From: a phage
Length of the DNA stretch: 64,000 bases
Assembly (NCBI GenBank): GCA_027263115.1
Contig: GCA_027263115.1_3656.1
Reading direction: 5' to 3' (one strand)
Shown: positions 1 through 64,000 of the stretch, one piece after another
Layout: each line of letters opens with the position of its first letter
Numbering within the stretch: the first letter of the stretch is position 1
Notes under the pieces: model-generated
Databases searched by the model: none
The model's input: the letters and a program-made list of their open reading frames with translations, nothing else
What the model was told of the DNA's origin: nothing
Translations under genes and position numbers: made by a program

Positions 1-10
1 AAAAAAAAAA

Positions 11-37
11 AGGGGGGCCGTTTGGCCCCTTTCTTTT
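11..37. terminator. bidirectional intrinsic terminator hairpin
   Basis: GC-rich inverted repeat aggggggccgtttggcccct with an A-run upstream and T-run downstream; lies just past the stop of the leftward gene ending at 43. Confidence 0.6.
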
Positions 38-42
38 TATAG

Positions 43-243
43 TTAGTAATACTCCCAACATGCCCCATCTTCAGACGGCTTGACGCGCTTACCTTTATGG
101 TCAACATAGGTATAGCCACAACCTTCACAAATAACAGGTGCTGCATAGCCTTCCTTCCACTGATCCTCAGTGATCAGACCTTCCAAATCTTTGCAGTCAA
201 AGCCAAACAACTCTTCAGAGCAATCTTTACAAAAATCAGCCAT
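43..243 (-). CDS. hypothetical Cys-rich zinc-ribbon-like protein
   Basis: 66-aa ORF with two CxxC pairs; shares a GYAAPxxCExC motif with the ORF at 18873-19355. Confidence 0.5.
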   Translation of the reverse strand: MADFCKDCSEELFGFDCKDLEGLITEDQWKEGYAAPVICEGCGYTYVDHKGKRVKPSEDGACWEYY

Positions 244-246
244 TTA

Positions 247-693
247 TCAGTCCTCGCATTTAACAAATTTTTCTACAGATCCACCAAGCACAGCTTGTTG
301 TTTGATGGCACTTTCTTCATCATAGTGGATAGACTTATGTTCCGTACCTCCAAACTTACCTGTGTGGAAGGTGTGCACCCAAATCTCTTTAGGAAGGGAT
401 TTATTCTCTTCTTCCACCAACTCCCACATTCCCCATAAGTGATCTGTGATATCTCTGATGAAATATCCCTCGCCGAGGTTTGTATTCACACTATAAGCTG
501 ATTCGTGATCTCCACAAATATAACGGAAGGCGGTGTACTCTTTCCCTGGCGTGAAGTGGGTATCCATTAGTATAGCTGTTAAAGAATTAGGGTCTCGAAA
601 TCCCAAAAACTTTAGTTTAACAATTTCGACGTTCACATTTGCAAGATTATCCATGACGATCTCCTCTGTTTGGTTGGTGAGATAATCATACAT
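247..693 (-). CDS. hypothetical protein (weak metallophosphoesterase-like motifs)
   Basis: 148-aa ORF; GDHE and VHTFH motifs loosely resemble calcineurin-like phosphoesterase motifs, order incomplete. Confidence 0.45.
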   Translation of the reverse strand: MYDYLTNQTEEIVMDNLANVNVEIVKLKFLGFRDPNSLTAILMDTHFTPGKEYTAFRYICGDHESAYSVNTNLGEGYFIRDITDHLWGMWELVEEENKSLPKEIWVHTFHTGKFGGTEHKSIHYDEESAIKQQAVLGGSVEKFVKCED

Positions 694-818
694 AGATCTG
701 ATGTTGGGGTCAAGCTTAATTTTAAACGATTTTGGGGAGGTATTTTGTTCAGGAGGGTAATCACATAAGGTAGGGCAATTTATGAAGGCACAGGCCTCGT
801 TTGAGGCCTTAAAACAGA

Positions 819-1199
819 TTATGACGCTTTGACGTAGCGCTCTGACAAAGCTGGGAAGCCAAAAGCAGCACCTACACTACCGTACGCTATCCACCATTGA
901 AGTTCATCGTGACACCATTTTCCGATCAGAAAGGTGCTTGGGTAGCGGGTCAGTATTTTGGCATAAGCTTTAGGGTCTGCATCTTCTGGGATAATGATGC
1001 TTGGAACATCTTTGTTGTGACCACAGCAGCAGTTTAGAGTTTTCAATCCTGCTGCCCATAGACTCATAATAGGCTTAACCATGCACTTATCAAGGCACAC
1101 ACGTTTTTTGCCGTCACGGAGCTTTTTAGGCACATCAACGATAACATTTGGATGCTTGGCACCTTTCACTTTCCAATTATAGGATTTACACTTGCACAT
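819..1199 (-). CDS. hypothetical Cys-rich protein
   Basis: 126-aa ORF with CKCK and NCCCGHN motifs; no confident family. Confidence 0.45.
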   Translation of the reverse strand: MCKCKSYNWKVKGAKHPNVIVDVPKKLRDGKKRVCLDKCMVKPIMSLWAAGLKTLNCCCGHNKDVPSIIIPEDADPKAYAKILTRYPSTFLIGKWCHDELQWWIAYGSVGAAFGFPALSERYVKAS

Positions 1200-1502
1200 T
1201 TAATCAGTCTCCGTCTAGAAAGCTATGTAACTAAAAATGACGCACAAAACTACCTAGCAATGCAATCTTATACCTGCGGTGAGTTAAGTGCGCTGCAGGG
1301 GCTCCTGTTGCGTTTTAAGTCATATCTTACTTAAAGTCTTTATCACCTGCCACGATTGCATGAATCCACTCATTGTGATGCTCAATAGCGGTGAGATGTA
1401 GCATGATGTAGTGATCGTCATTGCCAAACATGGTATGATAGGCTTTGGCAGCATTTTGATATAACTTCCACATCAGGTAATGATATCTTCGCCTCATGGC
1501 TC

Positions 1503-1973
1503 TTACTCCGGTTCAGGATCTGGGTAATCTTCAATAATAAAGGGCCATCCGTTCCGCTTAGCCTCAGACTTATACTCGATCTCCTTCATTGCAAACTCTA
1601 ACTGATTCTTAGCCGGAATACATGCCGGAGAATCATCAATCCAGATATCTGGGTAGATATCAAACTGCGCCAGATAGGCTGCCTTCTGAACACCACCAGT
1701 ATAAAACACACCAACATTGAGCTCCTTGCGCCAATACTCGATGTCTACATTGTCTTGAGTAATGAATCGGAAAGTCACAAGGTAGACTGTCCACCCCTCT
1801 TTCTTCAGATCCCTGATCAGGCGGGAGAAGATGAAAGGGCTCGCATTAAACGTTCCATCAAAGTCAATGGCGATGATGTGCGTGCCGTGGCGAGTCTCAT
1901 ATGGATTGCTTGTGGTAAGATTGCTGTAGTTAAAAGGGACCTCTTCCCCGCAGTAGCTGTAGTCCATATTCAC
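1503..1973 (-). CDS. HAD-superfamily hydrolase, possible nucleotidase
   Basis: IAIDFDGT near N-terminus matches HAD motif I (DxDGT); 156 aa. Confidence 0.55.
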   Translation of the reverse strand: MNMDYSYCGEEVPFNYSNLTTSNPYETRHGTHIIAIDFDGTFNASPFIFSRLIRDLKKEGWTVYLVTFRFITQDNVDIEYWRKELNVGVFYTGGVQKAAYLAQFDIYPDIWIDDSPACIPAKNQLEFAMKEIEYKSEAKRNGWPFIIEDYPDPEPE

Positions 1974-2245
1974 ACCTTCTCGTTGATAAATTTACGGGCG
2001 GTTTGGTGAGTTGTTTCTGCTGTCTTCAGAATGATATTAATTTTATCGTCAAGATCATTCATCTCAGCAGTTAATTCAGGAATCTCTCCGGCATGCATGG
2101 TGAAATCATACATAGACATGCCCAGGATCTCATTGATGCGGCGGTTGCATTCTGCAGCACGCTGGTTCATTTTCCAAGCTAACACCAAAGCCTCCTGCGT
2201 AGCCTCTAGTGCAAAATCTAATACGTCGGCCTCTTCTTTCGTCAT
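1970..2245 (-). CDS. hypothetical protein
   Basis: 91-aa ORF, stop/start overlap with neighbour. Confidence 0.45.
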   Translation of the reverse strand: MTKEEADVLDFALEATQEALVLAWKMNQRAAECNRRINEILGMSMYDFTMHAGEIPELTAEMNDLDDKINIILKTAETTHQTARKFINEKV

Positions 2246-2302
2246 CTTAGTCTCTCCTGTTGTATTGTTGGTAGGTGTATGAATACCTTATAACTCACCT
2301 TT

Positions 2303-2869
2303 TTATTCAAACTGCAATAGTAAGTCCACCACCGCGCTAGGTCTGTCAACAAATTCCCCAGGTCCACATGCCCACAGAGGGTATCCGTCTACATACCGCC
2401 AAATCCAACCTGCAGTGTGGAGTTCGAGCAGGGCAGTACCGTCCTTACTGTCAACCACTCTTTCCCACAGTGTCGGGCAGCGAAGCTTGAGGATCGGATC
2501 CCCTCCCTTATACCCATCCATGTAGATACCCATTGCAAAGTTCAGCATCATCTTTTTGTGCACTGATCTTTTACTGAGGGTACTCATCACTTCCTCTTTG
2601 TGAATGTTTGTAAGCTTCTCCTTGGCTACCCGCAGATCGTTGCAACCATTGTTCAGCAGATCTTCCAGACACTTGATCCGAAGGTCGTGAATGTCTTTGT
2701 CGTGTACCGTTGGCACAGGGTCGTAGCGGTATAGCACTGTTGATACAAGGTTGCTCGGGTGTGGGTCTGACAGCAACCCATAACCCCAATACTCTTCTGT
2801 ATCTGAAAGGACAAGACACCCAATGTCTCTGTCAAGCTTTCCTGTGTTGTAAGCCACATTGACCGCCAT
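2303..2869 (-). CDS. hypothetical protein
   Basis: 188-aa ORF in co-oriented gene block. Confidence 0.5.
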   Translation of the reverse strand: MAVNVAYNTGKLDRDIGCLVLSDTEEYWGYGLLSDPHPSNLVSTVLYRYDPVPTVHDKDIHDLRIKCLEDLLNNGCNDLRVAKEKLTNIHKEEVMSTLSKRSVHKKMMLNFAMGIYMDGYKGGDPILKLRCPTLWERVVDSKDGTALLELHTAGWIWRYVDGYPLWACGPGEFVDRPSAVVDLLLQFE

Positions 2870-2871
2870 GA

Positions 2872-3117
2872 CTATAGCTCCACTAGCAAAGTGCTTTCAA
2901 AGTGCCGTTCATGCAAACCGTTGTAAGGGACCACTTCTACAACGCCATCACGGACATATGGGGCCATCATGGTGGTATAATCTCCAAACGGGTTGGTATT
3001 GTCACTAACCACAACCACCTTCTGCCCTTCCTTGGCAGAGTGCCAAATAGATCTGCACTTCATCAGGTGTTCGAGAGCTCCAGGTAAAATTTTGTTACGT
3101 TCTTTACGGGTCTTCAT
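2872..3117 (-). CDS. hypothetical protein
   Basis: 81-aa ORF, tight spacing with neighbours. Confidence 0.45.
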   Translation of the reverse strand: MKTRKERNKILPGALEHLMKCRSIWHSAKEGQKVVVVSDNTNPFGDYTTMMAPYVRDGVVEVVPYNGLHERHFESTLLVEL

Positions 3118-3563
3118 AACAGATATAGCTCCTTATGAAAGTGGTCTTTTAATTTCTCACTGAGAAACTTCTTGATACCTTCCTCTAAAGTGTTTTCGAT
3201 GTAGTCCAGCTTAACTGCTTCGATGGACATATCATAGATCGCCAGCTCTAAGCTGTCAAGTCCCATCATAGCATGAACCATAAGATTTTCATCTTCAGAT
3301 ACATTCAGGGGGCTTCCTATAACATCTGGAGGCAGAATAGTTTCCCAATTATTCTGGGCGGTAGTTCTCCCTCCCTCTACTTTACGGCGCAGTTCGAATG
3401 TGTTCTTAGTGTAGAACACTTCATAAGAAACGATACGACTGTCGCTCTCATAATAAACGAAGTTCAGGTAGGAGCCTAGCCGCAGTCGGCAAACTTCCAC
3501 CCCAAACCATTGTTTCTTATAAGAATTCAGGCTAATGCTGTCGCATTCACGTTTGCTCAACAC
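3114..3563 (-). CDS. hypothetical protein
   Basis: 149-aa ORF, overlaps upstream stop. Confidence 0.5.
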   Translation of the reverse strand: MLSKRECDSISLNSYKKQWFGVEVCRLRLGSYLNFVYYESDSRIVSYEVFYTKNTFELRRKVEGGRTTAQNNWETILPPDVIGSPLNVSEDENLMVHAMMGLDSLELAIYDMSIEAVKLDYIENTLEEGIKKFLSEKLKDHFHKELYLL

Positions 3564-3578
3564 GGCTCTCTCCTTTTA

Positions 3579-3812
3579 TTAATCTTCGTAAATCAGGATT
3601 TCTGCTTTAGGTTTTCGTGCTTTCAGGTCCAGCTCTATCCAGTGCACCATAGCTGTTTCAAGAAAAACAGCTTGGATGCATCCGTCCTCAGCGTGCCCCA
3701 CCAACATAACGAGATCTTCACCTTCGTCATCTGCATCACGAACATAAAGAATCTCTCCAGATTCAAAGTCTTTCACAACCTGATTGCTAGATAATTTACG
3801 AATTTTTGCCAT
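3579..3812 (-). CDS. hypothetical protein
   Basis: 77-aa ORF. Confidence 0.45.
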   Translation of the reverse strand: MAKIRKLSSNQVVKDFESGEILYVRDADDEGEDLVMLVGHAEDGCIQAVFLETAMVHWIELDLKARKPKAEILIYED

Positions 3813-3813
3813 A

Positions 3814-4077
3814 TCAGAAACCCTCTAAAAAGCTCTTGTAGAAAACAATCTCAGTATCCACACCAGTCACAATCTTGTCGTTCCTGATTTCATCGGTAAG
3901 ATAGGTGTCAAAACGCAGAACCTGTGTGGTGTTGTCACACATCCACTCAGCTGTGACCATTGCGAAAATCTTAGCATCTTCATTATCTGGTGTGAATGTT
4001 ACCACCTCACCGCACTTAAACTTTTCGATAGGTTGAGTGTTAGCTTTCGGTTCTGCGATAGTGATTTTTGTGGTCAT
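3814..4077 (-). CDS. small protein, tandem paralog 3 of 3
   Basis: 87 aa; same length as the two upstream ORFs, shared N-terminal pattern, ATGA overlap. Confidence 0.55.
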   Translation of the reverse strand: MTTKITIAEPKANTQPIEKFKCGEVVTFTPDNEDAKIFAMVTAEWMCDNTTQVLRFDTYLTDEIRNDKIVTGVDTEIVFYKSFLEGF

Positions 4078-4340
4078 TATTCTCCTCCTTCTTTTGAATA
4101 GCTTGTCTCTCCAAGGATGGTAATTTTGGTGTCAAGCTCTGTAACTTTCATGTTTGGTGGCAGATCGTACAACTCATTATTTTCTAAATCGAACCCCCAC
4201 ACACAATGTTCTCCTGTTTTGACAATCATAACTATGTTTTGAATGCCGTCTCCGTCGCAACTTACCACGGTCCCACACGGAAAGCTGTCTGCACGCTTTT
4301 TGTTCTTCACCTTAGAATTGAATACAATGCTGGTAGCCAT
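4077..4340 (-). CDS. small protein, tandem paralog 2 of 3
   Basis: 87 aa; MATxxxFxSxxKxKK start shared with the 4340-4603 paralog. Confidence 0.55.
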   Translation of the reverse strand: MATSIVFNSKVKNKKRADSFPCGTVVSCDGDGIQNIVMIVKTGEHCVWGFDLENNELYDLPPNMKVTELDTKITILGETSYSKEGGE

Positions 4341-4603
4341 TATTGTTCCTCCACCATAACTTCGCCAAGAATTTCTATGCAGGCATCCATTTCTGTAACA
4401 ACCAAACTGTGAGGTAGTTCTACAAACACCTTTCTGAACAGGTCAAATACCCCAACATATATGTTTGCAGGATGTGATTTTACAACAAGTGCTGTATTCA
4501 CATCCCCAAGTTCATCAACAAACATCACCACAGTGCCTGGAGCTACTGAGGACAGATACTTCTTAGTTTTACGGTTTGATGCAAATTTTAACTCTGTTGC
4601 CAT
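4340..4603 (-). CDS. small protein, tandem paralog 1 of 3
   Basis: 87 aa; first of three head-to-tail paralogs. Confidence 0.55.
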   Translation of the reverse strand: MATELKFASNRKTKKYLSSVAPGTVVMFVDELGDVNTALVVKSHPANIYVGVFDLFRKVFVELPHSLVVTEMDACIEILGEVMVEEQ

Positions 4604-4635
4604 AAATAACCTCCTCTCTTACTTAGCGTACTCGA

Positions 4636-6099
4636 TTAATTCCACAGTTTTCCCAAAGCTCGGGATATAATTTTTATTATACCCCTCAGTGAGGACCCAT
4701 AGAGTATCGTACTTTTCCACTTGTTGTCAACAACCTTTTGTTCAAAGTTATGCTCAAAGTATAGGTCGGTCAGGACGATGACATCTTTTGCATTAGGTAT
4801 GTTGGCATCCAGATACTCGAACACGCAAGCAGCTGTTGTGCCCCATGTTGAGTGGACCTCATAGTTGATCATCTCGTCTATGTTGCCGCGAGTGTATACT
4901 TTAACCTCTCCAACCTCAGTTGACCAACAGAACATTGTAACCTTAAACTCTTTATACAGATTGCACAATCCGGTGATTTCATTGAACATTTTCTTTAAAG
5001 TTCTTTGAGAGATCGAGCCAGAAACGTCTAAAGCCACCACAATATCTATAGTGTTTTCCGGATTACGACCAGGAACAATAACGTGCTGGTTCTTGTTTAT
5101 AGCCCCAACTTTTCGCATTGTGCTGGTCAAAGACCCAGATCGGCGACCAGGTTTTCTGTAGGTCAGTTCGGCCTTTCTTTTAGACAACATGCGTTGCTTA
5201 ATGATGTCTATATAGTTGATTACAGGTTTACCTCTGTTCTTGACAAACTCACGCACCGCCTCAGGGCAACGGCCTCCGGACGCTTGCATTGCTGCCTCCA
5301 GCATATCACCAGAGTCCTGCATGGCCTGATCTTTATCAGATTGGCTGATTACAGGTTGTGGCTGATCATACCCCATAGCCTTTCCAAGATTATCGCTGGT
5401 GCCACCGTTCCCACTCATGTGATCATCGGTTTGTCGCTTATCACTTTGAGAGTTCTCACCTTTACCGTTCTTACTTTTACCGTTATTCTGATCTCTTTGC
5501 TTATCAAGAACTGCATAAACGTTCTCAGCAATCCATCCATGAAACTTCATGTCGCAGTAGCAGCTGGCTAAGAAGCCAAAAGGCTTACCTTTCACGAACG
5601 TAGTGCTTTTCCCCTTCGGGAAGAAAACACAAGGAGGTTTGCTAAAGTCAACCACAAGGCCTGTGTTGATAACGTGATCACAAGCAATATTGAACAGTTC
5701 CGGCTCAAAGCTTTTACCACGGACTAGGTGATCACAGATAATATGCCCCACCTCATGTGACAGAAGGAAGGCCACCTCTTTCACAGATTTTGGGGAATAG
5801 AAAACTTCAGCCATCTCAAACTGCTCGTCAGTTAGAGAAGCCTTAAGAATAGCCTTGCGTTCATCAGCCAATCCCATAATGAACTCAGGACTGTAATAGA
5901 TGCGTTTATGGTCGGTTGCCATGGTGGAGCACCATGTGTGGTTTTCTACGAACTGCAACCCTGACAGTAGTGTGCCATAGAACGGCAGCTTTTCAAGGAG
6001 ATACATACGTGCAGCCTGCAACATTCTCAGGGCATCATCTTTCTGCGAGGCAATGATTTCTGAACTTCTGCTATCCATTAAAACTCCAGAAGGGGCCAT
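4636..6099 (-). CDS. vWA domain protein with N-terminal HExxH putative metallopeptidase domain
   Basis: HEVGH zinc-peptidase motif plus VVALDVSGSIS MIDAS-type vWA motif; real start may be the internal Met near 6078 preceded by GGAG. Confidence 0.65.
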   Translation of the reverse strand: MAPSGVLMDSRSSEIIASQKDDALRMLQAARMYLLEKLPFYGTLLSGLQFVENHTWCSTMATDHKRIYYSPEFIMGLADERKAILKASLTDEQFEMAEVFYSPKSVKEVAFLLSHEVGHIICDHLVRGKSFEPELFNIACDHVINTGLVVDFSKPPCVFFPKGKSTTFVKGKPFGFLASCYCDMKFHGWIAENVYAVLDKQRDQNNGKSKNGKGENSQSDKRQTDDHMSGNGGTSDNLGKAMGYDQPQPVISQSDKDQAMQDSGDMLEAAMQASGGRCPEAVREFVKNRGKPVINYIDIIKQRMLSKRKAELTYRKPGRRSGSLTSTMRKVGAINKNQHVIVPGRNPENTIDIVVALDVSGSISQRTLKKMFNEITGLCNLYKEFKVTMFCWSTEVGEVKVYTRGNIDEMINYEVHSTWGTTAACVFEYLDANIPNAKDVIVLTDLYFEHNFEQKVVDNKWKSTILYGSSLRGIIKIISRALGKLWN

Positions 6100-6112
6100 T
6101 GGCCCCTGTTAT
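6087..6112 (-). terminator. intergenic hairpin, possible leftward terminator or attenuator
   Basis: inverted repeat aggggccattggcccct between the 6112-7155 stop and the next gene; weak U-tract. Confidence 0.35.
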
Positions 6113-7155
6113 TATTTAACGTGTTTGAAAATACCTGCCAACTCGGTCATTGTCATGCGGGTGGTCTTCATAAGATCTGTCATAGCTTTCTCCATAATTG
6201 GAGATACTACCATAAAGTTTCCTTTAGTGAAACCTTTATTCCAGTCGGTCACCAACAGAGGTTTAAGTCCAGCTCCAAGACGTTCACCAGTTAAAGCACA
6301 GCATTTGCGAATATACGAACTCTTAAATTGGCTGAACGACAGATCAACTTTCATACCTACATCGTAGAACGTTTGACAATAGAAAGTGTAAGCTTTGGCA
6401 ATCTCAACATCATCAGGTAGTGCAGGAACCTCTTCTGTAAGCTCCTCTTCGACCTCCTGAGTCTCTTTTTCCTCTTCATGCACCTGTTGCGTCATTTCTT
6501 CAATCTCTTCTGTGATAGGCTCGTTTACAATGTCGGAAATGTGCTTCTTGGGTGCACGATAAGTAACTTTAGACATCGGTAGCATATCTTCCTCCTCTTC
6601 TTCGTCAAAGAGTGCTAGTTTATCCTCTTCCGTTCCATATTGCAAGATGAAATCTTCAAAAGTATAATCACCTTTCAATTTCTCCATACGCTCTTCGCTC
6701 AGGTGGAGCATCATCTGCTGGACAATTTTTCGATCAGTTTCGTCTTTAATCAAGACTGCAGTCTTTTTATCTACCAGACAGTCCTTTAGAGAGTTGCATC
6801 TCAATCCCACCACACAACAGTTATCAACCGCATAAGGACCTTCATCATCTATCCGCTCCAGAGATGGGTAGAAAGGATTTCCCAGCCCGTTTTCATCTGT
6901 GTGCATGTCAAAAGGTATAAGGGTATAGTCGCATACTCCATCTCCTAAAAGTTTTTTACCAAATAGGAGGTATTCTTCCCATGACAGGTCGAACTCTATA
7001 TCTCGTTTCCGTGCGTTATTCTGTTTGCGTCTATATTTTTTGAGCAAGCGCTCTAACTCTTCTGGTGTATAATATTTTTCAAGATTCATGAGTCGTCTCT
7101 CGTGCTCTGTAAGTGAAGAAATCGTATCAATTGTCTCAACAGATGTCAACATCAA
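6112..7155 (-). CDS. HNH-like endonuclease domain protein with acidic C-terminal region
   Basis: N-terminal region carries an SLERID...PY..DN....CN..K pattern typical of a phage HNH variant; possible internal start at MSKVTYRA (see inverted repeat finding). Confidence 0.45.
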   Translation of the reverse strand: MMLTSVETIDTISSLTEHERRLMNLEKYYTPEELERLLKKYRRKQNNARKRDIEFDLSWEEYLLFGKKLLGDGVCDYTLIPFDMHTDENGLGNPFYPSLERIDDEGPYAVDNCCVVGLRCNSLKDCLVDKKTAVLIKDETDRKIVQQMMLHLSEERMEKLKGDYTFEDFILQYGTEEDKLALFDEEEEEDMLPMSKVTYRAPKKHISDIVNEPITEEIEEMTQQVHEEEKETQEVEEELTEEVPALPDDVEIAKAYTFYCQTFYDVGMKVDLSFSQFKSSYIRKCCALTGERLGAGLKPLLVTDWNKGFTKGNFMVVSPIMEKAMTDLMKTTRMTMTELAGIFKHVK

Positions 7156-7162
7156 AAACGTG

Positions 7163-7191
7163 TTGACTTTACTCTAACTCCACAATATAGT
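7163..7191 (+). promoter_or_regulatory. sigma70-type promoter
   Basis: TTGACT-17nt-TATAGT in the divergent intergenic region upstream of the 7232 gene. Confidence 0.6.
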
Positions 7192-7231
7192 GCACCCATT
7201 CGAAAGAAAACTAACATAGGAGCACTTACTT

Positions 7232-8131
7232 ATGGCAAATCTTAACAGTTTTAGTACGCGGTGGAAACAGGACATAACAACCAATCTTTCAGCTGGGGAC
7301 ATCCTTTCTGCAATTTACGAGGCTTTAGATGATAAAGCTACTTCAAAAGCGGTTTGTACCAACCCACTAATTCCTGTAGTGATGAAGGTTATTGAGCGTA
7401 GATTGGTATCTGGGTCTGATAAGTGGACATATTTAGATAATGAAGGACACACCTATTCCAATGGGTACGTCGATATAAAAGTAGAATACGCGGTATCATA
7501 CCGCCGGAGCGGTTCTGTAACTTTCAACTTCTCTGGAGGTTTTCGATCTCTGGCTACCTCACCTTTTGTTTCCTCAGAGGAGAAGTATGAGCTGCCATTT
7601 CTTTGGATGATGGCTAACGCGACAGGAAAAACCCCCGTTAGCATCCGAGTAAAATACAACTACAACGGATCTAGTAAGATCTATGCCGAAAGTGTCTCAG
7701 CAAGTTTTTATTTTGTGATGGGGGATGGAATCCTCAAACATATAAAGATGTGCGATATGCATGATGTTATAAATGAAGTGACTGATAAGAATGTTCTAGT
7801 GAAAGACCTCAACAATTTTTATACACCCGGAGACTATTACGTCAGCCGTCCACTGTGCATCTTTAATGCCGCACACCCTCTAGGTGAGTATTTGATCGCC
7901 AATAGTGATATTGCCAATAACCGCTTCGAGGTAGCAAGAGTTCAGAATGAGGTATTGACATCTTGCAAGAGCGGTGATAAGTTTACCGAAGAAGAGATGG
8001 GTGTTTTAGAAATGATGGGATATAAGTGTAGCCTTTGGGTAGATGAGGTGTTTAATGATTGCATCTATGGACAGGATATTTACCCATTAAAGAAGTATAC
8101 TGATACAAGTTTAATTTATGCGAGGGTTTGA
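7232..8131 (+). CDS. hypothetical protein
   Basis: 299-aa ORF with TAGGAG RBS; first gene of the rightward block. Confidence 0.6.
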   Translation: MANLNSFSTRWKQDITTNLSAGDILSAIYEALDDKATSKAVCTNPLIPVVMKVIERRLVSGSDKWTYLDNEGHTYSNGYVDIKVEYAVSYRRSGSVTFNFSGGFRSLATSPFVSSEEKYELPFLWMMANATGKTPVSIRVKYNYNGSSKIYAESVSASFYFVMGDGILKHIKMCDMHDVINEVTDKNVLVKDLNNFYTPGDYYVSRPLCIFNAAHPLGEYLIANSDIANNRFEVARVQNEVLTSCKSGDKFTEEEMGVLEMMGYKCSLWVDEVFNDCIYGQDIYPLKKYTDTSLIYARV

Positions 8132-8406
8132 CTATGATGAAGGCATGTGGTAATGTATATTACGTCGGTGAACATGTTCAGGCAGACAGTGTGTGGAAAT
8201 CTATTAAGTCCACCACTGACGATGCCTTTCTGAGTGGACTATGTTTCCCCAATCCGGGAGACATCCTCCCTCATCCTGGAGATTTTGTTGTCAACAAGAT
8301 GGACGGTTATACCGTGTGCCTGATGGTTGAAAAAATCTTTTTAGACACTAGACACAATCACCGTCTTGTGTTAAAATTTCAAGAATGTAAAATGACAATT
8401 GCCTAA
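8128..8406 (+). CDS. hypothetical protein
   Basis: 92-aa ORF, ATGA overlap. Confidence 0.5.
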   Translation: MTMMKACGNVYYVGEHVQADSVWKSIKSTTDDAFLSGLCFPNPGDILPHPGDFVVNKMDGYTVCLMVEKIFLDTRHNHRLVLKFQECKMTIA

Positions 8407-8419
8407 GGAGACCTTACCG

Positions 8420-8776
8420 ATGTCTAAAGTTACTTATCGTGCAGCTATTTACTGCAATGAACACCCAATCAATAATGATGGTCACTGCCTTTTTAAAGAA
8501 AATCAATTGGGCTGTATTGTCCTCCCTGATGAAGGGGAAGGTTATCTGATTGCATTGACAGGGTTTGAACCTGAGGCTCTGGAAGCCAATCTGGACTACC
8601 TGGTAGAAGAGGGTGCTGCAGACCTGGTTGCCAATGGCCTCTCCATAAGCCTTGACGAAGTAGAGCGCTTCATGGGCAATTACCGTGTAGTGCGTGAGTT
8701 TACTATCGAGGTGGAAACTCCCGAGTGGGGTAGCCATGAAACTAATGCCGAAGAAAAAGAAGAGGAGGTAGAATAA
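8420..8776 (+). CDS. hypothetical acidic protein
   Basis: ATG preceded by AAGGAGA; track start 8399 is a TTG and less likely. Confidence 0.5.
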   Translation: MSKVTYRAAIYCNEHPINNDGHCLFKENQLGCIVLPDEGEGYLIALTGFEPEALEANLDYLVEEGAADLVANGLSISLDEVERFMGNYRVVREFTIEVETPEWGSHETNAEEKEEEVE

Positions 8777-9033
8777 TGAAAGTGCAGATCTTGACTAATG
8801 CCGAGAAGATGTTTATTGAAGATACACCTTTTGAAGCTGGTGAGCTACAGTTCGTTTATTTTGTTGACTTAGATAAGGTGTTTCCTGCACTGAATCTAGG
8901 TTTGGATGAAGTTCCTCATAAGGTTTTGTGCCAAGTTGTTCGTGCCTTAGCGGCAGAGGGGGAGTTCCACACCCTTCAAGATGTCCAGACCTACGGGTAT
9001 CTTGAACTACAACGAGAAGAAGAGGTGGACTGA
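8776..9033 (+). CDS. hypothetical protein
   Basis: 85-aa ORF, overlapping stop/start. Confidence 0.5.
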   Translation: MKVQILTNAEKMFIEDTPFEAGELQFVYFVDLDKVFPALNLGLDEVPHKVLCQVVRALAAEGEFHTLQDVQTYGYLELQREEEVD

Positions 9034-9035
9034 TA

Positions 9036-9416
9036 ATGGCTCAGTGGAAGACAACAGTTGACCTTCATGATCAGTGGTTAGGACGCATCACTGAAGACGG
9101 GAAGCTAGTGGAGTGGGACAATAAGCATGTTAGCGAGTTGGCAAGTATTGTGGCTGGCAAGTTACGCTCCAAGTTCCCTGAACAACTGGATCCTGATAGT
9201 TCAAAGTTCGATCCTGAGTTGGAGGATGTTGTATACTACTTCGATACCGTGGATGACTACGATGCGTGGTTTGCAGCACGGGAGCTTTACCCACAAGGCT
9301 CTGCTATGCGCCAGATGGAAGAAGATTATCCTCCGTGTGAGCAATTCAATAGTGCAATGACTTGCCTCTATGATTGGGCAGATAAGAACCTTGTCTGGAT
9401 TCGGACTGCATTTTAG
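9036..9416 (+). CDS. hypothetical protein
   Basis: 126-aa ORF. Confidence 0.5.
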   Translation: MAQWKTTVDLHDQWLGRITEDGKLVEWDNKHVSELASIVAGKLRSKFPEQLDPDSSKFDPELEDVVYYFDTVDDYDAWFAARELYPQGSAMRQMEEDYPPCEQFNSAMTCLYDWADKNLVWIRTAF

Positions 9417-9460
9417 TGGGCAGGAATGGCGGCAAGGATGCTGCTTAAGGAGTAGTAGAG

Positions 9461-9730
9461 ATGTTATACCAGCAATATGAACTTCGTGCAGAAAAAGAGT
9501 TAAATTTTGACAAAGATATTCACAGATATTATTATGGGAAAGTTAGAGGGCAAGCAAGAAAGTGTACTCCAACACTCTTTTATGCCAGCAGACGACTAGC
9601 GCCAGAAGAGGCAACAGCAGAAAGGGTTGCATACAACTGGGAAGTTGTGTACGATATTGACAGATCCGATGTGATATCTGTTTTGGAAAACTTTGAAAAC
9701 ACTTACACACAAGTAGAGGACTTTTACTAA
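9461..9730 (+). CDS. hypothetical protein
   Basis: 89-aa ORF. Confidence 0.5.
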   Translation: MLYQQYELRAEKELNFDKDIHRYYYGKVRGQARKCTPTLFYASRRLAPEEATAERVAYNWEVVYDIDRSDVISVLENFENTYTQVEDFY

Positions 9731-10914
9731 TGTCAAGAAACGTATTTGAAAGTGGTCAAATCACTGTCCGTGAGTTGCCAGCTATCATTCAGTTTGCCCA
9801 GCGTCATAACCGATCTGTCCTGATTTTAGGACCAATGGGTGTGGGAAAGAGTCAGGTGATGAAGCAGATCGCTGATAATATGTTCGGTGAGCGAGATGAC
9901 AACCTGGTTGACGTGCGGCTGTCAGATAAAGATCCTGCCGACTTATCTGGGCTACCTATCCCTGTAGAAGCGGATGGGACTACACGTACAGTGTTTGCAA
10001 TCCCAGAATTTTGGCCTGCGGATCCTGACTGGAGCGGAATTGTCTTTCTGGATGAGCTCACTCATGCAGATAACTACCTGCAAAAGGTTGCAATGCAGAT
10101 TATGCTCGACCACAAGTGCGGCACCTATGCATTCCCTAAGGGCTCTGTTTTTGTAGCTGCAGGTAACCGTTCTACAGATGGTGCTGTTCTTTCGGCGCTC
10201 GAAGCCCCTCTGGCTAACCGCTTTATCATTGTAGAAGTTACAAGCAACGCAGAGGTGTTTATTGAGGACTACGCATTCCTTAATGGGGTGCACTCCTCTG
10301 TAATTGGATATCTGAAAAGAGTTCCATCAGCTATTGATAATTATGAGGCCATGGCTGAGATTAATTGTCCATCTTTTGCCACACCGCGATCTTGGGTTGC
10401 TGCATCTGATATCTTGCACGATTTTGACAGCGGTATTATTTCTGACGCTATGGCCCGTGTTCTTCTACAAGGTGCTATTGGTCACACTGCAGCGGTAGAG
10501 ATCTGGACTTACCACACCAAGAAACGCAACTTACCGGAAATCGGTCGGATTATGGCAGGAGGTTGCAAAGAATACGTAGGCCCTAAACAGCCAGACATCT
10601 TGTGGATTCTTGGATCTGAAGGTTGTATCGCTATTCGTAATATGATGGAAAATGCAAGTATCTCCGACGAAGATCTTGTTAGCTGTGTGGCAAACTTCCT
10701 CGATTTCCTTTGGGAAAACTTCAAGGACGAGAACCGAGATTTTGTATTCTCAGTCTTTATGGCGATGATGAAACCTAATGCCTTAGGAAATGCCTTGCTT
10801 ATCGGTAAAGGTCGTGACAAGATTGTTGCTCAGCTGATCAAAGCATACCCAAACCTGATGAAGATTGTAAAAGAGTTTGGTGAAGAGTTTAGCGCCATTT
10901 TGGCTAAAGCTTAA
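9730..10914 (+). CDS. MoxR-like AAA+ ATPase (AAA_5 type)
   Basis: Walker A LILGPMGVGKS, Walker B IVFLDEL, and sensor region VFVAAGN typical of MoxR/CbbQ ATPases. Confidence 0.8.
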   Translation: MSRNVFESGQITVRELPAIIQFAQRHNRSVLILGPMGVGKSQVMKQIADNMFGERDDNLVDVRLSDKDPADLSGLPIPVEADGTTRTVFAIPEFWPADPDWSGIVFLDELTHADNYLQKVAMQIMLDHKCGTYAFPKGSVFVAAGNRSTDGAVLSALEAPLANRFIIVEVTSNAEVFIEDYAFLNGVHSSVIGYLKRVPSAIDNYEAMAEINCPSFATPRSWVAASDILHDFDSGIISDAMARVLLQGAIGHTAAVEIWTYHTKKRNLPEIGRIMAGGCKEYVGPKQPDILWILGSEGCIAIRNMMENASISDEDLVSCVANFLDFLWENFKDENRDFVFSVFMAMMKPNALGNALLIGKGRDKIVAQLIKAYPNLMKIVKEFGEEFSAILAKA

Positions 10915-10923
10915 GGAGGTTGT

Positions 10924-11304
10924 ATGGCTAAAGTAGGTAAGCGGGGAAACTACCTGGTGGTATTGACCGAGGAGCCGGAGAAGGAGTACGAATGCAGCTC
11001 CACTTGCGTGATCGATATCCGAGAAAAAGATGTAGATGAAATCTGGTTTAAAATATTGGACGCTTGCGATAGCAGTGATTATTTCTTCATCTATGTCAAC
11101 GATAAGGCTGGGTTCTTCCATGACGACGGAGAGTTGCCGTATGAAATCTATGAACTTGTAGAGGCTTGCCATCGTGGAGATGCGGAGTTGTTTGGCTTAC
11201 GGCTGAAAAGCGGTAAATTCTTCTATCAAGATGAGTGCATGAATCTTCATAACTTTGTAGAGGGAACTTGCAACGATGGAGAGATTTTGGCACACTACGA
11301 TTAA
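10924..11304 (+). CDS. hypothetical protein
   Basis: 126-aa ORF with AAGGAGG RBS. Confidence 0.5.
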   Translation: MAKVGKRGNYLVVLTEEPEKEYECSSTCVIDIREKDVDEIWFKILDACDSSDYFFIYVNDKAGFFHDDGELPYEIYELVEACHRGDAELFGLRLKSGKFFYQDECMNLHNFVEGTCNDGEILAHYD

Positions 11305-11352
11305 TTTCTAATACCACCCCGCTTCGGCGGGGATTTTCTATTTGGAGTTATT

Positions 11353-11853
11353 GTGAAAATTAAGATCTTTGCTATTATTTTGAGCGCATTTTTATCGCTG
11401 CCTGTTGTTGCAGCACCAAAACAAAAAGTATATCATACTTGCAAGCCCTCAGATACTAAGGAAAACATTTTGGCATGTAATATCTACAGGGAAGCTAGAG
11501 GGGATGGCACGATGGGTATGCTGGCATCTGGGTTTGCCACATTAAACAGGAAATCTCACCCTAAATACCCAGACACTATAAGAAAGATTGTCTACCAACC
11601 TAACCAGTTTTCGTGGACAAACCACGGCAAAACTTTTAAGGTGACAGAAAAAGATTCATGGGATCACGCTAAAAGTCTTGCAAAGATGCTTCTAAAGGTC
11701 TATAATAACAACCATGTTGCATACATGGCTATGGATATAACAGGTGGAGCAACACACTACCATACAACCAAAGTACGACCGAAATGGGCAAAAAAGATGC
11801 AGAGGACAGCTCAATTCGGGAGCCATATCTACTACAAGGAGCGCAATAAATGA
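11353..11853 (+). CDS. secreted cell-wall hydrolase, SleB/CwlJ family
   Basis: N-terminal signal-like peptide MKIKIFAIILSAFLSLPVVA; YREARGDG...LNR...YPDTI...QPNQFSW and ATHYH motifs match the Hydrolase_2 fold. Confidence 0.7.
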   Translation: MKIKIFAIILSAFLSLPVVAAPKQKVYHTCKPSDTKENILACNIYREARGDGTMGMLASGFATLNRKSHPKYPDTIRKIVYQPNQFSWTNHGKTFKVTEKDSWDHAKSLAKMLLKVYNNNHVAYMAMDITGGATHYHTTKVRPKWAKKMQRTAQFGSHIYYKERNK

Positions 11854-13832
11854 TTGTAAACAGTAATGAAACTAAAGCAGTGCTAACCGGAAATATGGAG
11901 GTCACCAGGGGCTCAATTTCTCTGAACAAAGAGACTTTTGGGCTAATCATTAAAGGGATTTACGAAGATAAGGTGCTGGCAAGCTGCCGTGAACCAATCT
12001 TCAACGCTGTAGACTCCCATGTTGAGTCTGGACGGGGTGATGTACCGATCATCATTCACTCTCCTACAGACCTTGAACCATACTTCTTTGTGCAGGACGT
12101 TGGATTGGGCATGTCAGAAGAGATGGTCCGCAACACGTTCATGAACCTTGGAGAGTCAACCAAGCGCAACAGTAACGCTCTGGTAGGTAATAAAGGTGTT
12201 GGTTCAAAGGCTCCGTTCAGCATGGTGGACACTTTCGATGTTATCAGTGTGCACAATGGTGTTGAAAGCACATATCTATTGTTCTTGGATCAGGGTATCC
12301 CAAACGTTACCAAGATCCGCGAGCGGAAGACTGAAGAGCACAACGGGGTAAAAGTTCAGTTTCATGTTAAGAAAGAGCATGTCCTGAAATATCGCACTGC
12401 TATTGCATCGTGCTTACGCTATGCGAAGTTTCCGTTCACCGTCACCGATCCCATGACCAGTAAGATGTTAGAAGGTGACAAGGTTGAGGCACAGTATCAT
12501 TACGAGAAGGATGGCTGGAAAATGACCATCCTGAAAGGTTATACCAGTTCTGATGAGAGCCGTGTTGTGATGGGTCACCAACCTTACCGCTCTAAGTTCC
12601 TGGAGACATTGACCGATTACCCTGCAATCTGCGTGGAAATTCCTATCGGGGATTGCAATATTAACCCTGGGCGTGAATGGACCATTGAGGGCCATGACGA
12701 CGGTGGATTCCAGGATCGCCTGGAGGCCTTTGTTAAAGAAGGTATACGTCTTCGCGGGGCAGAAGTTGTTGCAGAACTGGAGACGGCAAAAACCTCAGCA
12801 GAAGCACGTGAAATGATGAAGAATAGTGGGGTGTTCGGACACATCTTCGGCAAAAACTTTATGTGGAACCGTTGGGAAGAAACAGGGCTTGGCGACTTAG
12901 GCGATTGTGAAATTTTCGCTGGCGGCTTAAATAAAGGCCGCATAGGCTATGCTCGTTACGGAAAGTCGGAGTTCTTACGAGGTGTATACCTTGTATTTAA
13001 CGACGGAGACGGCAAATATAACCGAAATAAGTGTAACTACTTAAGCGAGATCACCGGACGCAACGTTTTCTATTGCCGTAACACGGATCTGGTGGAAGAG
13101 TTTAAAGAAGCGGCACACCACCCGTTCTTTGCAGATACGGTCAAATTGTTATCAGAGCTCCCTCGCCGACCTGCGAAGAAAGGTGAAACAAAAACTCATT
13201 ACGAGCCAGGTTATTGGGTTAAAAAGCTTGAGAAGGATGGTTACTTCCGTCGTGAACGTATTACTAAGGCAGAGTTCAAGAAGATTAAGCACTGCATTCC
13301 TTATGAGGGTGATATCCAACGTGGAAGTTGTTGGCTGGGACAGCTGAGTAACATCTACCAGCAAAATTATGACCGTGTGCGTGCGGCACTCCAGATTCCT
13401 GAAGGGGAAGACCTGTACCTGGTATCAGAATCCCGTCTGCTTTGGACTAATCCTGATTGCCAGTATGTTACAGAGAAAAATGTGGAACATTTGTTGAAAG
13501 AGGACGCCTGGAAATTCTTACTGACTCGCGCAGCAAATGAAACTTCATATGACAGCCTGTATAGACAATTAGGGAAAATTATCCCCATGCAGGATTTTGG
13601 AAATTATCGGCCACATTTCCACAAGTGGGAAGGTAACACCGCGTGGAAGCACAGTGAGCTAAATCATCGTGCCAAAATCTTAATCGCCAACCGGGTTAAG
13701 TGCGGGAAGGCCTATATTGCAAGATTGGAAAAGAAATATCCACTTTTGAAGCATGTGGGCTTGAAATATTGGGACACTCCTGCTATGATTGAATACCGTG
13801 AACTGATCGATACAAAGAATAACATCAAATAA
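11850..13832 (+). CDS. rIIA: rIIA-like protein with GHKL-type ATPase domain
   Basis: VQDVGLGMSEEMV and GNKGVGSKAPFSMVDTFDVISVHNG align with the T4 rIIA N-terminal ATPase-like region as recalled; followed by rIIB. Confidence 0.8.
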   Translation: MIVNSNETKAVLTGNMEVTRGSISLNKETFGLIIKGIYEDKVLASCREPIFNAVDSHVESGRGDVPIIIHSPTDLEPYFFVQDVGLGMSEEMVRNTFMNLGESTKRNSNALVGNKGVGSKAPFSMVDTFDVISVHNGVESTYLLFLDQGIPNVTKIRERKTEEHNGVKVQFHVKKEHVLKYRTAIASCLRYAKFPFTVTDPMTSKMLEGDKVEAQYHYEKDGWKMTILKGYTSSDESRVVMGHQPYRSKFLETLTDYPAICVEIPIGDCNINPGREWTIEGHDDGGFQDRLEAFVKEGIRLRGAEVVAELETAKTSAEAREMMKNSGVFGHIFGKNFMWNRWEETGLGDLGDCEIFAGGLNKGRIGYARYGKSEFLRGVYLVFNDGDGKYNRNKCNYLSEITGRNVFYCRNTDLVEEFKEAAHHPFFADTVKLLSELPRRPAKKGETKTHYEPGYWVKKLEKDGYFRRERITKAEFKKIKHCIPYEGDIQRGSCWLGQLSNIYQQNYDRVRAALQIPEGEDLYLVSESRLLWTNPDCQYVTEKNVEHLLKEDAWKFLLTRAANETSYDSLYRQLGKIIPMQDFGNYRPHFHKWEGNTAWKHSELNHRAKILIANRVKCGKAYIARLEKKYPLLKHVGLKYWDTPAMIEYRELIDTKNNIK

Positions 13833-13842
13833 GGAGACCAAG

Positions 13843-15048
13843 ATGATTTTCATCTACGAACATTTCAAAACTCGTAAAGAAGCACGTGACCGCCGTGCAG
13901 AACTTGAGAAGAAGGGTTTCACATGTGCCATTGAGAAAGGCGACACAACCTGGACACTGGCAGTTGGTGCCCCAGAGTTGTTCGATCCTGACCGTGACAG
14001 CGTCTGCTACACCCGTGAGGATTTTGAAACCCGTGAAGAGGCCCGTTTATTTAGATATGGGCTGGAAGATAACGGTAAGTACGCCATGATCTTAGACTTA
14101 GGCGAAGGTTCCGTTAAACGTTGGGGCGTGGTATACCCACTGTGTGTTGTTCACGGTGTGGGGTTTACTGGGGTAGCAATCAAGTCAGAAGAACCTTTAG
14201 TAGAAGTCAAAGATCCGGTGCTGGAAGTGGTGAGCAGTGTGTCTCAGCAACAGACTCGAAGCATCGAGCCTTTGGTAGTTATTTGCGGGGAACTCCTCCA
14301 GATCACCTGCAACGAAGGAATTTTTGAAATTCGCCGCAGCGAAAGTGAGGAAGTTTACCAGAAAGTCTTCGACCATATCTCTGTTCAGGAATATGATGAG
14401 GCAATTGGTGAAATCCTTGTCTGGCTGGAACGCAAGAGTGAGTTCACCACACTTGCAGACAACCTGATCATGAAAGATGGTAAGCTCTACTACTACGGTG
14501 TAGAGATGCGATCCACCATTGCAAAGAAAATTGAGAAAGATTATGCAGACGGAACGCTGGATGACCGCTATGTGAAATTCCTCGTTCGCCTGCTACGCAA
14601 TCCTTCTGCAAAATCTGTAAACATGCTCTACGATTTTATGCAGGCCAATGATATTCAGATTGCAGAAGATGGTCGAATCATTTGCTACAAAGGGGTTCAG
14701 TTTAACGGCAGCAAGTGGGTGGATTGGCACAGTGGTAAAGTCCCACAATACCAAGGTGCTTTTGTATCCATGCCTCGTAACTTTGTAGAGGATGATCCTG
14801 AAGCTGCGTGCTCCTATGGCTTACACTGCGCCAGCAAAGAGTATGCAAAGAGCTACGGCACTGTAATGACTGTCATGGTTGACCCTGCAGATGTAGTTAG
14901 TGTGCCATATCAACACAATAGCGCTAAGTGCCGTGCATGCCGCTATGAGATTGTGGTAGCTCCGGAAGCACGCAAAGATGGAGACCCTATTGAATATGTA
15001 GTTGATCGTGACGGTAACACTATCGACATTCTTTACGAGGAGGCGTAA
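13843..15048 (+). CDS. rIIB: rIIB-like protein
   Basis: LYDFMQANDIQIAEDG, CSYGLHCASKEY and SMPRNFVEDD resemble conserved T4 rIIB blocks as recalled; sits directly after rIIA. Confidence 0.8.
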   Translation: MIFIYEHFKTRKEARDRRAELEKKGFTCAIEKGDTTWTLAVGAPELFDPDRDSVCYTREDFETREEARLFRYGLEDNGKYAMILDLGEGSVKRWGVVYPLCVVHGVGFTGVAIKSEEPLVEVKDPVLEVVSSVSQQQTRSIEPLVVICGELLQITCNEGIFEIRRSESEEVYQKVFDHISVQEYDEAIGEILVWLERKSEFTTLADNLIMKDGKLYYYGVEMRSTIAKKIEKDYADGTLDDRYVKFLVRLLRNPSAKSVNMLYDFMQANDIQIAEDGRIICYKGVQFNGSKWVDWHSGKVPQYQGAFVSMPRNFVEDDPEAACSYGLHCASKEYAKSYGTVMTVMVDPADVVSVPYQHNSAKCRACRYEIVVAPEARKDGDPIEYVVDRDGNTIDILYEEA

Positions 15049-16418
15049 TGGAAAAAGGGCAGTATGATGTAGGCACAGATGCTGCCCTCGTTGCAATCAT
15101 GAGCGGTGAGAATGTCTTCGTTTCAGGACCTGCAGGTTGTGGGAAGACGTATCTCATCAACATGATCCAGTCAATGTATGGAGACTCTTGCATAACGGTT
15201 GCCCCGACAGGGGTAGCCGCTTTAAACGTTAATGGAGCAACAGCACACCGAACCTTCGATCTTGCAGCAGGTGTGAGCATGGAGTCAGACTGGACCGCAA
15301 TAAGGGCAAAAACAGCAAAGCCTTTGAAAAGCAAGGCATTTACCATCCTAATTATCGATGAAATCTCTATGATCCGTGCTGATAAGTTTATAGAGATGGA
15401 TAGGAAACTTCGCTTCCTTCGAAAAAATGACAAACCTTTCGGAGGCATACAGGTCATATTGTTTGGCGACTTTTACCAGGCACCTCCTGTTGTCTCTTCT
15501 ATGGAGAAGGAAGCCTACTTCAACTTCTACCATACGGACCTGTGTTGCTATACCGAATCTTGGAAAGAGCTTGACCTCCACAACATAGCCCTAGTAGATC
15601 AGTTCCGACAGGAGTCTATTCGATTTGCCACAATGCTCAACTGTGTTCGTGAGGGTCGTCGCATAAAAGAGGTTGTAGCAGAACTTAATGCTCGCTGTTA
15701 CAAAGGTGGTGTACCAACAGATGCTCTCACAATTTGCGCCACCAACAAACAAGCAGAGGAAGTAAACAGAAGGTTCTATGATGCCATCAACGCCCCAGAG
15801 AAGGTATACACTGGTGAAATGAAGGGTAAGTTTCCCTCCACCCTGCCAGTTGAGCAGGAGATGAAGTTGAAAATTGGCATGAAAGTTATGATAACCGCCA
15901 ACGATGTTGACCCGACGCACAAAGTACCTTATTATGTTAACGGAACACGTGCCACAATTGTTAAATTTAAGAACAAGGCGGTGGTGGTAGAGCTTGAAGA
16001 TGGAACACAGGTTGACATAGAGCAGAGGTTGTGGGAGAATAACGAGTATAAGCCCTCTCAGAGATACAATATTGCAGAAAGGAAGATGGAGAAGTTTATA
16101 GAGAGGGTAGTGATTGGGTCATACAAGCAACTTCCTCTGAAATCTGGGTACGCCGTAACATCTCATAAAAGTCAAGGACTTACGCTAGATTGTTACAACC
16201 TAGACCTTGGAAAGAACGGAGCTTTCTCTCCGGGGATGACGTATGTTGCTTTGAGTCGAGTTAAGACAATACAAGGAATAAACTTGTTGCGTCCACTAAG
16301 AGAAGTTGACATTATTGTTGACCCGCGAGTCGTAGAGTTTTACAATACAACATTCCCTGACTTAGACAAAATTGTCAGGAAAGATTTTGAAACCAGAGCA
16401 GAAGAGGGGGACGTATGA
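15048..16418 (+). CDS. dda: Dda-like SF1B DNA helicase (RecD/Pif1 family)
   Basis: Walker A VSGPAGCGKTY, motif Ia APTGVAA, Walker B LIIDEISM, and C-terminal SHKSQG and ALSRV motifs. Confidence 0.8.
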   Translation: MEKGQYDVGTDAALVAIMSGENVFVSGPAGCGKTYLINMIQSMYGDSCITVAPTGVAALNVNGATAHRTFDLAAGVSMESDWTAIRAKTAKPLKSKAFTILIIDEISMIRADKFIEMDRKLRFLRKNDKPFGGIQVILFGDFYQAPPVVSSMEKEAYFNFYHTDLCCYTESWKELDLHNIALVDQFRQESIRFATMLNCVREGRRIKEVVAELNARCYKGGVPTDALTICATNKQAEEVNRRFYDAINAPEKVYTGEMKGKFPSTLPVEQEMKLKIGMKVMITANDVDPTHKVPYYVNGTRATIVKFKNKAVVVELEDGTQVDIEQRLWENNEYKPSQRYNIAERKMEKFIERVVIGSYKQLPLKSGYAVTSHKSQGLTLDCYNLDLGKNGAFSPGMTYVALSRVKTIQGINLLRPLREVDIIVDPRVVEFYNTTFPDLDKIVRKDFETRAEEGDV

Positions 16419-16756
16419 GTTTGTGGAGAAATATCGTTAACTACGTGTGTGGCAATCCAACTCCTGAAGAGAAGGATGTTGTGATTCACGATTTTACTAA
16501 AAGATCTCGTGAAAAAGATCTACTGCTAACAAAGGTGACTGATAAAGATCCTGCAGTAGGGGACTGGGCAGGTTTTGCGTTTACATCGGACAAATACACC
16601 TTTAACAAAGGTGACTATCTTGTTGTGGATTTTAACGAAGACATCGAGGGTGCTGAACCTTACTATCAGACCCTTATCGTTGCAGGGTGTGTTGATCTCT
16701 CTGCAGGTATGCACAGTTTGATTCTTTTTGAGCTTGACTCTGAAGACCTCCAGTAG
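16415..16756 (+). CDS. hypothetical protein
   Basis: 113-aa ORF, ATGA overlap. Confidence 0.5.
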   Translation: MSLWRNIVNYVCGNPTPEEKDVVIHDFTKRSREKDLLLTKVTDKDPAVGDWAGFAFTSDKYTFNKGDYLVVDFNEDIEGAEPYYQTLIVAGCVDLSAGMHSLILFELDSEDLQ

Positions 16757-16817
16757 TAAGATGTAAGTATAAAGGGGAGGCACTCCTCCCCACAAAAACT
16801 AAGGAGAGCACCAAACG

Positions 16818-18143
16818 ATGAGTAAAACCAAATTAGAACTTACCTGGATAGGTAAAAACGAGCGCAAAAAGTTAGAGCCGCACATTTTGTTAGAAGATTC
16901 TAGCAAGTCTTACCACAGCCAGAAAGTGACCGAAAACGATATTTTTGATAATAAACTGATTTTTGGAGATAACTTATTAGCATTGAAGGCGCTAGAGCAA
17001 GAGTACGCAGGCAAAGTGAAGTGTGTTTACATAGACCCACCATTCAATACCGGGAGGGCTTTTGAGCACTACGATGATAGCCTGGAGCATTCCATTTGGC
17101 TGGGCTTAATGAGGGATAGGTTAGAAATAATTCGTAATCTTCTAAGTGATGATGGGGTAATATTCGTTCACTTAGATGATTGCGAAATGGCGTATTTAAA
17201 AGTTTTGATGGACGAGATTTTTGGTCGTGCAAATCAGTTAAATACCATATCGATGACCACAAATTCCCCTTCGGGATTTAAGGCAACGGGAGCCACAGTT
17301 TTCTCCACAGCAAACTTTTTGCTTGTATATGCAAAAGATCGCACCCAGAAACCGCTTAACAAAATCTATATACCTAAAGGGTATGATACCGGATATAACA
17401 AATACCTATTAAACCCGGATGATCATTATAAAAATTGGACGTGGTGCGGTATTGCCGATGCGTTTGCAAAGGCCAATGGCTATAAAGATGCAAAAGAAGC
17501 CAAGAAAAAACTGCCTGACACATTCGATGATGAATTAGCACAATTTGCAATTGATAATGCAGAACGTGTATTTCAATCTGTTGCAATTGGTGGTGGTGCT
17601 AAAATAAAGAGAAAAGAAACTATAGAGAAGTCAAAGAAAGATAGGGATAAGGTTTATGTACATCCAAATGAGGATGTTGAAGGATTTTATATCGCAAATG
17701 GTAGGCAAATGGTCTTTTACTCCAACAGGCTTTTGGAAATTGACGGTGATATGCAACCTGCGGAACTAATAACTGATGTTTGGACAGACATTAGTTGGAA
17801 TGGAATAGCAAATGAAGGCGGCGTTAGTTTCAAAAATGGGAAAAAACCAGAAGCGCTTTTGAAGCGGATTTTCGAAATGTGTACGCGAGAAGGTGATTTG
17901 GTATTGGATTCATTCGGTGGTTCGGGAACTACTGCCGCTGTAGCTCACAAGATGAAAAGACGTTGGATCTCCATCGAGATTGGTGATCATTGCCATACCC
18001 ATATTATTCCGCGCTTGGAAAAAGTGATCGATGGGGAAGATCAAGGTGGTATTTCTAAGTCTGTAAACTGGCAAGGTGGTGGTGGCTTCCGTTATTACAA
18101 ACTTGCCCCGACCTTAATTGCGAAAGATAAGTCTGATCAATAA
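16818..18143 (+). CDS. DNA methyltransferase, beta class (N6-adenine or N4-cytosine)
   Basis: DPPF motif IV early in protein and FGGSGTT motif I near the C-terminus (beta-class order). Confidence 0.8.
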   Translation: MSKTKLELTWIGKNERKKLEPHILLEDSSKSYHSQKVTENDIFDNKLIFGDNLLALKALEQEYAGKVKCVYIDPPFNTGRAFEHYDDSLEHSIWLGLMRDRLEIIRNLLSDDGVIFVHLDDCEMAYLKVLMDEIFGRANQLNTISMTTNSPSGFKATGATVFSTANFLLVYAKDRTQKPLNKIYIPKGYDTGYNKYLLNPDDHYKNWTWCGIADAFAKANGYKDAKEAKKKLPDTFDDELAQFAIDNAERVFQSVAIGGGAKIKRKETIEKSKKDRDKVYVHPNEDVEGFYIANGRQMVFYSNRLLEIDGDMQPAELITDVWTDISWNGIANEGGVSFKNGKKPEALLKRIFEMCTREGDLVLDSFGGSGTTAAVAHKMKRRWISIEIGDHCHTHIIPRLEKVIDGEDQGGISKSVNWQGGGGFRYYKLAPTLIAKDKSDQ

Positions 18144-18156
18144 AGAGTACAATCAA

Positions 18157-18462
18157 ATGATGAAACGTTATAAACCATACACTTTTGAAATAGATTTCGA
18201 ACTTGACGATATGTTCACTGTAGAAGCTCAGGCAGTTGTCCAGTTGCCAGACCCGGAGTGCCGTGATTCTGATGTTGACTATTACGGATTTAGACAGATC
18301 ACTGATGTGCATGTTTACCACAACGGTGAAGAGGTGGACTTCCACCAACTGCCAAACGATATTCGCCACTCAATTTACAAACGTGCAGCCCGTGAACTAG
18401 AGTCCTATCTGGATGCAGCGACGACAGCAGCTGCATTTGCCGAAGAAGTGGGAGGTTTCTGA
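18157..18462 (+). CDS. hypothetical protein
   Basis: ATG with AAAGAG RBS; track start 18118 overlaps the methyltransferase. Confidence 0.45.
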   Translation: MMKRYKPYTFEIDFELDDMFTVEAQAVVQLPDPECRDSDVDYYGFRQITDVHVYHNGEEVDFHQLPNDIRHSIYKRAARELESYLDAATTAAAFAEEVGGF

Positions 18463-18860
18463 TGATTACAGGTGTGAAGATTCTCCAATACCACTTAACC
18501 AAATTGGAAGATGCTGAAAAAGAGCTTGCAGAAGTTCTGAATAGTGGATATACTTTGCTATCATGCGCCTGCTCAGACACCTACGTTGTGTGGACACTTA
18601 TCCGGAAGGAAGAGCCTGCAGGGATCTTGGTGCCAAACCCTAAGATTATTAGTGAGGTGGATGACTATTCCCAGGACGGCCTGCCAGAAGGCTGGGAAGT
18701 ATGGGAAGGTGGTGAAAACCCTGCACCAGGTAAGTGGGTAAAATATAAACTACGTAGTGGTGCACAGTACGCTGACTACTCTGATGACCTAGACTGGAGT
18801 CATTCTTCACCAGGATCGTCTGCAAGTTCATATGATATCGTTGCTTTTCAGGAAGAATAA
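18462..18860 (+). CDS. hypothetical protein
   Basis: 132-aa ORF. Confidence 0.5.
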   Translation: MITGVKILQYHLTKLEDAEKELAEVLNSGYTLLSCACSDTYVVWTLIRKEEPAGILVPNPKIISEVDDYSQDGLPEGWEVWEGGENPAPGKWVKYKLRSGAQYADYSDDLDWSHSSPGSSASSYDIVAFQEE

Positions 18861-18872
18861 GGAGATAGTGTT

Positions 18873-19355
18873 ATGTCAGATTTTATGTGGAAAGTAGGTT
18901 ACGCAGCTCCTGAAATGTGTGAGGCTTGCTTTGTGAAAATAGGCCGCGAGGATATCGACAAAGTGATCCTTAAGTTTCGTGATGTGGCTGTGATCGGCAA
19001 CCGAGTGCTTAAGCACTTAAAGAATCTGAAGCTCACCAAAAAGAAATTCTTCGGGCTTTTCGAAGAGAAAGTTGATGCTTGGACCCATTGCATTCAGGAA
19101 GCTAAATCTCACTACAGTGCTATCGTTACCCCAGAACGGGTAGCCAAGATGGAAGGACTCATCAACAGCACAGAGTTTGAGTGTCTGAAAGCTGCACTCG
19201 ATAGTTATCCGAAATGCCTCAAGCACTTGGACAAGTATGTAGAAAAGGATGGGGAAATGTATCTCACCCTGGACGCATATTATGAGATGCAAGAAATTTT
19301 AAATTTAGATTTGACATTGGTATCCACCGAGTATACAATAGGTATCCGGGTTTAA
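18873..19355 (+). CDS. hypothetical protein
   Basis: 160-aa ORF with AAGGAGA RBS. Confidence 0.55.
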   Translation: MSDFMWKVGYAAPEMCEACFVKIGREDIDKVILKFRDVAVIGNRVLKHLKNLKLTKKKFFGLFEEKVDAWTHCIQEAKSHYSAIVTPERVAKMEGLINSTEFECLKAALDSYPKCLKHLDKYVEKDGEMYLTLDAYYEMQEILNLDLTLVSTEYTIGIRV

Positions 19356-19362
19356 CACTAGG

Positions 19363-19389
19363 CCCTGCCCGAAAGGGTGGGGCTTTTTG
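19363..19389 (+). terminator. intrinsic terminator
   Basis: gccctgccc-gaaa-gggtggggc hairpin with GNRA-type loop followed by TTTTT; identical hairpin recurs at 31012. Confidence 0.7.
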
Positions 19390-19396
19390 CATTAGG

Positions 19397-20171
19397 AGAC
19401 AGCAAATTGAAATTTATCTACAAAGAACACTACCACAAAGGTGTTGTGTGGAGCCTATTTGACGGATCTGGTGGTGCAGTCATTGACTGGGCAAAAGCTG
19501 GATATCTGTGCCTGTGCTTTAACGCAGAAGGTGCTGACCACGGCAGTTATGCAGAGGTGATCACCGATCATCCAAATATTCACTATGTAGATTATTGGAT
19601 TGATCCATGGTTCCCTCAGGAAACTTTCTGCATGTACCCAGCTCCGGACTTTGTTCTTGCATTTCCTCCGTGCACCCACTTAGCGGTGTCAGGTGCTGCA
19701 CACTTTAAGAAGAAGCTGGCTAAGGACCCGTTGATCCAGATTAATGCTGTAAAGGATGCTCGGGTTGCAGAAGAGTTGGGAGAGATTTACGATTGCCCGT
19801 GGCATGTAGAGAATCCTGTGGGTGTTATGTCCACACTGTGGCGCAAACCTGATTACCGTTTTCACCCTTCTGACTATGGCGGGTATTTACCGGAGGATGA
19901 TGTAAACCCCTGGTTTCCTGAATTTATAGCTCCACGTGATGCCTATCCAAAAATAACTTGCGGCTGGATAGGTAAGGGATTTATAATCCCGGCCACAAAA
20001 CCTGTCCCGCAAATAGTTGACGCGGTTAGCGGGTATTCCATGCAACACGCCAAGCTGGGTGGAAAGAGTGCAAGAACGAAGATGATCCGAAGCCTCACAC
20101 CACGTGGCTGGGCAAAAGCCGTATTCTTAGCAAACGAGCCTGTAGTAAGGAGCAGAATTAATGGGAAGTAA
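19397..20171 (+). CDS. putative DNA cytosine-5 methyltransferase-like protein
   Basis: FDGSGG (motif I-like), PPC...SG (motif IV-like) and ENPVG (ENV motif VI); probable TTG start 7 nt after AGGAGA, track GTG start lies inside the terminator. Confidence 0.55.
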
Positions 20172-22239
20172 ATTTATGGCATCTGCATACAACCGTTTCG
20201 GTGAGCCAAACCCGAAAGCAACTAAGTATAAAAGTGGGGGAAGTGTGAAACGAGACTATCGTGATGAAAAAGAGGTTGAAACTGTAGAGACTGTTTTAGA
20301 AAATACTAAAATTGTCCCTGTTCCACAACAAAATATCGGTCTGATGGCTGCACAATATTTTGGTGTGCGATCAGCATTGTCTCAAGAAGACGGTGTGACA
20401 GTTACTGCAACATATTTCCCATATTACGACCGCTACGGAAATCTGTCAGGTTTCAAAAAGCGTGACTGGACGATTCCTAAAGAGCAAAGGGGCCATTTCT
20501 CAGTTGTTGGCATAGTAAAGGCTAACTCCCAGATGTTTGGTCAAAAGCTGTGTGCATCTTCCAACAACCGTAAGCAGATTAATGTTTGTGAGGGAGAAGG
20601 TGATGTTATTGCAGCATGGCAGGCTGCATATCAAATACAAGTAAAAGGGATTCTCACCAACGCTAAAGCCCCGGCAAAGGTGAAACAGTGGGCTAAAGAG
20701 GTCCAGGACGGGATCGATGCAGTTATCAACGGGGGTGATTTGGCAGGAAAACCCTGCCTGCCTTTTGTCGGAATTAACTGTGGATGTGCAAACGCAGTAG
20801 ATACTTTTGCAAACAATGAGAAATTTATCCGTAGCTACGGAACAGTGGTCCTTGCAATGGACAACGATGCGGCTAACGAGGTAGAGAAGCAAAAACACGT
20901 TATCAAAGGTGTTGAAGCCACACATAATATTGCAGCATTTTTGATGGCTGACAACGTTTACCACGTGGAATATCCTGGCGAGGTAAACGACCCTGATGGT
21001 GTAAAAGATATCCGTGACATGCTGAAGGCTAAAAAGCTGGAAGATATTGTAAACATGTTCCGGCATCCTGTTAAGTATGTGCCTGATGCTGTGTCGGATT
21101 TAGAAGACTTCTCTATCGAATCTTTGCGGAAAAAGACTTCCAACGGGGTAGATATCAGCGCAGAGTTTCCAAAACTGCAAAAAATGCTAAAAGGCTTGCA
21201 CAAAGGGACACTCGTAATGCTTACAGGTCCATCAGGAGGTGGTAAAACAACTGTAGCCAAAAAACTGGAACACTGTATTGCAAGATACCTAATGGACCCG
21301 ACATGTCCAAAGGCCGATGACTACGAAGAGGATGATCGTCTATGCATGATTCATCTTGAGGAGGACCCAGAGGAAGCAATTAACTCCTTGTATGCAAACC
21401 AGTTAGGGTTTGATGTTAAAGAGTTTGTTGAAGATCCTAGCCAGTTTTTAACTGATCAAGAACATGCAGAGATTCACCAATCATGGGCAAAAGCTGGAAA
21501 AATCAAAGTGTTCAAACATTTCGGGTCTATTCCAGTGGACGAGTTGATTACCAAGCTTAAGCAAATGGTCTGCCTGTACCATTGTCGCTATATTGTGCTG
21601 GATCACCTGTCTATGGTAATTTCAGGGCTTAATGTTAAAGATGAGCGAAAAGAACTGGACATGGCTATGACTCAGCTGGCTGCGTTTTGTAAGCAGTTTA
21701 ACGTGTTTATCTTGGTGATCGCTCACCTCAAACGTACAGAGATTGTGCCTCCTAAGGACAAGGATGGTAACCCATTACCTTTCTGGTATCCTGTGCGAAA
21801 AGAGAATTTGCGAGGATCGGCTGGGCTTGAACAGTTGAGTTGGGTAGTCATAGGTGTCGAGGCCGAAGAAATGGTGGATCGTTCTCGTGGGCGTGTCCGT
21901 CTGGTAGGTCTTAAAAACCGTCCAGCAAAAACTTTAGGTATTGCTGACACTTTAGTTATGGACCCACATACAGGTAAGTTCCATGATGCCAGTAATTGGT
22001 ACTGGGACAAAGAAATGCAGATGTTTACAGACGGAGAAGGTGGGGAGGTTGTTTGGAGACCTCAGGCCATGTTTGAGGACCAAGAGCATGCAGTTGTAGA
22101 AACACCTATGGGCAAGGTTGTAGCCGATAAGGTTGTAACTCCTACTATTAAGCCTGTTGACACGCAGGAAGACCTCCAGTACGATGATCCATCCTCTGAT
22201 CCGGTCCCCGGTTTTGAGGGTGATGAAACACCTTTTTAA
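20161..22239 (+). CDS. DNA primase-helicase (Toprim plus DnaB-like helicase)
   Basis: Toprim-like EGEGD and MDNDAANE in the N-terminal half; Walker A GPSGGGKTT and Walker B IVLDHLS in the C-terminal half; acidic tail. Confidence 0.75.
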   Translation: MGSKFMASAYNRFGEPNPKATKYKSGGSVKRDYRDEKEVETVETVLENTKIVPVPQQNIGLMAAQYFGVRSALSQEDGVTVTATYFPYYDRYGNLSGFKKRDWTIPKEQRGHFSVVGIVKANSQMFGQKLCASSNNRKQINVCEGEGDVIAAWQAAYQIQVKGILTNAKAPAKVKQWAKEVQDGIDAVINGGDLAGKPCLPFVGINCGCANAVDTFANNEKFIRSYGTVVLAMDNDAANEVEKQKHVIKGVEATHNIAAFLMADNVYHVEYPGEVNDPDGVKDIRDMLKAKKLEDIVNMFRHPVKYVPDAVSDLEDFSIESLRKKTSNGVDISAEFPKLQKMLKGLHKGTLVMLTGPSGGGKTTVAKKLEHCIARYLMDPTCPKADDYEEDDRLCMIHLEEDPEEAINSLYANQLGFDVKEFVEDPSQFLTDQEHAEIHQSWAKAGKIKVFKHFGSIPVDELITKLKQMVCLYHCRYIVLDHLSMVISGLNVKDERKELDMAMTQLAAFCKQFNVFILVIAHLKRTEIVPPKDKDGNPLPFWYPVRKENLRGSAGLEQLSWVVIGVEAEEMVDRSRGRVRLVGLKNRPAKTLGIADTLVMDPHTGKFHDASNWYWDKEMQMFTDGEGGEVVWRPQAMFEDQEHAVVETPMGKVVADKVVTPTIKPVDTQEDLQYDDPSSDPVPGFEGDETPF

Positions 22240-22297
22240 TGTTTAACAAAGAGTGGGAGGGGTAGTACAACCGCCTCCCCTTTAAGGAGAACTGTAT

Positions 22298-24721
22298 ATG
22301 AGCATGTGGTCGTTCGACTTTGAGTCATCCGGTTTGCTGGAAGACCCAGATCTTTATTATCACTGCGGCCTGTTTAAAGAGCTGAATAAGAACCGTTTTA
22401 TGCTGTTCCTTCCTCTAAATGACCGCACACACTACTCCGAGGAGGATATAGAAAAGGCTAAGAACTTCATTCTGGCAAAGAAAACTCTTTATAAAGATTT
22501 TGAAGTTCGCATAGCAGATTTTTCAGAGTTGGAAGGTTGGCTTACAGGAAATTCTGACTGGTCACCAACAGCTTTGAACTGCCATAACTGCTACAGTTAT
22601 GACTTTATGCTGATGGAAAGATTATCTGGTATTCATTTTGATATGTTCCGTGATCCTAAATGTATGGGGACTATCAACGATCACCAGGTTAACCTGTTTG
22701 ATACGTTGGCGATGAGCCGAATCTTGTGGCCTGATCGCCCTTTACCAAAAGGTTGTCCGGACTCTGTATTCAACCCGGTTACTAAGAAAATGCAGCCTGT
22801 TGGTCCTCACGGCCTTATGGCATGGGGCTACGCCCTTGGTAACCAGAAAGTTCAAATTGATGACTGGCGCGATCTTCCGTTATGGAAGTATGTGGATCGT
22901 GTATTTGAGGACGTTATCATCCAGGAGCTGCTCTGGAAAGAGCTGGTAGCGGAATCAAAAGGTGTATTCTACGGCAAATCTGACATGCAGAACTTTATGT
23001 ACGATCCTGCCAAAGAGAAGCCGAAAGGGTTCAAGAAGATCACCTGGAAGAACGCATTACGTCGAGGCATGTTGCAGCACTTCCTGATGGAGCTGCAGGC
23101 CCGTCAGGGTGTATACTTCGACATAGATGGAGCTATTGCTTTACGTGACCGTTGCGATGCGTGGATGAAAGAAATCGCTGATCGTGTTGAACCACAACTG
23201 CCTTTAAAAGAGCTGTCAATGTCTCAGCGGCCCAAGTTCCCTGAAAAGCCGTTTAACCAAGATGGGACAATCTCTAATAATGGTTGGAAATGGTTAAAAG
23301 ATAAGCTTGGCTATCCTGTGGACATGAGTGCTTTAGAGTTCAAAGCCCCACCTAAGCGAGCATTTACCTCTACAGGAGATGTCAGTAAGATGGGGATAAA
23401 ATGGTGTGAAGAGATGGGCTGCAAAGACCACGATAAGATGGCTGATTTCTTGAGAGGCTATATTAAGGGCACCTCCACACCACAACCTTTACCTAAAGAG
23501 CTAATGGATCAGGCAATAAGTGATCTACAGCAGAAGCGAATGCCGGACTGCAAGATACCTATGAAAATCAGCAATCAGGACGACATTAAGCGATACCTGA
23601 TCAGTGCTGGTTGGCTTCCGACAATGTGGAGAACTAAGGATGTAACTAAAGACAGCAAGAAGAAAGCTTTACCTGATGCAGATGTTGATGCACGAGTATA
23701 TGCATATATGGACGAGCTTTTGGAGTCAGAGTATTGTGACCTAATTATCAACTTCTGGAACAAAACTGATGCTAAGTTCCAGACAACCGTGCACAAGTTC
23801 CGAAGCTTTCCTAACTCCGAAAGGATTAAAAAGGAAGTATTCGGGAAAATACGTAGAAAAGCTAGGGCACTTATTACTTCTCCGCAACTGAAAGATACGT
23901 TTGGACACCTGTGTCCGAATCTTGAAAAATTGAACGGAGAGATGGCTAAAGATATCGTCTTATGGTTATCATTGCGAAACCGCAGATCGGTACTTGATCC
24001 AATCAAGGAGGATAAGGTTGACACTGGTCTTCTTAATCACCCACGTTTGAAGATTGACCATAAGCTTCCTGCTAAAAGCTCTGGATTAACAAACACTTCC
24101 AGACAGAAACACAGTATTTGTGCAAACATGCCTAAACCCTCTCCTAAAGTGGTTATGGGTAAAGAGATGCGTAGCTTGTGGGGTGTTCCTCCAGGATACT
24201 TTGAGATCGGTATCGACGGGTCCAACTTAGAGCAGCTTATCGGGGCTTGGGGTGCCTTTGAGTTCGACAACGGCCTGTATTACGATGTTGTAAGTAACGG
24301 AGACGCACACCAAAACAATGCTGAGGCATATACAAAAGTAGCAGGCAGAGAGGTGTCCCGTAACGACGGTAAACCTATCACGTATGGGGTTATGTACGGG
24401 GCACAAAAAGATAAAGTTGCAGATATGCTGGACATCTCTCCAGAGTTGGGACAAAGGGTAATCGATGCGCTTTGGGATGCCAACCCTGGTCTTAAGGGCC
24501 GTAAAGAGGATCTGGAGAAATTCTGGGAAGCAACGGGTAAGAAGTTTATCTACTCTTTTGATGGTCATGCCATCTGGACCCGATCTAAACACTCTTTACT
24601 TAATGCATACCAACAGAATGGTGGTGCATCGCTGTGTGACTTGGTTGGGATACTTATGCACCACCAAATGGTGAAGCGTGGGTGGTACGATGAAGGTGTT
24701 CGTCGTATTATTTATTACCAT
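22298..24721 (+). CDS. family A DNA polymerase, exon 1 (3-5 exonuclease and polymerase motifs A and B)
   Basis: T7-like exo motif DFESSGLL...HCG, HGLMAWGYALG, motif B RNDGKPITYGVMYG; exon end placed at 24721 after His codon. Confidence 0.8.
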
Positions 24722-25564
24722 AAATAACATTGTGGCTTCATAGAGTGATCTATGTCGAATAACCTCTTTAATTGACGGGAAAGCTAAGTTGACTTTTACA
24801 CCTGAGTATGGTAAAAGCTCAATATGCTAATCCGCAGCGAAGACTAAAGGGGTGTAGTTAAAATGGCTAGAACAGCTGATTATCACGGGTATACCGTGTT
24901 TGATGATGGAACAATACCTTTATCGAAACGTGATCATACAACAATGTTTTGTTTTGATAATGGTAGAGGTTACCTTTGCGTAACCATGCTAATCGAGGGG
25001 AAGCAGTGCACAAAAGGTGTCCACCACCTGGTTGCTGAATGCTTTGTATCAAACCCAGATCCTGAAAGGCTCACATGGGTGAACCATAAGGATGGGAATA
25101 AGTACAACAATGCATACTGGAACCTGGAATGGACCACCCCTGGTGGAAATATCAAGCACGCCTATGATAATGACCTCAGAGTAAGGCCAGTTGGTGAGTA
25201 TAATGCCAACGCTGTGCTGACAGAAGATGAGGTAATAGAGATTTGCGAACTGTTGCAGAGTGGTCTACGACAATGCGAGATTAGGGATCTTGGATATCCT
25301 TATGAGACCGTCAGGGCTATAAAGCAAAGAAGACAGTGGAAACATATCTCTAAAAACTACACCTGGTAGTAACGTTCAGAGACTATCGAAAGCATAGCTC
25401 CAACACAGGTTGGTGTGAAGAAGCGAGTAGAGTAGGCCAGCAAGTGCGGTCGAAATGGGAGGTGCCTTGTTACCAAGGCAGTGAGGTAGTCCGATCCATA
25501 CAGGAAACTGTATGGCTATGCACGTAATGGTGCGGGGTAGCTTAACGACCTACCTGAACAGATG
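24722..25564 (+). mobile_element. group I self-splicing intron with embedded homing endonuclease ORF
   Basis: P element aattgacgggaaag (24770-24783), Q aatccgcagc (24839-24848), R gttcagagacta (25374-25385), S tagtcc (25487-25492); 5-prime exon ends in U, intron ends in G; 843 nt, multiple of 3. Confidence 0.75.
24863..25369 (+). CDS. HNH homing endonuclease (intron-encoded)
   Basis: HHLVAECF and VNHKDGNKYNNAYWNLEW match the HNH_3 family; own RBS. Confidence 0.85.
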   Translation: MARTADYHGYTVFDDGTIPLSKRDHTTMFCFDNGRGYLCVTMLIEGKQCTKGVHHLVAECFVSNPDPERLTWVNHKDGNKYNNAYWNLEWTTPGGNIKHAYDNDLRVRPVGEYNANAVLTEDEVIEICELLQSGLRQCEIRDLGYPYETVRAIKQRRQWKHISKNYTW

Positions 25565-25918
25565 GATGAGTACCAACTTCAGGTCCCTGACACGCCTAAG
25601 TATAAGACTGTGTACACCTTCGACACAATTGAAGAACTGGAAGCATTTAAGGCAGAGCAGGAAGCCAAACTTCATGTGTTCGACGGTCATAAGTACAAAA
25701 AGGCACGCAAGGATGAGGACGGAAACGAAGTGGTTGACAGAGATGGAAACACGGTGTACGATCCTATCCTGAACGATGACGGAAAGCTTGAACTTATCTG
25801 GAGCCCTGTGGGTGAAATGGTGGTGCATTGCTTCTGGCAAGCTTCTAAAATGATGGGCGTCCCGTTCCAGATCACAGGTGAATACCTGTGTGGTCGTAAT
25901 TGGGGGGATTGTCACTAA
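25565..25918 (+). CDS. family A DNA polymerase, exon 2 (motif C Asp-Glu and C-terminus)
   Basis: begins DEYQLQV giving spliced ...YYHDEYQLQV (motif C); ends GRNWGDCH like T7 GPNWAICH and Pol I GENWDQAH as recalled. Confidence 0.7.
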   Translation, partial: DEYQLQVPDTPKYKTVYTFDTIEELEAFKAEQEAKLHVFDGHKYKKARKDEDGNEVVDRDGNTVYDPILNDDGKLELIWSPVGEMVVHCFWQASKMMGVPFQITGEYLCGRNWGDCH

Positions 25919-25967
25919 TGTAAACTATCAACACATGGAAGTGTTGTTGAGCAAAGAGGAGACTTTT

Positions 25968-26285
25968 ATGGTAGTAGAACCAACAAAAACATTTACATCC
26001 ATGACTATCCCTGTTATTATGCAGGTGGAGTGTGTTCAGGTATCTCAAGTGTGGCCAGGCACTAAAATCCCAACAGGGCCTGATTTCTTTCAGGTTGGGA
26101 AAGTGTACAATGTCTGGAAGGCACCAGATTGTCACCCTTTCATTAAAGAGAAGGCACCAAATTGCTACCCTTTCATCAAAGATGACCGTGGAATGCTGTG
26201 GTATCTTGGAAATGATTTGACACTGCACCTTGGGAATGCTATTATTGCAGTATTCAGACTTAACAAGAAGGAGACTGATCAATGA
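25968..26285 (+). CDS. hypothetical protein with internal tandem repeat
   Basis: AAAGAGGAG RBS; KAPDCHPFIKEKAPNCYPFIKDD internal duplication. Confidence 0.5.
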   Translation: MVVEPTKTFTSMTIPVIMQVECVQVSQVWPGTKIPTGPDFFQVGKVYNVWKAPDCHPFIKEKAPNCYPFIKDDRGMLWYLGNDLTLHLGNAIIAVFRLNKKETDQ

Positions 26286-26509
26286 CGACTTTGGTTAAAG
26301 CTACCTTTGTAGAAGAAAAGATGACAGACCTGTCATTCTTTAAAGAAGGAAAGACCTACGAGGTTTATTACGATAAAGCTCGTGCAAACAAGATGATTAA
26401 AGACGAGGAAGGGATTGCCTGGTTTATCTCCCATCTGGCAAACGGTGAGTATCATATCTACGGAACCACCCTGCTTGCCAAGTTTGTAGCTGTTGAAGAG
26501 GACCTATGA
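26282..26509 (+). CDS. hypothetical protein
   Basis: 75-aa ORF, ATGA overlap. Confidence 0.5.
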   Translation: MTTLVKATFVEEKMTDLSFFKEGKTYEVYYDKARANKMIKDEEGIAWFISHLANGEYHIYGTTLLAKFVAVEEDL

Positions 26510-26700
26510 AAGTAAAGTATCTGGCTGAGGGTATGAGTAGGTATTTCACCCTTGGTGAAGAATATTGGCCCTTTACAAGCAACGGCGATGTCTACGTGAA
26601 AGATAATTTCGGCACGCCGTGGTTTCTGCACCCTAATGGGCTGGGATACTCCATTTACTGCGGTGCAGTGAACAACACAACACTTGCAGAGTTTGTATAG
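26506..26700 (+). CDS. hypothetical protein
   Basis: 64-aa ORF, ATGA overlap. Confidence 0.5.
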   Translation: MKVKYLAEGMSRYFTLGEEYWPFTSNGDVYVKDNFGTPWFLHPNGLGYSIYCGAVNNTTLAEFV

Positions 26701-26710
26701 AGGAGGTAGA

Positions 26711-27082
26711 ATGTTAGTAAAAGGTACCCACACAGTCAAACAACGTATTGAAGTTGAGATTGATGACTGCGAGCTGAAGCATATTTTACGGTCATGCTCC
26801 AACGTTTTGCTCCTTAGCATTCTTCAGGAGCGAGCAGAGAACGAGTTCTTAAATGCACTGGCAGGCCGTCCTGGTGACTTCTGTGTGCGTAAGCGTGGTG
26901 ACAACAAGTCATGGCTGTGGGAAATCGATGCCGACTGGGATTACCACAAAAATGAGGGTATAGATGAGCCTATTCGTGAACTGACTGACAAAGAGATTCA
27001 GATGTACAATGAAGTTTGTCATTGGGCAACACGCCAACAAATTTACCTAGACCCTGTGTGGCTGATTGAAAATAGCCATTGA
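26711..27082 (+). CDS. hypothetical protein
   Basis: ATG after AGAGGAGG RBS; track start 26684 less likely. Confidence 0.5.
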   Translation: MLVKGTHTVKQRIEVEIDDCELKHILRSCSNVLLLSILQERAENEFLNALAGRPGDFCVRKRGDNKSWLWEIDADWDYHKNEGIDEPIRELTDKEIQMYNEVCHWATRQQIYLDPVWLIENSH

Positions 27083-27107
27083 CAAGAAGTAAGATTAGAT
27101 ATAAGAT
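27079..27107 (+). promoter_or_regulatory. sigma70-type promoter
   Basis: TTGACA-17nt-TAAGAT upstream of the 27159 gene. Confidence 0.5.
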
Positions 27108-27158
27108 GCTTCGCACAAACAGAGTGTTGATTTTTAAATAACTAAGGAGACTGCTAAG

Positions 27159-27413
27159 ATGAAAATTACTTTGAAGTCAGAATGCGTTGCAAATGACCGA
27201 GCTTTTAAAGATTGCACAGTCGGTGCAATTTATGAAGCAGAGTTTTGTGAGAACCCTCTGGTAAAAGCCCTCCTGGAAGAAGGGGCCCCTTTATCACAAG
27301 AAGAGATCGATGAGCTGGAAAACTCAGCACAGTGCCTTACCTTTAAAGATGATGAAGGAGACTCTGTCTGGTGCACTGTTAATGAAGTAGTTTTTGTAAA
27401 ACCTGAACATTAA
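27159..27413 (+). CDS. small protein, paralog of 27478-27737
   Basis: 84 aa; shares AFKDCT and DDEGDSVWCT-type motifs with the next gene. Confidence 0.55.
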   Translation: MKITLKSECVANDRAFKDCTVGAIYEAEFCENPLVKALLEEGAPLSQEEIDELENSAQCLTFKDDEGDSVWCTVNEVVFVKPEH

Positions 27414-27416
27414 TAC

Positions 27417-27445
27417 TTGACAACAGTGATGGAGCCTAATATAAT
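27417..27445 (+). promoter_or_regulatory. sigma70-type promoter
   Basis: TTGACA-17nt-TATAAT; lies inside the track ORF 27417-27737, indicating the real start is the downstream ATG. Confidence 0.65.
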
Positions 27446-27477
27446 GGCCCTATCAAAACGAAAGGGGACCACAGCAA

Positions 27478-27737
27478 TGACCAAACAATACCAACGAATT
27501 AAAGCCAAGGTTAAGCCAGACTATCTGGAGAAAGACTCTGCTTTTCGGGACTGCACAGCCGACAAAGTTTACACAGGGGCTGTCCTGTTGAACGATAAAC
27601 TTGAAGTAGATGTGCTGGGTAAAGAGGCCGTTATCGAGGATGACAACGGTGACTGTGTTTTCTGCACCACACGGGAGCTAGAAGTCTTAGAATACTTCGG
27701 TGAAATCTTCAACTCTTTAGACGACGAGGAAGCGTGA
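27478..27737 (+). CDS. small protein, paralog of 27159-27413
   Basis: ATG after AAAGGGGA RBS; AFRDCT and DDNGDCVFCT motifs. Confidence 0.55.
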
Positions 27738-28126
27738 TGAAAAATATTTGGGATATTGATATCTTTGAAGCCTCTAAGCTTGACGGTGCTGATGGAGTTA
27801 TTATGGTGTCTGATGGCAAGGCAACACTAACTTCCGGAGATATCATCTATGCCTTGGACGAGCTGGCGCTTCTGAAATCTACCGGTAACACTTTAGAGGA
27901 GCGTCTTCAAGGCTTCGCCTTCAAAGAAGGCACAAATACCGCCATGATGTGCACCACACGGACAGTTCAGGTTGGTAACGGTGTCTATATGATCATTGCG
28001 GTGTGTCCTAAATTCAGCAACGTCAATAAAGATGATGCTGACGCTGTCAACGATGTGGTTGTTCTCTTCGTAGGTGACGCTATGGCAGACCTGATGAATG
28101 CAGGAGAAGCGGCAAATGAAGACTGA
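27734..28126 (+). CDS. hypothetical protein
   Basis: 130-aa ORF, ATGA overlap. Confidence 0.5.
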   Translation: MMKNIWDIDIFEASKLDGADGVIMVSDGKATLTSGDIIYALDELALLKSTGNTLEERLQGFAFKEGTNTAMMCTTRTVQVGNGVYMIIAVCPKFSNVNKDDADAVNDVVVLFVGDAMADLMNAGEAANED

Positions 28127-28418
28127 AAACATTACCCCAGCAGGGTTCTTAAAAGTATACCGTGAACTGCTATATACTACAGAGGACAGTGTTCTAGAGT
28201 ATCCAGAATATCTTTTGCTGTATAAGTATCTGCAGGAGGCTGGTGAAAATCTGCCAGTTAGTGCAGAAGGTGGTCCGAACTGGATATACAGCGCATGGAG
28301 AAAGGTTGACATTCTCCCAGATCCAGGTAAAGATATGGTAGTTTGGCAGCTTATCAACAACATTGGGATTCCAATCTTTGATGAAGCTGTTAAAATCTAT
28401 TTTGAACTTGACGATTAA
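28116..28418 (+). CDS. hypothetical protein
   Basis: ORF; start uncertain between 28098 and 28116. Confidence 0.45.
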   Translation: MKTENITPAGFLKVYRELLYTTEDSVLEYPEYLLLYKYLQEAGENLPVSAEGGPNWIYSAWRKVDILPDPGKDMVVWQLINNIGIPIFDEAVKIYFELDD

Positions 28419-28435
28419 TATCAGGAGACCTTAAG

Positions 28436-28681
28436 ATGACTGAAGTAGTTGCTCGCGCAGGACAGAAAGTACGTTGTGTTGAAGTAGGTTTTGGTGGCAA
28501 AGGGTGTCAAAACTTGACTCAAGGTAAGGAATACGCTGTTATTTCTGGTGGTGGCGACGAAAGTATTGTGTTCGAGGGCCACATCCTGGATGCTGAAAAC
28601 TTTGAAATCTTTGACGACGATGGGGATCCGATCACCTGCCTGCTGGACGGGAATTGGGGAACTTTCGAAGTGATTGGCTAA
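28436..28681 (+). CDS. hypothetical protein
   Basis: 81-aa ORF with CAGGAGA RBS. Confidence 0.55.
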   Translation: MTEVVARAGQKVRCVEVGFGGKGCQNLTQGKEYAVISGGGDESIVFEGHILDAENFEIFDDDGDPITCLLDGNWGTFEVIG

Positions 28682-28764
28682 CAAATACCTATTGTAATTT
28701 GCAGAAGGGGATGCTAAAATAGTGTCTCCTTCTATGTTGTTCAAATAAAATCGGAGATTCCATA

Positions 28765-29130
28765 ATGGAACAAATGAACGATCAAGCGTCGGTTGCGATG
28801 AACGAGCAAGAACAACCTCAAGAATTTTTCTTAGGGTTAAGTAAAGATCAAGTGTCTCTTCTACTAGTGCTTTCTTCTTTCATGGGAAGACTTCAGGAGC
28901 TCACACAACAACCAGAGGCTGAACAATTATTTCAAGCTCTGCGTGAAGAAGAAAAATATCGTCGTTTGGACTATGCCTTAGGTTGGGTAGCTCAACAACG
29001 AGATATGCTGATGGCCCTCTCTGGGACCACAAGTTTTGCAATGGGGCTGTTGGCTCAAGTTCAGGACAAATTAATTCAAGCAGGGTTTGCACACACGGCA
29101 AACACTAACGAAGAACAAGGAGACAAATAA
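28765..29130 (+). CDS. hypothetical protein
   Basis: 121-aa ORF. Confidence 0.5.
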   Translation: MEQMNDQASVAMNEQEQPQEFFLGLSKDQVSLLLVLSSFMGRLQELTQQPEAEQLFQALREEEKYRRLDYALGWVAQQRDMLMALSGTTSFAMGLLAQVQDKLIQAGFAHTANTNEEQGDK

Positions 29131-30401
29131 TGAGCGTTATTCAACAATTCGCTAACCCGATGAATCCGCGTGAAACTGTTTTACTGGCTCACGGCATGAT
29201 TAAACGTGTCAGCATCAAGCCTATCAAAGGTGCTGATCCTACAACAGGTATTAAAACCACTGTGTGGCAAGGTAAGAAAATTGAATCCAGCCACACCATC
29301 TCTTTACTGATTTCTGAACTGGATTCCTCTGATAACCTGCTTCAAGGTGGTGAAGAAGTTTGGATCAGCATGGGTGATAAGCTGCTTAAACCGGGGCATC
29401 AAGACTCTGTCTCTGTTAAGATTGATGACAAGTGGGAAACCGTAACGCCAGGATGGATCGTAAATATTCCTTTGAAGGCAAACGAGCATAACGGTAAGAC
29501 CTATTACAAAGGCTCACTGGCTAAGATGGTTAAGCTGGGTGTAGGAGAGGCTCCAGCAGCGACTCAGCAGCAAAAACAGCAACAAGGTGCACAATCACAA
29601 GGCCAGAAGCAGAAACCTCAGCAGAATGCCAATCAGGACGTTTTACGCATCTATGGTGATGTGACTCAGATTGTTGGCAACGTGGTTACTGTTAATGACC
29701 ACAAGATTGGCGAAGGTGCTATGGTTGTAACTGATGAGCAGCTTAAAGACCTGGTGGTAGGTGGTCGTGTTGCAGCCATTGTTGACAAAGACACCGGAAA
29801 CATTATCAGTGGTTTCAAGGCCTATCCTCCTAAGGCAGAGAACGGCACTCAAGGCTCTGGTGGCAAGCGTAAATCCTCTTACGACCCTATCGGTGTGGAA
29901 ACGGGGCATAGCATCAATGCGTTGCAAATCATCCTGGATCGCGGGTTTAAGGTAGACGACCCACTAGGAGTGGCTAAAACACTACACGTAGTCACTATTG
30001 AGCTTAAGAAAGAGTATGCTCAAGCCACCAACCGAACTGAAGATGAAGTAGGTGCCAGTGTCGGTAATGCGGTGTTGAACGCTTGTCGCCGTATTGACAA
30101 GAAAACTAAAGTTGATGATTTTGCAGCGGCAATTACTGCAGAAGCAAAAGATGTCTTGACTAATCTGGCTGAGCCGTTGTACGATTGGATCAAGAACGGT
30201 GCTGGGTCAACTGACCATCAAGAACCTCAGGCTGCCAAACAGGAAGCAGCTCCACAGCAAAACACTGTAGACGCTCCTCCTGTAAATGATGAGGAAGATG
30301 ACCCAATGGATCAGAATCCAGCACAGTATGACTTCTGTGATGACATACCTTTCGCTCCAGTGGGTTTGCAATATGGCAAAAGTAGAATCCACGCATTGTA
30401 A
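29130..30401 (+). CDS. putative ssDNA-binding protein (SSB-like acidic tail)
   Basis: Gln-rich linker and near-C-terminal YDFCDDIPF resembling the E. coli SSB tip MDFDDDIPF, followed by 15 extra residues; OB-fold not confirmed. Confidence 0.4.
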
Positions 30402-30996
30402 GAGGTGCATCAAGTGCGGAGAGGTGAAAAACCTCTCCGAGTTCTACAAACACCCAAAGATGTCTGACGGTCATCTTAATAAGTGCAAAGAGTGTTGTAA
30501 GAAGGCCAGTAGGGAGGCTGACCAGTTTTCCCACGACTCTTCAGAAAAAGGTGTAATACGCGTGTTGTACAAGGCTCAAAAGTGCAACAGCAAGCAAAGA
30601 GGTCACCCTCCTCCGACTTACACCAAAAAAGAGTTTAAGGAGTGGCTATACCTGAACGGTTACAAAGAGTTGTATGACCAGTGGGTAGCCAGCGGATACG
30701 ACAAAAGGAAAAAGCCTTCTTGTGACAGGATAGATGATTTCAAAGGGTACTCTTTTGATAATATCCGTTTAACGACCTGGGGAGAAAATAAAGACAAGCA
30801 GACGGAGGATATTCTGTTGCATAGAAGCACCAGCGGTAGACGGTGTAAAAATGTAAGGAGGCTGGACATGAATGGAAACGTTCTTAAAGAATGGGTATCC
30901 CACAATTCTTGTAGAAGAGAAACCGGAATATGTGTTGATTACTACATTCATGAAAAAATTCCAGCCCCCGATGGATACCTCTACGAATACTTTTAG
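30372..30996 (+). CDS. HNH-like endonuclease with N-terminal zinc ribbon
   Basis: CKRCIKCG...CKEC ribbon and [19 protein letters not shown]...EN motif; start taken at internal ATG 30372. Confidence 0.5.
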
Positions 30997-31011
30997 CACC
31001 TAGTTAACATA

Positions 31012-31040
31012 GCCCTGCCCGAAAGGGTGGGGCATTTTTG
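31012..31040 (+). terminator. intrinsic terminator
   Basis: same gccctgcccgaaagggtggggc hairpin as at 19363, followed by ATTTTTG. Confidence 0.7.
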
Positions 31041-31058
31041 TATAAGGAGATCTAAAAA

Positions 31059-31475
31059 ATGACATTAGAAGATATCATTGTTAAACCTGAGAACTATGAC
31101 CAATACAACCTGTCAACTCAATCTGTAGACCTTGGATGCGCCACGGTCAGTGCGTGGCTGGTTAACGGAAAAGAGCTGGATAAATGCTTAGAAGCTCACA
31201 TGTCTATTAACAAGTTTCTGGATGAAAATACTCACTGGCTTGAGGGTGCAGGAGTATATGCTTCATGGTTGGAAAGTATGGGATTCGACTACCAATCTGA
31301 AGAAGGGTGGTGGAGCTATTTAGCTATCTGCCCAGAGACGCTGCAATGCTTCATGAAATATTCTGAAGATTTGGAGTACCGGGCGGTGGTTGATAGTGCT
31401 ATTGCCCGTTATAGCCGTAAACCTTTTTCCCACGACATTAAAACTGTGGAAGAGTTTGTTGAAGTTTTCTGTTGA
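31059..31475 (+). CDS. hypothetical protein
   Basis: 138-aa ORF with AAGGAGA RBS. Confidence 0.55.
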   Translation: MTLEDIIVKPENYDQYNLSTQSVDLGCATVSAWLVNGKELDKCLEAHMSINKFLDENTHWLEGAGVYASWLESMGFDYQSEEGWWSYLAICPETLQCFMKYSEDLEYRAVVDSAIARYSRKPFSHDIKTVEEFVEVFC

Positions 31476-31500
31476 CACAGGTGGAAAGGTGTGCAATTAT
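31472..31500 (+). promoter_or_regulatory. sigma70-type promoter
   Basis: TTGACA-17nt-AATTAT. Confidence 0.5.
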
Positions 31501-31571
31501 AACTTCATAGAACGGGAGGACGTGATGAACGAAGAAAACTGGGATGTATAACTAACAGGAGGCCACTGCCC

Positions 31572-31769
31572 ATGATTTATCGAATCCGTGTAAGAGAAGA
31601 TGCACCAGGCTGTTACTTTGACTGGCGTGGGTGGTGGTTTCTCCACCCAATGGATGGACTCACAGATAGAATGCTGGATGCTGCCCTTTATACAGATACC
31701 GACATAGAATATAATCTCTATCTGAAGGACGGTATAGATAACGGCCTGTTTGAAGCAATTCCTGTGTAA
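31572..31769 (+). CDS. hypothetical protein
   Basis: 65-aa ORF with AGGAGG RBS. Confidence 0.5.
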   Translation: MIYRIRVREDAPGCYFDWRGWWFLHPMDGLTDRMLDAALYTDTDIEYNLYLKDGIDNGLFEAIPV

Positions 31770-31837
31770 GAGACTGTGATAGCTATGTTTTATGATCTTC
31801 CTGTAGCACCACCACCTGTTGAACCCGGAGAACTAAG

Positions 31838-32263
31838 ATGATCTATGAAATGCCAAAACTGATTCGTGACGATGCCCAAAACGCCCACACCTTTATCATG
31901 GGCAAGCGCATGGATATTATTTGTCATAAAGATTTCTGGGAAGGTAGTTACTTCACAGAATATTTTGGTAAACTGGATAATGGTCTGCTGATCCAGTTCT
32001 ACACCGATGCGGAAAACAATATCTGCTGGGAGTTCGAAACTGAAGATATCCATAAACTTTTCACCTTCCTAGGTATTAAGGTTGAGGCCAAGTTTGAAGA
32101 AGGCGAGTGCGACGATTGTGGATTCTACGAGGTAACAGATTTCTATCTCCCAAGTGGTGAGAACCTTTACTATGAAAGCCACTTCGGCAACTCAAATATG
32201 CCACAAGGTTGGGATGAGTTTTTTGAAATTGCGGAAGAGGAGCTGACATACCGTGATTATTGA
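31838..32263 (+). CDS. hypothetical protein
   Basis: 141-aa ORF. Confidence 0.5.
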   Translation: MIYEMPKLIRDDAQNAHTFIMGKRMDIICHKDFWEGSYFTEYFGKLDNGLLIQFYTDAENNICWEFETEDIHKLFTFLGIKVEAKFEEGECDDCGFYEVTDFYLPSGENLYYESHFGNSNMPQGWDEFFEIAEEELTYRDY

Positions 32264-32711
32264 TACTGTAGCGGGAGATTTAATCTCCCTTTTTAAGAGC
32301 GGTGCTGGTCACCTGATCCACGGTTGTAACTGCTTTCATACAATGGGTGCAGGCATAGCGAAAGATATTGCCCGTGAGTTCCCTCAAGCACTGGCAGCCG
32401 ACAAAGAGACTGCCTATGGTAATCTGGACAAGCTGGGTATGTTTTCTTGTTGGGAGCATTTTGCCAAGAACAGGGTCGTATATGGAATCAACCTGTATAC
32501 CCAGTTCTACCCAGGGCCCAATGCTGAATACTTCTCAATAATGAAAGGTTTTGAGCGAGTCAACGAGGTATTCAAAGGTGTGTCATTGCCGTTCTACATT
32601 CCTAAAATTGGATGCGGTATTGGCGGTCTAAAGTGGGAACATGTAGAAGATGTAATTAATCTTGCAACCACAGATATTGATGTGGTTGTAGTAGAGTACA
32701 AAAAGTGTTGA
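32253..32711 (+). CDS. macro-domain protein (ADP-ribose binding or hydrolase fold)
   Basis: GDLISL...LIHGCNCFHTMGAGIAKDI..FP and later IPKIGCGIGGL resemble the macro-domain N-A-A-N / GGGV and ISTGIYG blocks. Confidence 0.6.
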   Translation: MIIDTVAGDLISLFKSGAGHLIHGCNCFHTMGAGIAKDIAREFPQALAADKETAYGNLDKLGMFSCWEHFAKNRVVYGINLYTQFYPGPNAEYFSIMKGFERVNEVFKGVSLPFYIPKIGCGIGGLKWEHVEDVINLATTDIDVVVVEYKKC

Positions 32712-32961
32712 CGACCATCTTCTGAGGTGATATAGTTTCCACAACAACTAAGAGAGGAGAGCACTGTGGAGACTAAAATCTTAATTCTTGCTGTGGTAGA
32801 TACAACCGAAGGAGCTATATTCGAATCTGCAGGGGGGTATTTCTACCTACCATACGGAAAAAGAACTTCCGAGCCAAGTAAAGATTCAATCCTCAAGGTG
32901 TTCCCGTGTGCTTTCTGGCTGGAGATTTTGGTATAAGATTGCAGAGGATTTGGGAGAGAAT

Positions 32962-33157
32962 TATGAGAAACAAGAAAGAGCTTTACTCTGGTGAGTGGAT
33001 CAACGATCAACAGGTGGGAGAGGTAACCTGCTTCAGATGTTTTACCAGGTACAATCTTAAAACTGCACCAAAAAGTGTTCCAAAGACTGATGGTTATTAC
33101 ATAAAAGAACCTCATTGCCCAAAATGTAAATGCCGATTGTACTGGAGCAATCTGTAA
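32962..33157 (+). CDS. small zinc-ribbon protein
   Basis: CFRC...CPKCKC; ATG start at 32962 within track ORF 32906-33157. Confidence 0.45.
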
Positions 33158-33161
33158 GAGG

Positions 33162-33189
33162 TTGACATCTGAAAACTGCAGTGTATAAT
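33162..33189 (+). promoter_or_regulatory. sigma70-type promoter
   Basis: TTGACA-16nt-TATAAT. Confidence 0.7.
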
Positions 33190-33220
33190 ATACGCATAAA
33201 CTAACAGAGAGCGATGTATT

Positions 33221-33412
33221 ATGGTAATTTTTAACCGGGATGGTATCATAGTTAGACAGCACCCGTTCCTTGAATACTATCAAATTGAGCAATGGTGCTA
33301 CGGGGATTGCAATCACTCCTATGGGCAAAGTTGGGGATATCGTACAGTTTTTGAATCAACAGATCTTGACAAAGTAAGACAGAGAGTTTTAGAACTTATT
33401 AACAACAAGTGA
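33221..33412 (+). CDS. hypothetical protein
   Basis: 63-aa ORF. Confidence 0.5.
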   Translation: MVIFNRDGIIVRQHPFLEYYQIEQWCYGDCNHSYGQSWGYRTVFESTDLDKVRQRVLELINNK

Positions 33413-33419
33413 GTATGAT

Positions 33420-33755
33420 ATGGTAACATTAGAAAGACGTAAAGCTATCGCCGCCACACTGGCAGACATCTTTTGGGAGTGCAATTTAAAAGATACCCGA
33501 TATTGTGGCGCATCTGTAGATGCATTATTCCCACGGCCCACTATTGTTGCAATGGGAAACCTGTCAAACGTGGTGTATGGAGCATGGGACAAAGAAGGTG
33601 GATTTTATATCTGGCAACCTGACTACGGGACCTGGAAAGAGGTAAGGGGTGCGGATGACTTTGGGCCTGCAGTTGCCAAAACGATGGATGGCTGGCAAAT
33701 TTATGTTGGAAATGACATGAAGCTGAAAGGCGAGATTGTTTACTGGTTACCTTAA
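33420..33755 (+). CDS. hypothetical protein
   Basis: 111-aa ORF. Confidence 0.5.
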   Translation: MVTLERRKAIAATLADIFWECNLKDTRYCGASVDALFPRPTIVAMGNLSNVVYGAWDKEGGFYIWQPDYGTWKEVRGADDFGPAVAKTMDGWQIYVGNDMKLKGEIVYWLP

Positions 33756-33775
33756 GAAAGTGCAGGAGATAAAGT

Positions 33776-34021
33776 ATGAACAAAGGGTGGACATTTGTAG
33801 ACGGCGTTGAAAACATGCCTCTAGGAAAGTATATTGTAGCCATGGCAGATGAGAATGGCAAGGTTGATTTCGGAGCTTGCGAGATTGTTCTTGCAGGATC
33901 TGGTGACCATGTGCACAAAACTGGGATAATTAACGGTCATTTCTACTTTGATTACAACCCTGTTGTGGCGTATATGGCTATGCCAGAGTTAGAGCTCCCA
34001 AAGGAGGGTGCAGATGTTTAA
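33776..34021 (+). CDS. hypothetical protein
   Basis: 81-aa ORF with GCAGGAG RBS. Confidence 0.5.
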   Translation: MNKGWTFVDGVENMPLGKYIVAMADENGKVDFGACEIVLAGSGDHVHKTGIINGHFYFDYNPVVAYMAMPELELPKEGADV

Positions 34022-34211
34022 GCTTAAATCTGCATGGAACATCGCTGTGGGGGACGAGATCCGCATCCCAGGTGGAAAGACCATTATGAAGATATCACGT
34101 ATCGAGTATGAAGGTGATCGTGTATTTCATATCTTTGCAGAAGATGGTCGAGAAATTTATATACAGGCAGGCTCTCACATCTATATCCATAAGAAAGGGG
34201 ACGACAAATGA
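34014..34211 (+). CDS. hypothetical protein
   Basis: ATG after AAGGAGGG RBS. Confidence 0.45.
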   Translation: MFKLKSAWNIAVGDEIRIPGGKTIMKISRIEYEGDRVFHIFAEDGREIYIQAGSHIYIHKKGDDK

Positions 34212-34540
34212 CAGAGATCATCGTTTCAACTGCAGGGTATGTATTCCTGACAATCATTGCGTTGGCTATTCTGGTGGCGGTGTATGGATTTGTTATCCTG
34301 CCTATTCTTGAGACATTTAGCTTGTGTCGGTGTTGGAGAAAAGCTTACGGACCACAACCGTGGAAAGACTGGTTTCATTTGGTGCGTATAGCGTTCTCTT
34401 ATGCCTATGATCACTCCAGCAGTGCATGCGTAACCGGGTACCATGCCTACAACTGGAACTGGGAAGGGCTGGGGAGATGGACTGTTACAAAAACTATACC
34501 CTTACGGTTGTATAAAGGAAAGAACACACTGGGAGCCTGA
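34208..34540 (+). CDS. hypothetical membrane protein
   Basis: N-terminal hydrophobic helix VFLTIIALAILVAVYGFVILPIL. Confidence 0.5.
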   Translation: MTEIIVSTAGYVFLTIIALAILVAVYGFVILPILETFSLCRCWRKAYGPQPWKDWFHLVRIAFSYAYDHSSSACVTGYHAYNWNWEGLGRWTVTKTIPLRLYKGKNTLGA

Positions 34541-34570
34541 TATTTTAAGTTATCAGGTTGCCAGAGATCA

Positions 34571-34605
34571 GGAGGATTTCTAAAATGGATTTCCTCCTTT
34601 TGATA
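34571..34605 (+). terminator. intrinsic terminator
   Basis: ggagga...tcctcc hairpin followed by TTTT. Confidence 0.5.
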
Positions 34606-34839
34606 TTTTACCTACCAGGATATTTTAAAATCCTTAGAAAATCAGAAAATGGATCGAAAACTAAAATGGATTTTTCAGAGCAGGCACGACGAGATGAACC
34701 ACTCATCCTATCGTCTGCACCATATTCCAGACCACCATTACAGATTTCCCGCACATGCTCACACCCTTCTACTAGAACTTCCCCCACTTACCCTTGACCT
34801 TTTATAGTAATAATCCAACCACTACCTTGAAGTTGTGGC

Positions 34840-35110
34840 GCAGCTTTCCAAGTACTCGATCTGTTTTTCGTTTCAAAGATTGAATTTTCTGAAAATTTTT
34901 CTCGATAAATTTCTCAGTACTCGATCTGTTTTTCGTTTTCTGAATCTGATTTTCTGGAAATCGTTCCGGCTCTCGACCTGAAATTTTTGGGGACGAAATC
35001 GATTTTTCGTTTTCAGAAATGGATTTTTAAAATTTCTATATGGGAATATTTTAGTGGATACTATTTTATAGGAAATTGTTACGGAGGGTAATTAGCGTGC
35101 TAATTAAATT
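34840..35110. repeat. non-coding direct-repeat region
   Basis: 23-bp direct repeat agtactcgatctgtttttcgttt at 34851 and 34916; tttttcgttttc motifs; palindrome taattagcgtgctaatta at 35089-35106. Confidence 0.6.
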
Positions 35111-35175
35111 TATTAAATGCGAGGAGTTCTCATTTAGAATTTTGAATGATAATCATTCTCGTTTGCAGAATAACG

Positions 35176-35198
35176 GGCAGGCCCGGTGATTGTCTCCC
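35176..35198 (+). repeat. copy A of palindromic ggcaggcccggtgattgtctccc element
   Basis: 23 bp identical to the reverse complement of part of 44620-44662. Confidence 0.6.
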
Positions 35199-35314
35199 GG
35201 CCCCTACTGCCCCGGCTTGTTATTATAGTAACACACAGGACAAAGAAAGCAAGAAGTTTTTGCATAAATTTTTAGACGATAATGATAATCGTTCTCATTT
35301 CATGCAGCGCCCAT

Positions 35315-35351
35315 CCCCGGTGGTTGTCTCCCCCGTCACCGGTGCCTGCCG
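35315..35351 (+). repeat. copy B of the same palindromic element (right half)
   Basis: ccccggtggttgtctcccccgtcaccggtgcctgccg, about 90 percent identical to the reverse complement of 44620-44662. Confidence 0.55.
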
Positions 35352-35554
35352 TCCTTTCGATAGGTATATTTTGCCACCTGGCGGGGCCGCTGTCAACACT
35401 TTTCAAAAAAATTTCTAACCTGATGCGCTGACCGCTGCAACCTGGCGGGGCCAGCCTGGCAGGGCCTAACTGACCAGGTAGGAGAGAATGAAGGCTTGCA
35501 AACCTGGTGGGCCTATGCTATAGGATAGGTAACAATTGAAGAGGAGGTACAAAA

Positions 35555-35731
35555 ATGGAAGGTAATATGATCCCCCTGGAAAATGTAGCTATTAATGACG
35601 CTGAGGCTATCGCCCTGGTTGAAAAGGCTATGGCGGGAGCGTTGGAACATAAAGAAGAGTACGAAAAAATGATGGTTAACCTGGCAGGGGCGGCGGCTGG
35701 AGAATTCTACCCAAAAAATAATTTTAACTAA
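35555..35731 (+). CDS. small hypothetical protein (58 aa)
   Basis: ATG 8 nt after GAGGAGG; below the ORF-track length cutoff. Confidence 0.45.
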   Translation: MEGNMIPLENVAINDAEAIALVEKAMAGALEHKEEYEKMMVNLAGAAAGEFYPKNNFN

Positions 35732-35734
35732 TGG

Positions 35735-35763
35735 TTGACAGCTCGGACAGTTCTTGTTATTCT
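35735..35763 (+). promoter_or_regulatory. sigma70-type promoter
   Basis: TTGACA-17nt-TATTCT. Confidence 0.5.
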
Positions 35764-35816
35764 TATCCTCGCAAGGTGAACAACACCACACTAATTAACA
35801 GAGAGGATAAAAAATC

Positions 35817-36014
35817 ATGAACGCCTACGGAATTAAAGTACGTCGCAACACTCGCCAGGTGGTCACCAATCAAGTGATTTGCCGGGTGGATGTAACCATC
35901 AACAACGGGCAAGGCCTTTATAAATTTCGTCGCGGTCATAGCTATACCCTGCAACAGCTTAACCGTTGCGCCCTGACAAAAGGTCAGATCAACCACTGGT
36001 TTAATAAAAAATAA
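35817..36014 (+). CDS. hypothetical protein
   Basis: 65-aa ORF with AGAGAGGA RBS. Confidence 0.55.
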   Translation: MNAYGIKVRRNTRQVVTNQVICRVDVTINNGQGLYKFRRGHSYTLQQLNRCALTKGQINHWFNKK

Positions 36015-36016
36015 TG

Positions 36017-36045
36017 TTGACATATGGTCTGACACAAAATACACT
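36017..36045 (+). promoter_or_regulatory. sigma70-type promoter
   Basis: TTGACA-17nt-TACACT. Confidence 0.55.
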
Positions 36046-36077
36046 GAAATCGCAAAAGACACTAAGAGGATAAAATC

Positions 36078-36476
36078 ATGAAAACCACTACCTTTAATTT
36101 TGATAATGCGGACTTTTCTTTTTCTGATGTCAAGAACTGCCGCCGTGATCGTGGATTTTACAAGGCTTATAATCTGGTGGGCCTGGACGATGACAATAAT
36201 TTGCACGAAGTAGCTGAGATCCGGTATTATGCCGCCGCCAGTGGTAACACTCACTACTGCGTGTTTTGGATTCACGACAACAAGAACAATAAGTACGGTT
36301 ATACTGGCGGCAAGGCGAGCGGTCACGGTTACGATAAAGCTAACGCAGCACTTGAGAGTGCATTAAATGCTATGGGGATCACTGCCGACGGCTGGATCTA
36401 CGAAGAAGAGTTTTTGTCGGCACTTGCTGACCACCTGGGCTATAAAAAGCACATTGTGACATGCGCCCACGAATAA
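36078..36476 (+). CDS. hypothetical protein
   Basis: 132-aa ORF with AAGAGGA RBS. Confidence 0.55.
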   Translation: MKTTTFNFDNADFSFSDVKNCRRDRGFYKAYNLVGLDDDNNLHEVAEIRYYAAASGNTHYCVFWIHDNKNNKYGYTGGKASGHGYDKANAALESALNAMGITADGWIYEEEFLSALADHLGYKKHIVTCAHE

Positions 36477-36483
36477 AAATCAT

Positions 36484-36511
36484 TGACACGCTGCAAAATT
36501 TAAGTAAACTA
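36484..36511 (+). promoter_or_regulatory. sigma70-type promoter
   Basis: TTGACA-16nt-TAAACT. Confidence 0.55.
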
Positions 36512-36558
36512 GACACAAAAGGCGGGGATGTTTCCCGCCAGCACAAAGGAAAAAGATC

Positions 36559-36954
36559 ATGAATAAGAACGTACGCCGCATCATGAACGAACTGGCAAAC
36601 GATGAAAAAATTATTGACATGCATTTATTCAACATTTGCCGCCGTTGTGTAACATATAACAACCGCGCCGCAAAAGCGCGTGAGATGAATGCGAAAGGCA
36701 CCTTAAAGCCCTTTCAGGTGGTTGTAAAATCTATAACCAGTGCAGCAGGCCAGGCGCATGACCACAACAACGAGAGCGCTAATATTGATCCGTCTTACGT
36801 AATGAAACGGATCCGGACTTGCAAGAATAAAGAGCAGGTGTATAACGTCATAGATTGGCTGGACTCCCTGGGTGATGTGGTTTACAATAGGTTTTCTGCA
36901 GCTATCGAGATCCAGCTTGACAGATTGGACGGGAAAGTACTGAAAACTTACTGA
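36559..36954 (+). CDS. hypothetical protein
   Basis: 131-aa ORF with AAAGGAAA RBS. Confidence 0.55.
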   Translation: MNKNVRRIMNELANDEKIIDMHLFNICRRCVTYNNRAAKAREMNAKGTLKPFQVVVKSITSAAGQAHDHNNESANIDPSYVMKRIRTCKNKEQVYNVIDWLDSLGDVVYNRFSAAIEIQLDRLDGKVLKTY

Positions 36955-37002
36955 GTTTATTTTTAGATGGCCTTGACTCCAGGGCCATCAATAAAGTAAA
37001 CT
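36955..37002 (+). promoter_or_regulatory. repeated palindromic promoter-like element, copy 1
   Basis: tttatttttagatggccttgactccagggccatcaataaagtaaac; 7-bp stem gatggcc/ggccatc with TTGACT in the loop and TAAACT about 18 nt downstream. Confidence 0.5.
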
Positions 37003-37033
37003 AACCACAGTTGAGCGGAAAGGGGGCTTAAAG

Positions 37034-37153
37034 ATGAGTACTACACGCCAGCACACAAAGGTAACTATTATCGTTTGCATCATTGGTTACATCCTGGCGC
37101 AAATGTTGATGGGTAGCGCCAACGGTATCGCAAAATTTTTCTTAAACTTTTAA
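37034..37153 (+). CDS. small hydrophobic peptide (39 aa)
   Basis: AAAGGGGG RBS; predicted single TM helix; C-terminal SANGI motif shared with the 43512 peptide. Confidence 0.4.
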   Translation: MSTTRQHTKVTIIVCIIGYILAQMLMGSANGIAKFFLNF

Positions 37154-37181
37154 TTGACAAGCTAACTTAGATCAGTATACT
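37154..37181 (+). promoter_or_regulatory. sigma70-type promoter
   Basis: TTGACA-16nt-TATACT. Confidence 0.65.
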
Positions 37182-37231
37182 AAACACATAAACGGGAAAA
37201 CTTCCCAGAACACACAAAAGGAGAAAACACC

Positions 37232-37573
37232 ATGACTACTATGACCGCCGCAGAAAAAGCTATGCAGATCGCCGCGCTGAAAAAACAGATCGCAGACCTT
37301 GAGAATAAGATCGATAACTTTGAAATCGACGAGGACAAGTACGACGAAAACTATGATGAATGGTTAGACGAGATCTACGGCGAAATTATGATCGGAAACA
37401 TTTCTTTTCTTCCGTCGCGTATCCTCAAGGAGCTAGATCCTATCGCTTACCGCTGCGGATTTAGCGACTACATCGACAGCTTGGATATTGAGGACGATGA
37501 AGAATACCAGGAATTGCATACAGAGCTTGAAGAAGTGAAAGAAGAGCTTGCAGAACTGGAAGAAAACGAGTAA
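37232..37573 (+). CDS. hypothetical acidic coiled-coil protein
   Basis: 113-aa ORF with AAGGAGA RBS. Confidence 0.55.
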   Translation: MTTMTAAEKAMQIAALKKQIADLENKIDNFEIDEDKYDENYDEWLDEIYGEIMIGNISFLPSRILKELDPIAYRCGFSDYIDSLDIEDDEEYQELHTELEEVKEELAELEENE

Positions 37574-37620
37574 ATTTATTTTTAGATGGCCTTGACTCCA
37601 GGGCCATCAATAAAGTAAAC
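37574..37620 (+). promoter_or_regulatory. repeated palindromic promoter-like element, copy 2
   Basis: identical to the 36955 element; immediately follows a stop codon. Confidence 0.5.
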
Positions 37621-37662
37621 TTTATACTGTTAACACTGAACTAATGCATAGGAGTTAAAACC

Positions 37663-37908
37663 ATGGCAGCACTAATCACCAAATATTATGCCCCTACCAA
37701 CACCAAAAGCGCCCGTATCATGGTAAAAGGCTTCGGACGTAAAAAGGTTTACACCTGGGATTATGCCTTAGACACGGAAGACAACTACACCAACGCGATG
37801 ACCGATTTTATTAATGACCTGAACACGCGGATCTTGACAAATTATCAAATTACCGATATTGCCTATATAGGGGAAGGCGGGATCTGTTTTGTCGGTATCG
37901 TCAAATAA
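37663..37908 (+). CDS. hypothetical protein
   Basis: 81-aa ORF with TAGGAG RBS. Confidence 0.55.
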   Translation: MAALITKYYAPTNTKSARIMVKGFGRKKVYTWDYALDTEDNYTNAMTDFINDLNTRILTNYQITDIAYIGEGGICFVGIVK

Positions 37909-37983
37909 GCTGGTTTTTCGGTGGTCCTGGTAGCAGGGCCATCTATAAAGATAGTTTATCAACACAATGAAAGGAGAAAGTAC

Positions 37984-38331
37984 ATGATCAGCGGGGCTAG
38001 TTTTATTATTGGCGCTATTGCTACGGCTTTAATTGTAAACAAGATCCAGGATAAAAAGGAAAGTACCGCCCTTGCAGAATATCCATTTTGGACATTCAAC
38101 GATAATGAAGATTATATTATAAAGTATAAAAATAAAGAAGGTGACCAAGTAACACCGCGACCGATCCCGGCTTACAAAATGCAGGAAACACTGTACCGCC
38201 TGGAAGCGGGGGGCGCAAAAATTGTAGACTTTTGGGGATACGATCACACAGATCAGGAAGTTATAAAGCGCCGTATCCGGGCTATTCAGGCCAATATTGA
38301 AGTTAGCAAGGGGGGAATATATGAAGATTAA
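37984..38331 (+). CDS. hypothetical membrane-anchored protein
   Basis: ATG after AAAGGAGA; N-terminal hydrophobic helix; track start 37921 less likely. Confidence 0.5.
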   Translation: MISGASFIIGAIATALIVNKIQDKKESTALAEYPFWTFNDNEDYIIKYKNKEGDQVTPRPIPAYKMQETLYRLEAGGAKIVDFWGYDHTDQEVIKRRIRAIQANIEVSKGGIYED

Positions 38332-38518
38332 TTTTGAGAAGATTGTAAAGCGATCTCATGATTCCGAAGATCTGCCGGAACGACGCCAGCGTAACAATAA
38401 ACTGAATAAGCCAAAAAGATTTGGGAAGATCTGGCGAAATCATTATGATCGTAAACTGCCGGGCCTGCTTTTGGAACGTGAACGACAGGCGGAACGATAC
38501 CGCCACAAAGACAAATAG
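38321..38518 (+). CDS. small basic protein
   Basis: ATG after AAGGGGGG; Arg/Lys-rich. Confidence 0.45.
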   Translation: MKINFEKIVKRSHDSEDLPERRQRNNKLNKPKRFGKIWRNHYDRKLPGLLLERERQAERYRHKDK

Positions 38519-38526
38519 CAACCAAC

Positions 38527-38551
38527 GCCCCGCCATTGTGCGGGGCTTTTT
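38527..38551 (+). terminator. intrinsic terminator
   Basis: gccccgc-cattgt-gcggggc hairpin followed by TTTTT. Confidence 0.7.
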
Positions 38552-38698
38552 ATTTCTATCCCGCCGATAGCGCCCCTGGTTGGCCCTACAAGCGCCATAA
38601 AGGCCCCTACCTATGCAATCCCCTTTATTAACCTGAAAACATCGCCCAGGGCCGTTTTATGGTGTTAAAATATTATTGATAGTTATTTTATTTAAAGC

Positions 38699-38727
38699 TT
38701 GACACCTTGGAATAGTCCGGATATACT
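38699..38727 (+). promoter_or_regulatory. sigma70-type promoter
   Basis: TTGACA-17nt-TATACT. Confidence 0.65.
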
Positions 38728-38762
38728 AACCACATCAAAGCAAGAAGGAAGGAGTAAACGCC

Positions 38763-39032
38763 ATGCGTAAATTAAAAAATTTTGATAAAGTTGATATTGT
38801 CCTGAATAATTTTTACTACTGCAATAACAAGGCCGTTTGGTGGCGTGATAGTTCCACCGATAAAGTCAAGGCGCGCTTTCTCCAGGGGCACTGGCAAGGC
38901 CGCCCAGTGATTAAAATCATGGGGCAATTGGTAGCGTTTAAAAATTGCCGCCGTGTTGATGACGTTGAAGAGATTTTAAACATTTTGCGCCACAATAATT
39001 TAAAAATAGTGTTGACAAGTAAATCTCAATAA
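38763..39032 (+). CDS. hypothetical protein
   Basis: 89-aa ORF with AAGGAAGGAG RBS. Confidence 0.55.
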   Translation: MRKLKNFDKVDIVLNNFYYCNNKAVWWRDSSTDKVKARFLQGHWQGRPVIKIMGQLVAFKNCRRVDDVEEILNILRHNNLKIVLTSKSQ

Positions 39033-39039
39033 GTATAAT
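39012..39039 (+). promoter_or_regulatory. sigma70-type promoter
   Basis: TTGACA-16nt-TATAAT, overlapping the 3-prime end of the preceding gene. Confidence 0.65.
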
Positions 39040-39096
39040 TAAAAACACAGGCGGGAAAACTTACCGCCACTAACAAAGAAAACAGGAGAAAATATC

Positions 39097-39720
39097 ATGA
39101 CCACCGTTAACATTACCACAGGTTGCAATTTATCTTTCGACGTGCTGACCGACGAACAAAAAGAAAAAGCTATTGAAATGGTCCGCGAAAGAGAAGAACA
39201 CAGCGGAGAGGATTTTTTCGCAGAAAGTGTAATTGAATATTATAAAGAACAAGTTTTTCCAGAGTACGGCCTTGAAGATACCGATGTACATTGGTCCGGC
39301 TTTTGGTGCCAGGGTGACGGCGCGTCAATCAGTGCTGAAAACGTGGATTTAGAAAAATTCTTGCGTAAAGTAAAGGCCCTGACCAAGTTCCGATCAATTC
39401 GTCACTTGTTTGGCACAATGCACGATGGCGAGTTATCAGCCAGTATTGAACGCGACAAGTACAGCCATTACAGCCATGAAAACACTGTAAGCGGATACAT
39501 TGATACCACCTGGCTAGATCTGACCGCCAAACAAGAAAACAAAGTGGAAGACCTGGAAGAGCTGATCACCGAGACGGTACGGGAGCTATCCCGCAAGGTT
39601 TACGTAGACCTGGAGGAGGCCTATCTAGAACAGTTCACTACCGAAAACCTGATCGGCCTTATTGAGGCCAATGATTGGCGGTTTGATGTGGATGAATATG
39701 GAGAGATGAGTTTTTCATAA
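39097..39720 (+). CDS. hypothetical acidic protein
   Basis: 207-aa ORF with CAGGAGA RBS. Confidence 0.55.
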   Translation: MTTVNITTGCNLSFDVLTDEQKEKAIEMVREREEHSGEDFFAESVIEYYKEQVFPEYGLEDTDVHWSGFWCQGDGASISAENVDLEKFLRKVKALTKFRSIRHLFGTMHDGELSASIERDKYSHYSHENTVSGYIDTTWLDLTAKQENKVEDLEELITETVRELSRKVYVDLEEAYLEQFTTENLIGLIEANDWRFDVDEYGEMSFS

Positions 39721-39809
39721 ATAAAGTGTTGCAATAATCTAAAAACCTGCTATATTAAAACTCAAGGGGGCAAGACGTTTGCCCCACACAAAACAAAGAG
39801 GAAAACATT

Positions 39810-40190
39810 ATGAAAAACACTACTAAAGCTATTGACACCGTTATGTTTAACCTGGTTACCTTTCGCGAGGATATGAAAGATCTTCCACGTGAAACAGTGT
39901 GCGATCACATTGAAAACTATCGCAAACTAATCAAAGAGTTGCCTTTAAAACGTGACCAGTATGCGGCTAACGCTATGCTCAACGCCATGATCAAAAAGAT
40001 GATTCAGTGTGATTTAACCCTGGCCTATGATTATGCAGGTGGTCGTTTTGCAGTATACAATCAGCCCGTGCCTGGTATGGGCACCACCGAAGAATTGCAC
40101 GCGCTCAATCTAAAACAAGACGTGTGGGATAGTATGCCCCGCGTGGTGGTGTGGGCAGAAAGCGGAAAGATTTACGGCGATAATTTTTAA
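39810..40190 (+). CDS. hypothetical protein
   Basis: 126-aa ORF with AAGAGGA RBS. Confidence 0.55.
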   Translation: MKNTTKAIDTVMFNLVTFREDMKDLPRETVCDHIENYRKLIKELPLKRDQYAANAMLNAMIKKMIQCDLTLAYDYAGGRFAVYNQPVPGMGTTEELHALNLKQDVWDSMPRVVVWAESGKIYGDNF

Positions 40191-40197
40191 TCAGGTA

Positions 40198-40228
40198 ACA
40201 GGCGGCATATTTGCCGCCTTATTGTTAA
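40198..40228 (+). terminator. intrinsic terminator
   Basis: ggcggcatatttgccgcc hairpin followed by TTATTGTT. Confidence 0.6.
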
Positions 40229-40254
40229 ACAGAACTGCAAAAGAGGTACATAGA

Positions 40255-40626
40255 ATGGAATTTATTATTTTGGCCGTATTAGTTGCCTTGTTTAACGCCT
40301 GGATCGCTGGCAAGATGGGTAGATCCGCCTTTTTATGGTTTATTATATCTATTTTCCTGGGGGTGGTTTCAACTATTGTACTTGTTATCCTTGCAATTGT
40401 TGACAAAGGTGATAATAGAAAGGGTAAAGTATTTTCCGACCTGTATGACGCGCAAACATTTGTCAACGCCTATTATAGTGATCTTCCAGTCTCCCTACGC
40501 TGCAGCCTTGCACAACAGGTTTTCGATGAAGCTAAAACCAGAGATCACGCCCATGAGATTTGTTTAACTGAGGCGGATCGCCTATTTGAGAGGAATAGAA
40601 AATATGTGGGCCAGCCGTTTAAATAA
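40255..40626 (+). CDS. hypothetical membrane protein
   Basis: start at internal Met of track ORF 40222-40626 after AAAGAGG; two predicted TM helices. Confidence 0.5.
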   Translation: MEFIILAVLVALFNAWIAGKMGRSAFLWFIISIFLGVVSTIVLVILAIVDKGDNRKGKVFSDLYDAQTFVNAYYSDLPVSLRCSLAQQVFDEAKTRDHAHEICLTEADRLFERNRKYVGQPFK

Positions 40627-40849
40627 TACCACGTTAATTAATCCCTTTGATGAAGATTTGAAGCCAGCCGCCTGGCGTGATGGATTCAATAACGAACGCT
40701 TTATTTTCAGGCCTGATCTTAAGGAATTTTATAACAATGGATCGAACAACGACAGAGATAATTTTTCTTGTGATGTGCGTGGTGATGGTACTCCTGGGGG
40801 CCATTGTAAACCACGTCACTACTACCAGGATGAAAGGGGGAGACGATGA
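40604..40849 (+). CDS. hypothetical protein
   Basis: ORF; start uncertain between 40586 and 40604. Confidence 0.45.
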   Translation: MWASRLNNTTLINPFDEDLKPAAWRDGFNNERFIFRPDLKEFYNNGSNNDRDNFSCDVRGDGTPGGHCKPRHYYQDERGRR

Positions 40850-40965
40850 CAACCAAGGATAAGCCCCGCACCGATAAGGTGCGCCGGGTTATGGTATGGC
40901 TTGAGATCATCGCCCTTGAAATATTGTTAGGCGTAGGGATGTATTTTATCGCTGTAAGTAACTGA
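40846..40965 (+). CDS. small hydrophobic peptide (39 aa)
   Basis: ATGA overlap with upstream stop; predicted TM helix. Confidence 0.4.
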   Translation: MTTKDKPRTDKVRRVMVWLEIIALEILLGVGMYFIAVSN

Positions 40966-40968
40966 TAA

Positions 40969-41010
40969 CGGCCCCCGATCCCTGGGGGCCTAACTTTTTA
41001 AAATTTTTTT
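40969..41010 (+). terminator. intrinsic terminator
   Basis: ggcccccgatccctgggggcc hairpin followed by a T-rich tract. Confidence 0.65.
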
Positions 41011-41106
41011 TCTCCCTGAGTGTTGCAATCCGATCCAGAATATGGATAATAATAATCAACGGGGAGCTAATCCCCACCAACACAAAAACCAGAAAGGAGA
41101 AACAAA

Positions 41107-41307
41107 ATGAGCAACAATATCCGCGTTATTAACTTCAAAAAAGAAGAAAAAATTGCCGTGCTGATTGACGGTCAAGAAATCTTCAAGGGCTATTATGAAG
41201 ATCATCAAACGGCGATTAGTATCACTCGCGTGATTGGTTACCATAATTTTTACCCCCAAGGCGCTGAGGCGGCGGTTAAACGAATCAAAGAGATTGTAGG
41301 CCTGTAA
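41107..41307 (+). CDS. hypothetical protein
   Basis: 66-aa ORF with AAAGGAGA RBS. Confidence 0.55.
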   Translation: MSNNIRVINFKKEEKIAVLIDGQEIFKGYYEDHQTAISITRVIGYHNFYPQGAEAAVKRIKEIVGL

Positions 41308-41355
41308 AATTTATTTTTAGATGGCCTTGACTTCAGGGCCATCAATAAAGTAAAT
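41308..41355 (+). promoter_or_regulatory. repeated palindromic promoter-like element, copy 3
   Basis: variant of the 36955 element (ttgacttcagggcc); immediately follows a stop codon. Confidence 0.5.
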
Positions 41356-41400
41356 TTAAACCCTGTTAAAAGACCACGCAGTTAACAAGGAGTGATAGAC

Positions 41401-41700
41401 ATGTTTATCCAGGCTAATAATCTTTATTTCTTTGATGGTCAGATCGTAGATGGTGTGGAAGTGGAGATCACCGGGTGCCCTGGCGGTCAGGCTATGACTT
41501 TTCGGAATAATGCCTTTGATGATTCTCATATCGTTATGAGAATGGAAGTTACGAAGCTGGACGACAAGAAAACACTTATTGACTATTCTGTGAAAGATCA
41601 TCCAGACTACCACATGATCTATGGTGATTTGTGCGTTGTTGACCGTGACAAGGTGGGCGGCATTGTGATCGCTATTGTGAACGATGTTTTCTCAAACTAA
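41401..41700 (+). CDS. hypothetical protein
   Basis: ATG after AAGGAGTG; track start 41392. Confidence 0.55.
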   Translation: MFIQANNLYFFDGQIVDGVEVEITGCPGGQAMTFRNNAFDDSHIVMRMEVTKLDDKKTLIDYSVKDHPDYHMIYGDLCVVDRDKVGGIVIAIVNDVFSN

Positions 41701-41717
41701 TTTCAGCAGGTGATTTT

Positions 41718-42068
41718 ATGAAAATAAAACTATATTACCTTAATGAGCTTAACCCCCTTGCCCAGGTCCGCGCCATAGCTAATACCTTGATTTGTGAGAA
41801 ATCTGTATATTGTGTTGAGCTTAACGCCATGCGTGAACGTCTCAAAGGTGGTTACTTTGACATCCATACTGCAATCAACGGCCTGAATATGGAATTTATA
41901 CGCTTACGTAACAGCCGCTGGAATCTGGCAAGAATGGAACAAGATCCGGCCTACCTTCGTAAGCTGGTTATTGAAAATCATCTGATGTTTAATGCCGAGG
42001 GTGATTATTACCATTTTCACCGCAGACGCTGGTACCGTGGCGGCAATACAGGCAAGAATGCAAAATAA
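41718..42068 (+). CDS. hypothetical protein
   Basis: 116-aa ORF. Confidence 0.55.
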   Translation: MKIKLYYLNELNPLAQVRAIANTLICEKSVYCVELNAMRERLKGGYFDIHTAINGLNMEFIRLRNSRWNLARMEQDPAYLRKLVIENHLMFNAEGDYYHFHRRRWYRGGNTGKNAK

Positions 42069-42103
42069 GGCCCCTAGCAGGGCCTGCAGCAATATAATCA
42101 CAT

Positions 42104-42136
42104 AAAGGCCATGCAACCGCATGGCCTTTATTATTT
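42104..42136 (+). terminator. intrinsic terminator
   Basis: aaaggccatgcaaccgcatggccttt hairpin followed by ATTATTTT. Confidence 0.65.
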
Positions 42137-42270
42137 TGGCGTTACAACGGCATACGGGGCGCTTAAAAAATTTTTAAAGAAGTACTTGCATCATTCCCGA
42201 CAATATGGATAATAAGAGTTGTCGAGGGGGAGGCCCCCAATCGTTGACCAGATAGATAGGAGTTAAAATC

Positions 42271-42555
42271 ATGGCTATTGTTACCGCTGGCGATGTAGTA
42301 GAAATGGAAGCAAAATACTTAAAAGCGGGTATGCACATCCTACGGAATGATCAAGAGTTATTATTAACGATGGTTGACTATAATCCCGGCCAGGATTATC
42401 CAAGCATCGACTACTTTTTTGAGTATGTTGATGAAGAGTTGAAAGAGGATGAGGCATATTGCGGTGAGTTCTGCAACTTCTTTTGTCCTGATGAGGTTGT
42501 AAAGGTTATTTATCAACCTGGCGTACCTTTCCCACTGCACGCTATCAATAAATAA
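42271..42555 (+). CDS. hypothetical protein
   Basis: 94-aa ORF with TAGGAG RBS. Confidence 0.55.
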   Translation: MAIVTAGDVVEMEAKYLKAGMHILRNDQELLLTMVDYNPGQDYPSIDYFFEYVDEELKEDEAYCGEFCNFFCPDEVVKVIYQPGVPFPLHAINK

Positions 42556-42609
42556 ACCTGGCGGGGCCGAAAAGGCCCCAATTATGAAAATAAAGAGAGG
42601 TAAATCATC

Positions 42610-42843
42610 ATGATGGAACAAATTAAACGCGCTGAGGCTATTAATGGCAATGTGATCTATTTTGTCAGCAAAAACGAAAAAGGCGTACCATATGCGGCGG
42701 TAATAGTACAACCTGACGGCGATTATTGGTTTACTGTGTACGGCGCTTATTCTTTTGGGCGTCCAGTGCATGATAAAATTTTGAAAGTAGCGAACCCTAC
42801 CGGGAAGAATATCACAGCAGAAAAATTTTTTGAAAATAGTTGA
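42610..42843 (+). CDS. hypothetical protein
   Basis: 77-aa ORF with AGAGAGG RBS. Confidence 0.55.
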   Translation: MMEQIKRAEAINGNVIYFVSKNEKGVPYAAVIVQPDGDYWFTVYGAYSFGRPVHDKILKVANPTGKNITAEKFFENS

Positions 42844-42868
42844 CATGACCATATAAGACTGTAATATA
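42840..42868 (+). promoter_or_regulatory. sigma70-type promoter
   Basis: TTGACA-17nt-AATATA. Confidence 0.5.
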
Positions 42869-42918
42869 TAAATCAAAGGGGGCAACAAGCCCCACCAACC
42901 ACAAAGAGGATAAAAATC

Positions 42919-43098
42919 ATGGCTATTATTGCAAAGACTGAGATCGTAGGCTTAGATTCTATTCTACTCGCATATGAGGAAGCTATAGAAATGTATGTGG
43001 TTTCCTACGGTGAATATATCCGTGAATATAAATCTATTGATCTAGCTTTTGAATGTTATATTCGCCAGGTCAATAAAGCATATGATGATTATCGTTAA
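42919..43098 (+). CDS. small hypothetical protein (59 aa)
   Basis: ATG after AAGAGGA; below ORF-track cutoff. Confidence 0.45.
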   Translation: MAIIAKTEIVGLDSILLAYEEAIEMYVVSYGEYIREYKSIDLAFECYIRQVNKAYDDYR

Positions 43099-43189
43099 AA
43101 TAGTTTGACAACAAACAACCATCTAACAAAGCATAATACATAAGGTGGTAGAATGATCCGCCACCTGGAACAAAGAAGAGGTAAACACC

Positions 43190-43435
43190 ATGAAAAGCAA
43201 TAAAGGTTATAACGGTTACAAAAACAAAACTCATTGGAATGTAAGCCTTTGGATTAATAACGATGAGTCATTGTACCGGTTGGCCCAAGGCTTTATTAAC
43301 GCCAATGCTAATCGTAATGATGCGGCGCGGGATATGATGCTTTTTCTGGAGCTAACCGGACAAGATAAGACCCCGGACGGCTTCAAGTACAGCACTACGG
43401 CGATCCGTGCCGCGATGGTTGGAATGAAACACTAA
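43190..43435 (+). CDS. hypothetical protein
   Basis: 81-aa ORF with AAGAGG RBS. Confidence 0.55.
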   Translation: MKSNKGYNGYKNKTHWNVSLWINNDESLYRLAQGFINANANRNDAARDMMLFLELTGQDKTPDGFKYSTTAIRAAMVGMKH

Positions 43436-43511
43436 AAGCATATAGCCGCCTTACCCTGGGGCCGCTGCTACGGCCCCATGAATAAGGTTACTAACAGAAG
43501 AGAATAAACAC

Positions 43512-43616
43512 CATGAAACAAAAATTAATTGATGCTGTGATCCTGGTTATTGCCTTAGGTATTGGCCTGATTGCAACCATGGCTAATGTGATCTTGTCTT
43601 CCAACGGTATCGGGTG
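43512..43616 (+). CDS. small hydrophobic peptide (34 aa)
   Basis: predicted TM helix; C-terminal SSNGIG similar to the 37034 peptide. Confidence 0.4.
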
Positions 43617-43626
43617 AGGTTGACAA

Positions 43627-43842
43627 ATGATCACTAACAAAACAGGAAAAACAGAATTTTTACGCAACTTACAGATCGGCAAGCCTGAGATCTGGCATTG
43701 CACTAAAACACCACGTGACGAAATGAAAGACTTCACCGCCACGCTGCAACGGGTAAAGATATCCATCACGCAGAAAAAGGCCTTGCTAGTGGTGGAAGGT
43801 GAGATCCCCCAAACCGTTGTTATAGTTGAGCGTACAGCATAG
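43627..43842 (+). CDS. hypothetical protein
   Basis: 71-aa ORF. Confidence 0.5.
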   Translation: MITNKTGKTEFLRNLQIGKPEIWHCTKTPRDEMKDFTATLQRVKISITQKKALLVVEGEIPQTVVIVERTA

Positions 43843-43933
43843 TTTAATTTATAGAGATACCTGAAAATTAACCAATAAAGCATAAACAGGCGGTTACCGC
43901 CGCCTTAAACGTAGCAGAAAGAGGATAGACACA

Positions 43934-44218
43934 ATGAAAAAGATGATCGCAGTGGTTGCCCTAGTTGTTGGACTTAATGCGCCTGTAATGGCTAAAGAGC
44001 TGGCAAAAGAGGTTAATCTAACGGATATTCATGCCGTCAATCAAATCGGGGTTACTTATCGCTTATGCCTTGCCGCTAAAACTTTTAATGACGGCACAAC
44101 AGAGTACTACGGATTCGAGGGTATCCGGTGCGGTGAGCTTGCTCGCGACCTTAAGGAAGATCCAGATCTGGAAGATCTACCCATCACCGTAAACGGTAAA
44201 GCTTACGTAAACCGTTAA
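43934..44218 (+). CDS. hypothetical secreted protein
   Basis: signal-peptide-like N-terminus MKKMIAVVALVVGLNAPVMA; AGAGGA RBS. Confidence 0.55.
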   Translation: MKKMIAVVALVVGLNAPVMAKELAKEVNLTDIHAVNQIGVTYRLCLAAKTFNDGTTEYYGFEGIRCGELARDLKEDPDLEDLPITVNGKAYVNR

Positions 44219-44220
44219 CC

Positions 44221-44355
44221 ATGAGAAAGATAATCATCACCTTGGGGATTGTGGTAGCAATACTGGCGCTCTTTCCCCTTATGGTTAGGTATGTGCTGAT
44301 CAGTGTTGTCCTGATAGTCAGCGATCTATTGGAAACGGTTGGCACCTTGTTTTAA
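44221..44355 (+). CDS. small hydrophobic peptide (44 aa)
   Basis: two hydrophobic segments; begins 2 nt after upstream stop. Confidence 0.4.
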   Translation: MRKIIITLGIVVAILALFPLMVRYVLISVVLIVSDLLETVGTLF

Positions 44356-44368
44356 AGAGCGATAAAAA

Positions 44369-44560
44369 ATGAATATCGAACAAGTTAGAAAGGTATTAGC
44401 GGTACTGCGTTATCATAATCATAGAAAGGTCATAGACGATCCTGATTATGTTGATTCAAGTCTAGAAGAGGATACACTACAAGCCATAAGTAACATGCAA
44501 GAATTGCTAAAGCGCATGACAGAGAAAAACAGACCGGACTACATAGGCGAAAAAATATAA
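44369..44560 (+). CDS. hypothetical protein
   Basis: 63-aa ORF. Confidence 0.5.
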   Translation: MNIEQVRKVLAVLRYHNHRKVIDDPDYVDSSLEEDTLQAISNMQELLKRMTEKNRPDYIGEKI

Positions 44561-44578
44561 TATTTATAAACTACAAAA

Positions 44579-44606
44579 CAGGGCTTGCAATGGCCCTGTT
44601 TTTGTT
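44579..44606 (+). terminator. intrinsic terminator
   Basis: cagggc-ttgcaatg-gccctg hairpin followed by TTTTTG. Confidence 0.7.
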
Positions 44607-44619
44607 ATACTTATTCTAC

Positions 44620-44662
44620 GGCAGGCACCTGGCGACGGGGGGAGACAATCACCGGGCCTGCC
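44620..44662 (-). repeat. copy C (inverted, complete) of the palindromic ggcaggc...gcctgcc element
   Basis: reverse complement begins ggcaggcccggtgattgtctccc (identical to 35176-35198) and continues like 35315-35351. Confidence 0.6.
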
Positions 44663-44687
44663 TGTCATACAAGAACTATAAAAACCG

Positions 44688-44716
44688 TTGACATCTGCCA
44701 TGGGGTGGGGTAACAT
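44688..44716 (+). promoter_or_regulatory. sigma70-type promoter
   Basis: TTGACA-17nt-TAACAT. Confidence 0.6.
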
Positions 44717-44770
44717 TTATCTTGAAGGGGCAAAAGTGCCCACACAACAACCAGGAGAGAGGAAAACATT

Positions 44771-45043
44771 ATGTCAAGCTGGATTAATCAAGAAGTCGAA
44801 TCACGTTTTAATGCTATATGGGATCTCATCGAAAAAGAGGACGGAACATCAAGCCCCTACCTCAACAATTTGGAATTCCATTTTGTGGAAGCGATGAACG
44901 CAGAACATGATCACGAAGGTGGCGCGGATGAGTTCGCTAAAGGTTATGGCTTTAACAATGCCAACGAAATGATCGAGGCGGTTGTACTCCAGGCTGAGGA
45001 AGATTATCAATTAAAAACGCTTGAATTCTGCCGCCGTAAGTAA
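44771..45043 (+). CDS. hypothetical acidic protein
   Basis: 90-aa ORF with AGGAGAGAGG RBS. Confidence 0.55.
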   Translation: MSSWINQEVESRFNAIWDLIEKEDGTSSPYLNNLEFHFVEAMNAEHDHEGGADEFAKGYGFNNANEMIEAVVLQAEEDYQLKTLEFCRRK

Positions 45044-45103
45044 TAAGATAATGACACGGGCCAAAAGGCCCACTAATCAGAACCACACAAAGGGAGAAAG
45101 AAA

Positions 45104-45322
45104 ATGACAACCCGTAAAATTAAAGTTGTTTGCATTGAATCGACTGGGGGCGCTTTTGTAGTTGGTCAGGAATATAATGCGGTTTTAATGGGTACGGATT
45201 GGAAGGTTAAAGGCCTTAATGGTTACGAGTACGGCACTACTTGCGGCTTGCGTGGTCGAATCGGATACGTGAGTTTAGACAATAAAGAAAAATTTGTTTT
45301 CGACACCCTTGTGAGTAAATAG
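45104..45322 (+). CDS. hypothetical protein
   Basis: 72-aa ORF with AAGGGAGA RBS. Confidence 0.55.
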   Translation: MTTRKIKVVCIESTGGAFVVGQEYNAVLMGTDWKVKGLNGYEYGTTCGLRGRIGYVSLDNKEKFVFDTLVSK

Positions 45323-45400
45323 CATGAATTGCTAAAGACTGATCTGCGAACTGCTGTATTATCAACTAATCAAAACGAACCACATAAAGAGGTAAACATC

Positions 45401-45664
45401 ATGAAACGTCTTGATCAGCTCAAACTAGTTCAGTACATGGCCTACAGAATTCTTGAAGTCCAAAAAGGTAGCAAAAAAGAGGTTTGCGAGAAAGCTTATA
45501 AGATCTTTACCCGCAAAAAAGATGACTGGATGCTACGCCAGACCAAAAAGGCTGACATCTTGGGGTACCTGGAAGAAGAGATCCGCCTTGAAGAGCAAGA
45601 AGAGATCCGCCGCAGTGAAGCAGATTATCAGGCAGCTTGGGAAAACTGGATGAATAACAAATAA
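45401..45664 (+). CDS. hypothetical protein
   Basis: ATG after AAAGAGG; track start 45329 less likely. Confidence 0.5.
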   Translation: MKRLDQLKLVQYMAYRILEVQKGSKKEVCEKAYKIFTRKKDDWMLRQTKKADILGYLEEEIRLEEQEEIRRSEADYQAAWENWMNNK

Positions 45665-45728
45665 TACAACAAGTTACGGTCAGGGGGCAATAAAGCCCCT
45701 TGATCACATAAAAATTATGCTATCCTTA

Positions 45729-45757
45729 TTGACAAGGATCGGCAGTTTTGCTATATT
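45729..45757 (+). promoter_or_regulatory. sigma70-type promoter
   Basis: TTGACA-17nt-TATATT. Confidence 0.65.
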
Positions 45758-45806
45758 CTTTTTTAAAGGGAAGTTGTAAGAAAATTAACTAAGAGGTAAA
45801 AACACC

Positions 45807-46226
45807 ATGAACATTAAATCTAATAATCCGGCATATAGCTTTGATAACGCTTTTTGTCACGGTCCGGCGGCGAAAGGATTCGAAATCGATGGTAAACTAA
45901 TTATTGTCAATGTTGACGGGGAAGAGGTTGCAGTATATCCGGTGGCAGACGTAAAAAGCCGTTTACAATGCCGCATTGATGTTACCGCCTATCAGCTTGA
46001 TCCGGTCCGCATAGTTGCCCTGGTCCTGGAAGAAGAAATTAAAGCCATGCACCATAGCAACAGGTTTATTGGTGACGCTCAGGATAATATGAAGGTGTGC
46101 CGCCATAAAGTTAATGAAGTGCTTAAAGAGTACGGCTATAAAGATCTTATGATCAAACGTGATGAAAAATTCCGGTACCGTAACGACCTGGCAAATCGAA
46201 TCTATGAAATATACGAATCATTATAA
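45807..46226 (+). CDS. hypothetical protein
   Basis: 139-aa ORF with AAGAGG RBS; last gene of the rightward block. Confidence 0.55.
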   Translation: MNIKSNNPAYSFDNAFCHGPAAKGFEIDGKLIIVNVDGEEVAVYPVADVKSRLQCRIDVTAYQLDPVRIVALVLEEEIKAMHHSNRFIGDAQDNMKVCRHKVNEVLKEYGYKDLMIKRDEKFRYRNDLANRIYEIYESL

Positions 46227-46244
46227 TTTTTTAACTGAATTATC

Positions 46245-46269
46245 AAGGGGCTTAGGCCCCTTTCTTTTT
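46245..46269 (+). terminator. intrinsic terminator
   Basis: aaggggc-ttag-gcccctt hairpin followed by TCTTTTTG. Confidence 0.7.
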
Positions 46270-46880
46270 GTCTGATCTTCCCCCTACCATAAACGGCCCT
46301 ACCTGGCAAGTGGAATAATTGACGAGCCATCAACCCCACACACTGTACAAATATACATGTAAAATAACTATTGCATAACTTTTCATTGTGTGGTAGCAGG
46401 GCTATTTTTACCCGTTTTTCCTTCCAAAATTGCACGTAATGCAGCTATTGCACAAAATTTAACCTGATGCATATCTTCAGTGTCTTGTCAACAACTAAAA
46501 ATCTTTATAAGTCATGCACTTACATAACCACAAAAGCGTGCTCTACGTGAAAAATCGAGTATAACTATAGCCGCCAGATCTCAGAATTTACGTACGCTCA
46601 CCATTCTATAGTCTGCTAAGTATTTATTCCAACCATAGAATAACGGAATAGTCAATACCTGCATAAAATAATTATTCGTGTAAACTGCATAACATAAATC
46701 AGCTTAGGTGTCAACATTTTTCGTAAACAGTCTGAAATTATCACGATGAGTTATCATAAACAGAGAAATCTTTAGTCGTCTAATGTTTACTGTACGTTAC
46801 TATACTAACTGAAATCATTAGATGACTAATAGAAAGATAAGAAATAATTAACAATACAATTATTTTATCTGTAACAATAA

Positions 46881-47166
46881 GGCAACTATGCAAACGAATG
46901 GCATGGCGCGACGGAGTCGCGACATAATATAAAAGCAGTAACCATCACCCCCGTGATAGTTTGTCTGCAATCTATTAATCAGATCATAGTTGCCTTGTAT
47001 TTAGTTAATCATGACATAACAAGCAAGGCAACTATAGATCTGCTAATAGTTGCCCTGCTTTTATATTATGTCATAGGAACGCCCGAAGGGGTGACCTAGT
47101 CACCTGGCATAGCCAGCGAAAGATTATTAACTTGGTAATAGTTATCATGCAAACGAATGGCATGGC
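46881..47166. repeat. nested inverted-repeat structure flanked by 20-bp direct repeats
   Basis: direct repeat atgcaaacgaatggcatggc at 46888 and 47147; 18-bp inverted repeat gacataatataaaagcag (46921) vs ctgcttttatattatgtc (47055); 12-bp inverted repeat atagttgccttg (46986) vs caaggcaactat (47024). Confidence 0.6.
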
Positions 47167-47177
47167 TTATCATCTCT

Positions 47178-47300
47178 GTGTAAACAGTCAATCATGTAAA
47201 CTATTAGATATGTAAACAGTAAAGGGCGTGAACAGTAAGCGAGGGAATAGTAATAGCGTGAATAGTGACAGCGTAAACAGTGACAGCGTAAACAGTCAGG
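47178..47300. repeat. iteron-like GTAAACAGT repeats
   Basis: at least six copies of GT(A/G)AA(C/T)AGT, including two tandem 15-bp units gacagcgtaaacagt at 47267-47296. Confidence 0.6.
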
Positions 47301-47400
47301 CATGTCAATTATGTCATATTGTGTCACCATTATGTCACTATTGTGTCACCAGTATGCCCAGTATGTCAATTGAGTCTAAAGTGTCAAAGGTGTCAGACAA
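47301..47400. repeat. 10-bp-periodic TGTCA tandem array
   Basis: about ten units (catgtcaatt, atgtcatatt, gtgtcaccat ...) each containing TGTCA or a near variant at helical-turn spacing. Confidence 0.6.
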
Positions 47401-47859
47401 GTTTTTCTCCTCTTTGTCAAGTGCTGCATGAAAAATTTACAAGCTTGTATGGTAGCATTTTTGCGGCCCGTTTACATTCAGTGATGTATGTATAACCCTT
47501 GTTGTGTGGGAGTTTAGACGTCTAGACGGTTGGAAGTCTGCAGGTCAATATCTAATCTATCGGCTGCTAACTATATCCCACACAAATAGTAAGAAATATA
47601 ATTGTTATATGTGTAAACAGTAACTCATGTTATCAATCCCTGTATGGATCGCCAGTGGTGCGCATAATGGGTATTATGTTAAATTGCCCGTAATGATAAC
47701 AGTTCTCACAATGATAGGTATTCTCATTCATCCACACAAAATAGGTTGCAAATGTTGTGCCACTGTGTGAACGGCCTGGCCTATTAATTTCTCTCACTGC
47801 CTCGATATTTGAGGATTGTTATAAGAATGAGAAGTATTCCCATTCCGTCCGCCTGGCAG

Positions 47860-48180
47860 CGCTCCTGTAGGTCCTGCAAGGACTCTAGCTGAAAGCTAGA
47901 CCCTTCGGGCCTCCCTGTAGGTCAGGTCAAAATCGTGGCAGAACTGAGCCTGTTCAGATATTTCTGGCTGACTCTTCAGGTCTGTGTGGGAAAAGCCAAC
48001 CTCTCCGGCGGGGCAGGGGAGGGAGGTAAATTAAAAAATTTACGTGGTGTATGAAGCGCTCTTCAGGTAAGGCAGGTATTATGTGATGAAACCCTCTTCA
48101 GGCAATGATATTTGTGGGTGTGATATTTGCTGGAAAGCCAGATATGACGGGACTCCCGGCGGGGCAGGGGTAGTACAGAC
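47860..48180. repeat. G-rich direct repeats
   Basis: CCGGCGGGGCAGGGG at 48004 and 48155; CCTGTAGGTC at 47864 and 47914; CTCTTCAGG at 47972, 48059, 48094 (also 48508 and 49156). Confidence 0.5.
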
Positions 48181-48866
48181 GGGGGAAATATGGGGATGTA
48201 GTTGGGGAAATTGATCAGGCAGGTAGAGTATGGAATATGTTACAAGTATGTTAAATATGGAGGTTGAATATCTGTAGGATTTGTGTGTAAAATCAAAGAC
48301 TTAAGTGGTGTTGTGGTATTTTCTATAAATAATTCAAGTTTAATAGGTAATATTTGCCTCTATCCACTTTGTGTGGTAAACAGATTCAGATGAGATTAGT
48401 TTACAAGTGTATACATAATATACAAATTAAAGATACAAGAAACCCCCCTCCCCCCTTCGGCTACCATTCACCTTTTCCTCTGACTGGTACTTAAACACTT
48501 ATTCAGACTCTTCAGGTTATCACCCATATATCATATGGCAGTGACTGGTGTCCTCCGGCCCCTCTTTCGTCACCCGTCCGCTTCGCCATGCTAATGCCAT
48601 AGCTAATGGTTCGGTTGTTCACCCTGTTCACTCAGGTGTATCTCTATACCCCTTCAAACCGAAGAGAACAGAAAACCCGAATTACTCGGTAAAAGAAAAG
48701 AGAAGAACTTAATTTTATCAGGATAGGCAAGAATGTCAAGGCATGACTGCTCACTAAACAAGCAAACAGTCATGTGTGGGAGGTAAGTGATTGTGGTGGT
48801 AGGAAATTTAGTTGAAAGATGTGTTATAGGTGCTTCCAGCACTTTAGCCGGGCAGCTAATTGTGTG

Positions 48867-49082
48867 TCAGTCCAGCGGTTCATCCTCTACTTCACTGAAA
48901 TCAATGTTCATGGTCTCTTCCCAACCATCGATCTCAGCACAAGAGTGGAGTTCTTTAGGGTTTACTCCCAAAGCCTCAGCAACAGAGTCTATATTTAACA
49001 CCTCTGGCAGGTATGATTCATCGAATTCAAGGTAAATCAGGCCACGAGTGTTGTCAGCTCCACCAAATATCTCTATCTTCAT
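48867..49082 (-). CDS. small acidic protein
   Basis: 71-aa ORF, last gene of the leftward block. Confidence 0.55.
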   Translation of the reverse strand: MKIEIFGGADNTRGLIYLEFDESYLPEVLNIDSVAEALGVNPKELHSCAEIDGWEETMNIDFSEVEDEPLD

Positions 49083-49203
49083 AAAATCTCCTCTGGGAAT
49101 GAAAGTGTGAACAGGGTTTTATACGTTCTAATGCACAGGAATTATACACGTTTGCCTCTTCAGGCCATGCTTTAGCATGAGGAACCTGTGTGGGCTCGGT
49201 GCT

Positions 49204-49416
49204 TCATAGTCTACCACCTCTGAACTCTTCGTGCTCAGGCATAATAGAGAACCAGATATCTACGATGTCCTCCCACGTCAGGTCATCAGCCTCAGGATCT
49301 GTCTGGGACGAAGATGAAGAGTCCTCAGAATCTAAGTTTTCCTCTTTAACTGGCTCATCCAAGGGACATATGGTCACTCCTTCGGATGTCTCTTCAGATG
49401 CATGTGTGTTGATCAT
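49204..49416 (-). CDS. small acidic Ser-rich protein
   Basis: 70-aa ORF. Confidence 0.5.
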   Translation of the reverse strand: MINTHASEETSEGVTICPLDEPVKEENLDSEDSSSSSQTDPEADDLTWEDIVDIWFSIMPEHEEFRGGRL

Positions 49417-49776
49417 GTTCCACCCGTGAGTATTCCGGCAACAGCCGCTATGGAAGTAATGATCATCAGGATCACCACTAAAACTTCAGACAATGTTCTC
49501 ATTGTGTATTCCATATTCTCCAAACTGTGTGTGGATACTATCACGGGAGCGGTAATGTGTCAACAGCAACGCCGCGAGGGTTTGGTTAAAATCCGAGCGT
49601 ATGGTGATTTGGGTCAAAACGGACGTGCGTTCTCGCTACGCTCGAAAGAGAGACTTGTTTGTAGAAAGCTCTTAAACGCTCTGTAACGAGATTATCTGTC
49701 CAAGGTATGCAATCGTGCACCAGATAAAGAAAAGGACGCCACAGAGCGTCCTAGGTGTCTTAAATTTGATATTTTG

Positions 49777-50088
49777 CTATACCCATGATGGCTTATCAAG
49801 GTTGGAGTAGCTGAAAGGTGTCAAAAGGTGACTGTCAAAATCTCTCAAACTATCCAGATCTTTTTCCTCGTCCTGACACCATCTGTGCCTGCATTTATTG
49901 TTGTAGTGCATAGAATGCATGGCGTTCTGCAACTTAACAGGCACAAGTGATTCCGGAGTAGATAGTATTGTTGGGTATGCCAGAACCACCTCAAACAGTG
50001 GAAACACATCGAAACTAAAATCTACCTCTGCAGAGGTTGATGGCATGTAGGAGTATTTAGCCGTCTTTGTAGACATAATCCACCTCAC
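49777..50088 (-). CDS. hypothetical protein
   Basis: 103-aa ORF. Confidence 0.5.
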   Translation of the reverse strand: MRWIMSTKTAKYSYMPSTSAEVDFSFDVFPLFEVVLAYPTILSTPESLVPVKLQNAMHSMHYNNKCRHRWCQDEEKDLDSLRDFDSHLLTPFSYSNLDKPSWV

Positions 50089-50411
50089 ACAGGTTTGATA
50101 ATACCTTTACCGAATAATTCTTCGTATCTAATCTTATCCGGATCCCACTCTTGGATAATTTCGAAGACAATATCCAACCCAGGGATAATCACTTCTCCAG
50201 TGTCAAGTTTGGCAAGAACAAAACCAGAAGGCTGAATGGTTTCCCAGTTGCGCCGATTGGAATAGAAGACCTCGAAAATATCGCCGACCTTTATCTGTTG
50301 ATCAAGATGTTCAAGATTCTCTTTCATATAGACGCAGCGGATTTTTCGTGCAGGCCATAGACCACCTGCATCACGTTCATTTAGCTCTTTTACAGTAATC
50401 GGTATACCCAT
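50085..50411 (-). CDS. hypothetical protein
   Basis: 108-aa ORF, ATGA overlap. Confidence 0.55.
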   Translation of the reverse strand: MGIPITVKELNERDAGGLWPARKIRCVYMKENLEHLDQQIKVGDIFEVFYSNRRNWETIQPSGFVLAKLDTGEVIIPGLDIVFEIIQEWDPDKIRYEELFGKGIIKPV

Positions 50412-50434
50412 CTCAAATCTCCTTCATAGATAGT

Positions 50435-50462
50435 AAAAAGAGGGGCCCAAGCCCCCCCTCTT
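50435..50462 (-). terminator. intrinsic terminator (leftward)
   Basis: on the minus strand, hairpin agagggggggcttgggcccctct followed by TTTTT, just past the stop of the 50468 gene. Confidence 0.6.
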
Positions 50463-50467
50463 TGTCA

Positions 50468-50773
50468 TTATTCTACAGAGCGTTTGAACAGAATGTCTGC
50501 CTCAGACATGTGCTCAACCTCTTCTTCGATTTTAGCGCGACGTTTTTCAGCCTCATAGCGAATATCGAACTCGGTAGCCACCAGAGATTTGATGAATTTA
50601 GGAGAATACAGGTGATCCTGCTTCTCAACGAGAATGATATCCTTAATGGCATCTTTCAGATCTTTAATCTGAAGTTGGAGTTCTACCAGTTCTTCGATTG
50701 TTTTGCGAAGGCGATCACGCTCTGCAGTGTCAGAAGGAAGAGAGGTGAACAGTTCAACTTTAGATTTAGCCAT
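50468..50773 (-). CDS. hypothetical coiled-coil protein
   Basis: 101-aa ORF with AAGGAGAC RBS. Confidence 0.55.
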   Translation of the reverse strand: MAKSKVELFTSLPSDTAERDRLRKTIEELVELQLQIKDLKDAIKDIILVEKQDHLYSPKFIKSLVATEFDIRYEAEKRRAKIEEEVEHMSEADILFKRSVE

Positions 50774-50801
50774 AGTAAGAGTCTCCTTATGTTGTTTTAA
50801 A

Positions 50802-51053
50802 TTAACGTTCTACAAAAATACCGTTCAGTTCAATAACCAGGAATTTCTGGTCTTCACTATCGTCTCGTGCCAGCACCTCACAGACGTATCGGTCATCCCC
50901 ATCATCATCGCAGTCAAATACAAGACTGAGGACTTTATCATGGTAAACCTTCGCCACTACCGCCTCGTAAGTATTGCCGATTGTGAATCCAAGATAATCT
51001 CCGATGCATTTGACAACAACATGGTCTCCAGCATTTAAGTCAATCTTCGTCAT
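50802..51053 (-). CDS. hypothetical acidic protein
   Basis: ATG after AAGGAG; track ORF 50802-51119 extends upstream. Confidence 0.5.
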   Translation of the reverse strand: MTKIDLNAGDHVVVKCIGDYLGFTIGNTYEAVVAKVYHDKVLSLVFDCDDDGDDRYVCEVLARDDSEDQKFLVIELNGIFVER

Positions 51054-51208
51054 TACTGCGCTCCTTGGGTAATAATACTGTATGTAAAACTTTAACCAGA
51101 GATGTGAATAACGCCCCAAAACACACCGATAGCGCTAAAACAGACAAGGCCATCATTAAAGCTTCAGTAAAATCAGTCATTCCTCACCTCTTGTTAGTCA
51201 CTATACTA

Positions 51209-51472
51209 TCATTTATCCTTGTCGTCAAGAACTTTTTTAAATCTTTCAGGGATATCTCCCGTTCTTAGATAGTTCATGACCTCGCAAGGTTCCCACTTGA
51301 ATTTCTTACAGAGCAGGGCGGCTGAGATTGTTTCATTGCGAAAAGAAAGGATATTAATATCCCACTCTGAGAACCCCAACTTCCGAAGGGTAGCTACAGA
51401 AATCCTCACCGCAACCCAGCAGCAAAAACATGCAACAAACGCCACTGCTACAACCCACATCAGGATGTTCAT
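51209..51472 (-). CDS. hypothetical membrane protein
   Basis: N-terminal hydrophobic segment ILMWVVAVAFVACFCCWVAV. Confidence 0.5.
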   Translation of the reverse strand: MNILMWVVAVAFVACFCCWVAVRISVATLRKLGFSEWDINILSFRNETISAALLCKKFKWEPCEVMNYLRTGDIPERFKKVLDDKDK

Positions 51473-51561
51473 ATAAGCACCTTACTGAAATACAAGACAC
51501 AGTGTTAAGGTTACTGACCAGCAAATAATTAACAGTGCCGTTGCAACCTTGGCAAGATTTA

Positions 51562-51849
51562 TCATAGTGCCTCTAAGATTTCATATCCTTCGGGTCGGAA
51601 TACAAGCCACTCCGTGGCTCCGTTTGGTCGATACGCTTTATACAGAACAACCTGGTCTCGGCACATGCACATGGCTACATAGTTTTCATCCACACCTGCA
51701 GCCTGCATTGCATCTTCTTCTCCGGCAACTGCTTTGCTTACAACTTCCTTGGTAGGCAGGTGTGCGATCAGCTCGTCACCATCATTAATTCCAAAATGGC
51801 TGAGTTCGCCGTTGGTATCTTTAATCTTAATCTTAACCAGATCTTTCAT
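51562..51849 (-). CDS. small acidic protein (possible distant member of the MKVK family)
   Basis: 95-aa ORF, ATGA overlap. Confidence 0.5.
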   Translation of the reverse strand: MKDLVKIKIKDTNGELSHFGINDGDELIAHLPTKEVVSKAVAGEEDAMQAAGVDENYVAMCMCRDQVVLYKAYRPNGATEWLVFRPEGYEILEAL

Positions 51850-52178
51850 TAGTCTTCCCCCAGGTTCAAAGGTCCTAAGATTTCATATGCCAGATTAGAA
51901 GTTACAAGAGGGTCTTCTGCGTCTTTAGTATTATACCACCCGTGAATAACCAGAGTCCCACTTTGTTTCATGTCCAACTGGAACTCTTCTGCCGTTTCCT
52001 CATCCAGCTCCAAGATTTCCATAAGGTATTTGATGTTAGGGAGGTATGCAGCTGTTACAGTCCCCTCTACCAGACCTTCAGGCCAACCTACATCTGGATG
52101 ACAAGTAGGAACCAGGTTGGTCAGCTTAATGGTGTACGCTTTTTCTGCACGAGCCTTCAGTAACGGGTCAATCTTCAT
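51849..52178 (-). CDS. small acidic protein
   Basis: 109-aa ORF, ATGA overlap. Confidence 0.5.
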   Translation of the reverse strand: MKIDPLLKARAEKAYTIKLTNLVPTCHPDVGWPEGLVEGTVTAAYLPNIKYLMEILELDEETAEEFQLDMKQSGTLVIHGWYNTKDAEDPLVTSNLAYEILGPLNLGED

Positions 52179-52528
52179 TATTCGTCCTCCTCTTCGGTAC
52201 CTGCTTCCAGTAATAAGTTAAGAATATCTTCTGCACAAGGTTCATAGAACTCTTGGCCTTCATTATCGATGATTTTGTAGTCATCTCCACGAATAATCAG
52301 GGGATCACTCTCAAAATTATCGAGACCTTTAACAACGACAACACGATCGATTGCCATCATTGTAAGAACTTTATCGACATCTTCCTCTGCTACACCATAC
52401 TGCAGCAGAATGTCTTTGGTAGGAGGAACAGCATCCACCACAACGCCGTTACCAAAACCTTCTGGAAGTTTAGCTAAAATATCTTCCGGAACCACATTCA
52501 CATCAAAACCGGTAATTTCTACTTTCAT
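52178..52528 (-). CDS. small acidic protein (MKVE start, family-like)
   Basis: 116-aa ORF, acidic C-terminus. Confidence 0.5.
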   Translation of the reverse strand: MKVEITGFDVNVVPEDILAKLPEGFGNGVVVDAVPPTKDILLQYGVAEEDVDKVLTMMAIDRVVVVKGLDNFESDPLIIRGDDYKIIDNEGQEFYEPCAEDILNLLLEAGTEEEDE

Positions 52529-52789
52529 TTACAGCACCTCTTCGTCAACTACTTCATAAAAATGGCCTGGGATTGCAATAGCGTTCTCACCTTCACCTAC
52601 AAACACAGTTCCGTCAAGAATCAACATCATAAGAATTTCTGTAATATCCTCTTCCGGAACGTTGCCAAAACCTTTAATCAGCTCGTAGGTTGGAATATTT
52701 ACCTCTAAGATGTCACCATCTTTAGAACGGAAATCAACACCGTCCTGAATCTCTGCCGTTTCAAGGTTTTTCAATTTAATCTTCATCAA
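52529..52789 (-). CDS. small acidic protein (MKIK start, family-like)
   Basis: 86-aa ORF ending ...VVDEEVL. Confidence 0.5.
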   Translation of the reverse strand: MMKIKLKNLETAEIQDGVDFRSKDGDILEVNIPTYELIKGFGNVPEEDITEILMMLILDGTVFVGEGENAIAIPGHFYEVVDEEVL

Positions 52790-52865
52790 TCGGTCCCCTG
52801 TCTTGTTAAGATGAAGGTATTATTTCACACAGGGTTGGCGTTGTCAACACCTGTGTGCAAGAAAA

Positions 52866-53261
52866 TTACTGAAACAGTGCGGATAAATTACCTTCTGGTG
52901 GGAACTTATCTGCCAAAAACGGTGTTAGCACAGTAGCCTTCTGAAGATCTGGGGTCCACTCGTTGTTCAGAACATCCCAGTAGTACGCAATGTTGCTGTG
53001 TGGGTGCCGCATTACGAACTTTTTCCCTTCGTAGTCATCTGAAACCTCTACAGAAGAAATAACAACAGAATCTTCAAGGGTTTCTTCATAGAAAGATCCA
53101 CCTTCAAATTTCCAACGAGATGCAAGAGCCCCTGCCTTGAACGCTGCAGATAACGGACTGTCGGCAAGAACATACATTTCTTGCACTCTGTCGCTGCGAT
53201 CTTTGCTTCTTACGTTGTATACAGTATCTGAGCTATACTCAACACGGTATAGGCTTACCAT
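52866..53261 (-). CDS. hypothetical protein, paralog of 55068-55466
   Basis: RHPHSNIAYYWDVLNNEWTP vs HPDSRVKHYWNARTKTWTP in the paralog. Confidence 0.55.
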   Translation of the reverse strand: MVSLYRVEYSSDTVYNVRSKDRSDRVQEMYVLADSPLSAAFKAGALASRWKFEGGSFYEETLEDSVVISSVEVSDDYEGKKFVMRHPHSNIAYYWDVLNNEWTPDLQKATVLTPFLADKFPPEGNLSALFQ

Positions 53262-53620
53262 TACCGCACCTCCTCAATAACTTCCACATCTGAACCTACC
53301 ACAAATGCAAAAGGACAGGTTTCATGAAAGATATCCGGATCGCCGCCAAGCTTGCTAACAATTTCTCCACCACTAATAAACACAAGCTCACCGATATTCA
53401 TCAGATTGCTGAAATAGTACCCATAATGATTAAAGAATGCAGCAGGGTCAGGTAGACTAGTAGCCTCAAGCACTACATCGGTTGAGGTTACTTTCTTATC
53501 ATAACCTCTCGCCTTTTGAGATGCAAGATCTGCAGAATCCTCAGGCGACCGGAGATGCATAGGAATTGTTTCACCAATAAAGCGTACTTTCATATTATCA
53601 CCCAACAACCATAGCTTCAA
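53261..53620 (-). CDS. small acidic protein, MKVK family
   Basis: likely starts at internal MKVRFIGE; ends ...DVEVIEEVR. Confidence 0.5.
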   Translation of the reverse strand: MKLWLLGDNMKVRFIGETIPMHLRSPEDSADLASQKARGYDKKVTSTDVVLEATSLPDPAAFFNHYGYYFSNLMNIGELVFISGGEIVSKLGGDPDIFHETCPFAFVVGSDVEVIEEVR

Positions 53621-53861
53621 AAGGAGTCATGAACGAATAAACGGCATCATCATCTGCTTCAGGGAATGCTCCCAAAGACTTCATATCTGAGCCCTTGACA
53701 AATACAAGGTTTTGATCAAAGGCTTCTTGGGGGTCAATCCGATACATATTTCGTAAAATATCGCTTACCTCCTCATCAAGAGGTGAGTATGCTGTGCACG
53801 TTTTTCCGATCAAGCTTTGAGAATCAGGGTATCCACCTGAAGTTTTAAAATAAACAATCAT
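53598..53861 (-). CDS. small acidic protein, MKVK family
   Basis: GYPDSQSLIGK...VFVKGSDMKSLGA resembles the 59276 and 55479 members. Confidence 0.5.
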   Translation of the reverse strand: MIVYFKTSGGYPDSQSLIGKTCTAYSPLDEEVSDILRNMYRIDPQEAFDQNLVFVKGSDMKSLGAFPEADDDAVYSFMTPFEAMVVG

Positions 53862-53952
53862 ATAGTATCACCTCTGGTAAGAGATTGGGACTCCTTTCCC
53901 ACAAATAATTACAAATCTTCCTTAGCGAGGAAGTATGCTAATCCAAGCAGGA

Positions 53953-54222
53953 TTATTCCTCTACAATCTCATACACATCAGGAGTTACAATCAACTCTTC
54001 TCCGTTACCCGGTGCAACAAACACCACCAAACCTTCAGGTGTGTGCTTTTTAGCCATCTCGATAACATCTTCTCGCAGAGCTGGCTCCATCAGATCAAAA
54101 CCTTCACCTAGGGCATCACGAACCACCTTCATATAGTCCACTGGTTGTGCTTCAACAATCATGCCTTCAACCAGTCCACAATTTTTGTCTGCCAGCTCAG
54201 TTTGGAATAATTTAATTTTCAT
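53953..54222 (-). CDS. small acidic protein (MKIK start, family-like)
   Basis: 89-aa ORF ending ...YEIVEE. Confidence 0.55.
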   Translation of the reverse strand: MKIKLFQTELADKNCGLVEGMIVEAQPVDYMKVVRDALGEGFDLMEPALREDVIEMAKKHTPEGLVVFVAPGNGEELIVTPDVYEIVEE

Positions 54223-54248
54223 TTAGAGGTCTCCTCAATTATTTGATA

Positions 54249-54350
54249 TTAATAGCCGTAACCTAACACATTAACTACAACTGCGATTGCAAACATAATT
54301 TCAAAGCATGCAATCTCTACACTTGGGACTAATTTCTTAATCACGCCCAT
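54249..54350 (-). CDS. small hydrophobic peptide (33 aa)
   Basis: ATG after GAGGTG; hydrophobic core. Confidence 0.35.
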   Translation of the reverse strand: MGVIKKLVPSVEIACFEIMFAIAVVVNVLGYGY

Positions 54351-54359
54351 TGTAGCACC

Positions 54360-54677
54360 TCATTCTCCAAAGTCAATCTTTACTTTTCCTTTCCCTTTAC
54401 CTTTCTTTCCACCGCATTTAGCCAGCTGACGTGCTGCAACATCTACCATACGGTCAGTTGCCTCGTAAGCATCACTGCCTTTAGCTTTGGCAATAACTTC
54501 TTTTCCAGAAGTGTCAAAAATGAACGCCATAACTTCCTGGTGATCATTTTCAACTTTTACACTTACACGTGCATGATTTACAGAAGGATGTAGACGCTCC
54601 AGTTTTGACATTTTGTGGGAAATGAAAGACACCATACCTTCGGTGATTTCTACGTTGCCAGTAATCTCAATTTGCAT
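54360..54677 (-). CDS. ribosome hibernation factor, RaiA/HPF (YfiA) family
   Basis: MQIEITGNVEITEGM...KLERL...V.VKVE...A.GSDAYEA.D...D...RQLAK aligns with E. coli HPF/RaiA as recalled; Lys/Gly-rich tail. Confidence 0.8.
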   Translation of the reverse strand: MQIEITGNVEITEGMVSFISHKMSKLERLHPSVNHARVSVKVENDHQEVMAFIFDTSGKEVIAKAKGSDAYEATDRMVDVAARQLAKCGGKKGKGKGKVKIDFGE

Positions 54678-54759
54678 AACGTGTTCCTTTTAAAGAAGAG
54701 AGAATAACTCTCTCTTTGAAAACAATAATACTATAACTGAAGCGTTGTGTCAACAGTTT

Positions 54760-55050
54760 TTACAGATTGTTGTCGATAGTATTTAAAATATCTACAGCAA
54801 GATCTGCCATTTTTCGAACATACTCTGCAAACTCAACAGGATCCTTGATCAAAGAATTCACAGGGTCGTACCCTAGAGCGTTTAAAATGGCTGCAGCATC
54901 TACAACCTTCTCATCATTTGCGAAGATCTCTCCGTCAAACTTGTAGGTCCATTTTGAGTCAACCTTAGCAGAGCAGGGTTTGTCCATGCTTGTTACACCA
55001 TCGTCTTTAAACTCTCCTGCGTTATCAATATTTAGAATTAAATCCATCAT
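54760..55050 (-). CDS. hypothetical protein
   Basis: 96-aa ORF. Confidence 0.55.
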   Translation of the reverse strand: MMDLILNIDNAGEFKDDGVTSMDKPCSAKVDSKWTYKFDGEIFANDEKVVDAAAILNALGYDPVNSLIKDPVEFAEYVRKMADLAVDILNTIDNNL

Positions 55051-55067
55051 GGTGACACCTCACTGTT

Positions 55068-55466
55068 TCAGTTTAGCTTTTCTTCAACAACCCCATAACT
55101 TGGGGCAGAGTCAAGAGCTTTCTGGTTTAAAAGTGGCGTAGCAGAATCTGCAAACGGTGTCCAAGTTTTTGTTCTGGCATTCCAGTAATGCTTCACTCTG
55201 GAATCTGGATGCACTATAACAAAAACTTTTTCACTTGTCAACACATTAATTTCTTCTACACCCTTGCTGATAATTTCTCCGTCATAGCCCCCAGTCTGGT
55301 ATCCTTCGTACCAGGTTCTTGCATAGGCATAGCCAGCCTGCCAGCATGCAGCCTCCTCCGAGGTGGAGACTACGTAGAAGTCTTTCTCAAATTCTGGAAT
55401 ACGCCCTTGCTTTACGCTCCAAGCCCCGCGAATTTTCATTGTAACTTTAAACAGTTTATTTTTCAC
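55068..55466 (-). CDS. hypothetical protein, paralog of 52866-53261
   Basis: 132-aa ORF; see paralog. Confidence 0.55.
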   Translation of the reverse strand: MKNKLFKVTMKIRGAWSVKQGRIPEFEKDFYVVSTSEEAACWQAGYAYARTWYEGYQTGGYDGEIISKGVEEINVLTSEKVFVIVHPDSRVKHYWNARTKTWTPFADSATPLLNQKALDSAPSYGVVEEKLN

Positions 55467-55478
55467 AACGGTTACCCA

Positions 55479-55733
55479 TCACAGCTCTACAATATCTGCA
55501 TCTGACCCTACCCCAAAGGCATAGTAGGACTCTTCCCCGAAATAATATTCAGGTGCACCAGCGGTGATCAGGTCTGATCCCAAGATAAACACCACGTTGT
55601 GGCCTACATAACTGTGATGTTGCCGCACAGGATCATCCCACGGCAACCCTTCAAAGTATACCGCAGGAACGACCTTTCCATTCAGGAAGGATTGTCCCAA
55701 GTAGACGTTAGAATCAAGAATTTTAACCTTCAT
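55479..55733 (-). CDS. small acidic protein, MKVK family
   Basis: MKVKILDSNVYLGQ...LITAGAPEYYFGEE. Confidence 0.55.
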   Translation of the reverse strand: MKVKILDSNVYLGQSFLNGKVVPAVYFEGLPWDDPVRQHHSYVGHNVVFILGSDLITAGAPEYYFGEESYYAFGVGSDADIVEL

Positions 55734-55950
55734 GATCGTCCTCCACTACCTCTACATCCTCACCTAGGGCAAAGTTATAGGTCCACTGACTGTCAAAGCA
55801 TTCCTGAGATGCACCAGCGGCAATAAGATCTGCTCCTTTTATTTTTAAAAGGTCAGGGTAATCTTCGTTAGGGACAGCAGTAAACACTTTTCCTACTAAA
55901 GGCTCCTGACCAATATAGAAGCTTGAATCTAAAACTTTAACTTTCATCAA
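55723..55950 (-). CDS. small acidic protein, MKVK family
   Basis: MKVKVLDSSFYIGQ...LIAAGASQECFD. Confidence 0.5.
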   Translation of the reverse strand: MMKVKVLDSSFYIGQEPLVGKVFTAVPNEDYPDLLKIKGADLIAAGASQECFDSQWTYNFALGEDVEVVEDDHEG

Positions 55951-56234
55951 CGGTCTCCATCAGGTGGTTGTGGGACGTAAACACTGTTACGAATATCGTC
56001 AGCAGTGTAGTAATAAGTGGTTCCAACCCTGTCTCGGGCTGCAATGTACTCTGCTATACCAATAAGTGCCATTGATTTGGTGGCGTATCTTCCCAACTCG
56101 TTAGCTCCCCAGTAGAATTTAGACCAGTAGGGAATAAGACCGAACAAATATACCTTTTGACGAACTTCCCAGTAAGTGCCTTTTCCGACAAGTTTAAACT
56201 CTACTTCACTACTGTTAATCTTTTTCATTATCAA
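55947..56234 (-). CDS. hypothetical protein
   Basis: 95-aa ORF, ATGA overlap. Confidence 0.5.
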   Translation of the reverse strand: MIMKKINSSEVEFKLVGKGTYWEVRQKVYLFGLIPYWSKFYWGANELGRYATKSMALIGIAEYIAARDRVGTTYYYTADDIRNSVYVPQPPDGDR

Positions 56235-56527
56235 TCTCCCTCTACCGTGGTCGGATTGTCAGTAAGAAATTGAGCATTGGCTGGAGGCACGCCTGACATT
56301 TTCCACACAACCATAAGTTTGTAACCAGGCACTCTATTAAGTGCAGATCGAGTAGAGTTTGTGCACGTATACTTTCGCTTTCCAAACCCGTTCTCCATCA
56401 TAATCCAGTACCCAGTATCTTTGTCACCAGGTATCGGTAGACCACCTTCATCAACCCACTGAATGGACCACGGCACGATGGCTACAGCTTTATATTTAAA
56501 CTTTTTAAACCACTCAAAAAGTTTCAT
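56231..56527 (-). CDS. hypothetical protein
   Basis: 98-aa ORF, ATGA overlap. Confidence 0.5.
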   Translation of the reverse strand: MKLFEWFKKFKYKAVAIVPWSIQWVDEGGLPIPGDKDTGYWIMMENGFGKRKYTCTNSTRSALNRVPGYKLMVVWKMSGVPPANAQFLTDNPTTVEGD

Positions 56528-56712
56528 AATTCAGCCTCGCTTGGCAACTCTTCTACCTTAACATGCCGAAAAGTGTTACCGTAATGGTTGATCCATGACA
56601 TCAGCTCGCTTTCTTGCTCTTCCTCTGGGATGAACTCTCGAATGCTGACAAGTTTTAAGAAAACCCAATCACAATCTGCACCCATTCTACCAGACAGGCA
56701 ATAGTGCTTCAT
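56524..56712 (-). CDS. hypothetical protein
   Basis: 62-aa ORF. Confidence 0.45.
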   Translation of the reverse strand: MKHYCLSGRMGADCDWVFLKLVSIREFIPEEEQESELMSWINHYGNTFRHVKVEELPSEAEL

Positions 56713-56730
56713 AAAACCCTCCTGCCTGGT

Positions 56731-56925
56731 TTAGAATATTGCTTCTTCCATTGCGCCTGAGAGCAACAAAGAGGTGATCTGGCTAACATTCATCTCAGAC
56801 TCTACTTCCTCCCCTTTGAAAGGTTCGCGGCAGAATAGGACTGTTTCAGGACTTTTACTTCGAACAATATAATACAAATCATTCAATGTGTTGTAGTAAT
56901 AAGTGTTAAAACGTAAGTTTTTCAT
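56731..56925 (-). CDS. hypothetical protein
   Basis: 64-aa ORF. Confidence 0.45.
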   Translation of the reverse strand: MKNLRFNTYYYNTLNDLYYIVRSKSPETVLFCREPFKGEEVESEMNVSQITSLLLSGAMEEAIF

Positions 56926-57209
56926 TTTCTAGTCCTCTTCTTAGATTTTTGGGGAGAAACGCTTTCTGCAATACGAGACAGACGTTCTTCTGAAGCCTTA
57001 CCTACTCCAGGTTTTTTGAGTGGATTATCTTTATGACCACAATCCAACTGGATATTGGATACCTCTCCAACTTTGTAAGTCAATTCTAGCAAAAGGTTGT
57101 CGTCCTTGTCAAATGTTTTTACGATAAATTTTTTATCGTTCTCCTGAACTTCATATCTGGTACCTGCAGTATACAGCATGGTGCCATCAGCATAGGATAT
57201 CCAGATCAT
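56922..57209 (-). CDS. hypothetical protein
   Basis: 95-aa ORF, basic C-terminus. Confidence 0.5.
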   Translation of the reverse strand: MIWISYADGTMLYTAGTRYEVQENDKKFIVKTFDKDDNLLLELTYKVGEVSNIQLDCGHKDNPLKKPGVGKASEERLSRIAESVSPQKSKKRTRK

Positions 57210-57553
57210 TGAGCCTCCTTTTGCTGCAACAGCATTAACTCTTTGTTAGAGATCTTTACTGCTGTTTTTATTGTTCCATCTTCACGAAACCACGACCAGA
57301 ACTCTACAGTGTCACCACTATCAAGTAAAGCATGCCCATGGTAAAAATCTTTGTCCTTAGACAGTTTCTCATCTATATCTGCATCAACACATTCGTGATC
57401 CATAGCATTTTGCCTGAACGCATCGGTTATGCCAATGCACGCCTTGCTCTCAAGACTGGTATATCCGATATCTTTTAATTCAGTTTCCCAAGTCCAGTAC
57501 CCTATAAAAGCTAAAACAGCTACCCACAGTAATAACGTTTTAATCTTTGGCAT
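57206..57553 (-). CDS. hypothetical protein with N-terminal signal or TM segment
   Basis: MPKIKTLLLWVAVLAFIGYWTW hydrophobic N-terminus. Confidence 0.5.
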   Translation of the reverse strand: MPKIKTLLLWVAVLAFIGYWTWETELKDIGYTSLESKACIGITDAFRQNAMDHECVDADIDEKLSKDKDFYHGHALLDSGDTVEFWSWFREDGTIKTAVKISNKELMLLQQKEAQ

Positions 57554-57615
57554 TCTCTCTACCTCTTTCTTAGTTTATTTCACTATGGCACATCCTTTGT
57601 GCCATATCTCAACTA

Positions 57616-58086
57616 CTACTTAAATAGTAGTTCAAAATAGTGCAAAATTAACAGAAGTTGAACTACACCTAGTGCAACGGCGAGTATGTTAATCTTAGAA
57701 TCGAAAAACTTCTTAACTTTTACTCTAAAAGGTTCCTTAATGTCCTTTACGATCCTATCTATAGATGACCTCATATCTCTGATTACCATCCTGAACATTA
57801 AAGACGGATGCTCCCCCATCTCTGTAACGGAATCGAAAACATACTCTCTTCGGTCATAAGGGCCGCCAGCTCTGCGTATTAACCTCTCCACAGAGACCTC
57901 GAACGTCACACCTGTAACGTAATCATCTATAACAAGTCGTGACGGGTCTTTACCTTTACTATCAAGAGGTATCAAAGTTATCTTTCCAGATTTTGTTAAA
58001 ATTTCCCCTTTTTCAAGCAAGGTGTACCAATGCTCTCTGCCAAGACTGTTGAGGCACGTTTTTACATATTTAACAAACATCGTCAC
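57616..58086 (-). CDS. hypothetical protein with C-terminal TM segment
   Basis: 156-aa ORF; C-terminal LAVALGVVQLLLILHYF. Confidence 0.5.
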   Translation of the reverse strand: MTMFVKYVKTCLNSLGREHWYTLLEKGEILTKSGKITLIPLDSKGKDPSRLVIDDYVTGVTFEVSVERLIRRAGGPYDRREYVFDSVTEMGEHPSLMFRMVIRDMRSSIDRIVKDIKEPFRVKVKKFFDSKINILAVALGVVQLLLILHYFELLFK

Positions 58087-58286
58087 CCCTCATCGCACGT
58101 CTGATATAACCACTCTATAAAATCTTGATACCATTCGCCCTCTGAGCGCTCCGTAGGCCAATAATCTTCACCCTCTCGTGCATTAAAATCTGAGTATTCA
58201 ACTTTCCACTCCTTTACCAGCTCGTGGAGAAGGTTTTCAGCCTGCTCTAAAGATTTATTTTTTACCATTGCTGTCTCCTTTTTCAA
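58083..58286 (-). CDS. hypothetical protein
   Basis: 67-aa ORF, ATGA overlap. Confidence 0.45.
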   Translation of the reverse strand: MKKETAMVKNKSLEQAENLLHELVKEWKVEYSDFNAREGEDYWPTERSEGEWYQDFIEWLYQTCDEG

Positions 58287-58487
58287 GATAGTTATACATC
58301 AGAACTGCACCACCTAAGATGGCTACCAGTAACAATATCCCAGATAGCATCTCAATAAACATGGCTTGAAACACTGGAAGGTCTCCCTAAATTAACGCAC
58401 CATTTTAAATACATGCTCTTTTCCCATAAAGGTGCCTGGCTAAGATCTGCGTAGAACGCAATCTCTTTAAGAACAGTATAGATAGTT

Positions 58488-58715
58488 TTAGGTGCGGTCT
58501 CCATCCCTACTCTCCTTCCTGATATTCTTGTAGTAATCAACTAGGCACATTATTACGATGAAGATAACAACAGGCCAAAAAGGTGCAGCAGTGATGATGG
58601 TGATAAAATCATCAAACTTCACCCTTCGTCTGGACACGATGCATACACCTGTCAAGAATACCGCTGTTATAACGGACATTACCAGGTAACCTATTAGCAC
58701 AACATTTATACTCAT
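58488..58715 (-). CDS. hypothetical membrane protein
   Basis: two hydrophobic helices. Confidence 0.5.
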   Translation of the reverse strand: MSINVVLIGYLVMSVITAVFLTGVCIVSRRRVKFDDFITIITAAPFWPVVIFIVIMCLVDYYKNIRKESRDGDRT

Positions 58716-58745
58716 TGGTCCTCCCTTTGTAGGTTAAATTGTATA

Positions 58746-59279
58746 CTACAAATGGTCGCTGAGGGTGTCAAGAAAATTATCCCGTTCTTTCTCAGAGTTT
58801 TCATGTGTGTAGCTGAAAAACATATCGAGAATAACCTTATTGATATATTCCAGCTCCTCTGTGTTCAGATGCTTAGCAGGATCTACAATGACATCCCAAA
58901 TATCATACAGACCACACTCATGATACCCATAACGCCACTCAATTGTCAAGCTGAGCGGCAAATCTTTACCTTCACAAACAACCTTCCATCTACATATGTT
59001 GGTATCTGGTCGTACCTGTGCACGGTACACCTGCACAAAATCCAATTTGAATTTGAGGTACTCGTCATACAATTTAAGCACAAAGCTCTCGATTTGTGGA
59101 GACACTTTTGCAGCAAACTGTGCGTATTTGTACTTGCACTGGATGATCTTTCTGCGTTTTGCAGTTAAATTTTTTGCCGCCAGTTGTTCTTCAGTGTATC
59201 TCCACCTACGATCAACAAACGCAACAGGGTCTTTGTCCCCATAGAGGTCTTCCCAGTTAATCAGAAGCATACCTGTCAC
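58746..59279 (-). CDS. hypothetical protein
   Basis: 177-aa ORF. Confidence 0.55.
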   Translation of the reverse strand: MTGMLLINWEDLYGDKDPVAFVDRRWRYTEEQLAAKNLTAKRRKIIQCKYKYAQFAAKVSPQIESFVLKLYDEYLKFKLDFVQVYRAQVRPDTNICRWKVVCEGKDLPLSLTIEWRYGYHECGLYDIWDVIVDPAKHLNTEELEYINKVILDMFFSYTHENSEKERDNFLDTLSDHL

Positions 59280-59509
59280 TCCTCCACAACTTCAAGGCCT
59301 TTACCGCCTCGCTCTGGCAGATTACTTAAAGATAGGTAATACATATAATCAGGAGAGATCCTGCCAGACTCTGCACCTGCAGCTAGTAAATCCTTCCCTT
59401 TAACCAGGACAACATTCTCGTTTGCAGATAGCCGTTTTGCTTCCACAATTTTACCAACACAGTCAACCAAGGAAGGGTACCCTAAATCTGTAAGAAATTT
59501 AACTTTCAT
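59276..59509 (-). CDS. small acidic protein, MKVK family
   Basis: MKVKFLTDLGYPSLVDCVGK...LLAAGAESG...EVVEE. Confidence 0.55.
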   Translation of the reverse strand: MKVKFLTDLGYPSLVDCVGKIVEAKRLSANENVVLVKGKDLLAAGAESGRISPDYMYYLSLSNLPERGGKGLEVVEE

Positions 59510-59546
59510 GCTACCTCCTACCTACCGTCCCTGGTAAGATAAATTA

Positions 59547-59945
59547 TTACTGAACAGAGCGCGGTGCTGGGAAGGATAACTCTTCTAAAGAGAAGATTTC
59601 ATTTCCTACCACCCAAGTTGCTGGGTCATCTGGATCAACAGGTTGGATAATCATTACCTCATCCGCCTCGCACACACGTTTCCCACCCATAGTAGCGTCA
59701 GCCACTAACATACGCGGCTCTTCAGAAATGCACAGGTAGCCACCTCGGCCCACTGTTCCTTCCACGGGATCCTGCCCTTTGACCACAATGAATACCTTCT
59801 CTCCTGTGGAGATATTACTTTTCACACTAACAGTTTGACCAACTTTAGATGTACCGATCTTGGTGGCTTCAAACATTAAATCCCGAATTACTGTTGCATA
59901 GTTGCCGGACACTTTCTTACCTTCTTTAGTAATCTCAATCTTCAT
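59547..59945 (-). CDS. hypothetical protein
   Basis: 132-aa ORF. Confidence 0.5.
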   Translation of the reverse strand: MKIEITKEGKKVSGNYATVIRDLMFEATKIGTSKVGQTVSVKSNISTGEKVFIVVKGQDPVEGTVGRGGYLCISEEPRMLVADATMGGKRVCEADEVMIIQPVDPDDPATWVVGNEIFSLEELSFPAPRSVQ

Positions 59946-60217
59946 AATCTAGGCTCCTTAAATGAATCTATGTAATCAATTAAATCCCAAGCATCGCGAT
60001 GGGCTGTCAGAGGGTATACTTCTCCGAGAGGGATCATAGCAATAAGTCTATCAAAAACCCAGTCTGGACGCAACATTTTATGGTGATATTCCCACTCACC
60101 TTCCACAGATTTTTTCTGAGTGATCAGGATCTCTGTGTAGTGTTTCGCCTGTCTTGAGTAGATTGAAAATGACTTGTACATAAATGACCCCCTCTTGTTG
60201 AAAACAACAATACACAA
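59942..60217 (-). CDS. hypothetical protein
   Basis: 91-aa ORF, ATGA overlap. Confidence 0.5.
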   Translation of the reverse strand: MCIVVFNKRGSFMYKSFSIYSRQAKHYTEILITQKKSVEGEWEYHHKMLRPDWVFDRLIAMIPLGEVYPLTAHRDAWDLIDYIDSFKEPRL

Positions 60218-60532
60218 CTACCAGGTTACTGTCAAGTAGGCAACCGTATTATTTTTCTCTGGGGAGATGCCAACAACATCTACCTGCAGACCTCCTGCCC
60301 TTAAATCTCCAACAATGTGCGGGAAGTAATCTGAGAGATGCGAGGGTAGATTTATCGAAAATCCGCACCCCAGAAAGCCTGCTAACGCTTTATTTTGTAT
60401 CTCCCCTACAATCGCATCATAAATGGAGTTAAGCTCGTCAGGGAGCGTTACAGGGCGTTTTAGCGCTAGCTGGTGTAATTTGTCCTTAGCACTCATTTTC
60501 ATTTCAGGTCTACCTCTGGGGGTGCCAACCAC
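60218..60532 (-). CDS. hypothetical protein
   Basis: 104-aa ORF. Confidence 0.5.
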   Translation of the reverse strand: MVGTPRGRPEMKMSAKDKLHQLALKRPVTLPDELNSIYDAIVGEIQNKALAGFLGCGFSINLPSHLSDYFPHIVGDLRAGGLQVDVVGISPEKNNTVAYLTVTW

Positions 60533-61032
60533 ATAAACGGCGGCAAGTCTAAACGGTTTTTCTTATCCCACACAAAATATGCATATGCTTGCCCGTCAGT
60601 TCTGCCGTTTGATTGAAATGATGGACGCTTAGATATTGTGATCACAGTAGTAGGTGCATTATCAAGCCACCATTCAAATCTGGCTTTGCTTTCCAGAAAA
60701 TTAAGACGCAAAAGCATAATAACTACGTCAGCATCTTTCAACGCCTTGTCTACAAACTCACGAGCCAGGCTGTATGGTGGGTTGGTGATAATACAGTCAA
60801 CATGGTTGTATTCTGTATTCAGATAGTCAACACCTTCTTGTATTTCTCCCCATGCAGATCCTAACGGCATACGGGAGTAGAACACACCTGAGGCACTATT
60901 CCTGCAAGGCTCTAAGTAGGTCCAGTCTTCTGGGAACGGAATAAGGTCATACAGCCCTTCTGCACACCACTCCGGTGTCACATACTCATCGTAGGCGTTA
61001 CGTTGTTCATCAGGTTTTCTAGCACAAGTCAT
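60499..61032 (-). CDS. small Dam-like DNA N6-adenine methyltransferase
   Basis: IITNPPY motif IV (NPPY); 177 aa, typical of compact phage Dam-family enzymes. Confidence 0.65.
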   Translation of the reverse strand: MTCARKPDEQRNAYDEYVTPEWCAEGLYDLIPFPEDWTYLEPCRNSASGVFYSRMPLGSAWGEIQEGVDYLNTEYNHVDCIITNPPYSLAREFVDKALKDADVVIMLLRLNFLESKARFEWWLDNAPTTVITISKRPSFQSNGRTDGQAYAYFVWDKKNRLDLPPFMWLAPPEVDLK

Positions 61033-61083
61033 GCAAATCTCCAGATCATAAAAGCCCTCCGAAGAGGGCTTTAGAATTAATGT

Positions 61084-62133
61084 TTAAGCTTCTTCGACAA
61101 TTCCTGCACCCAGGATTTTTTCATTGAGCTCTTTTGCTGTTTTAATAATATTGTCCACCAGACGCTTGCGAGTCTTATCTTTCACCTTAACCTCTTCACC
61201 GCCGTTCAGAGTAGTCTTCAATTGAGACAGAATATCCTGAAGTTCAACGACAGAGAATCTCTGCAGATCTTCTGAAGTAATCTCACTCAGGGCAATTCTG
61301 ACGGTCTCGCCACTTTCCATCTGCAGATTCAGGAACACAGTGTGAACATCACCTTTCGAACCACCCGCTTTTGCAGATTCAACAGCATGAACTAACTCAT
61401 CTAAAGATGTGCACTGGTGAATCTCCGGAAGACCTGCTTCACCTAACACGCCTTCTTCATCACCTTTTGCCAGAAGCTTTTTCGGTTTTTGTCCGTTCTG
61501 GATGCGTTGTATGTTGCCTTCATCCAGAATAATAGCTCCAGTGCGTGCTGCCAGCTCTTCTCCGTCCAACCACACTTCGCCACCAGCTGTGATGGATGCG
61601 ATCTCATCTTCTGTCAGCACCCCACCGTAGTATTTTTCGATCAGGCGTTCAAAACGTTTTTTCCAGTAGCTGACCTGAGTATTCATGTTCACACCGTTAC
61701 CATAAGTGCCACCTTGATAGTAGTGGAACATAAACTCTGTGTCCGGAGCCACAGTACGTTCTTTACAACCAAGCCATAAGATTGTTCCAGCAGAGCAGCA
61801 CATCCCTTCAGCATGTGCAACAACGCTTGCCTGAGACTCTCGGAATGCCTGCAGATAAGCCATTGCAATGTGCACGCAACCCCCAGGGCTATTGATGATC
61901 ACCCGAATGCTTTCTTCCGGCTGAGCCATACGGATCGTCTGCAGACGAGACATATGATCTTGTAAGTCTTCCAAATCGTCGATATAAAGAACGTGGTCAA
62001 CAACAGGTGTTGGGTAGCTGTATGTTTCCATGATACCGCCCGGCATACCAAACATTTTATTACTCATAGGTTCGAAACCGTTCTGTTTTTCTTTCATGCC
62101 GTGTACCATGGTGCTGCGAGGTGTTAAATTCAT
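61084..62133 (-). CDS. ClpP-like serine protease (S14/S49 fold)
   Basis: INSPGG, catalytic Ser context GMCCSAG, His in FMFHYYQGG; long C-terminal extension. Confidence 0.7.
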   Translation of the reverse strand: MNLTPRSTMVHGMKEKQNGFEPMSNKMFGMPGGIMETYSYPTPVVDHVLYIDDLEDLQDHMSRLQTIRMAQPEESIRVIINSPGGCVHIAMAYLQAFRESQASVVAHAEGMCCSAGTILWLGCKERTVAPDTEFMFHYYQGGTYGNGVNMNTQVSYWKKRFERLIEKYYGGVLTEDEIASITAGGEVWLDGEELAARTGAIILDEGNIQRIQNGQKPKKLLAKGDEEGVLGEAGLPEIHQCTSLDELVHAVESAKAGGSKGDVHTVFLNLQMESGETVRIALSEITSEDLQRFSVVELQDILSQLKTTLNGGEEVKVKDKTRKRLVDNIIKTAKELNEKILGAGIVEEA

Positions 62134-62193
62134 GAGAAATCCTTAATATTGGAAGTTGAAAGCTATTTATTTAAACCTGATTCACATTTACCT

Positions 62194-62505
62194 TTATTTA
62201 GCAATCACTATGGAATACTTACGATTGTCAGAAGCATCACAGCTCAATGATTGCCAGTCTACCACATACCACGTATCATTGTCAACAATTACTTTATCGC
62301 CTGTTCTGTAGCAGGTGCTGCTTTCAATAATCCGAGACTCGATAAAGAATCTGTGTCGGCGCTCACGTAGCAACGCTAAGTTGATTATATTACCACCACT
62401 GTCCTTGATCCACACATTCTTGGATCCTTTATTTGCCAAAATTGTCTCGCCGTTATAGACAAACAGGCAGTATATTTTATTCAGTCTCTCTTGTATTGTA
62501 GCCAT
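62194..62505 (-). CDS. hypothetical protein
   Basis: 103-aa ORF. Confidence 0.5.
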   Translation of the reverse strand: MATIQERLNKIYCLFVYNGETILANKGSKNVWIKDSGGNIINLALLRERRHRFFIESRIIESSTCYRTGDKVIVDNDTWYVVDWQSLSCDASDNRKYSIVIAK

Positions 62506-62535
62506 ACTATCTCCTTCTCCTTGTCTTGTCCGATA

Positions 62536-62564
62536 ATAATATCTAAAGCTTACCTGTTTGTCAA
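62536..62564 (-). promoter_or_regulatory. sigma70-type promoter (leftward)
   Basis: minus-strand TTGACA-17nt-TATTAT between phoH and the downstream gene. Confidence 0.55.
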
Positions 62565-62608
62565 CAACTGTTTTAGATATTTAAGGGTGGAATAACCACC
62601 CTTCTGTA

Positions 62609-63397
62609 TTACTCGGAAACAGGGGTCCAAATATGATTTGCACGATCCTCAATAAGATTGAGTGCAATCTGACGACCCAACCCGGAACGAACAACATCGT
62701 CTGGACTATCAAAGCTGATCATTCCAACCTCAGGGTCTGGATGACGAGTAAAGAAATCCGTCACCCATGCAAGGCCAGATTTACCAGGGATGTCACGTTG
62801 GCTATTATCGCCCATAATTACAAGGGTGGCCTGATCAGAGATCCTTGTGATAATTGACAACATTTCTTCAGGGTTAGTTTGCTGTGCCTCGTCAATCAGG
62901 ACAAAGCATCGCTCATCGAAACTACGACCACGAATGCTTTCAACCTCACAAATCTCGATACGGCTGTTCTGACCGTCTCCCAGCATTGCGGCAAAAGCAC
63001 CTTTGCCAACACGACGACAAATCGTGTCCATCATGCTTCGAAGATAGGGCCACAGTTTCTGCATTGCATTTCCAGGTTTAAATCCTGAAGTCTTTCCTGT
63101 CTGAACGTAAGGACGTGCAACAATGATCTTATCAATCTCGTTCTTACGCAGAAGATCACCTGCATATGCAGATGCCATGAATGTCTTACCGGATCCAAAC
63201 ACACCGTTTACAATGATAATCTTACGTGACCCTAGATAATCAAGATACTTTTGCTGCTTCTTATTCATTGGTCGGAGAGCTGGAGCGGTGTGCTCTCTTT
63301 CGTCAGCAAATTTCTCAGCAGCCTTGCGCAGGCGATCAGATTTGCGAGCCTCTCTAGCTTCATCACGCATGCGTTTTGTTTCTTTAGCTCGACCCAT
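62609..63397 (-). CDS. phoH: PhoH-like ATPase
   Basis: Walker A GVFGSGKTF, Walker B CFVLIDEAQ, IMGDNSQRD block; matches the PhoH family pattern. Confidence 0.85.
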   Translation of the reverse strand: MGRAKETKRMRDEAREARKSDRLRKAAEKFADEREHTAPALRPMNKKQQKYLDYLGSRKIIIVNGVFGSGKTFMASAYAGDLLRKNEIDKIIVARPYVQTGKTSGFKPGNAMQKLWPYLRSMMDTICRRVGKGAFAAMLGDGQNSRIEICEVESIRGRSFDERCFVLIDEAQQTNPEEMLSIITRISDQATLVIMGDNSQRDIPGKSGLAWVTDFFTRHPDPEVGMISFDSPDDVVRSGLGRQIALNLIEDRANHIWTPVSE

Positions 63398-63435
63398 GTT
63401 GGGACTCCTTTCAGATTGAGATGTGCCAAGTACTT

Positions 63436-63786
63436 TTACTGCAACAGTTTTTCAATAGCCGCTTCCATGCTGCTTGCAACAGCCTGAACTCGGATATTCA
63501 TCTCTTCTTGGTGGATCAGCTCCTTAAGCTCTTTAATGGTAAATTCTTTAGAGAAACCTTCCACCATAATCTTGTGTAAGGCTTCTTGCGTATCTACTTG
63601 CAAGAACTTTTCCAGTTTGTTGGCAGAGGCTTCTAAATCAGCCCGAATGCGAGGGTCATCTGTGCGATTCAGCATTAGGCGTAAGCCATCAAGATTAGTA
63701 GAAATAGCGTCTGCATGTTGAGTAACTAACCGTGGCAAAATGAGATCTACAAACTTATTAGCCAAATCGATACGTTCTTGTGTCAC
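63436..63786 (-). CDS. hypothetical protein
   Basis: 116-aa ORF, GTG start overlapping upstream stop (GTGA). Confidence 0.5.
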   Translation of the reverse strand: MTQERIDLANKFVDLILPRLVTQHADAISTNLDGLRLMLNRTDDPRIRADLEASANKLEKFLQVDTQEALHKIMVEGFSKEFTIKELKELIHQEEMNIRVQAVASSMEAAIEKLLQ

Positions 63787-63896
63787 TGTTGCACCCCCTC
63801 TTCATCCTCATGATGTTTCTTTTCACGCTTGTGTTTTTTCTTGAGCTCAAGCGCAATTTCTTTTTTGTACGCCTTCTTCAAGGCTTTTTTAGCCAT
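63783..63896 (-). CDS. small basic protein (37 aa)
   Basis: ATG after GGAGGTG; Lys-rich; below ORF-track cutoff. Confidence 0.35.
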   Translation of the reverse strand: MAKKALKKAYKKEIALELKKKHKREKKHHEDEEGVQQ

Positions 63897-63927
63897 TTGG
63901 CACCTCCTCTGCTTTCATTTTACGATA

Positions 63928-63957
63928 ATTATACCTATCTAAACAAAGCTTTGTCAA
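63928..63957 (-). promoter_or_regulatory. sigma70-type promoter (leftward)
   Basis: minus-strand TTGACA-18nt-TATAAT upstream of the small basic ORF. Confidence 0.6.
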
Positions 63958-64000
63958 CAGCTAGTCTACCTGAACCCAACCGCCTGATACTTTTTTAAAC

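Follow-up and report, generated by a model that had tools for sequence, protein, structure and literature searches.

Three DNA methyltransferases of different classes in a Vequintavirus-like phage, including a compact C5-cytosine type enzyme with a probable TTG start

The window, as we call the whole stretch of 64,000 nucleotides of phage DNA analysed here, carries three genes for DNA methyltransferases that belong to different classes, as a previous sequence-only reading had proposed. All three open reading frames are present, and correspond to an orphan type III Mod-like beta-class amino-methyltransferase of 441 aa (16818..18143, plus strand), a predicted short C5-cytosine DNA methyltransferase of the phage 'Dcm-like' family with 254 aa (19407..20171, plus strand) and a minimal gamma-class N6-adenine DNA methyltransferase of 177 aa (60499..61032, minus strand). 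The region from 16000 to 22500 (6.5 kb) is 99.8% identical in nucleotides to Escherichia phage RudolfGeigy (Bas52, MZ501102; Vequintavirus), and the window is very probably part of a Vequintavirus genome, that is, of an rV5-like E. coli phage. The Bas52 record keeps an identical gene order and identical product names ("putative N6 adenine methyltransferase", "Dcm-like C5 cytosine methyltransferase" and, again, "putative N6 adenine methyltransferase") and opens the C5 gene at the same TTG; its counterparts in the 16000-22500 region are bas52_0070, which is the 441-aa gene, and bas52_0074. Equivalents are found in rV5, in Bas51 and in about 120 further Vequintavirus records. Compared with Bas51, the three proteins have 438/441, 252/254 and 176/177 identical residues, whereas the homing-endonuclease gene that both Bas51 and JES2013 have between the primase/helicase and the DNA polymerase is missing from the window. 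Near-identical phages in GenBank thus already had these genes, under these names and with this TTG start, and for two of the three activities there is experimental evidence in the literature, so that the finding is real but ordinary. A fourth methyltransferase of the phage sits beyond the window (bas51_0200 in Bas51, 272 aa), for which we found no sequence relatives in the PDB and only sub-threshold matches in Pfam. The three enzymes of the window would therewith form part of a set of four orphan DNA methyltransferases that mark newly made phage DNA.

The first gene of the set was predicted to encode a beta-class amino-methyltransferase, and this holds: the 441-aa protein matches Pfam PF01555 (N6_N4_Mtase) with an E-value of 1.5e-42 and 146.5 bits, well above the cutoff of 26.7, and its motif IV (DPPF, aa 73-76) is N-terminal to motif I (FGGSG, aa 365-369), as in other enzymes of the beta class. 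Moreover, it matches the PADLOC profile MTase_III PDLC03636 (E 6.9e-205) over profile positions 2-444 of 575, and its closest solved relatives are the Mod subunits of H. pylori (6k0w, 1.2e-28) and EcoP15I (4zcf, 2.7e-24), which have the same motif order and match strongly over the catalytic core. Type III Mod subunits reach 618-644 aa, in contrast with the 441 aa found here, where the match stops ~130 positions short of the end of the closest profile in PADLOC. No Res-like gene flanks the 441-aa gene, the upstream genes being rIIA, rIIB and a 456-aa helicase; because Res is absent, a complete type III restriction-modification system was rejected, and the enzyme is taken as an orphan methyltransferase. 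Such a Res-less Mod-like enzyme would probably write one of the m6A marks that remain, either at GTAC or at an asymmetric site. An assignment to GTAC through a solved beta-class relative was also tried and discarded, since PDB 1NW5 is M.RsrI and matches only marginally (E 0.004).

On the other hand, the 177-aa protein at the far end of the window has motif I before motif IV (NPPY, aa 84-87) with no domain between them and an M.TaqI-like catalytic fold, an architecture of the gamma class. It had been described as a compact Dam-like enzyme: the orthologue in Bas51 methylates GATC, but the protein is a minimal M.TaqI-like domain and not a classical Dam, and in searches against the curated Dam models (alpha-class PF02086, phage Dam PF05869 / TIGR01712) it did not reach the thresholds. 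In Bas51 (WalterGehring), bas51_0176 was reported as a GATC N6-adenine methyltransferase that triggers the retrons Asa1 and Squ1, with m6A at 1405 GATC positions in the wild type and at 35 in the T83P mutant (PMC12548924). Our site count in the Bas51 genome gives 703 GATC sites, hence 1406 adenines; taken together, the published counts and the site counts made here reveal that methylation is complete in Bas51 at both motifs, GATC and GTAC, in a data set where only 6mA was called, with about 510 calls at GTAC and about 350 classed as 'other'. The window protein differs from bas51_0176 by a lone residue near the C-terminus and keeps D69, D79 and T83, the residues hit by escape mutations. By analogy with this orthologue, in all likelihood it too methylates GATC, and would do so, as an M.TaqI-like gamma-class domain lacking a TRD, at every GATC adenine.

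The C5 gene required a closer look at its start. A Shine-Dalgarno sequence AGGAGA (19394..19399, plus strand), which the records of Murica and Mangalyan mark as a ribosome binding site, is separated by a 7-nt spacer from a TTG at 19407-19409, and the frame runs to a stop codon ending at 20171. The spacer is the one previously proposed, whereas the TTG had been placed at about 19397, 10 nt upstream of its actual position, and the protein accordingly given about 258 aa instead of 254. It is also true that no in-frame ATG is found near the 5′ end: the first one, at 19632, is codon 76 and falls beyond the SAM-binding motif, which excludes an ATG start. Just upstream of the TTG, where a terminator had been noticed, the predicted fold forms an intrinsic terminator-like hairpin of 11 pairs with a GAAA loop (stem 19360-19385) followed by TTTTT (19360..19388 in all, plus strand; annotated as a terminator in Murica). 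A predicted sigma-70 promoter-like site (19311..19339, plus strand) with TTGACA, 17 nt and TACAAT, matching 11/12 consensus positions, lies within the 3′-terminal part of the preceding ORF, 21 nt ahead of the hairpin; it is the best one of the 16300-20400 region and appears as P231 in the rV5 record. From 19320 on, which includes the -10 hexamer and leaves the -35 hexamer (19311-19316) out of the alignment, this site is invariant except for substitutions at 19325 and 19328 in FV3. Similarly, the leader from 19329 to 19410 hardly varies among 8 genomes, where a single substitution is seen, in one genome, and after the TTG 7 of the 8 sites that vary among vequintaviruses are third codon positions.

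Comparison with more distant homologues points to the same codon. A metagenomic homologue with 79% identity has a GTG start at exactly the orthologous codon, behind its own AGGAGG, and its next codons differ from those of the window by the synonymous changes ATT/ATC, TAT/TAC and CAT/CAC; a second relative starts with an ATG 9 codons further in. Translation from TTG 19407 through AGGAGA is therefore the best-supported prediction, although the claim that this TTG was the only plausible start had overlooked two in-frame GTG codons, at 19377 and 19446. Starting at 19446 would leave an N-terminus shorter than that of any aligned homologue, and this candidate was rejected. The upstream GTG at 19377 would give the longest ORF, with 264 aa, and is the start annotated in two database records, JES2013 and NHEP1. 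Its location within the 3′ arm of the hairpin, where no purine-rich Shine-Dalgarno precedes it, the lack of the 10 extra residues in every aligned homologue, the start of the closest divergent homologue and the use of 19407 by six other records, the original rV5 annotation among them, altogether make it very unlikely. At the other end of the gene, which belongs to the replication module, the final 11 nt overlap the ATG of the primase/helicase gene (20161..22239, plus strand), whose AAGGAG (20148-20153) lies within the C5 coding sequence, suggesting that the two genes are probably translationally coupled.

The C5 protein itself gave no match in Pfam, NCBIfam, PADLOC or the PDB sequences, and a profile of 120 sequences retrieved nothing usable from them, so that its class assignment rests on motifs, fold and homologues. 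In this regard, motif IV (P87-P88-C89), with the catalytic cysteine, motif VI (E135-N136-P137, an ENP(V) variant of ENV with V138 at least 90% conserved) and an RS(L)(T)PR motif are invariant among 120 homologues, and the residues F18, G20, S21 and G22 of motif I (F18-D-G20-S21-G22-G, an F-x-G-x-G loop) are conserved in at least 90% of them. The three-dimensional fold of C5-methyltransferases, whose lack had been named as a refutation of the earlier proposal, is present. PF00145 is matched at E<=1 by 74/120 relatives, with a best value of 1.3e-6, a link that holds at the level of the family, the window protein being below threshold. Residues 2-251 match phrog_757 with an E-value of 5.9e-86. 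The protein had been called unusually short, which is true in comparison with canonical C5 enzymes but not within its own family: at E<=0.001 the database contains 3,545 clusters of it, with sizes of 225-260 aa, and a member is present in 1,502 of 50,697 phage records. In seven vequintaviruses dN/dS is about 0.02, for dS values that reach 0.49, and the gene is thus under strong purifying selection.

If the standard C5 mechanism applies, Cys89 of PPC would attack C6 while Glu135 of ENP would protonate N3. Between motifs VIII and IX, the recognition region takes up only about 75 aa, much less than in the bacterial type II C5 enzymes, proteins of 320-390 aa in all, which would explain both the small size of the protein and the DNMT3 catalytic domain as its nearest solved fold. 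Sequence identity to the DNMT3A and DNMT3B catalytic domains, M.HhaI, M.HaeIII and the prophage CP-933R enzyme (3g7u) is 12-18%, and the motif X GN(A/V)P of C5 enzymes is not recognisable at the C-terminus.

Evidence for the activity comes from a homologue. The 'Dcm-like C5 cytosine methyltransferase' of phage K42 and of KarlJaspers (Bas06) triggers the retron Ec86/Eco1, and K42 Dcm raises 5mC in msDNA as seen by LC-MS, whereas a C82A/E128A/K175A/K176A mutant is inactive (bioRxiv 10.1101/2023.08.16.553469). The K42 gene has 711 bp, the same length as that of Bas06, and the numbers of the mutated residues fall on the PPC, ENP and PKK motifs of the family. The Bas06 protein is 53% identical to the window protein over its full length (E 3e-85); both belong to phrog_757, have the PPC, ENP and RSLTPRG motifs and are of compact size (236 vs 254 aa). 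Differences are also found: the Bas06 gene starts with ATG and not with TTG, the window protein has an N-terminus 9 residues longer and an Ile in place of K176, and the phages are far apart, a 51-kb siphovirus in the case of Bas06 and a 137-kb myovirus in the case of the window. By analogy with this homologue, we assign with high confidence a compact C5-cytosine methyltransferase to 19407-20171. The same fold could in principle serve another reaction, either on RNA, as for Dnmt2, or with the transfer of a different group, as for the Cx-SAM-dependent DNA C5-carboxymethyltransferase. A full-length homologue that makes DNA 5mC in vivo, active-site motifs that do not vary across the family, a gene always placed among replication genes and a Bas51 gene list where no Cx-SAM synthase was noticed leave such a reaction most improbable.

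As to the site where a DNA C5-methyltransferase of this kind would act, a CCWGG specificity as in E. coli Dcm, with methylation of the inner C, was assumed by analogy for K42 Dcm, with only msDNA mutagenesis as support, and was not mapped (bioRxiv 10.1101/2023.08.16.553469). In the genome, CCWGG occurs at 0.69-0.88 of expectation; site frequency was rejected as a proxy for specificity, since GTAC is methylated yet depleted as well. The literature searched held nothing direct on a vequintavirus 5mC methylome, on restriction digests of rV5-like phages or on the sensitivity of Vequintavirinae to Ec86. The variable loop before motif IX is distinct from that of K42/Bas06, reading …PQIVDAVSGYSMQH… in the window and …KEDDKDNPGW… in the homologues, and is 2 residues longer; the enzyme may therefore have its own, possibly very short target, other than that of the host Dcm. 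The invariant arrangement of promoter, terminator, Shine-Dalgarno and TTG, in turn, may act as a device limiting the dose of a toxic methyltransferase, with the overlapping primase/helicase still being fed. Finally, the truncated type III Mod-like enzyme may be the one that writes the complete GTAC methylation; a palindromic specificity of this kind, if true, would be unusual in its family. The combination of a C5 target unlike that of host Dcm, a dose-limiting leader and a GTAC-writing Mod-like enzyme is advanced here as a tentative and rather unlikely whole.

Orphan methyltransferases of phages are classically anti-restriction factors, and the three enzymes had been read as a multi-layered protection of the phage DNA. 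The complete methylation of GATC and GTAC in Bas51 virions fits with this role, as does the level reached by host Dam alone, only 35 of 1406 GATC adenines, and the genome does not avoid GATC (observed/expected 0.98-1.00), as for a protected site. By contrast, Vequintavirinae were 'exceptionally susceptible' to the tested RM systems of all types in the BASEL collection, which includes Bas52, apparently lacking 'any effective protection' (PMC8594841). Moreover, GTAC is still under-represented in spite of its methylation (0.59-0.63), and the genome lacks many GC-rich hexamer palindromes; avoidance of sites, and not methylation, therefore covers much of the risk. The proposal is thus supported only in part, and protection can only extend to enzymes cutting at GATC, at GTAC and at the C5 site; any gain would lie in evading restriction matched to these motifs. 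That the three enzymes were selected mainly for a layered protection from host restriction enzymes is thus possible, if somewhat doubtful. The only phenotypes demonstrated by experiment, in these enzymes or in relatives, are the triggering of retrons and toxicity; methyltransferases of exactly these families set off Ec86/Eco1, Asa1 and Squ1, and may thus be a liability for the phage as well as a shield.

Three methyltransferase genes are carried by the window, and all three reading frames picked out in a sequence-only reading were confirmed, as was their assignment to three different classes (beta, C5 and gamma). The finding is real once the start of the C5 gene is shifted by 10 nt, and the genes themselves are already known, having been annotated in GenBank since rV5 and also in the BASEL collection. 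The segment 16000-22500 of the window shares 99.8% identity, along its entire length, with Escherichia phage RudolfGeigy (Bas52), a Vequintavirus, i.e., an rV5-like myovirus of the BASEL collection, and about 120 other such genomes are 92-98% identical to this segment. Its counterpart in the Bas52 annotation reads, in order, DNA helicase, hypothetical protein, putative N6 adenine methyltransferase, three hypothetical proteins, Dcm-like C5 cytosine methyltransferase, DNA primase/helicase and DNA polymerase. The window is also colinear with 47.6-111.6 kb of Bas51 (WalterGehring), but Bas51 (69927-70704) and JES2013 have a homing (HNH) endonuclease gene separating primase/helicase from DNA polymerase, which is absent from the window (22292-22338) and from Bas52. 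A small ORF (18118-18462) between the first two methyltransferase genes belongs to phrog_4240, of unknown function, and weakly matches two PHROGs labelled 'DNA methyltransferase' (phrog_1573, E 3.6e-5; phrog_2060, 0.009).

Searched alone against Pfam, NCBIfam, PADLOC and PDB sequences, the C5 protein had no match. A match was obtained with phrog_757, 'DNA methyltransferase' (5.9e-86), in a family present in 1,502 of 50,697 phage records, with 3,545 homologous clusters, nearly all of 225-260 aa. Among 120 aligned homologues, P87-P88-C89, E135-N136-P137 and R228-S229…P232-R233 are invariant, among others, the F-x-G-S-G loop is at least 90% conserved, and 74 of the proteins touch PF00145 (best E 1.3e-6). 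A confident AlphaFold model built on the homologue alignment (pLDDT 92.6, pTM 0.91) agreed in Foldseek with a C5 methyltransferase, bearing out the proposed fold, and the best match was DNMT3, whose recognition domain is the smallest known among C5 enzymes. The shortness of the protein is explained by the region between motifs VIII and IX, which spans only about 75 residues, most of them conserved. Altogether, the wider evidence for a C5 methyltransferase is strong.

The function of this family was advanced by work with phage K42, 95.4% identical to KarlJaspers (Bas06), whose retron escape mutations all fell in a 711-bp 'Dcm-like C5 cytosine methyltransferase' gene; its expression raised 5mC in the msDNA of retron Ec86, as measured by LC-MS, activity was lost in a C82A/E128A/K175A/K176A mutant, and the AlphaFold model of the enzyme was superposed on DNMT3A by the authors (bioRxiv 10.1101/2023.08.16.553469). 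The Bas06 gene is likewise of 711 bp, a full-length comparison of its product with the window protein gave 53% identity (E 3e-85), and the published residue numbers map to the PPC, ENP and PKK motifs of the family. The CCWGG specificity of the K42 enzyme was borrowed from E. coli Dcm and backed by msDNA site mutation, not mapped (bioRxiv 10.1101/2023.08.16.553469). Since the loop just ahead of motif IX is different and slightly longer in the window protein than in K42/Bas06, and K176 is replaced by Ile, its target need not be the same.

With regard to translation initiation, the TTG start proposed for the C5 gene stood, whereas its coordinate of about 19397 is that of the Shine-Dalgarno sequence; the TTG lies at 19407-19409, giving a product of 254 aa instead of about 258. 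As claimed, there is no in-frame ATG near the 5' end, the first one (19632, codon 76) falling past the F-D-G-S-G-G SAM loop (residues 18-23), so that a non-ATG start is required. The AGGAGA and terminator said to precede it are both present: the TAA stop of the upstream ORF (19353-19355) is followed by the hairpin AGGCCCTGCCC-GAAA-GGGTGGGGCTT and a T run (19360-19388), and by AGGAGA (19394-19399). Another in-frame candidate, GTG 19377, lies within the terminator stem without a Shine-Dalgarno sequence, and is used by two GenBank records (JES2013, NHEP1) versus six using TTG 19407 (rV5 ORF231, Murica, FV3, JEP1, Mangalyan and Bas52), with the RBS and terminator both annotated in Murica. A third one, GTG 19446, would truncate the first beta strand and was rejected. 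In P0002, a metagenomic homologue with 79% identity, a GTG six bases after AGGAGG aligns exactly with the TTG, and the next codons differ largely synonymously (ATT/ATC, TAT/TAC, CAT/CAC, GTC/GTT, GTA/GTG), which shows that this part of the N-terminus is translated. Moreover, seven of eight variable sites after the TTG among vequintaviruses are third codon positions, and in the 51-nt intergenic leader (19356-19406) eight genomes differ by a single substitution, carried by one of them, compared with a dS of up to 0.49 and a dN/dS of about 0.02 in the gene. Another relative, P0005, keeps the same terminator with an ATG start nine codons further in. This comparative evidence favours TTG 19407 over GTG 19377 as the probable start. 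The Drexlerviridae homologue has an ATG start. TTG is the annotated start of 9 of 230 CDS in Bas51, GTG of 17 and ATG of 203, so a TTG start is uncommon, not exceptional, in this phage.

A near-consensus sigma-70 promoter-like site (TTGACA-17-TACAAT, 11/12) precedes the hairpin by 21 nt, and transcripts from it would open with the terminator, followed by the Shine-Dalgarno sequence and the TTG. Across 19329-19410 one position differs among eight vequintaviruses, next to a gene with dS up to 0.49. This leader (19311-19410) is an odd feature, which could serve as an attenuator or limit the dosage of the methyltransferase and the downstream replication genes. At the other end (20148-20171), the primase/helicase ATG (20161) overlaps the final 11 nt of the C5 gene, within which its AAGGAG also sits; the arrangement suggests that an essential replication gene may be translationally coupled to the TTG-initiated methyltransferase.

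The 177-aa protein (60499-61032, minus strand) had been called Dam-like, a label that holds for its function and not for sequence models, which gave sub-threshold hints only (EcoRI_methylase, phage Dam, Eco57I). The retron-escape mutations D69G, D79G and T83P of Bas51 affect 'an N6 adenine methyltransferase' (PMC12548924). D, D and T occur at these positions in the 177-aa protein alone, and the Bas51 and window versions are identical at 176 of 177 residues. Bas51 contains 703 GATC sites, i.e., 1406 adenines, and 1405 were methylated in the wild type versus 35 in T83P (PMC12548924 source data), therefore GATC methylation is complete, with almost no contribution of host Dam. The GATC enzyme thus has experimental backing through this near-identical orthologue, and the C5 family has it through the 53% homologue.

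The 441-aa protein (16818-18143) scores well beyond the threshold of Pfam PF01555 and shows the beta-class motif order, with DPPF well upstream of FGGSG. Its matches to type III Mod proteins (PADLOC PDLC03636, 6.9e-205; H. pylori Mod, 1.2e-28; EcoP15I Mod, 2.7e-24) point to a close member of this family. Unlike complete Mod subunits, it covers profile positions 2-444 of 575, missing the last ~130 at the C-terminus, and no Res gene lies beside it, making it an orphan. In Bas51, with 258 GTAC sites (516 adenines), 509 GTAC adenines were methylated in the wild type and 511 in T83P (PMC12548924 source data), so this motif is also fully methylated, by an enzyme other than the 177-aa one; the paper assigned the mark to no gene (PMC12548924). 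A fourth methyltransferase, bas51_0200 (272 aa; MZ501111 124069-124887, minus strand), lies outside the window, is conserved in 121 vequintavirus records, and has gamma motif order (EPSAGRG…GNPPF) and an annotated TTG start, a codon thus used by two of four methyltransferase genes, compared with 9 of all 230 CDS annotated in Bas51. Either bas51_0200 or the Mod-like enzyme writes GTAC, and the other one may account for some 350 'other' methylated sites.

The multi-layered protection from restriction that was initially proposed makes sense in principle, but the experiments available do not bear it out. What has been documented for these enzymes is toxicity and the activation of retrons (PMC12548924; bioRxiv 10.1101/2023.08.16.553469). 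Methylation can only protect against enzymes recognising the methylated motifs, and the genome depends on avoiding sites as well, with strong avoidance of GC-rich hexamer palindromes: CCCGGG, CCGCGG, CGGCCG, CTCGAG, GCCGGC, GGCGCC and GTCGAC are absent from window 1-64000, and TGGCCA and CGATCG occur once each versus ~8 expected. GTAC (0.63) and CTAG (0.53) are depleted, and GATC is at expectation. Finally, about 16-39 of the GenBank matches to window 16000-22500 and 60300-61200 are probably mislabelled or contaminant assemblies: these unannotated records bear the name 'Campylobacter phage' (MG0656xx, host C. jejuni) and are 97-100% identical to these E. coli rV5-like phages.

Follow-up and report, generated by a model that had tools for sequence, protein, structure and literature searches.

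In this phage, the gene for a family A DNA polymerase is very probably interrupted at His808|Asp809 by a mobile group I intron with an HNH endonuclease gene of its own, a reading to which we assign a probability of about 0.93. The intron occupies positions 24722 to 25564 of the window, by which is meant the whole 64,000-nucleotide stretch of phage DNA that was analyzed, and its removal restores an uninterrupted host gene with a junction identical to that of the intron-less phage Murica. The anatomy, the exact junction, the covarying structure, and the homologies are shown directly; catalysis, homing, nicking, and translational damping are steps that we infer. Over the polymerase region (22298-25918), the window shares 99.4% identity with Escherichia phage ECML-10, its closest match, and 92 to 98% identity with dozens of Vequintavirus (rV5-like) coliphages. 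As judged from sequence, then, the source of the window is an rV5-like coliphage of the genus Vequintavirus. Upstream of the polymerase lies a 692-aa open reading frame (ORF) of the primase-helicase type, a type named from sister-phage records.

The interrupted polymerase gene and its junction

The polymerase gene and the element within it are laid out as follows.

22298..24721, + strand: exon 1 of the family A DNA polymerase; 808 codons, ending ...RRIIYYH; U24721 is the 5' splice-site U
24722..25564, + strand: group I intron; 843 nt, starting AAAUAA and ending at omega-G 25564; IA2-like with P7.1 and P7.2
25565..25918, + strand: exon 2 of the DNA polymerase; DEYQLQV...GRNWGDCH plus stop, starting at the catalytic Asp-Glu of motif C

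A preliminary description of this DNA had the polymerase frame stop at 24727, right after ...IIYYHK, and restart in the same frame at 25562. The list of open reading frames agrees: the ORF at 22298-24727 ends ...RRIIYYHK followed by TAA, and the ORF at 25562-25918 (MDEYQLQV...GRNWGDCH) lies in the polymerase frame. In the unspliced reading frame, the UAA at 24725-24727 falls two codons inside the intron. Every homologue examined has such an early in-frame stop, which in TH18 comes nine codons in. Exon 1 is 100% identical to exon 1 in sister phages, exon 2 is matched in sister phages by tblastn, and the two exons are continuous in Murica.

Where exactly does the intron begin and end? The earlier proposal was splicing after U24721 and after G25564, with 843 nt removed to give ...IIYYH|DEYQLQV, and this is precisely the arrangement in Murica, whose intron-less allele reads ...TAT TAC CAT|GAT GAG TAC..., the same as the predicted ligation. 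The Murica polymerase is a single coding sequence of 926 codons including the stop, and 923 of the 926 positions match the predicted ligated product. A 500-nt query representing the spliced junction (24472-24721 joined to 25565-25814) gives one uninterrupted match, at 95 to 97% identity, in many Vequintavirus genomes, among them those of the intron-less phages Murica, JohannBauhin, JES2013, and nimi. None of the shifted boundary pairs gives the intron-less sequence CCATGATGAG. The intron is placed at 24722-25564 because only these boundaries yield it, and the predicted spliced cDNA at 24721|25565 reads ...TATTACCAT|GATGAGTAC....

Could the 3' splice site fall instead after G25561, giving ...YYH-M-DEYQ? 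This G follows an A, and the resulting 840-nt excision would stay in frame. The intron-less alleles, however, read CAT GAT GAG, with no Met codon, and 8 of 10 homologues have no G at the equivalent position (UAU, UGG, UAG, UUU, or CUU precedes the terminal G). Moreover, the exon-positioning helix P10 (GAUG/CAUU) fits 25564 only. We regard use of G25561 as extremely unlikely.

With the predicted boundaries, the polymerase aligns to T7 gp5 residues 488-658, ending ...HDEIQV (E = 3.4e-11). The alignment crosses the junction (yyHDEyql versus wvHDEiqv), so that the HDE corresponds to T7 gp5 H653-D654-E655, as the preliminary description had claimed in saying that splicing recreates this motif. The family A criterion is an HDE in motif C that is contiguous with motifs A and B, and this is the arrangement found in the spliced product. 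The predicted intron is thus a phase 0 insertion that separates the codon for the motif C His (His808) from that for the catalytic Asp (Asp809). Exon 1 by itself stays below threshold with Pfam DNA_pol_A (27.9 bits; cut-off, 34.3). The C terminus GRNWGDCH had been likened to those of T7 and Pol I; the terminal pattern ...W..(C/S/T/I/V)H is indeed common to all homologues, but exon 2 alone has no significant match among PDB sequences. The C-terminal His is conserved in this polymerase family, and ends of the form ...W...H fit that pattern.

The ribozyme core and its covarying helices

The elements of the predicted ribozyme, apart from the insert in P6a, are listed here in order of position.

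24718..24735, + strand: P1; CCAU plus AA (24718-24723) with the internal guide UUGUGG (24730-24735); from the Rfam alignment
24739..24754, + strand: P2 hairpin, CAUAGA-GUGA-UCUAUG; 6 of 6 pairs doubly compensated, 100% of cells pair
24762..24839, + strand: 5' half of the core; from Rfam alignments and pair counts
24762-24766, + strand: P3, 5' strand; from the Rfam alignment
24773-24779 with 24831-24836, + strand: P4 (P and Q elements of the preliminary description); from the Rfam alignment
24782-24828, + strand: P5 with P5a/b extension; from the Rfam alignment
24837-24839, + strand: P6, 5' strand; from the Rfam alignment
25373..25554, + strand: 3' half of the core; from Rfam alignments and per-helix counts with compensatory changes
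25373-75, + strand: P6, 3' strand
25379-85, + strand: P7, 5' strand (R)
25400-13, + strand: P7.1 hairpin
25435-51, + strand: GUA linker and P7.2
25459-63, + strand: P3, 3' strand
25464-79, + strand: P8
25487-92, + strand: P7, 3' strand (S)
25496-515, + strand: P9
25520-33, + strand: P9.1
25536-54, + strand: P9.2

The four conserved core elements had been located in the preliminary description, and three of the positions are exact: P at 24770-24783, R at 25374-25385, and S at 25487-25492. The Q element, aatccgcagc, is present as well, though at 24829-24838 rather than 24839-24848, an offset of 10. Otherwise the preliminary description holds, both in what it observed and in how it read the element.

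A covariance-model scan had been suggested as a check. The window does produce a match to RF00028, at 24712-25514 and over the full model (1-253), with an E value of 6.9e-5 in the 1.1-kb region and of 0.004 over the whole 64-kb window, in which it is the sole RNA-family match. Its score of 28 bits, however, is under the Rfam gathering score of 50, and a search of the whole window against Rfam at the gathering score returned nothing. The score is low because the 528-nt P6a insert is penalized and because the model misplaces the 5' strand of P7; the gathering score itself is a threshold for automatic annotation and not a structural requirement. The other ORF-containing homologues are likewise under it, at 28 to 47 bits. 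The ORF-less forms score 72.5 (JLBYU08), 75.6 (SYGMH1), 64.7 (rV5), 91.2 (TH18), and 77.3 bits (Vibrio phage K412), and intron-less Murica has no RF00028 match. The intron occupies the same place in JLBYU08 and SYGMH1, where its length is 329 and 328 nt, while the ORF-less variant of rV5, which also passes the gathering score, is 276 nt long. In alignment A2, from which P6a was omitted in every sequence, the window ribozyme differs from that of JLBYU08 by 1 nt. The sole structural difference between the window and the ORF-less form is that 528 nt with the ORF replace a 14-nt P6a hairpin, CAUCCGAGAGGAUG. We consider the identity of the predicted ribozyme settled by these natural ORF-less copies that pass the gathering score. 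The window holds no further group I intron and no tRNA.

To what extent is the fold itself conserved? Ten introns, all located at ...YH|DE, were compared: those of the window, JLBYU08, SYGMH1, rV5, HeinrichReichert, TH18, Av-05, PBES02, SSE121, and Vibrio phage K412. Covariation was scored in alignment A2 on a hand-drawn structure, with P7 as a pseudoknot, for P1, P2, P3, P4, P5/5a/5b, P6, P7, the P7.1 hairpin, P7.2, P8, P9, P9.1, and P9.2. The claim that P1 to P9 can be folded with the elements named above fared well: standard pairs fill 94.4% of 738 cells, compared with 35 to 38% in controls in which the 3' partner was slid by 1 to 3 columns. Both-sided changes occur in 30 of 79 pairs, and none of 500 shuffles equalled the observed figures. 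Some unpaired cells in helices 4 and 5 reflect the raw MAFFT alignment, used as generated, in which the bulge of P4 is misaligned for PBES02 and SSE121. Ten helices covary (P2, P3, P4, P5, P7, P7.2, P8, P9, P9.1, and P9.2), and together with the covariance-model matches this upholds the original assignment to the group I introns. The pairing of R with S as P7 was also confirmed, in that GACUA/UAGUC becomes GGCCA/UGGUC in rV5 and SSE121 by exchanges of U-A to C-G and G-C to A-U.

P1 includes the U24721-G24732 wobble, and all six of its pairs are invariant in the 10 homologues. The candidate P10, read from the sequence, pairs CAUU at 24728-24731 with GAUG of exon 2 at 25565-25568. It was left out of the covariation count, its columns being nearly invariant and exon 2 being constrained by coding. 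The U-G wobble, the terminal G, and the 4-bp P10 are conserved in all ten homologues. Between P7 and P3, the short helix P7.2 (GGCC with GGUC) is paired in 100% of cells, with C-G, G-C, and A-U exchanges, and the GUA directly 5' of it is invariant; the P7.1 hairpin varies in length and is absent from K412. According to PMC3428280, subgroup IA2 is recognized by P7.1 and P7.2 between P7 and P3 and by a G-U-A linker. The predicted structure has all three, which would make its architecture IA2-like.

The same evidence bears on two further readings. One holds that short motifs were matched by chance in a polymerase gene that is merely truncated or pseudogenized. The score of the window under the RF00028 gathering score would fit this, yet the match has an E value of 6.9e-5 for the region and is the only one in 64 kb, homologues score above the gathering score, the covariation statistics are as given above, and excision returns exactly the 926-codon ORF known in intron-less phages. 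This is the least credible of the alternatives and, on sequence grounds, is already refuted. The other reading is that the element is mobile but does not splice, in which case the polymerase would consist of two polypeptides (809 aa, and about 118 aa from AUG 25562) assembled post-translationally. Such an arrangement reportedly exists in Aeh1, in which the NrdA gene is split by mobE and the separately made polypeptides assemble. Here, an in-frame AUG at 25562 stands just before exon 2, with UUG or GUG in homologues, many GenBank records list the two polymerase parts as separate genes, and one HNH intron of phage CB7 was not seen to splice (PMC7344957). However, no Shine-Dalgarno-like sequence is found in ...CCUACCUGAACAG, just 5' of 25562, and the conserved NUG follows from the UG with which the intron must end. 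A full ribozyme core kept by compensatory substitutions across four genera would make no sense without splicing, and the ORF-less copies (about 276 to 329 nt) would lack a reason to persist. Two separate chains would also split the His from the catalytic Asp, and the CB7 intron that is homologous to this one does splice (PMC7344957). A polymerase in two pieces is very unlikely.

The endonuclease gene and a proposed life cycle

Two overlapping features make up the portion of the intron that is absent from the ORF-less forms.

24843..25370, + strand: P6a insert; 528 nt; aligned against JLBYU08 and SYGMH1
24863..25369, + strand: putative HNH homing endonuclease gene, I-HmuI family; 168 aa; from the ORF list and PDB and PHROG matches

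The ORF fills the P6a loop almost exactly. Two stems close the insert, pairing ACUA (24843-46) with UAGU (25367-70) and GGGUGUAGUU (24850-59) with AACUACACCU (25355-64); the cofold energy is -21.3 kcal/mol. The Shine-Dalgarno-like AAGGGG of the endonuclease ORF lies partly within this P6a stem, as does its stop codon, UAG at 25367-69. Equivalent stems of different sequence are present in Av-05, PBES02, and SSE121. The P6a stem covaries although its 3' strand is coding sequence.

What kind of protein does the ORF encode? An HNH_3 endonuclease between Q and R had been proposed. The ORF, its site in the P6a loop, and its kinship are well supported, while the Pfam match is weak: HNH_3 reaches only 17.7 bits (gathering score, 24.8; E = 0.0028), with 20 of the model's 46 positions matched. 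The sole significant PDB match of the 168-aa product is I-HmuI (PDB 1u3e; E = 3e-5), and it covers the HNH motif (vnHkDGNkyNNaywNLeWtT versus vdHkDGNkdNNlstNLrWvT in I-HmuI); the alignment retains the conserved Asn residues and the catalytic His of this beta-beta-alpha-metal motif. The match to PHROG 59, "HNH endonuclease" (phrog_59), has an E value of 1.5e-36, and tblastn finds matches in 745 phage records. The assignment of the putative enzyme to the I-HmuI/PHROG 59 type is solid, and "HNH_3" is a looser label than the evidence provides. Just ahead of the catalytic His, the window ORF has Asn (VNHKDG), as does the Av-05 homologue, whereas I-HmuI has Asp (VDHKDG). In the I-HmuI structure this Asp is said to be a metal ligand, and with Asn in its place, endonuclease activity of the ORF product is not guaranteed.

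A plausible sequence of events can be proposed. In the pre-mRNA, the guide sequence at 24728-24735 would bind the end of exon 1 to form P1 with its U24721-G wobble, and an external guanosine would attack after U24721. P10 (CAUU/GAUG) would then position exon 2 for ligation after omega-G25564. The product would be a 925-residue polymerase with the HDE active site intact, whereas unspliced RNA would give a truncated protein without the catalytic Asp. In a mixed infection, the HNH enzyme would be expected to behave like I-HmuI, I-BasI, and I-PfoP3I and nick intron-less alleles near the insertion site; repair by recombination would then transfer a copy of the intron to the nicked allele, completing homing. 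Within the intron, the 5' side of the P6a stem would take in the stretch ahead of the endonuclease start codon and most of its Shine-Dalgarno sequence, and the 3' side would take in the final codons and stop of the ORF. Because the stem joins the upstream region of the ORF to its end in this way, ribozyme folding should limit translation of the endonuclease. PMC3428280 makes a similar suggestion of restrained endonuclease translation for the introns of PhiI, W31, and Pf-WMP3. The ORF-containing form is present in the essential polymerase gene of about 30 independently isolated, propagating phages.

Four states are found at this one site: empty (Murica), the ORF-less 276-nt form of rV5, the ORF-less form of about 329 nt seen in JLBYU08, and the ORF-containing form. 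Intron-less, ORF-less, and ORF-containing alleles coexist in phages that are 92 to 99% identical over the polymerase region. It is tempting, if tentative, to view the rV5-like phages as displaying every proposed stage of the mobile-intron life cycle at a single exact site. Should the P6a stem couple endonuclease translation to ribozyme folding, these phages might offer a natural system in which to study the invasion of introns by endonuclease genes and the restraint of their expression.

Comparison with known phage introns

The element is real but ordinary: it has already been annotated in sister phages and belongs with polymerase introns that are well described in phages. HeinrichReichert (MZ501073, BASEL collection) has the same element at about 95% identity, and its record joins the polymerase coding sequence from two parts and nests a "putative homing endonuclease" within it. 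The BASEL authors set intron boundaries by comparative genomics (PMC8594841). The rV5 genome paper described introns in the terminase gene only and listed a 775-aa polymerase (PMC3606486), and many GenBank records, including those of ECML-10 and the type phage rV5, show a truncated polymerase gene accompanied by "hypothetical proteins." A search of the literature turned up neither a published structure nor a splicing assay for the Vequintavirus element, nor any characterization of its endonuclease. Why, then, does recognition of the intron matter? It gives the correct 925-residue enzyme and avoids gene miscounts in pangenome and taxonomy work. The element adds a further case of homing introns at the most conserved, critical codons of essential phage genes, with no new principle.

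The H|DE site is also occupied by related introns in myophages of Vibrio and Aeromonas and, reportedly, in T7-like podophages. Two candidates were set aside. Salmonella phage SI8 was considered as a T7-like carrier of the same intron, but its HNH gene is free-standing and the phage is P22-like. In contig ECO26.1 3-1, the intron is at a different polymerase site, motif C is intact, and the likeness is limited to P9.1/P9.2.

An experimental precedent is a polymerase intron of Pectobacterium phage CB7, a Certrevirus in the same subfamily (Vequintavirinae) as the window phage, for which splicing in vivo was reported from RT-PCR, with confirmation from the sequenced cDNA products (PMC7344957). It lies between CB7_51 and CB7_49, at an identical ...IIYYH|DEYQL site, and has the same 5' end, AAGUAACAUUGUGGCUU, as the window intron. 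Its P4-P6 region is divergent, and its HNH ORF is different and shorter (137 aa by ORF scan), being annotated as similar to the HNH of Vibrio phage JA-1. The other CB7 polymerase intron, at ...ITYG|IMYGA, has no counterpart in the window.

The introns of the I-HmuI type (SPO1) resemble that of the window in being IA2, in residing in a phage family A polymerase gene, and in encoding a nicking HNH enzyme of the same family. I-HmuI has 174 aa and the window ORF 168 aa, with low protein identity. The I-HmuI-type introns belong to phages of Gram-positive hosts, unlike the window, and are inserted at Pol I site 674, in the fingers, rather than at site 881, in motif C (site numbers from PMC3428280). 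PHROG 59 is the family that has been reported for polymerase introns of the Bastillevirinae (PMC11878797).

The introns of the T7-like phages PhiI and W31 (AY769989 and AY769990) match that of the window in design and in the residue targeted, a comparison that covers what PMC3428280 summarizes about them. These are IA2 introns with an HNH ORF in P6a, inserted at E. coli Pol I site 881, which is the His of HDE. They share with the window intron a family A phage polymerase as the host gene and the 881 site, the window junction aligning at T7 H653|D654. According to the same source, they also share the IA2 architecture with P7.1 and P7.2, the HNH ORF in P6a, and a ribosome-binding-site context thought to be limiting. 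The phages themselves differ, that of the window being a large Vequintavirus myovirus and PhiI and W31 being T7-like podoviruses.

Other insertions in the polymerase gene

The motif C position, between the His and Asp codons of ...YH|DE..., is not the only place at which the family A DNA polymerase gene can be interrupted. A second group I intron site lies in the motif B region, between ...ITYG and IMYGA, and is filled in the phages TH18, Av-05, and CB7, and probably in SSE121, with scores of 37 to 47.5 bits against RF00028, the Rfam group I intron model (gathering score, 50 bits). Neither the window nor other Vequintavirus genomes are interrupted at this site.

Introns at ...ITYG|IMYGA (coordinates within each phage locus)
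TH18: L008, ~130-860
Av-05: L009, ~137-867
CB7: L006, 4171-4883
SSE121 (probable): L013, upstream of 483

The polymerase of Escherichia phage Mangalyan (OR449013) contains an in-frame insertion of 324 aa (L003, 2514-3485) after ...VVSNGDAH, at ~24311 in window numbering, which results in a coding sequence of 1132 aa. What might this insertion be? Its start has a weak match, under the cut-off, to the Hint domain PF13403 (E 7e-5), and it is therefore probably an intein. The polymerase of VB-EcoM-WM, having the same extra length, probably carries an insertion of this type, which is absent from the window.

Relatives of the intron in other phages and genes

Related introns also occupy the ...YH|DE... 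site in the Vibrio phage K412 and the Aeromonas phage TS9. The host genes are quite divergent family A polymerases, and tblastn with the window polymerase as the query gave zero matches to either locus at E 1e-3.

Introns at ...YH|DE... in distant myophages
K412: L012, 1494-1748, ORF-less
TS9: L011, ~958-1698, contains an HNH ORF

Other phage genomes contain, at other places, stretches 84% identical to the intron's P4-P6 segment (query 79-155). Among the sites are the terminase large-subunit gene of a Vequintavirus (DrSchubert) and, in Felix-O1-like Salmonella phages (Meda), the gene for DNA polymerase I. These are probably related introns in other genes; none of them is located in the 64-kb window.

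Database records and the type phage rV5

About 15 "Campylobacter phage" records with Campylobacter jejuni as the host (MG065635, MG065644, and MG065690 among them) are 86 to 99% identical to rV5-like coliphages over the polymerase region, which suggests mislabelled or contaminant genomes.

The type phage itself, rV5 (V5; DQ832317), has a 276-nt, ORF-less variant of the window intron at the identical site.

ORF-less intron variant
rV5: L004, 1750-2025, RF00028 64.7 bits

In its GenBank entry, the annotation across this variant consists of a truncated polymerase and ORFs 225-227, and the rV5 genome paper leaves the polymerase intron unmentioned (PMC3606486). Compared with the window intron, the rV5 form differs in P5, P7.1, and P8.

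What the first reader, a model, noticed from the sequence alone, without database searches (positions are those of the whole stretch)
29130..30401. SSB-like protein whose DDIPF tip is internal rather than C-terminal
The protein has an N-terminal domain, a Gln-rich flexible linker and the SSB-type motif YDFCDDIPF, but this is followed by 15 more residues ([15 protein letters not shown]) that overlap the start of the next HNH gene. In canonical SSBs the DDIPF must be the free C-terminus, so the true stop may lie earlier, a frameshift may be involved, or this is a non-canonical variant.
Basis: inference. Interest (0 to 1): 0.4.

Follow-up and report, generated by a model that had tools for sequence, protein, structure and literature searches.

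The report
Capped SSB tip beside homing endonuclease
This rV5-like phage's single-strand-DNA-binding-like protein really does carry 15 extra residues after its DDIPF tip; the extension is a conserved, apparently undescribed "cap" found on many phage SSBs, here linked to a homing endonuclease gene, and it probably alters which host proteins and defences the tip can engage.

Summary
ORF 29130-30401 encodes 423 aa ending ...[24 protein letters not shown], and its last 29 nt overlap the next gene (30373-30996).

It is not a sequencing error or a frameshift: 32 rV5-like phage records carry the same tail.

The protein is the Vequintavirus SSB-like protein (PHROG 4477). Its predicted N-terminal domain is an OB fold. 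Its uncapped ortholog, Bas52_0087, was reported in 2026 as the trigger of the DRT10 defence.

The 15 residues belong to a conserved, phage-restricted C-terminal cap, AP[IV]GL[QP][YF]-x(3-5)-hydrophobic-x-small-hydrophobic. The cap follows DDDIPF on at least five unrelated scaffolds, mostly with no endonuclease nearby. It is under purifying selection in the SSB frame (pN/pS 0.12).

Within Vequintavirus the cap is polymorphic. It occurs only with a roughly 640-nt insertion carrying an HNH-superfamily homing endonuclease; endonuclease-free genomes end ...FDDDIPF*. Relatives of that endonuclease repeatedly sit just after genes ending in acidic ...(D/E)IPF tips.

Inference: cap and endonuclease entered together by homing. 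The cap removes the free C-terminal Phe needed for canonical SSB-tip docking, for example to ExoI. That functional step is untested.

The parts
29130..30401 (+). SSB-like protein gene (423 aa). It is rV5 ORF214, the PHROG 4477 family, and the ortholog of Bas52_0087.
   Evidence: ORF. PHROG 4477 E=1.6e-173 over residues 1-408. rV5 annotation. D252 and Y351, the DRT10 escape positions in Bas52_0087, are both present: and bioRxiv 10.64898/2026.04.29.721553.
29130..29552 (+). N-terminal beta domain (aa 1-141), a predicted OB fold.
29553..29636 (+). Gln-rich disordered linker (aa 142-169).
   Evidence: pLDDT below 50; sequence [24 protein letters not shown].
29637..29837 (+). Second small beta domain (aa 170-236).
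   Evidence: AF2 strands 171-232 with pLDDT 82-89. The 2026 preprint describes 'two OB-fold domains' in the ortholog. This domain is absent from the shorter phi92/Phapecoctavirus-type homologs.
29877..30203 (+). Four-helix domain (aa 250-358). It holds the most conserved residues: D252, G255, G259, H260, N263.
   Evidence: AF2 helices 253-355 with pLDDT 84-96. Conserved columns. The escape mutations D252V and Y351C were mapped by the preprint to a putative oligomerisation interface.
30204..30329 (+). Acidic, Pro/Gln-rich disordered tail that leads to the tip.
   Evidence: pLDDT about 30-38; sequence.
30330..30353 (+). SSB-Ct-like tip DFCDDIPF (aa 401-408). It carries the variant Cys403, where endonuclease-free alleles have FDDDIPF.
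   Evidence: 8 of the 30 nt upstream of the insertion junction differ from phage Murica, against 0.014-0.025 differences per nt elsewhere.
30354..30398 (+). The 15-residue cap [15 protein letters not shown] (aa 409-423), a member of a conserved phage SSB C-terminal module.
   Evidence: The same module occurs in distant homologs, in canonical phage SSBs, in 38 IMG/VR loci and in about 55 representatives of 50%-identity clusters. pN/pS is 0.12 for the first 7 codons in this frame.
30351..30990 (+). Roughly 640-nt segment absent from endonuclease-free Vequintavirus genomes: a Phe codon, the cap, and all of the endonuclease ORF except its last codon and stop. Boundaries are ambiguous by a few nt.
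   Evidence: Alignment A1 and the junction sequences. Endonuclease-free alleles read CC(N) TTT TAA CAT..., and the window reads CCT [TTC GCT ... GAA TAC] TTT TAG CAC... Coverage classes of 100%, 94% and 73% appear.
30373..30996 (+). Free-standing homing endonuclease gene (207 aa; rV5 ORF213 'endonuclease VII'): an N-terminal Cys4 zinc finger followed by a beta-beta-alpha-Me (HNH-superfamily) domain.
30417..30439 (+). 9-bp hairpin (CGGAGAGGU-GAAAA-ACCUCUCCG) inside the 5' coding region of the endonuclease gene. The ATG at 30373 also sits in predicted structure.
   Evidence: strand folding on 30340-30460 gives -36.3 kcal/mol, z = -3.27 against shuffles. Function not tested.
31012..31033 (+). Intrinsic-terminator-like hairpin shared by endonuclease-bearing and endonuclease-free genomes.
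   Evidence: conserved in all alleles in alignment A1.
28765..29130 (+). Upstream 121-aa gene (PHROG 7310). Its stop overlaps the SSB-like start (TAATG). It may be a partner protein.
   Evidence: A 110-131-aa gene sits immediately upstream in all related loci.

Best explanation
WHAT IT IS (mostly shown). Window 29130-30401 encodes the Vequintavirus SSB-like protein. Its predicted architecture is an OB fold, a second beta domain, a helical (probably oligomerisation) domain, and a long acidic disordered tail carrying an E. coli-SSB-like tip (DFCDDIPF). In this allele the tip is followed by a 15-residue cap, [15 protein letters not shown].

The cap is neither an error nor random read-through. It belongs to a conserved, phage-restricted peptide module, [AS]P[IV]GL[QP][YF]-x(3-5)-hydrophobic-x-[C/A/S/V]-hydrophobic-COOH. 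This module directly follows (EPPMDF)DDDIPF on at least five unrelated scaffolds: PF00436 SSBs of lambdoid and marine phages, two other small SSB-like types, helical-only proteins, and the rV5/phi92 family. It is kept by purifying selection in the SSB reading frame.

HOW IT GOT HERE (inferred from comparative data). Among rV5-like phages of 93-99% nucleotide identity the cap is polymorphic. 58 records end ...FDDDIPF* with no endonuclease. About 25 end ...FDDSIPF* followed by one form of the endonuclease gene. 32, including this window, have FCDDIPF plus the cap, with the endonuclease ORF starting inside the cap codons. The endonuclease belongs to a family whose members sit immediately 3' of genes ending in acidic ...(D/E)IPF tips. 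The likely route is therefore homing: the endonuclease cuts the conserved tip-coding DNA of an endonuclease-free co-infecting genome, and repair copies the endonuclease gene together with the adjacent cap and the altered tip codons.

WHAT IT DOES (inference, about 0.35 on its own). The cap removes the free C-terminal Phe that canonical SSB-Ct docking needs. The capped allele should then still coat ssDNA but engage ExoI, PriA, RecQ or chi poorly or differently. That could change its behaviour towards defences that sense this protein, such as DRT10, which is triggered by the uncapped ortholog and antagonised by ExoI.

The confidence of 0.6 applies to the statement as a whole: about 0.85 for the identity and conservation layer, about 0.6 for acquisition by homing, and about 0.35 for the masking function.
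For: - ORF, tip and cap coordinates.
- Family assignment: PHROG 4477. Ortholog Bas52_0087 lies in MZ501102, which is hit H84, the uncapped allele. D252 and Y351 are present.
- Cap in distant homologs (26-42% identity).
- Cap on canonical SSBs with no endonuclease downstream (HK75, ECP1, epsilon34, Vibrio phage, Kashira, BIS47).
- Cap in 38 IMG/VR loci, mostly without an endonuclease.
- Cap in about 55 cluster representatives.
- Only 8 hits in 185,579 species genomes.
- HK75-type capped ssb in prophages of 169 of 5,426 E. coli genomes.
- Selection: pN/pS 0.12 (pS 0.76) for cap codons 1-7 in the SSB frame, against 0.86 and 2.2 in the other two frames. In the overlap region it is 0.55 in the SSB frame and 0.84 in the endonuclease frame.
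- The tip under the cap is still conserved: E-P-P-M/I-D-F-D-D.
- Polymorphism and linkage with the endonuclease.
- Substitution cluster at the junction: 8/30 nt upstream and 4/30 nt downstream, against at most 0.025 per nt elsewhere.
- Endonuclease remnants after caps in endonuclease-free relatives (L017, G1, Kashira).
- Five of six sampled endonuclease homologs lie after genes with a ...(D/E)IPF tip.
- Endonuclease fold is HNH-superfamily.
- A C-terminal fusion on E. coli SSB abolishes ExoI binding but not ssDNA binding: PMC7293020.
Against: - No experiment here or in the literature searched shows what the cap does.
- AF2 leaves the cap disordered and undocked (pLDDT about 30).
- The full canonical tip stays conserved beneath the cap. 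That is hard to explain if the cap simply inactivates the tip. It could mean the tip still works internally, or that the cap is removed.
- In Vequintavirus the cap is seen only with the endonuclease. Its presence in this lineage could therefore be hitch-hiking rather than selected.
- The direction of events (insertion of cap plus endonuclease, or deletion from a capped ancestor) is not proven. Deeper Vequintavirinae (Kashira, BIS47, P0045) are capped.
- The pN/pS estimate rests on 7 loci and 7-15 codons.
- The endonuclease has Arg where HNH enzymes have the catalytic His, so its activity is unverified.
Confidence: 0.6

Rival explanations
1. The cap adds a function. It would be a second short linear motif that recruits a specific host (or phage) protein, working next to or together with DDDIPF, rather than simply masking the tip.
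For: Both halves of the cap are strongly conserved at the peptide level: AP-x-GL and the C-terminal hydrophobic-x-small-hydrophobic motif. The tip and cap are conserved together. The cap occurs in phages with unrelated replication and recombination modules but with related, gammaproteobacterial hosts, which points to a shared host partner.
Against: No partner has been identified. There is no resemblance to known motifs: the clamp-binding QL[SD]LF was considered, but the Gln is not invariant and the spacing varies. AF2 gives no structure for the cap. No solved structure contains it.
Confidence: 0.2
2. The tail is a neutral scar. Insertion of the endonuclease displaced the stop codon, and the extra residues are read-through with no function of their own.
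For: In Vequintavirus the tail occurs only with the endonuclease. In locus L070 a helicase gene ending ...DEDIPF carries an unrelated 22-aa hydrophobic read-through in front of a related endonuclease gene. In L073 an SSB ends ...DDEIPHSS* in front of another related endonuclease gene. Other non-homologous extensions also exist, for example P0231 and P0296.
Against: The same peptide recurs in hundreds of genes. Synonymous sites are saturated while amino acids are conserved (pN/pS 0.12). Most capped genes have no endonuclease or remnant downstream. In the overlap region the SSB frame is the better conserved one, not the endonuclease frame.
Confidence: 0.12
3. The cap is a pro-peptide or degron. 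It would be removed, or would direct proteolysis, so that the mature protein exposes DDIPF-COOH, or so that the protein level is controlled.
For: The junction F|AP is invariant and the canonical tip is fully conserved under the cap. The C-terminal hydrophobic-x-small-hydrophobic-COOH pattern resembles, from my own knowledge only, the kind of non-polar C-terminal tags that bacterial proteases recognise.
Against: No protease or cleavage has been shown. No specific similarity to the ssrA or MuA type tags. This cannot be tested with the tools available.
Confidence: 0.1
4. The cap acts at the DNA level. Extending the ORF would separate the tip codons from the stop codon and downstream sequence, destroying the endonuclease recognition site and giving immunity to cleavage.
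For: Endonuclease-bearing alleles consistently have non-canonical tips or altered 3' ends: DDSIPF, FCDDIPF plus cap, EDVPF plus cap, DDQEIPF, DTEIPF, DDEIPHSS. Substitutions cluster at the junction.
Against: DNA-level immunity would not need a conserved peptide. Third codon positions vary freely. Capped genes themselves host these endonucleases right after the cap, so the cap does not keep them out.
Confidence: 0.08
5. Artefact: a sequencing or assembly error, or a programmed frameshift, with the true product ending at DDIPF.
For: None beyond the expectation that DDIPF should be C-terminal.
Against: The identical frame and tail occur in 32 independently sequenced phages and in metagenome assemblies (P0001, 533 member sequences). 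Homologous caps exist across families.
Confidence: 0.01

Closest known systems
Bas52_0087 of phage RudolfGeigy (Bas52), the SSB-like trigger of the DRT10/UG17 defence (bioRxiv 10.64898/2026.04.29.721553)
   Same: It is the orthologous gene in a roughly 97.5%-identical genome region (hit H84). It has the same numbering for D252 and Y351, the same OB-fold and helical architecture, and an acidic tail with an SSB-like tip.
   Different: Bas52_0087 is the uncapped, endonuclease-free allele ending FDDDIPF*. The window allele has FCDDIPF plus the 15-aa cap and the adjacent endonuclease gene. The preprint text does not mention capped alleles.
E. coli SSB and canonical phage or plasmid SSBs (Pfam PF00436) with the SSB-Ct tip DFDDDIPF
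   Same: An OB fold at the fold level, a disordered linker, and an acidic tip with the same core, D-D-I-P-F.
   Different: No PF00436 sequence match. There are two extra folded domains. The tip is internal. In every solved SSB sequence that matched the tip-plus-cap profile, the match stopped at the tip Phe and none contained the cap. A C-terminal fusion on E. coli SSB abolishes ExoI binding (PMC7293020).
Capped SSBs of lambdoid phages and prophages (HK75, epsilon34, ECP1: ...[23 protein letters not shown])
   Same: The same two-part C-terminus: a canonical tip followed directly by a homologous 15-aa cap. Intermediates such as APIGLQYPRHAIYVI and APIGLPYPRHAIYVI link the two subtypes.
   Different: These are 168-171-aa PF00436 tetramer-type SSBs located in recombination modules, with no endonuclease downstream. 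As far as the literature searches show, their cap has not been described either.
Free-standing phage homing endonucleases (T4 Seg/Mob proteins, I-HmuI-like HNH enzymes)
   Same: Presence/absence polymorphism between near-identical genomes, insertion next to a highly conserved coding sequence, and a cluster of substitutions at the insertion site. HNH-superfamily fold.
   Different: Here the insertion lies at the very last codon of the target gene, and the endonuclease ORF overlaps a conserved peptide extension of that gene. The catalytic-motif His is replaced by an invariant Arg (DRID). No Pfam model matches.
T7 gp2.5 and gp4 acidic C-terminal tails ending in Phe
   Same: An acidic disordered tail with a terminal aromatic residue, in a phage that has a T7-like DNA polymerase and primase-helicase nearby. 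From my own knowledge, the terminal Phe position is critical in gp2.5.
   Different: There is no sequence relationship. The tip here copies the host SSB tip rather than the T7 one, and it is capped.

Membership tests
Canonical bacterial/phage SSB (Pfam PF00436) | Sequence match to the SSB OB-domain profile | tested here: not met
   No Pfam family at E<=0.1. In contrast, HK75 and marine capped SSBs match PF00436 at 1e-36 to 1e-40.
Canonical bacterial/phage SSB (Pfam PF00436) | OB-fold ssDNA-binding domain | tested here: met
Canonical bacterial/phage SSB (Pfam PF00436) | Disordered linker ending in the acidic tip ...DDDIPF | tested here: met
   Residues 359-408 are disordered and acidic and end DFCDDIPF.
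Canonical bacterial/phage SSB (Pfam PF00436) | Tip Phe is the free C-terminus | tested here: not met
   15 residues follow F408.
Canonical bacterial/phage SSB (Pfam PF00436) | Binds ssDNA and is a homo-oligomer | not testable with these tools
   Needs EMSA or fluorescence titration and SEC-MALS.
Vequintavirinae SSB-like protein (PHROG 4477; Bas52_0087 family) | Full-length profile match and conserved synteny | tested here: met
   PHROG 4477 E=1.6e-173, residues 1-408 against profile positions 1-393 of 393. 72 homologs. Same neighbours as in rV5, Murica and others.
Vequintavirinae SSB-like protein (PHROG 4477; Bas52_0087 family) | Residues whose mutation lets phage escape DRT10 (D252, Y351) | tested here: met
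   Both are present. D252 is nearly invariant in the family.
Capped-tip module (defined here) | [AS]P[IV]GL[QP][YF] immediately after ...IPF, then 7-9 residues ending hydrophobic-x-small-hydrophobic-COOH | tested here: met
   [15 protein letters not shown] fits alignments A4 and A6. Near-identical caps occur on canonical SSBs: L043 [16 protein letters not shown] and L047.
HNH-superfamily free-standing homing endonuclease (neighbouring gene 30373-30996) | Beta-beta-alpha-Me nuclease fold | tested here: met
HNH-superfamily free-standing homing endonuclease (neighbouring gene 30373-30996) | Catalytic His of the HNH motif | tested here: not met
   The family motif is PSxDRID...GY...N...N with an invariant Arg119 where I-HmuI-type enzymes have His. 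The comparison with I-HmuI is from my own knowledge. No Pfam HNH model matches.
HNH-superfamily free-standing homing endonuclease (neighbouring gene 30373-30996) | Presence/absence polymorphism at a fixed site in otherwise collinear genomes, with altered target sequence in carriers | tested here: met
   Coverage classes of 100%, 94% and 73% among 116 records. Precise junctions. Substitution cluster at the junction.
HNH-superfamily free-standing homing endonuclease (neighbouring gene 30373-30996) | Site-specific cleavage of the endonuclease-free allele and biased inheritance | not testable with these tools
   Needs in vitro cleavage and mixed-infection crosses.

The most novel reading that the evidence does not exclude
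The cap is an evolved switch on the SSB tip. By blocking the free C-terminal Phe, it would stop the phage SSB from sequestering or recruiting host tip-binding proteins such as ExoI, and so let capped phages avoid defences that sense this protein (DRT10-like). Meanwhile a dedicated homing-endonuclease family that recognises tip-coding DNA would spread tip-plus-cap cassettes between unrelated ssDNA-binding proteins and even helicases.
Probability: 0.22. Interest if true: 0.8.

Novelty: new variant of a known kind. Interest (0 to 1): 0.6.

Why it matters
The SSB C-terminal tip is one of the best-studied protein-interaction hubs in bacterial DNA metabolism, and the accepted rule is that its last Phe must be the free C-terminus.

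A conserved, selected peptide that caps this tip in many phage SSBs is unexpected. It occurs in prophages of about 3% of complete E. coli genomes, and PGAP annotates those genes simply as 'ssb'. It implies either an unrecognised way of using the tip or a deliberate way of silencing it.

The uncapped ortholog of this very protein was reported in 2026 as the trigger of the DRT10 defence, with ExoI as antagonist. The natural capped and uncapped alleles in near-isogenic phages therefore give a ready-made experiment, and several of these phages are in the public BASEL collection.

The linked endonuclease family, apparently specialised for tip-coding DNA, also offers a mechanism for shuffling C-terminal modules between unrelated genes.

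Tried and rejected
- **Pfam.** No hit for the SSB-like protein or for the endonuclease, even at E<=10.
- **Literature.** Full-text searches for GLQY+SSB, the cap strings (IPFAPI, IPFAPV, APIGLQY, APVGLQY, PFPRHAI, APVTLPF), DDIPF plus homing endonuclease, and phage SSB C-terminal extension found no description of the cap. They did find the Bas52_0087 preprint. This is absence within the held library only.
- **'The tail is just the endonuclease 5' region read in another frame.'** Rejected. The SSB frame is the conserved one, and most capped genes have no endonuclease.
- **'The tail always travels with the endonuclease.'** Rejected, because HK75, ECP1, epsilon34, the Vibrio phages and the marine caps lack it.
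- **Clamp-binding motif resemblance (QL[SD]LF / QxxxLF).** Considered from memory and rejected. The Gln is replaced by P, M or A in many caps, and the spacing varies.
- **The search for homologous proteins with a 27-aa profile.** With a 43-aa profile it returned only short fragments, so it is not a census.
- **The 'all 11 loci' line.** It contains a coordinate error for L013 and is not used. Only the 7-locus figures are cited.
- **AF2.** It gave no docking of the cap onto the folded domains.
- **PDB sequence search.** It found no chain containing a cap.
- **Microhomology deletion.** A simple deletion from the window-type allele does not reproduce the endonuclease-free junction in frame, by my reading. 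The direction of the event (insertion or deletion) is left open.
- **DRT10 preprint supplements.** Those held do not contain per-phage plating data.
Full report
**1. The observation**

The window is an rV5-like Vequintavirus. Region 28700-31100 is 94-99% identical to 116 phage records, including rV5 itself, where the gene is ORF214 and its neighbour is ORF213 'endonuclease VII'.

ORF 29130-30401 (+) encodes 423 aa ending ...[25 protein letters not shown]. The DIPF codons are at 30342-30353, the 15 extra codons at 30354-30398 and the stop at 30399-30401. The next gene starts at ATG 30373, inside the tail, giving a 29-nt overlap.

Thirty-two phage records encode the same C-terminal 36 aa at 95% identity or more over the full length. 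A metagenome cluster of 533 member sequences has the same end (P0001). A sequencing error or an isolated frameshift is therefore excluded.

**2. What the protein is**

Pfam finds nothing. PHROG 4477, of unknown function, matches at E=1.6e-173, and its profile ends exactly at residue 408, the Phe of DDIPF.

An AF2 model built on 49 homologs (mean pLDDT 73.7) gives this layout:
- a beta domain, residues 1-141
- a Gln-rich disordered linker, 142-169
- a second beta domain, 170-236
- a four-helix domain, 250-358
- a disordered acidic tail, 360-423

A 2026 preprint (bioRxiv 10.64898/2026.04.29.721553) describes Bas52_0087 of phage RudolfGeigy (MZ501102). It reports an SSB-like protein with two OB folds and a C-terminal FDDDIPF 'C-tip' that is needed to trigger the DRT10 reverse-transcriptase defence. 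Escape substitutions are D252V and Y351C, and ExoI (SbcB) acts as antagonist. MZ501102 is hit H84, and the window protein has D252 and Y351 at the same numbers. Bas52_0087 is therefore the ortholog, in its uncapped form.

**3. The tail is polymorphic and linked to a mobile endonuclease gene**

Alignment of the junctions and the raw junction sequences show three allele classes.

| Class | Examples | C-terminus | Downstream |
|---|---|---|---|
| A | Murica, JLBYU08, FV3 | 408 aa, ...FDDDIPF* | no endonuclease |
| B | inoa | ...FDDSIPF* | 192-aa endonuclease gene 9 nt downstream, with a different N-terminus |
| C | window, rV5 | ...FCDDIPF plus 15 aa | 207-aa endonuclease ORF starting inside the tail |

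By tblastn of the last 36 aa there are 32 class C, 58 class A-like and about 25 class B-like records. These numbers agree with the 100%, 73% and 94% coverage classes.

Endonuclease-free genomes read CC(N) TTT TAA CAT.... The window reads CCT [TTC GCT ... GAA TAC] TTT TAG CAC.... About 640 nt therefore sit between the Pro and Phe codons. The insert supplies a new Phe codon and the cap, while the old Phe codon and stop now terminate the endonuclease ORF (...EYF*).

Differences between the window and Murica are concentrated at the junction. There are 8 in the 30 nt upstream and 4 in the 30 nt downstream, against 0.014-0.025 per nt further upstream and none in the next 800 nt downstream. This is the pattern expected of a homing-endonuclease target site altered in carrier genomes, or of a short co-conversion tract.

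**4. The endonuclease**

- No Pfam model matches. PHROG 1035 'endonuclease VII' matches at 4e-41.
- 184 homologs were found. Some carry NUMOD or I-HmuI-type Pfam domains in the precomputed annotation.
- Invariant residues are a Cys4 zinc finger (C12, C15, C38, C41) and the motif PSxDRID...GY...N...N.
- The AF2 model has pLDDT 92.

It is therefore an HNH-superfamily protein, but with an invariant Arg where the catalytic His is expected. Its activity is unverified.

I sampled six homologs for genomic context. Five lie immediately downstream of a gene ending in an acidic tip:
- a PF00436 SSB ending ...DDQEIPF*
- a PF00436 SSB ending ...DDEIPHSS*
- a small SSB-like protein ending ...DTEIPF*
- a small SSB-like protein ending ...DDSEIPF*
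- a DEAD/ResIII helicase ending ...SDEDIPF plus a 22-aa unrelated extension

Only the most distant homolog (40% identity) lies elsewhere.

A second, shorter HNH type has the classic motif (...AHHDDY...WLCQAHH..WH) and shares the same N-terminal zinc finger. It sits after capped genes in ACG-M12, L021, L049, L056 and L058. The family thus appears specialised for DNA that encodes SSB-type tips. That conclusion is an inference from position; cleavage was not tested.

**5. The tail is a conserved module, not a by-product**

Among the 72 homologs, both C-terminal forms recur down to 26% identity...DDIPF* and ...DDIPF-AP[VI]GLQY-x-[IL][YH]x[LIM]*.

A tblastn search with 26 aa of tip plus cap finds 212 phage records that cover at least 80% of the query. 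These include:
- canonical SSBs of lambdoid phages HK75, ECP1 and epsilon34 (...[23 protein letters not shown])
- a Vibrio phage
- Phapecoctavirus G1
- Drexlerviridae ACG-M12
- other Vequintavirinae: Kashira, BIS47 and NINP13076

Most of these have no endonuclease downstream.

Further distribution data:
- An exact degenerate-codon scan for DIPFAP[VI]GLQY finds 38 IMG/VR loci, mostly 150-250-aa SSBs. Cap subtypes include ...QYPALLMCM and ...QYGRNFIHCI. An endonuclease is present in only three of these loci.
- The same scan finds only 8 hits in one genome from each of 185,579 bacterial and archaeal species. All but one are gammaproteobacteria.
- A profile search of 1.84 billion cluster representatives finds about 55 capped representatives of 50 to 480 aa. 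They include more divergent caps such as APIGLQEGKFFVHMI, APVGLMYDNNFLHCI and IGHGYGVCRKAIYAIS.
- The HK75-type capped ssb lies in prophages of 169 of 5,426 complete E. coli genomes, where it is annotated simply as ssb.

Scaffolds that carry tip plus cap include PF00436 SSBs, two Pfam-less small types, helical-only proteins and the rV5/phi92 family.

Selection was estimated on seven loci that were found through the N-terminal family rather than through the cap:
- Cap codons 1-7 have pS 0.76 and pN 0.089, so pN/pS is 0.12 in the SSB frame. The other two frames give 0.86 and 2.2.
- In the region that overlaps the endonuclease ORF, the SSB frame gives 0.55 and the endonuclease frame 0.84.

Across endonuclease-bearing loci the cap changes conservatively ([24 protein letters not shown]). 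The overlapping endonuclease N-termini change radically ([24 protein letters not shown]).

The eight residues before DIPF stay E-P-P-M/I-D-F-D-D in capped proteins. The canonical tip is therefore still under selection beneath the cap.

**6. How the two facts fit together**

The cap is far more widespread than the endonuclease, so it is an SSB feature in its own right. The endonuclease family targets the 3' end of tip-bearing genes, and it has repeatedly sat right after caps.

Remnants of the endonuclease remain after the cap in endonuclease-free relatives:
- L017: MPCNRLIKCV... together with the 3' end of the ORF
- G1: a KVCFKC remnant
- Kashira: a short remnant

In Vequintavirus the simplest reading is that cap and endonuclease arrived together by homing from a capped donor. 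A canonical SSB in IMG/VR (L043) carries an almost identical cap, [16 protein letters not shown].

The opposite direction, loss of cap plus endonuclease from a capped ancestor, is not excluded. Deeper Vequintavirinae are capped, and an endonuclease-free FCDDIPF* allele exists (P0005/L060).

**7. Likely function (inference)**

Established knowledge: partner proteins dock the SSB-Ct through its last residues. An E. coli SSB with GFP fused to its C-terminus binds ssDNA normally, but its binding to ExoI is undetectable (PMC7293020).

A 15-residue extension should likewise prevent canonical docking. The capped protein is therefore expected to coat ssDNA while engaging ExoI, PriA, RecQ or chi poorly or differently.

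The uncapped ortholog triggers DRT10, and ExoI dosage counteracts that defence. Capping might therefore change sensitivity to such systems. This has not been tested.

The persistence of the full canonical tip under the cap argues that the story is not simple inactivation. The rivals are a second docking motif, a removable pro-peptide or degron, a neutral scar, and DNA-level immunity. Each is listed with its test in the rival explanations.

AF2 leaves the cap disordered. No solved structure contains it. No paper in the searchable library mentions it.

**8. Verdict**

The finding is real and more interesting than a gene-overlap curiosity. It exposes a conserved, apparently undescribed cap on the phage SSB tip. 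It also exposes an endonuclease family that lives at tip-coding DNA, in a protein family just shown to be a defence trigger.

What is shown:
- the anatomy of the gene and its tail
- the conservation of the cap and selection on it
- the polymorphism among rV5-like phages
- the linkage with the endonuclease gene

What is inferred:
- homing as the route of acquisition
- the masking or retuning function of the cap

I rate it a new variant of a known kind, with interest about 0.6.

Noticed in passing
L070 1-1476 (helicase) and 1501-2118 (endonuclease): A DEAD/ResIII helicase gene ends ...YDISDEDIPF followed by an unrelated 22-aa hydrophobic extension (SLSIAIPLASLSLYLEWYNLII*), with a related endonuclease gene 24 nt downstream. 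SSB-type tips on helicases therefore appear to be targets of this endonuclease family too, and here the extension looks like genuine read-through.
   Followed up: partly
window 30373-30996; alignment A3: In 44 aligned homologs the endonuclease family has an invariant Arg (R119 in PSxDRID) where HNH enzymes normally have the catalytic His. No Pfam model recognises the family, although the AF2 model is confident and PacI-like.
   Followed up: partly
window 28765-29130: A 121-aa gene (PHROG 7310, unknown function) ends in TAATG, overlapping the SSB-like start. A 110-131-aa gene occupies the same position in every related locus examined. One submitter (JLBYU08) calls both genes 'putative SSB'. It may be a partner subunit.
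   Followed up: no
window 30340-30460: The RNA around the endonuclease start is more structured than shuffled controls (z -3.27). A 9-bp hairpin lies at 30417-30439, inside the zinc-finger coding region. Equivalent GC hairpins occur at the same place in L021 and ACG-M12. This might limit endonuclease translation.
   Followed up: partly
phage records MG065635-MG065690 (hits H2, H8, H9, H20 and others): Sixteen records named 'Campylobacter phage', with host Campylobacter jejuni, are 97-99% identical to E. coli rV5-like phages across this region. The host assignment looks doubtful.
   Followed up: no
L013 2147-2581 (Salmonella phage NINP13076); L024: Proteins of 144-171 aa, annotated as SSB or left unannotated, consist only of the helical domain of the rV5-type family plus the acidic tail, tip and cap. 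They have no OB fold. Tip plus cap therefore also occurs on proteins unlikely to bind ssDNA themselves.
   Followed up: no
L043 and L047 (IMG/VR): Canonical 153-155-aa SSBs with caps nearly identical to the window's (AP[IM]GLQYGKSRI[HY]ALS) are followed by an unrelated 97-101-aa ORF. That ORF starts at the same ATG inside the cap (MAKAGSTRY...), where the window endonuclease starts MAKVESTHC.
   Followed up: no
L073 920-1408: A PF00436 SSB upstream of a related endonuclease gene ends ...DDEIPHSS*. The tip Phe is lost altogether, which suggests that endonuclease-associated target-site changes can damage the tip.
   Followed up: no
proteins P0231, P0296, P0238, P0343: Other, non-homologous or only half-homologous extensions follow DDDIPF: WGRIFKM, MNPYFREAILAV, LGHGYGICRKAIYAIS and RRRGYGFYRHAIYAIA. 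The C-terminal half of the cap (R-x-A-I-Y-A-I) seems more persistent than the AP-x-GL half.
   Followed up: no
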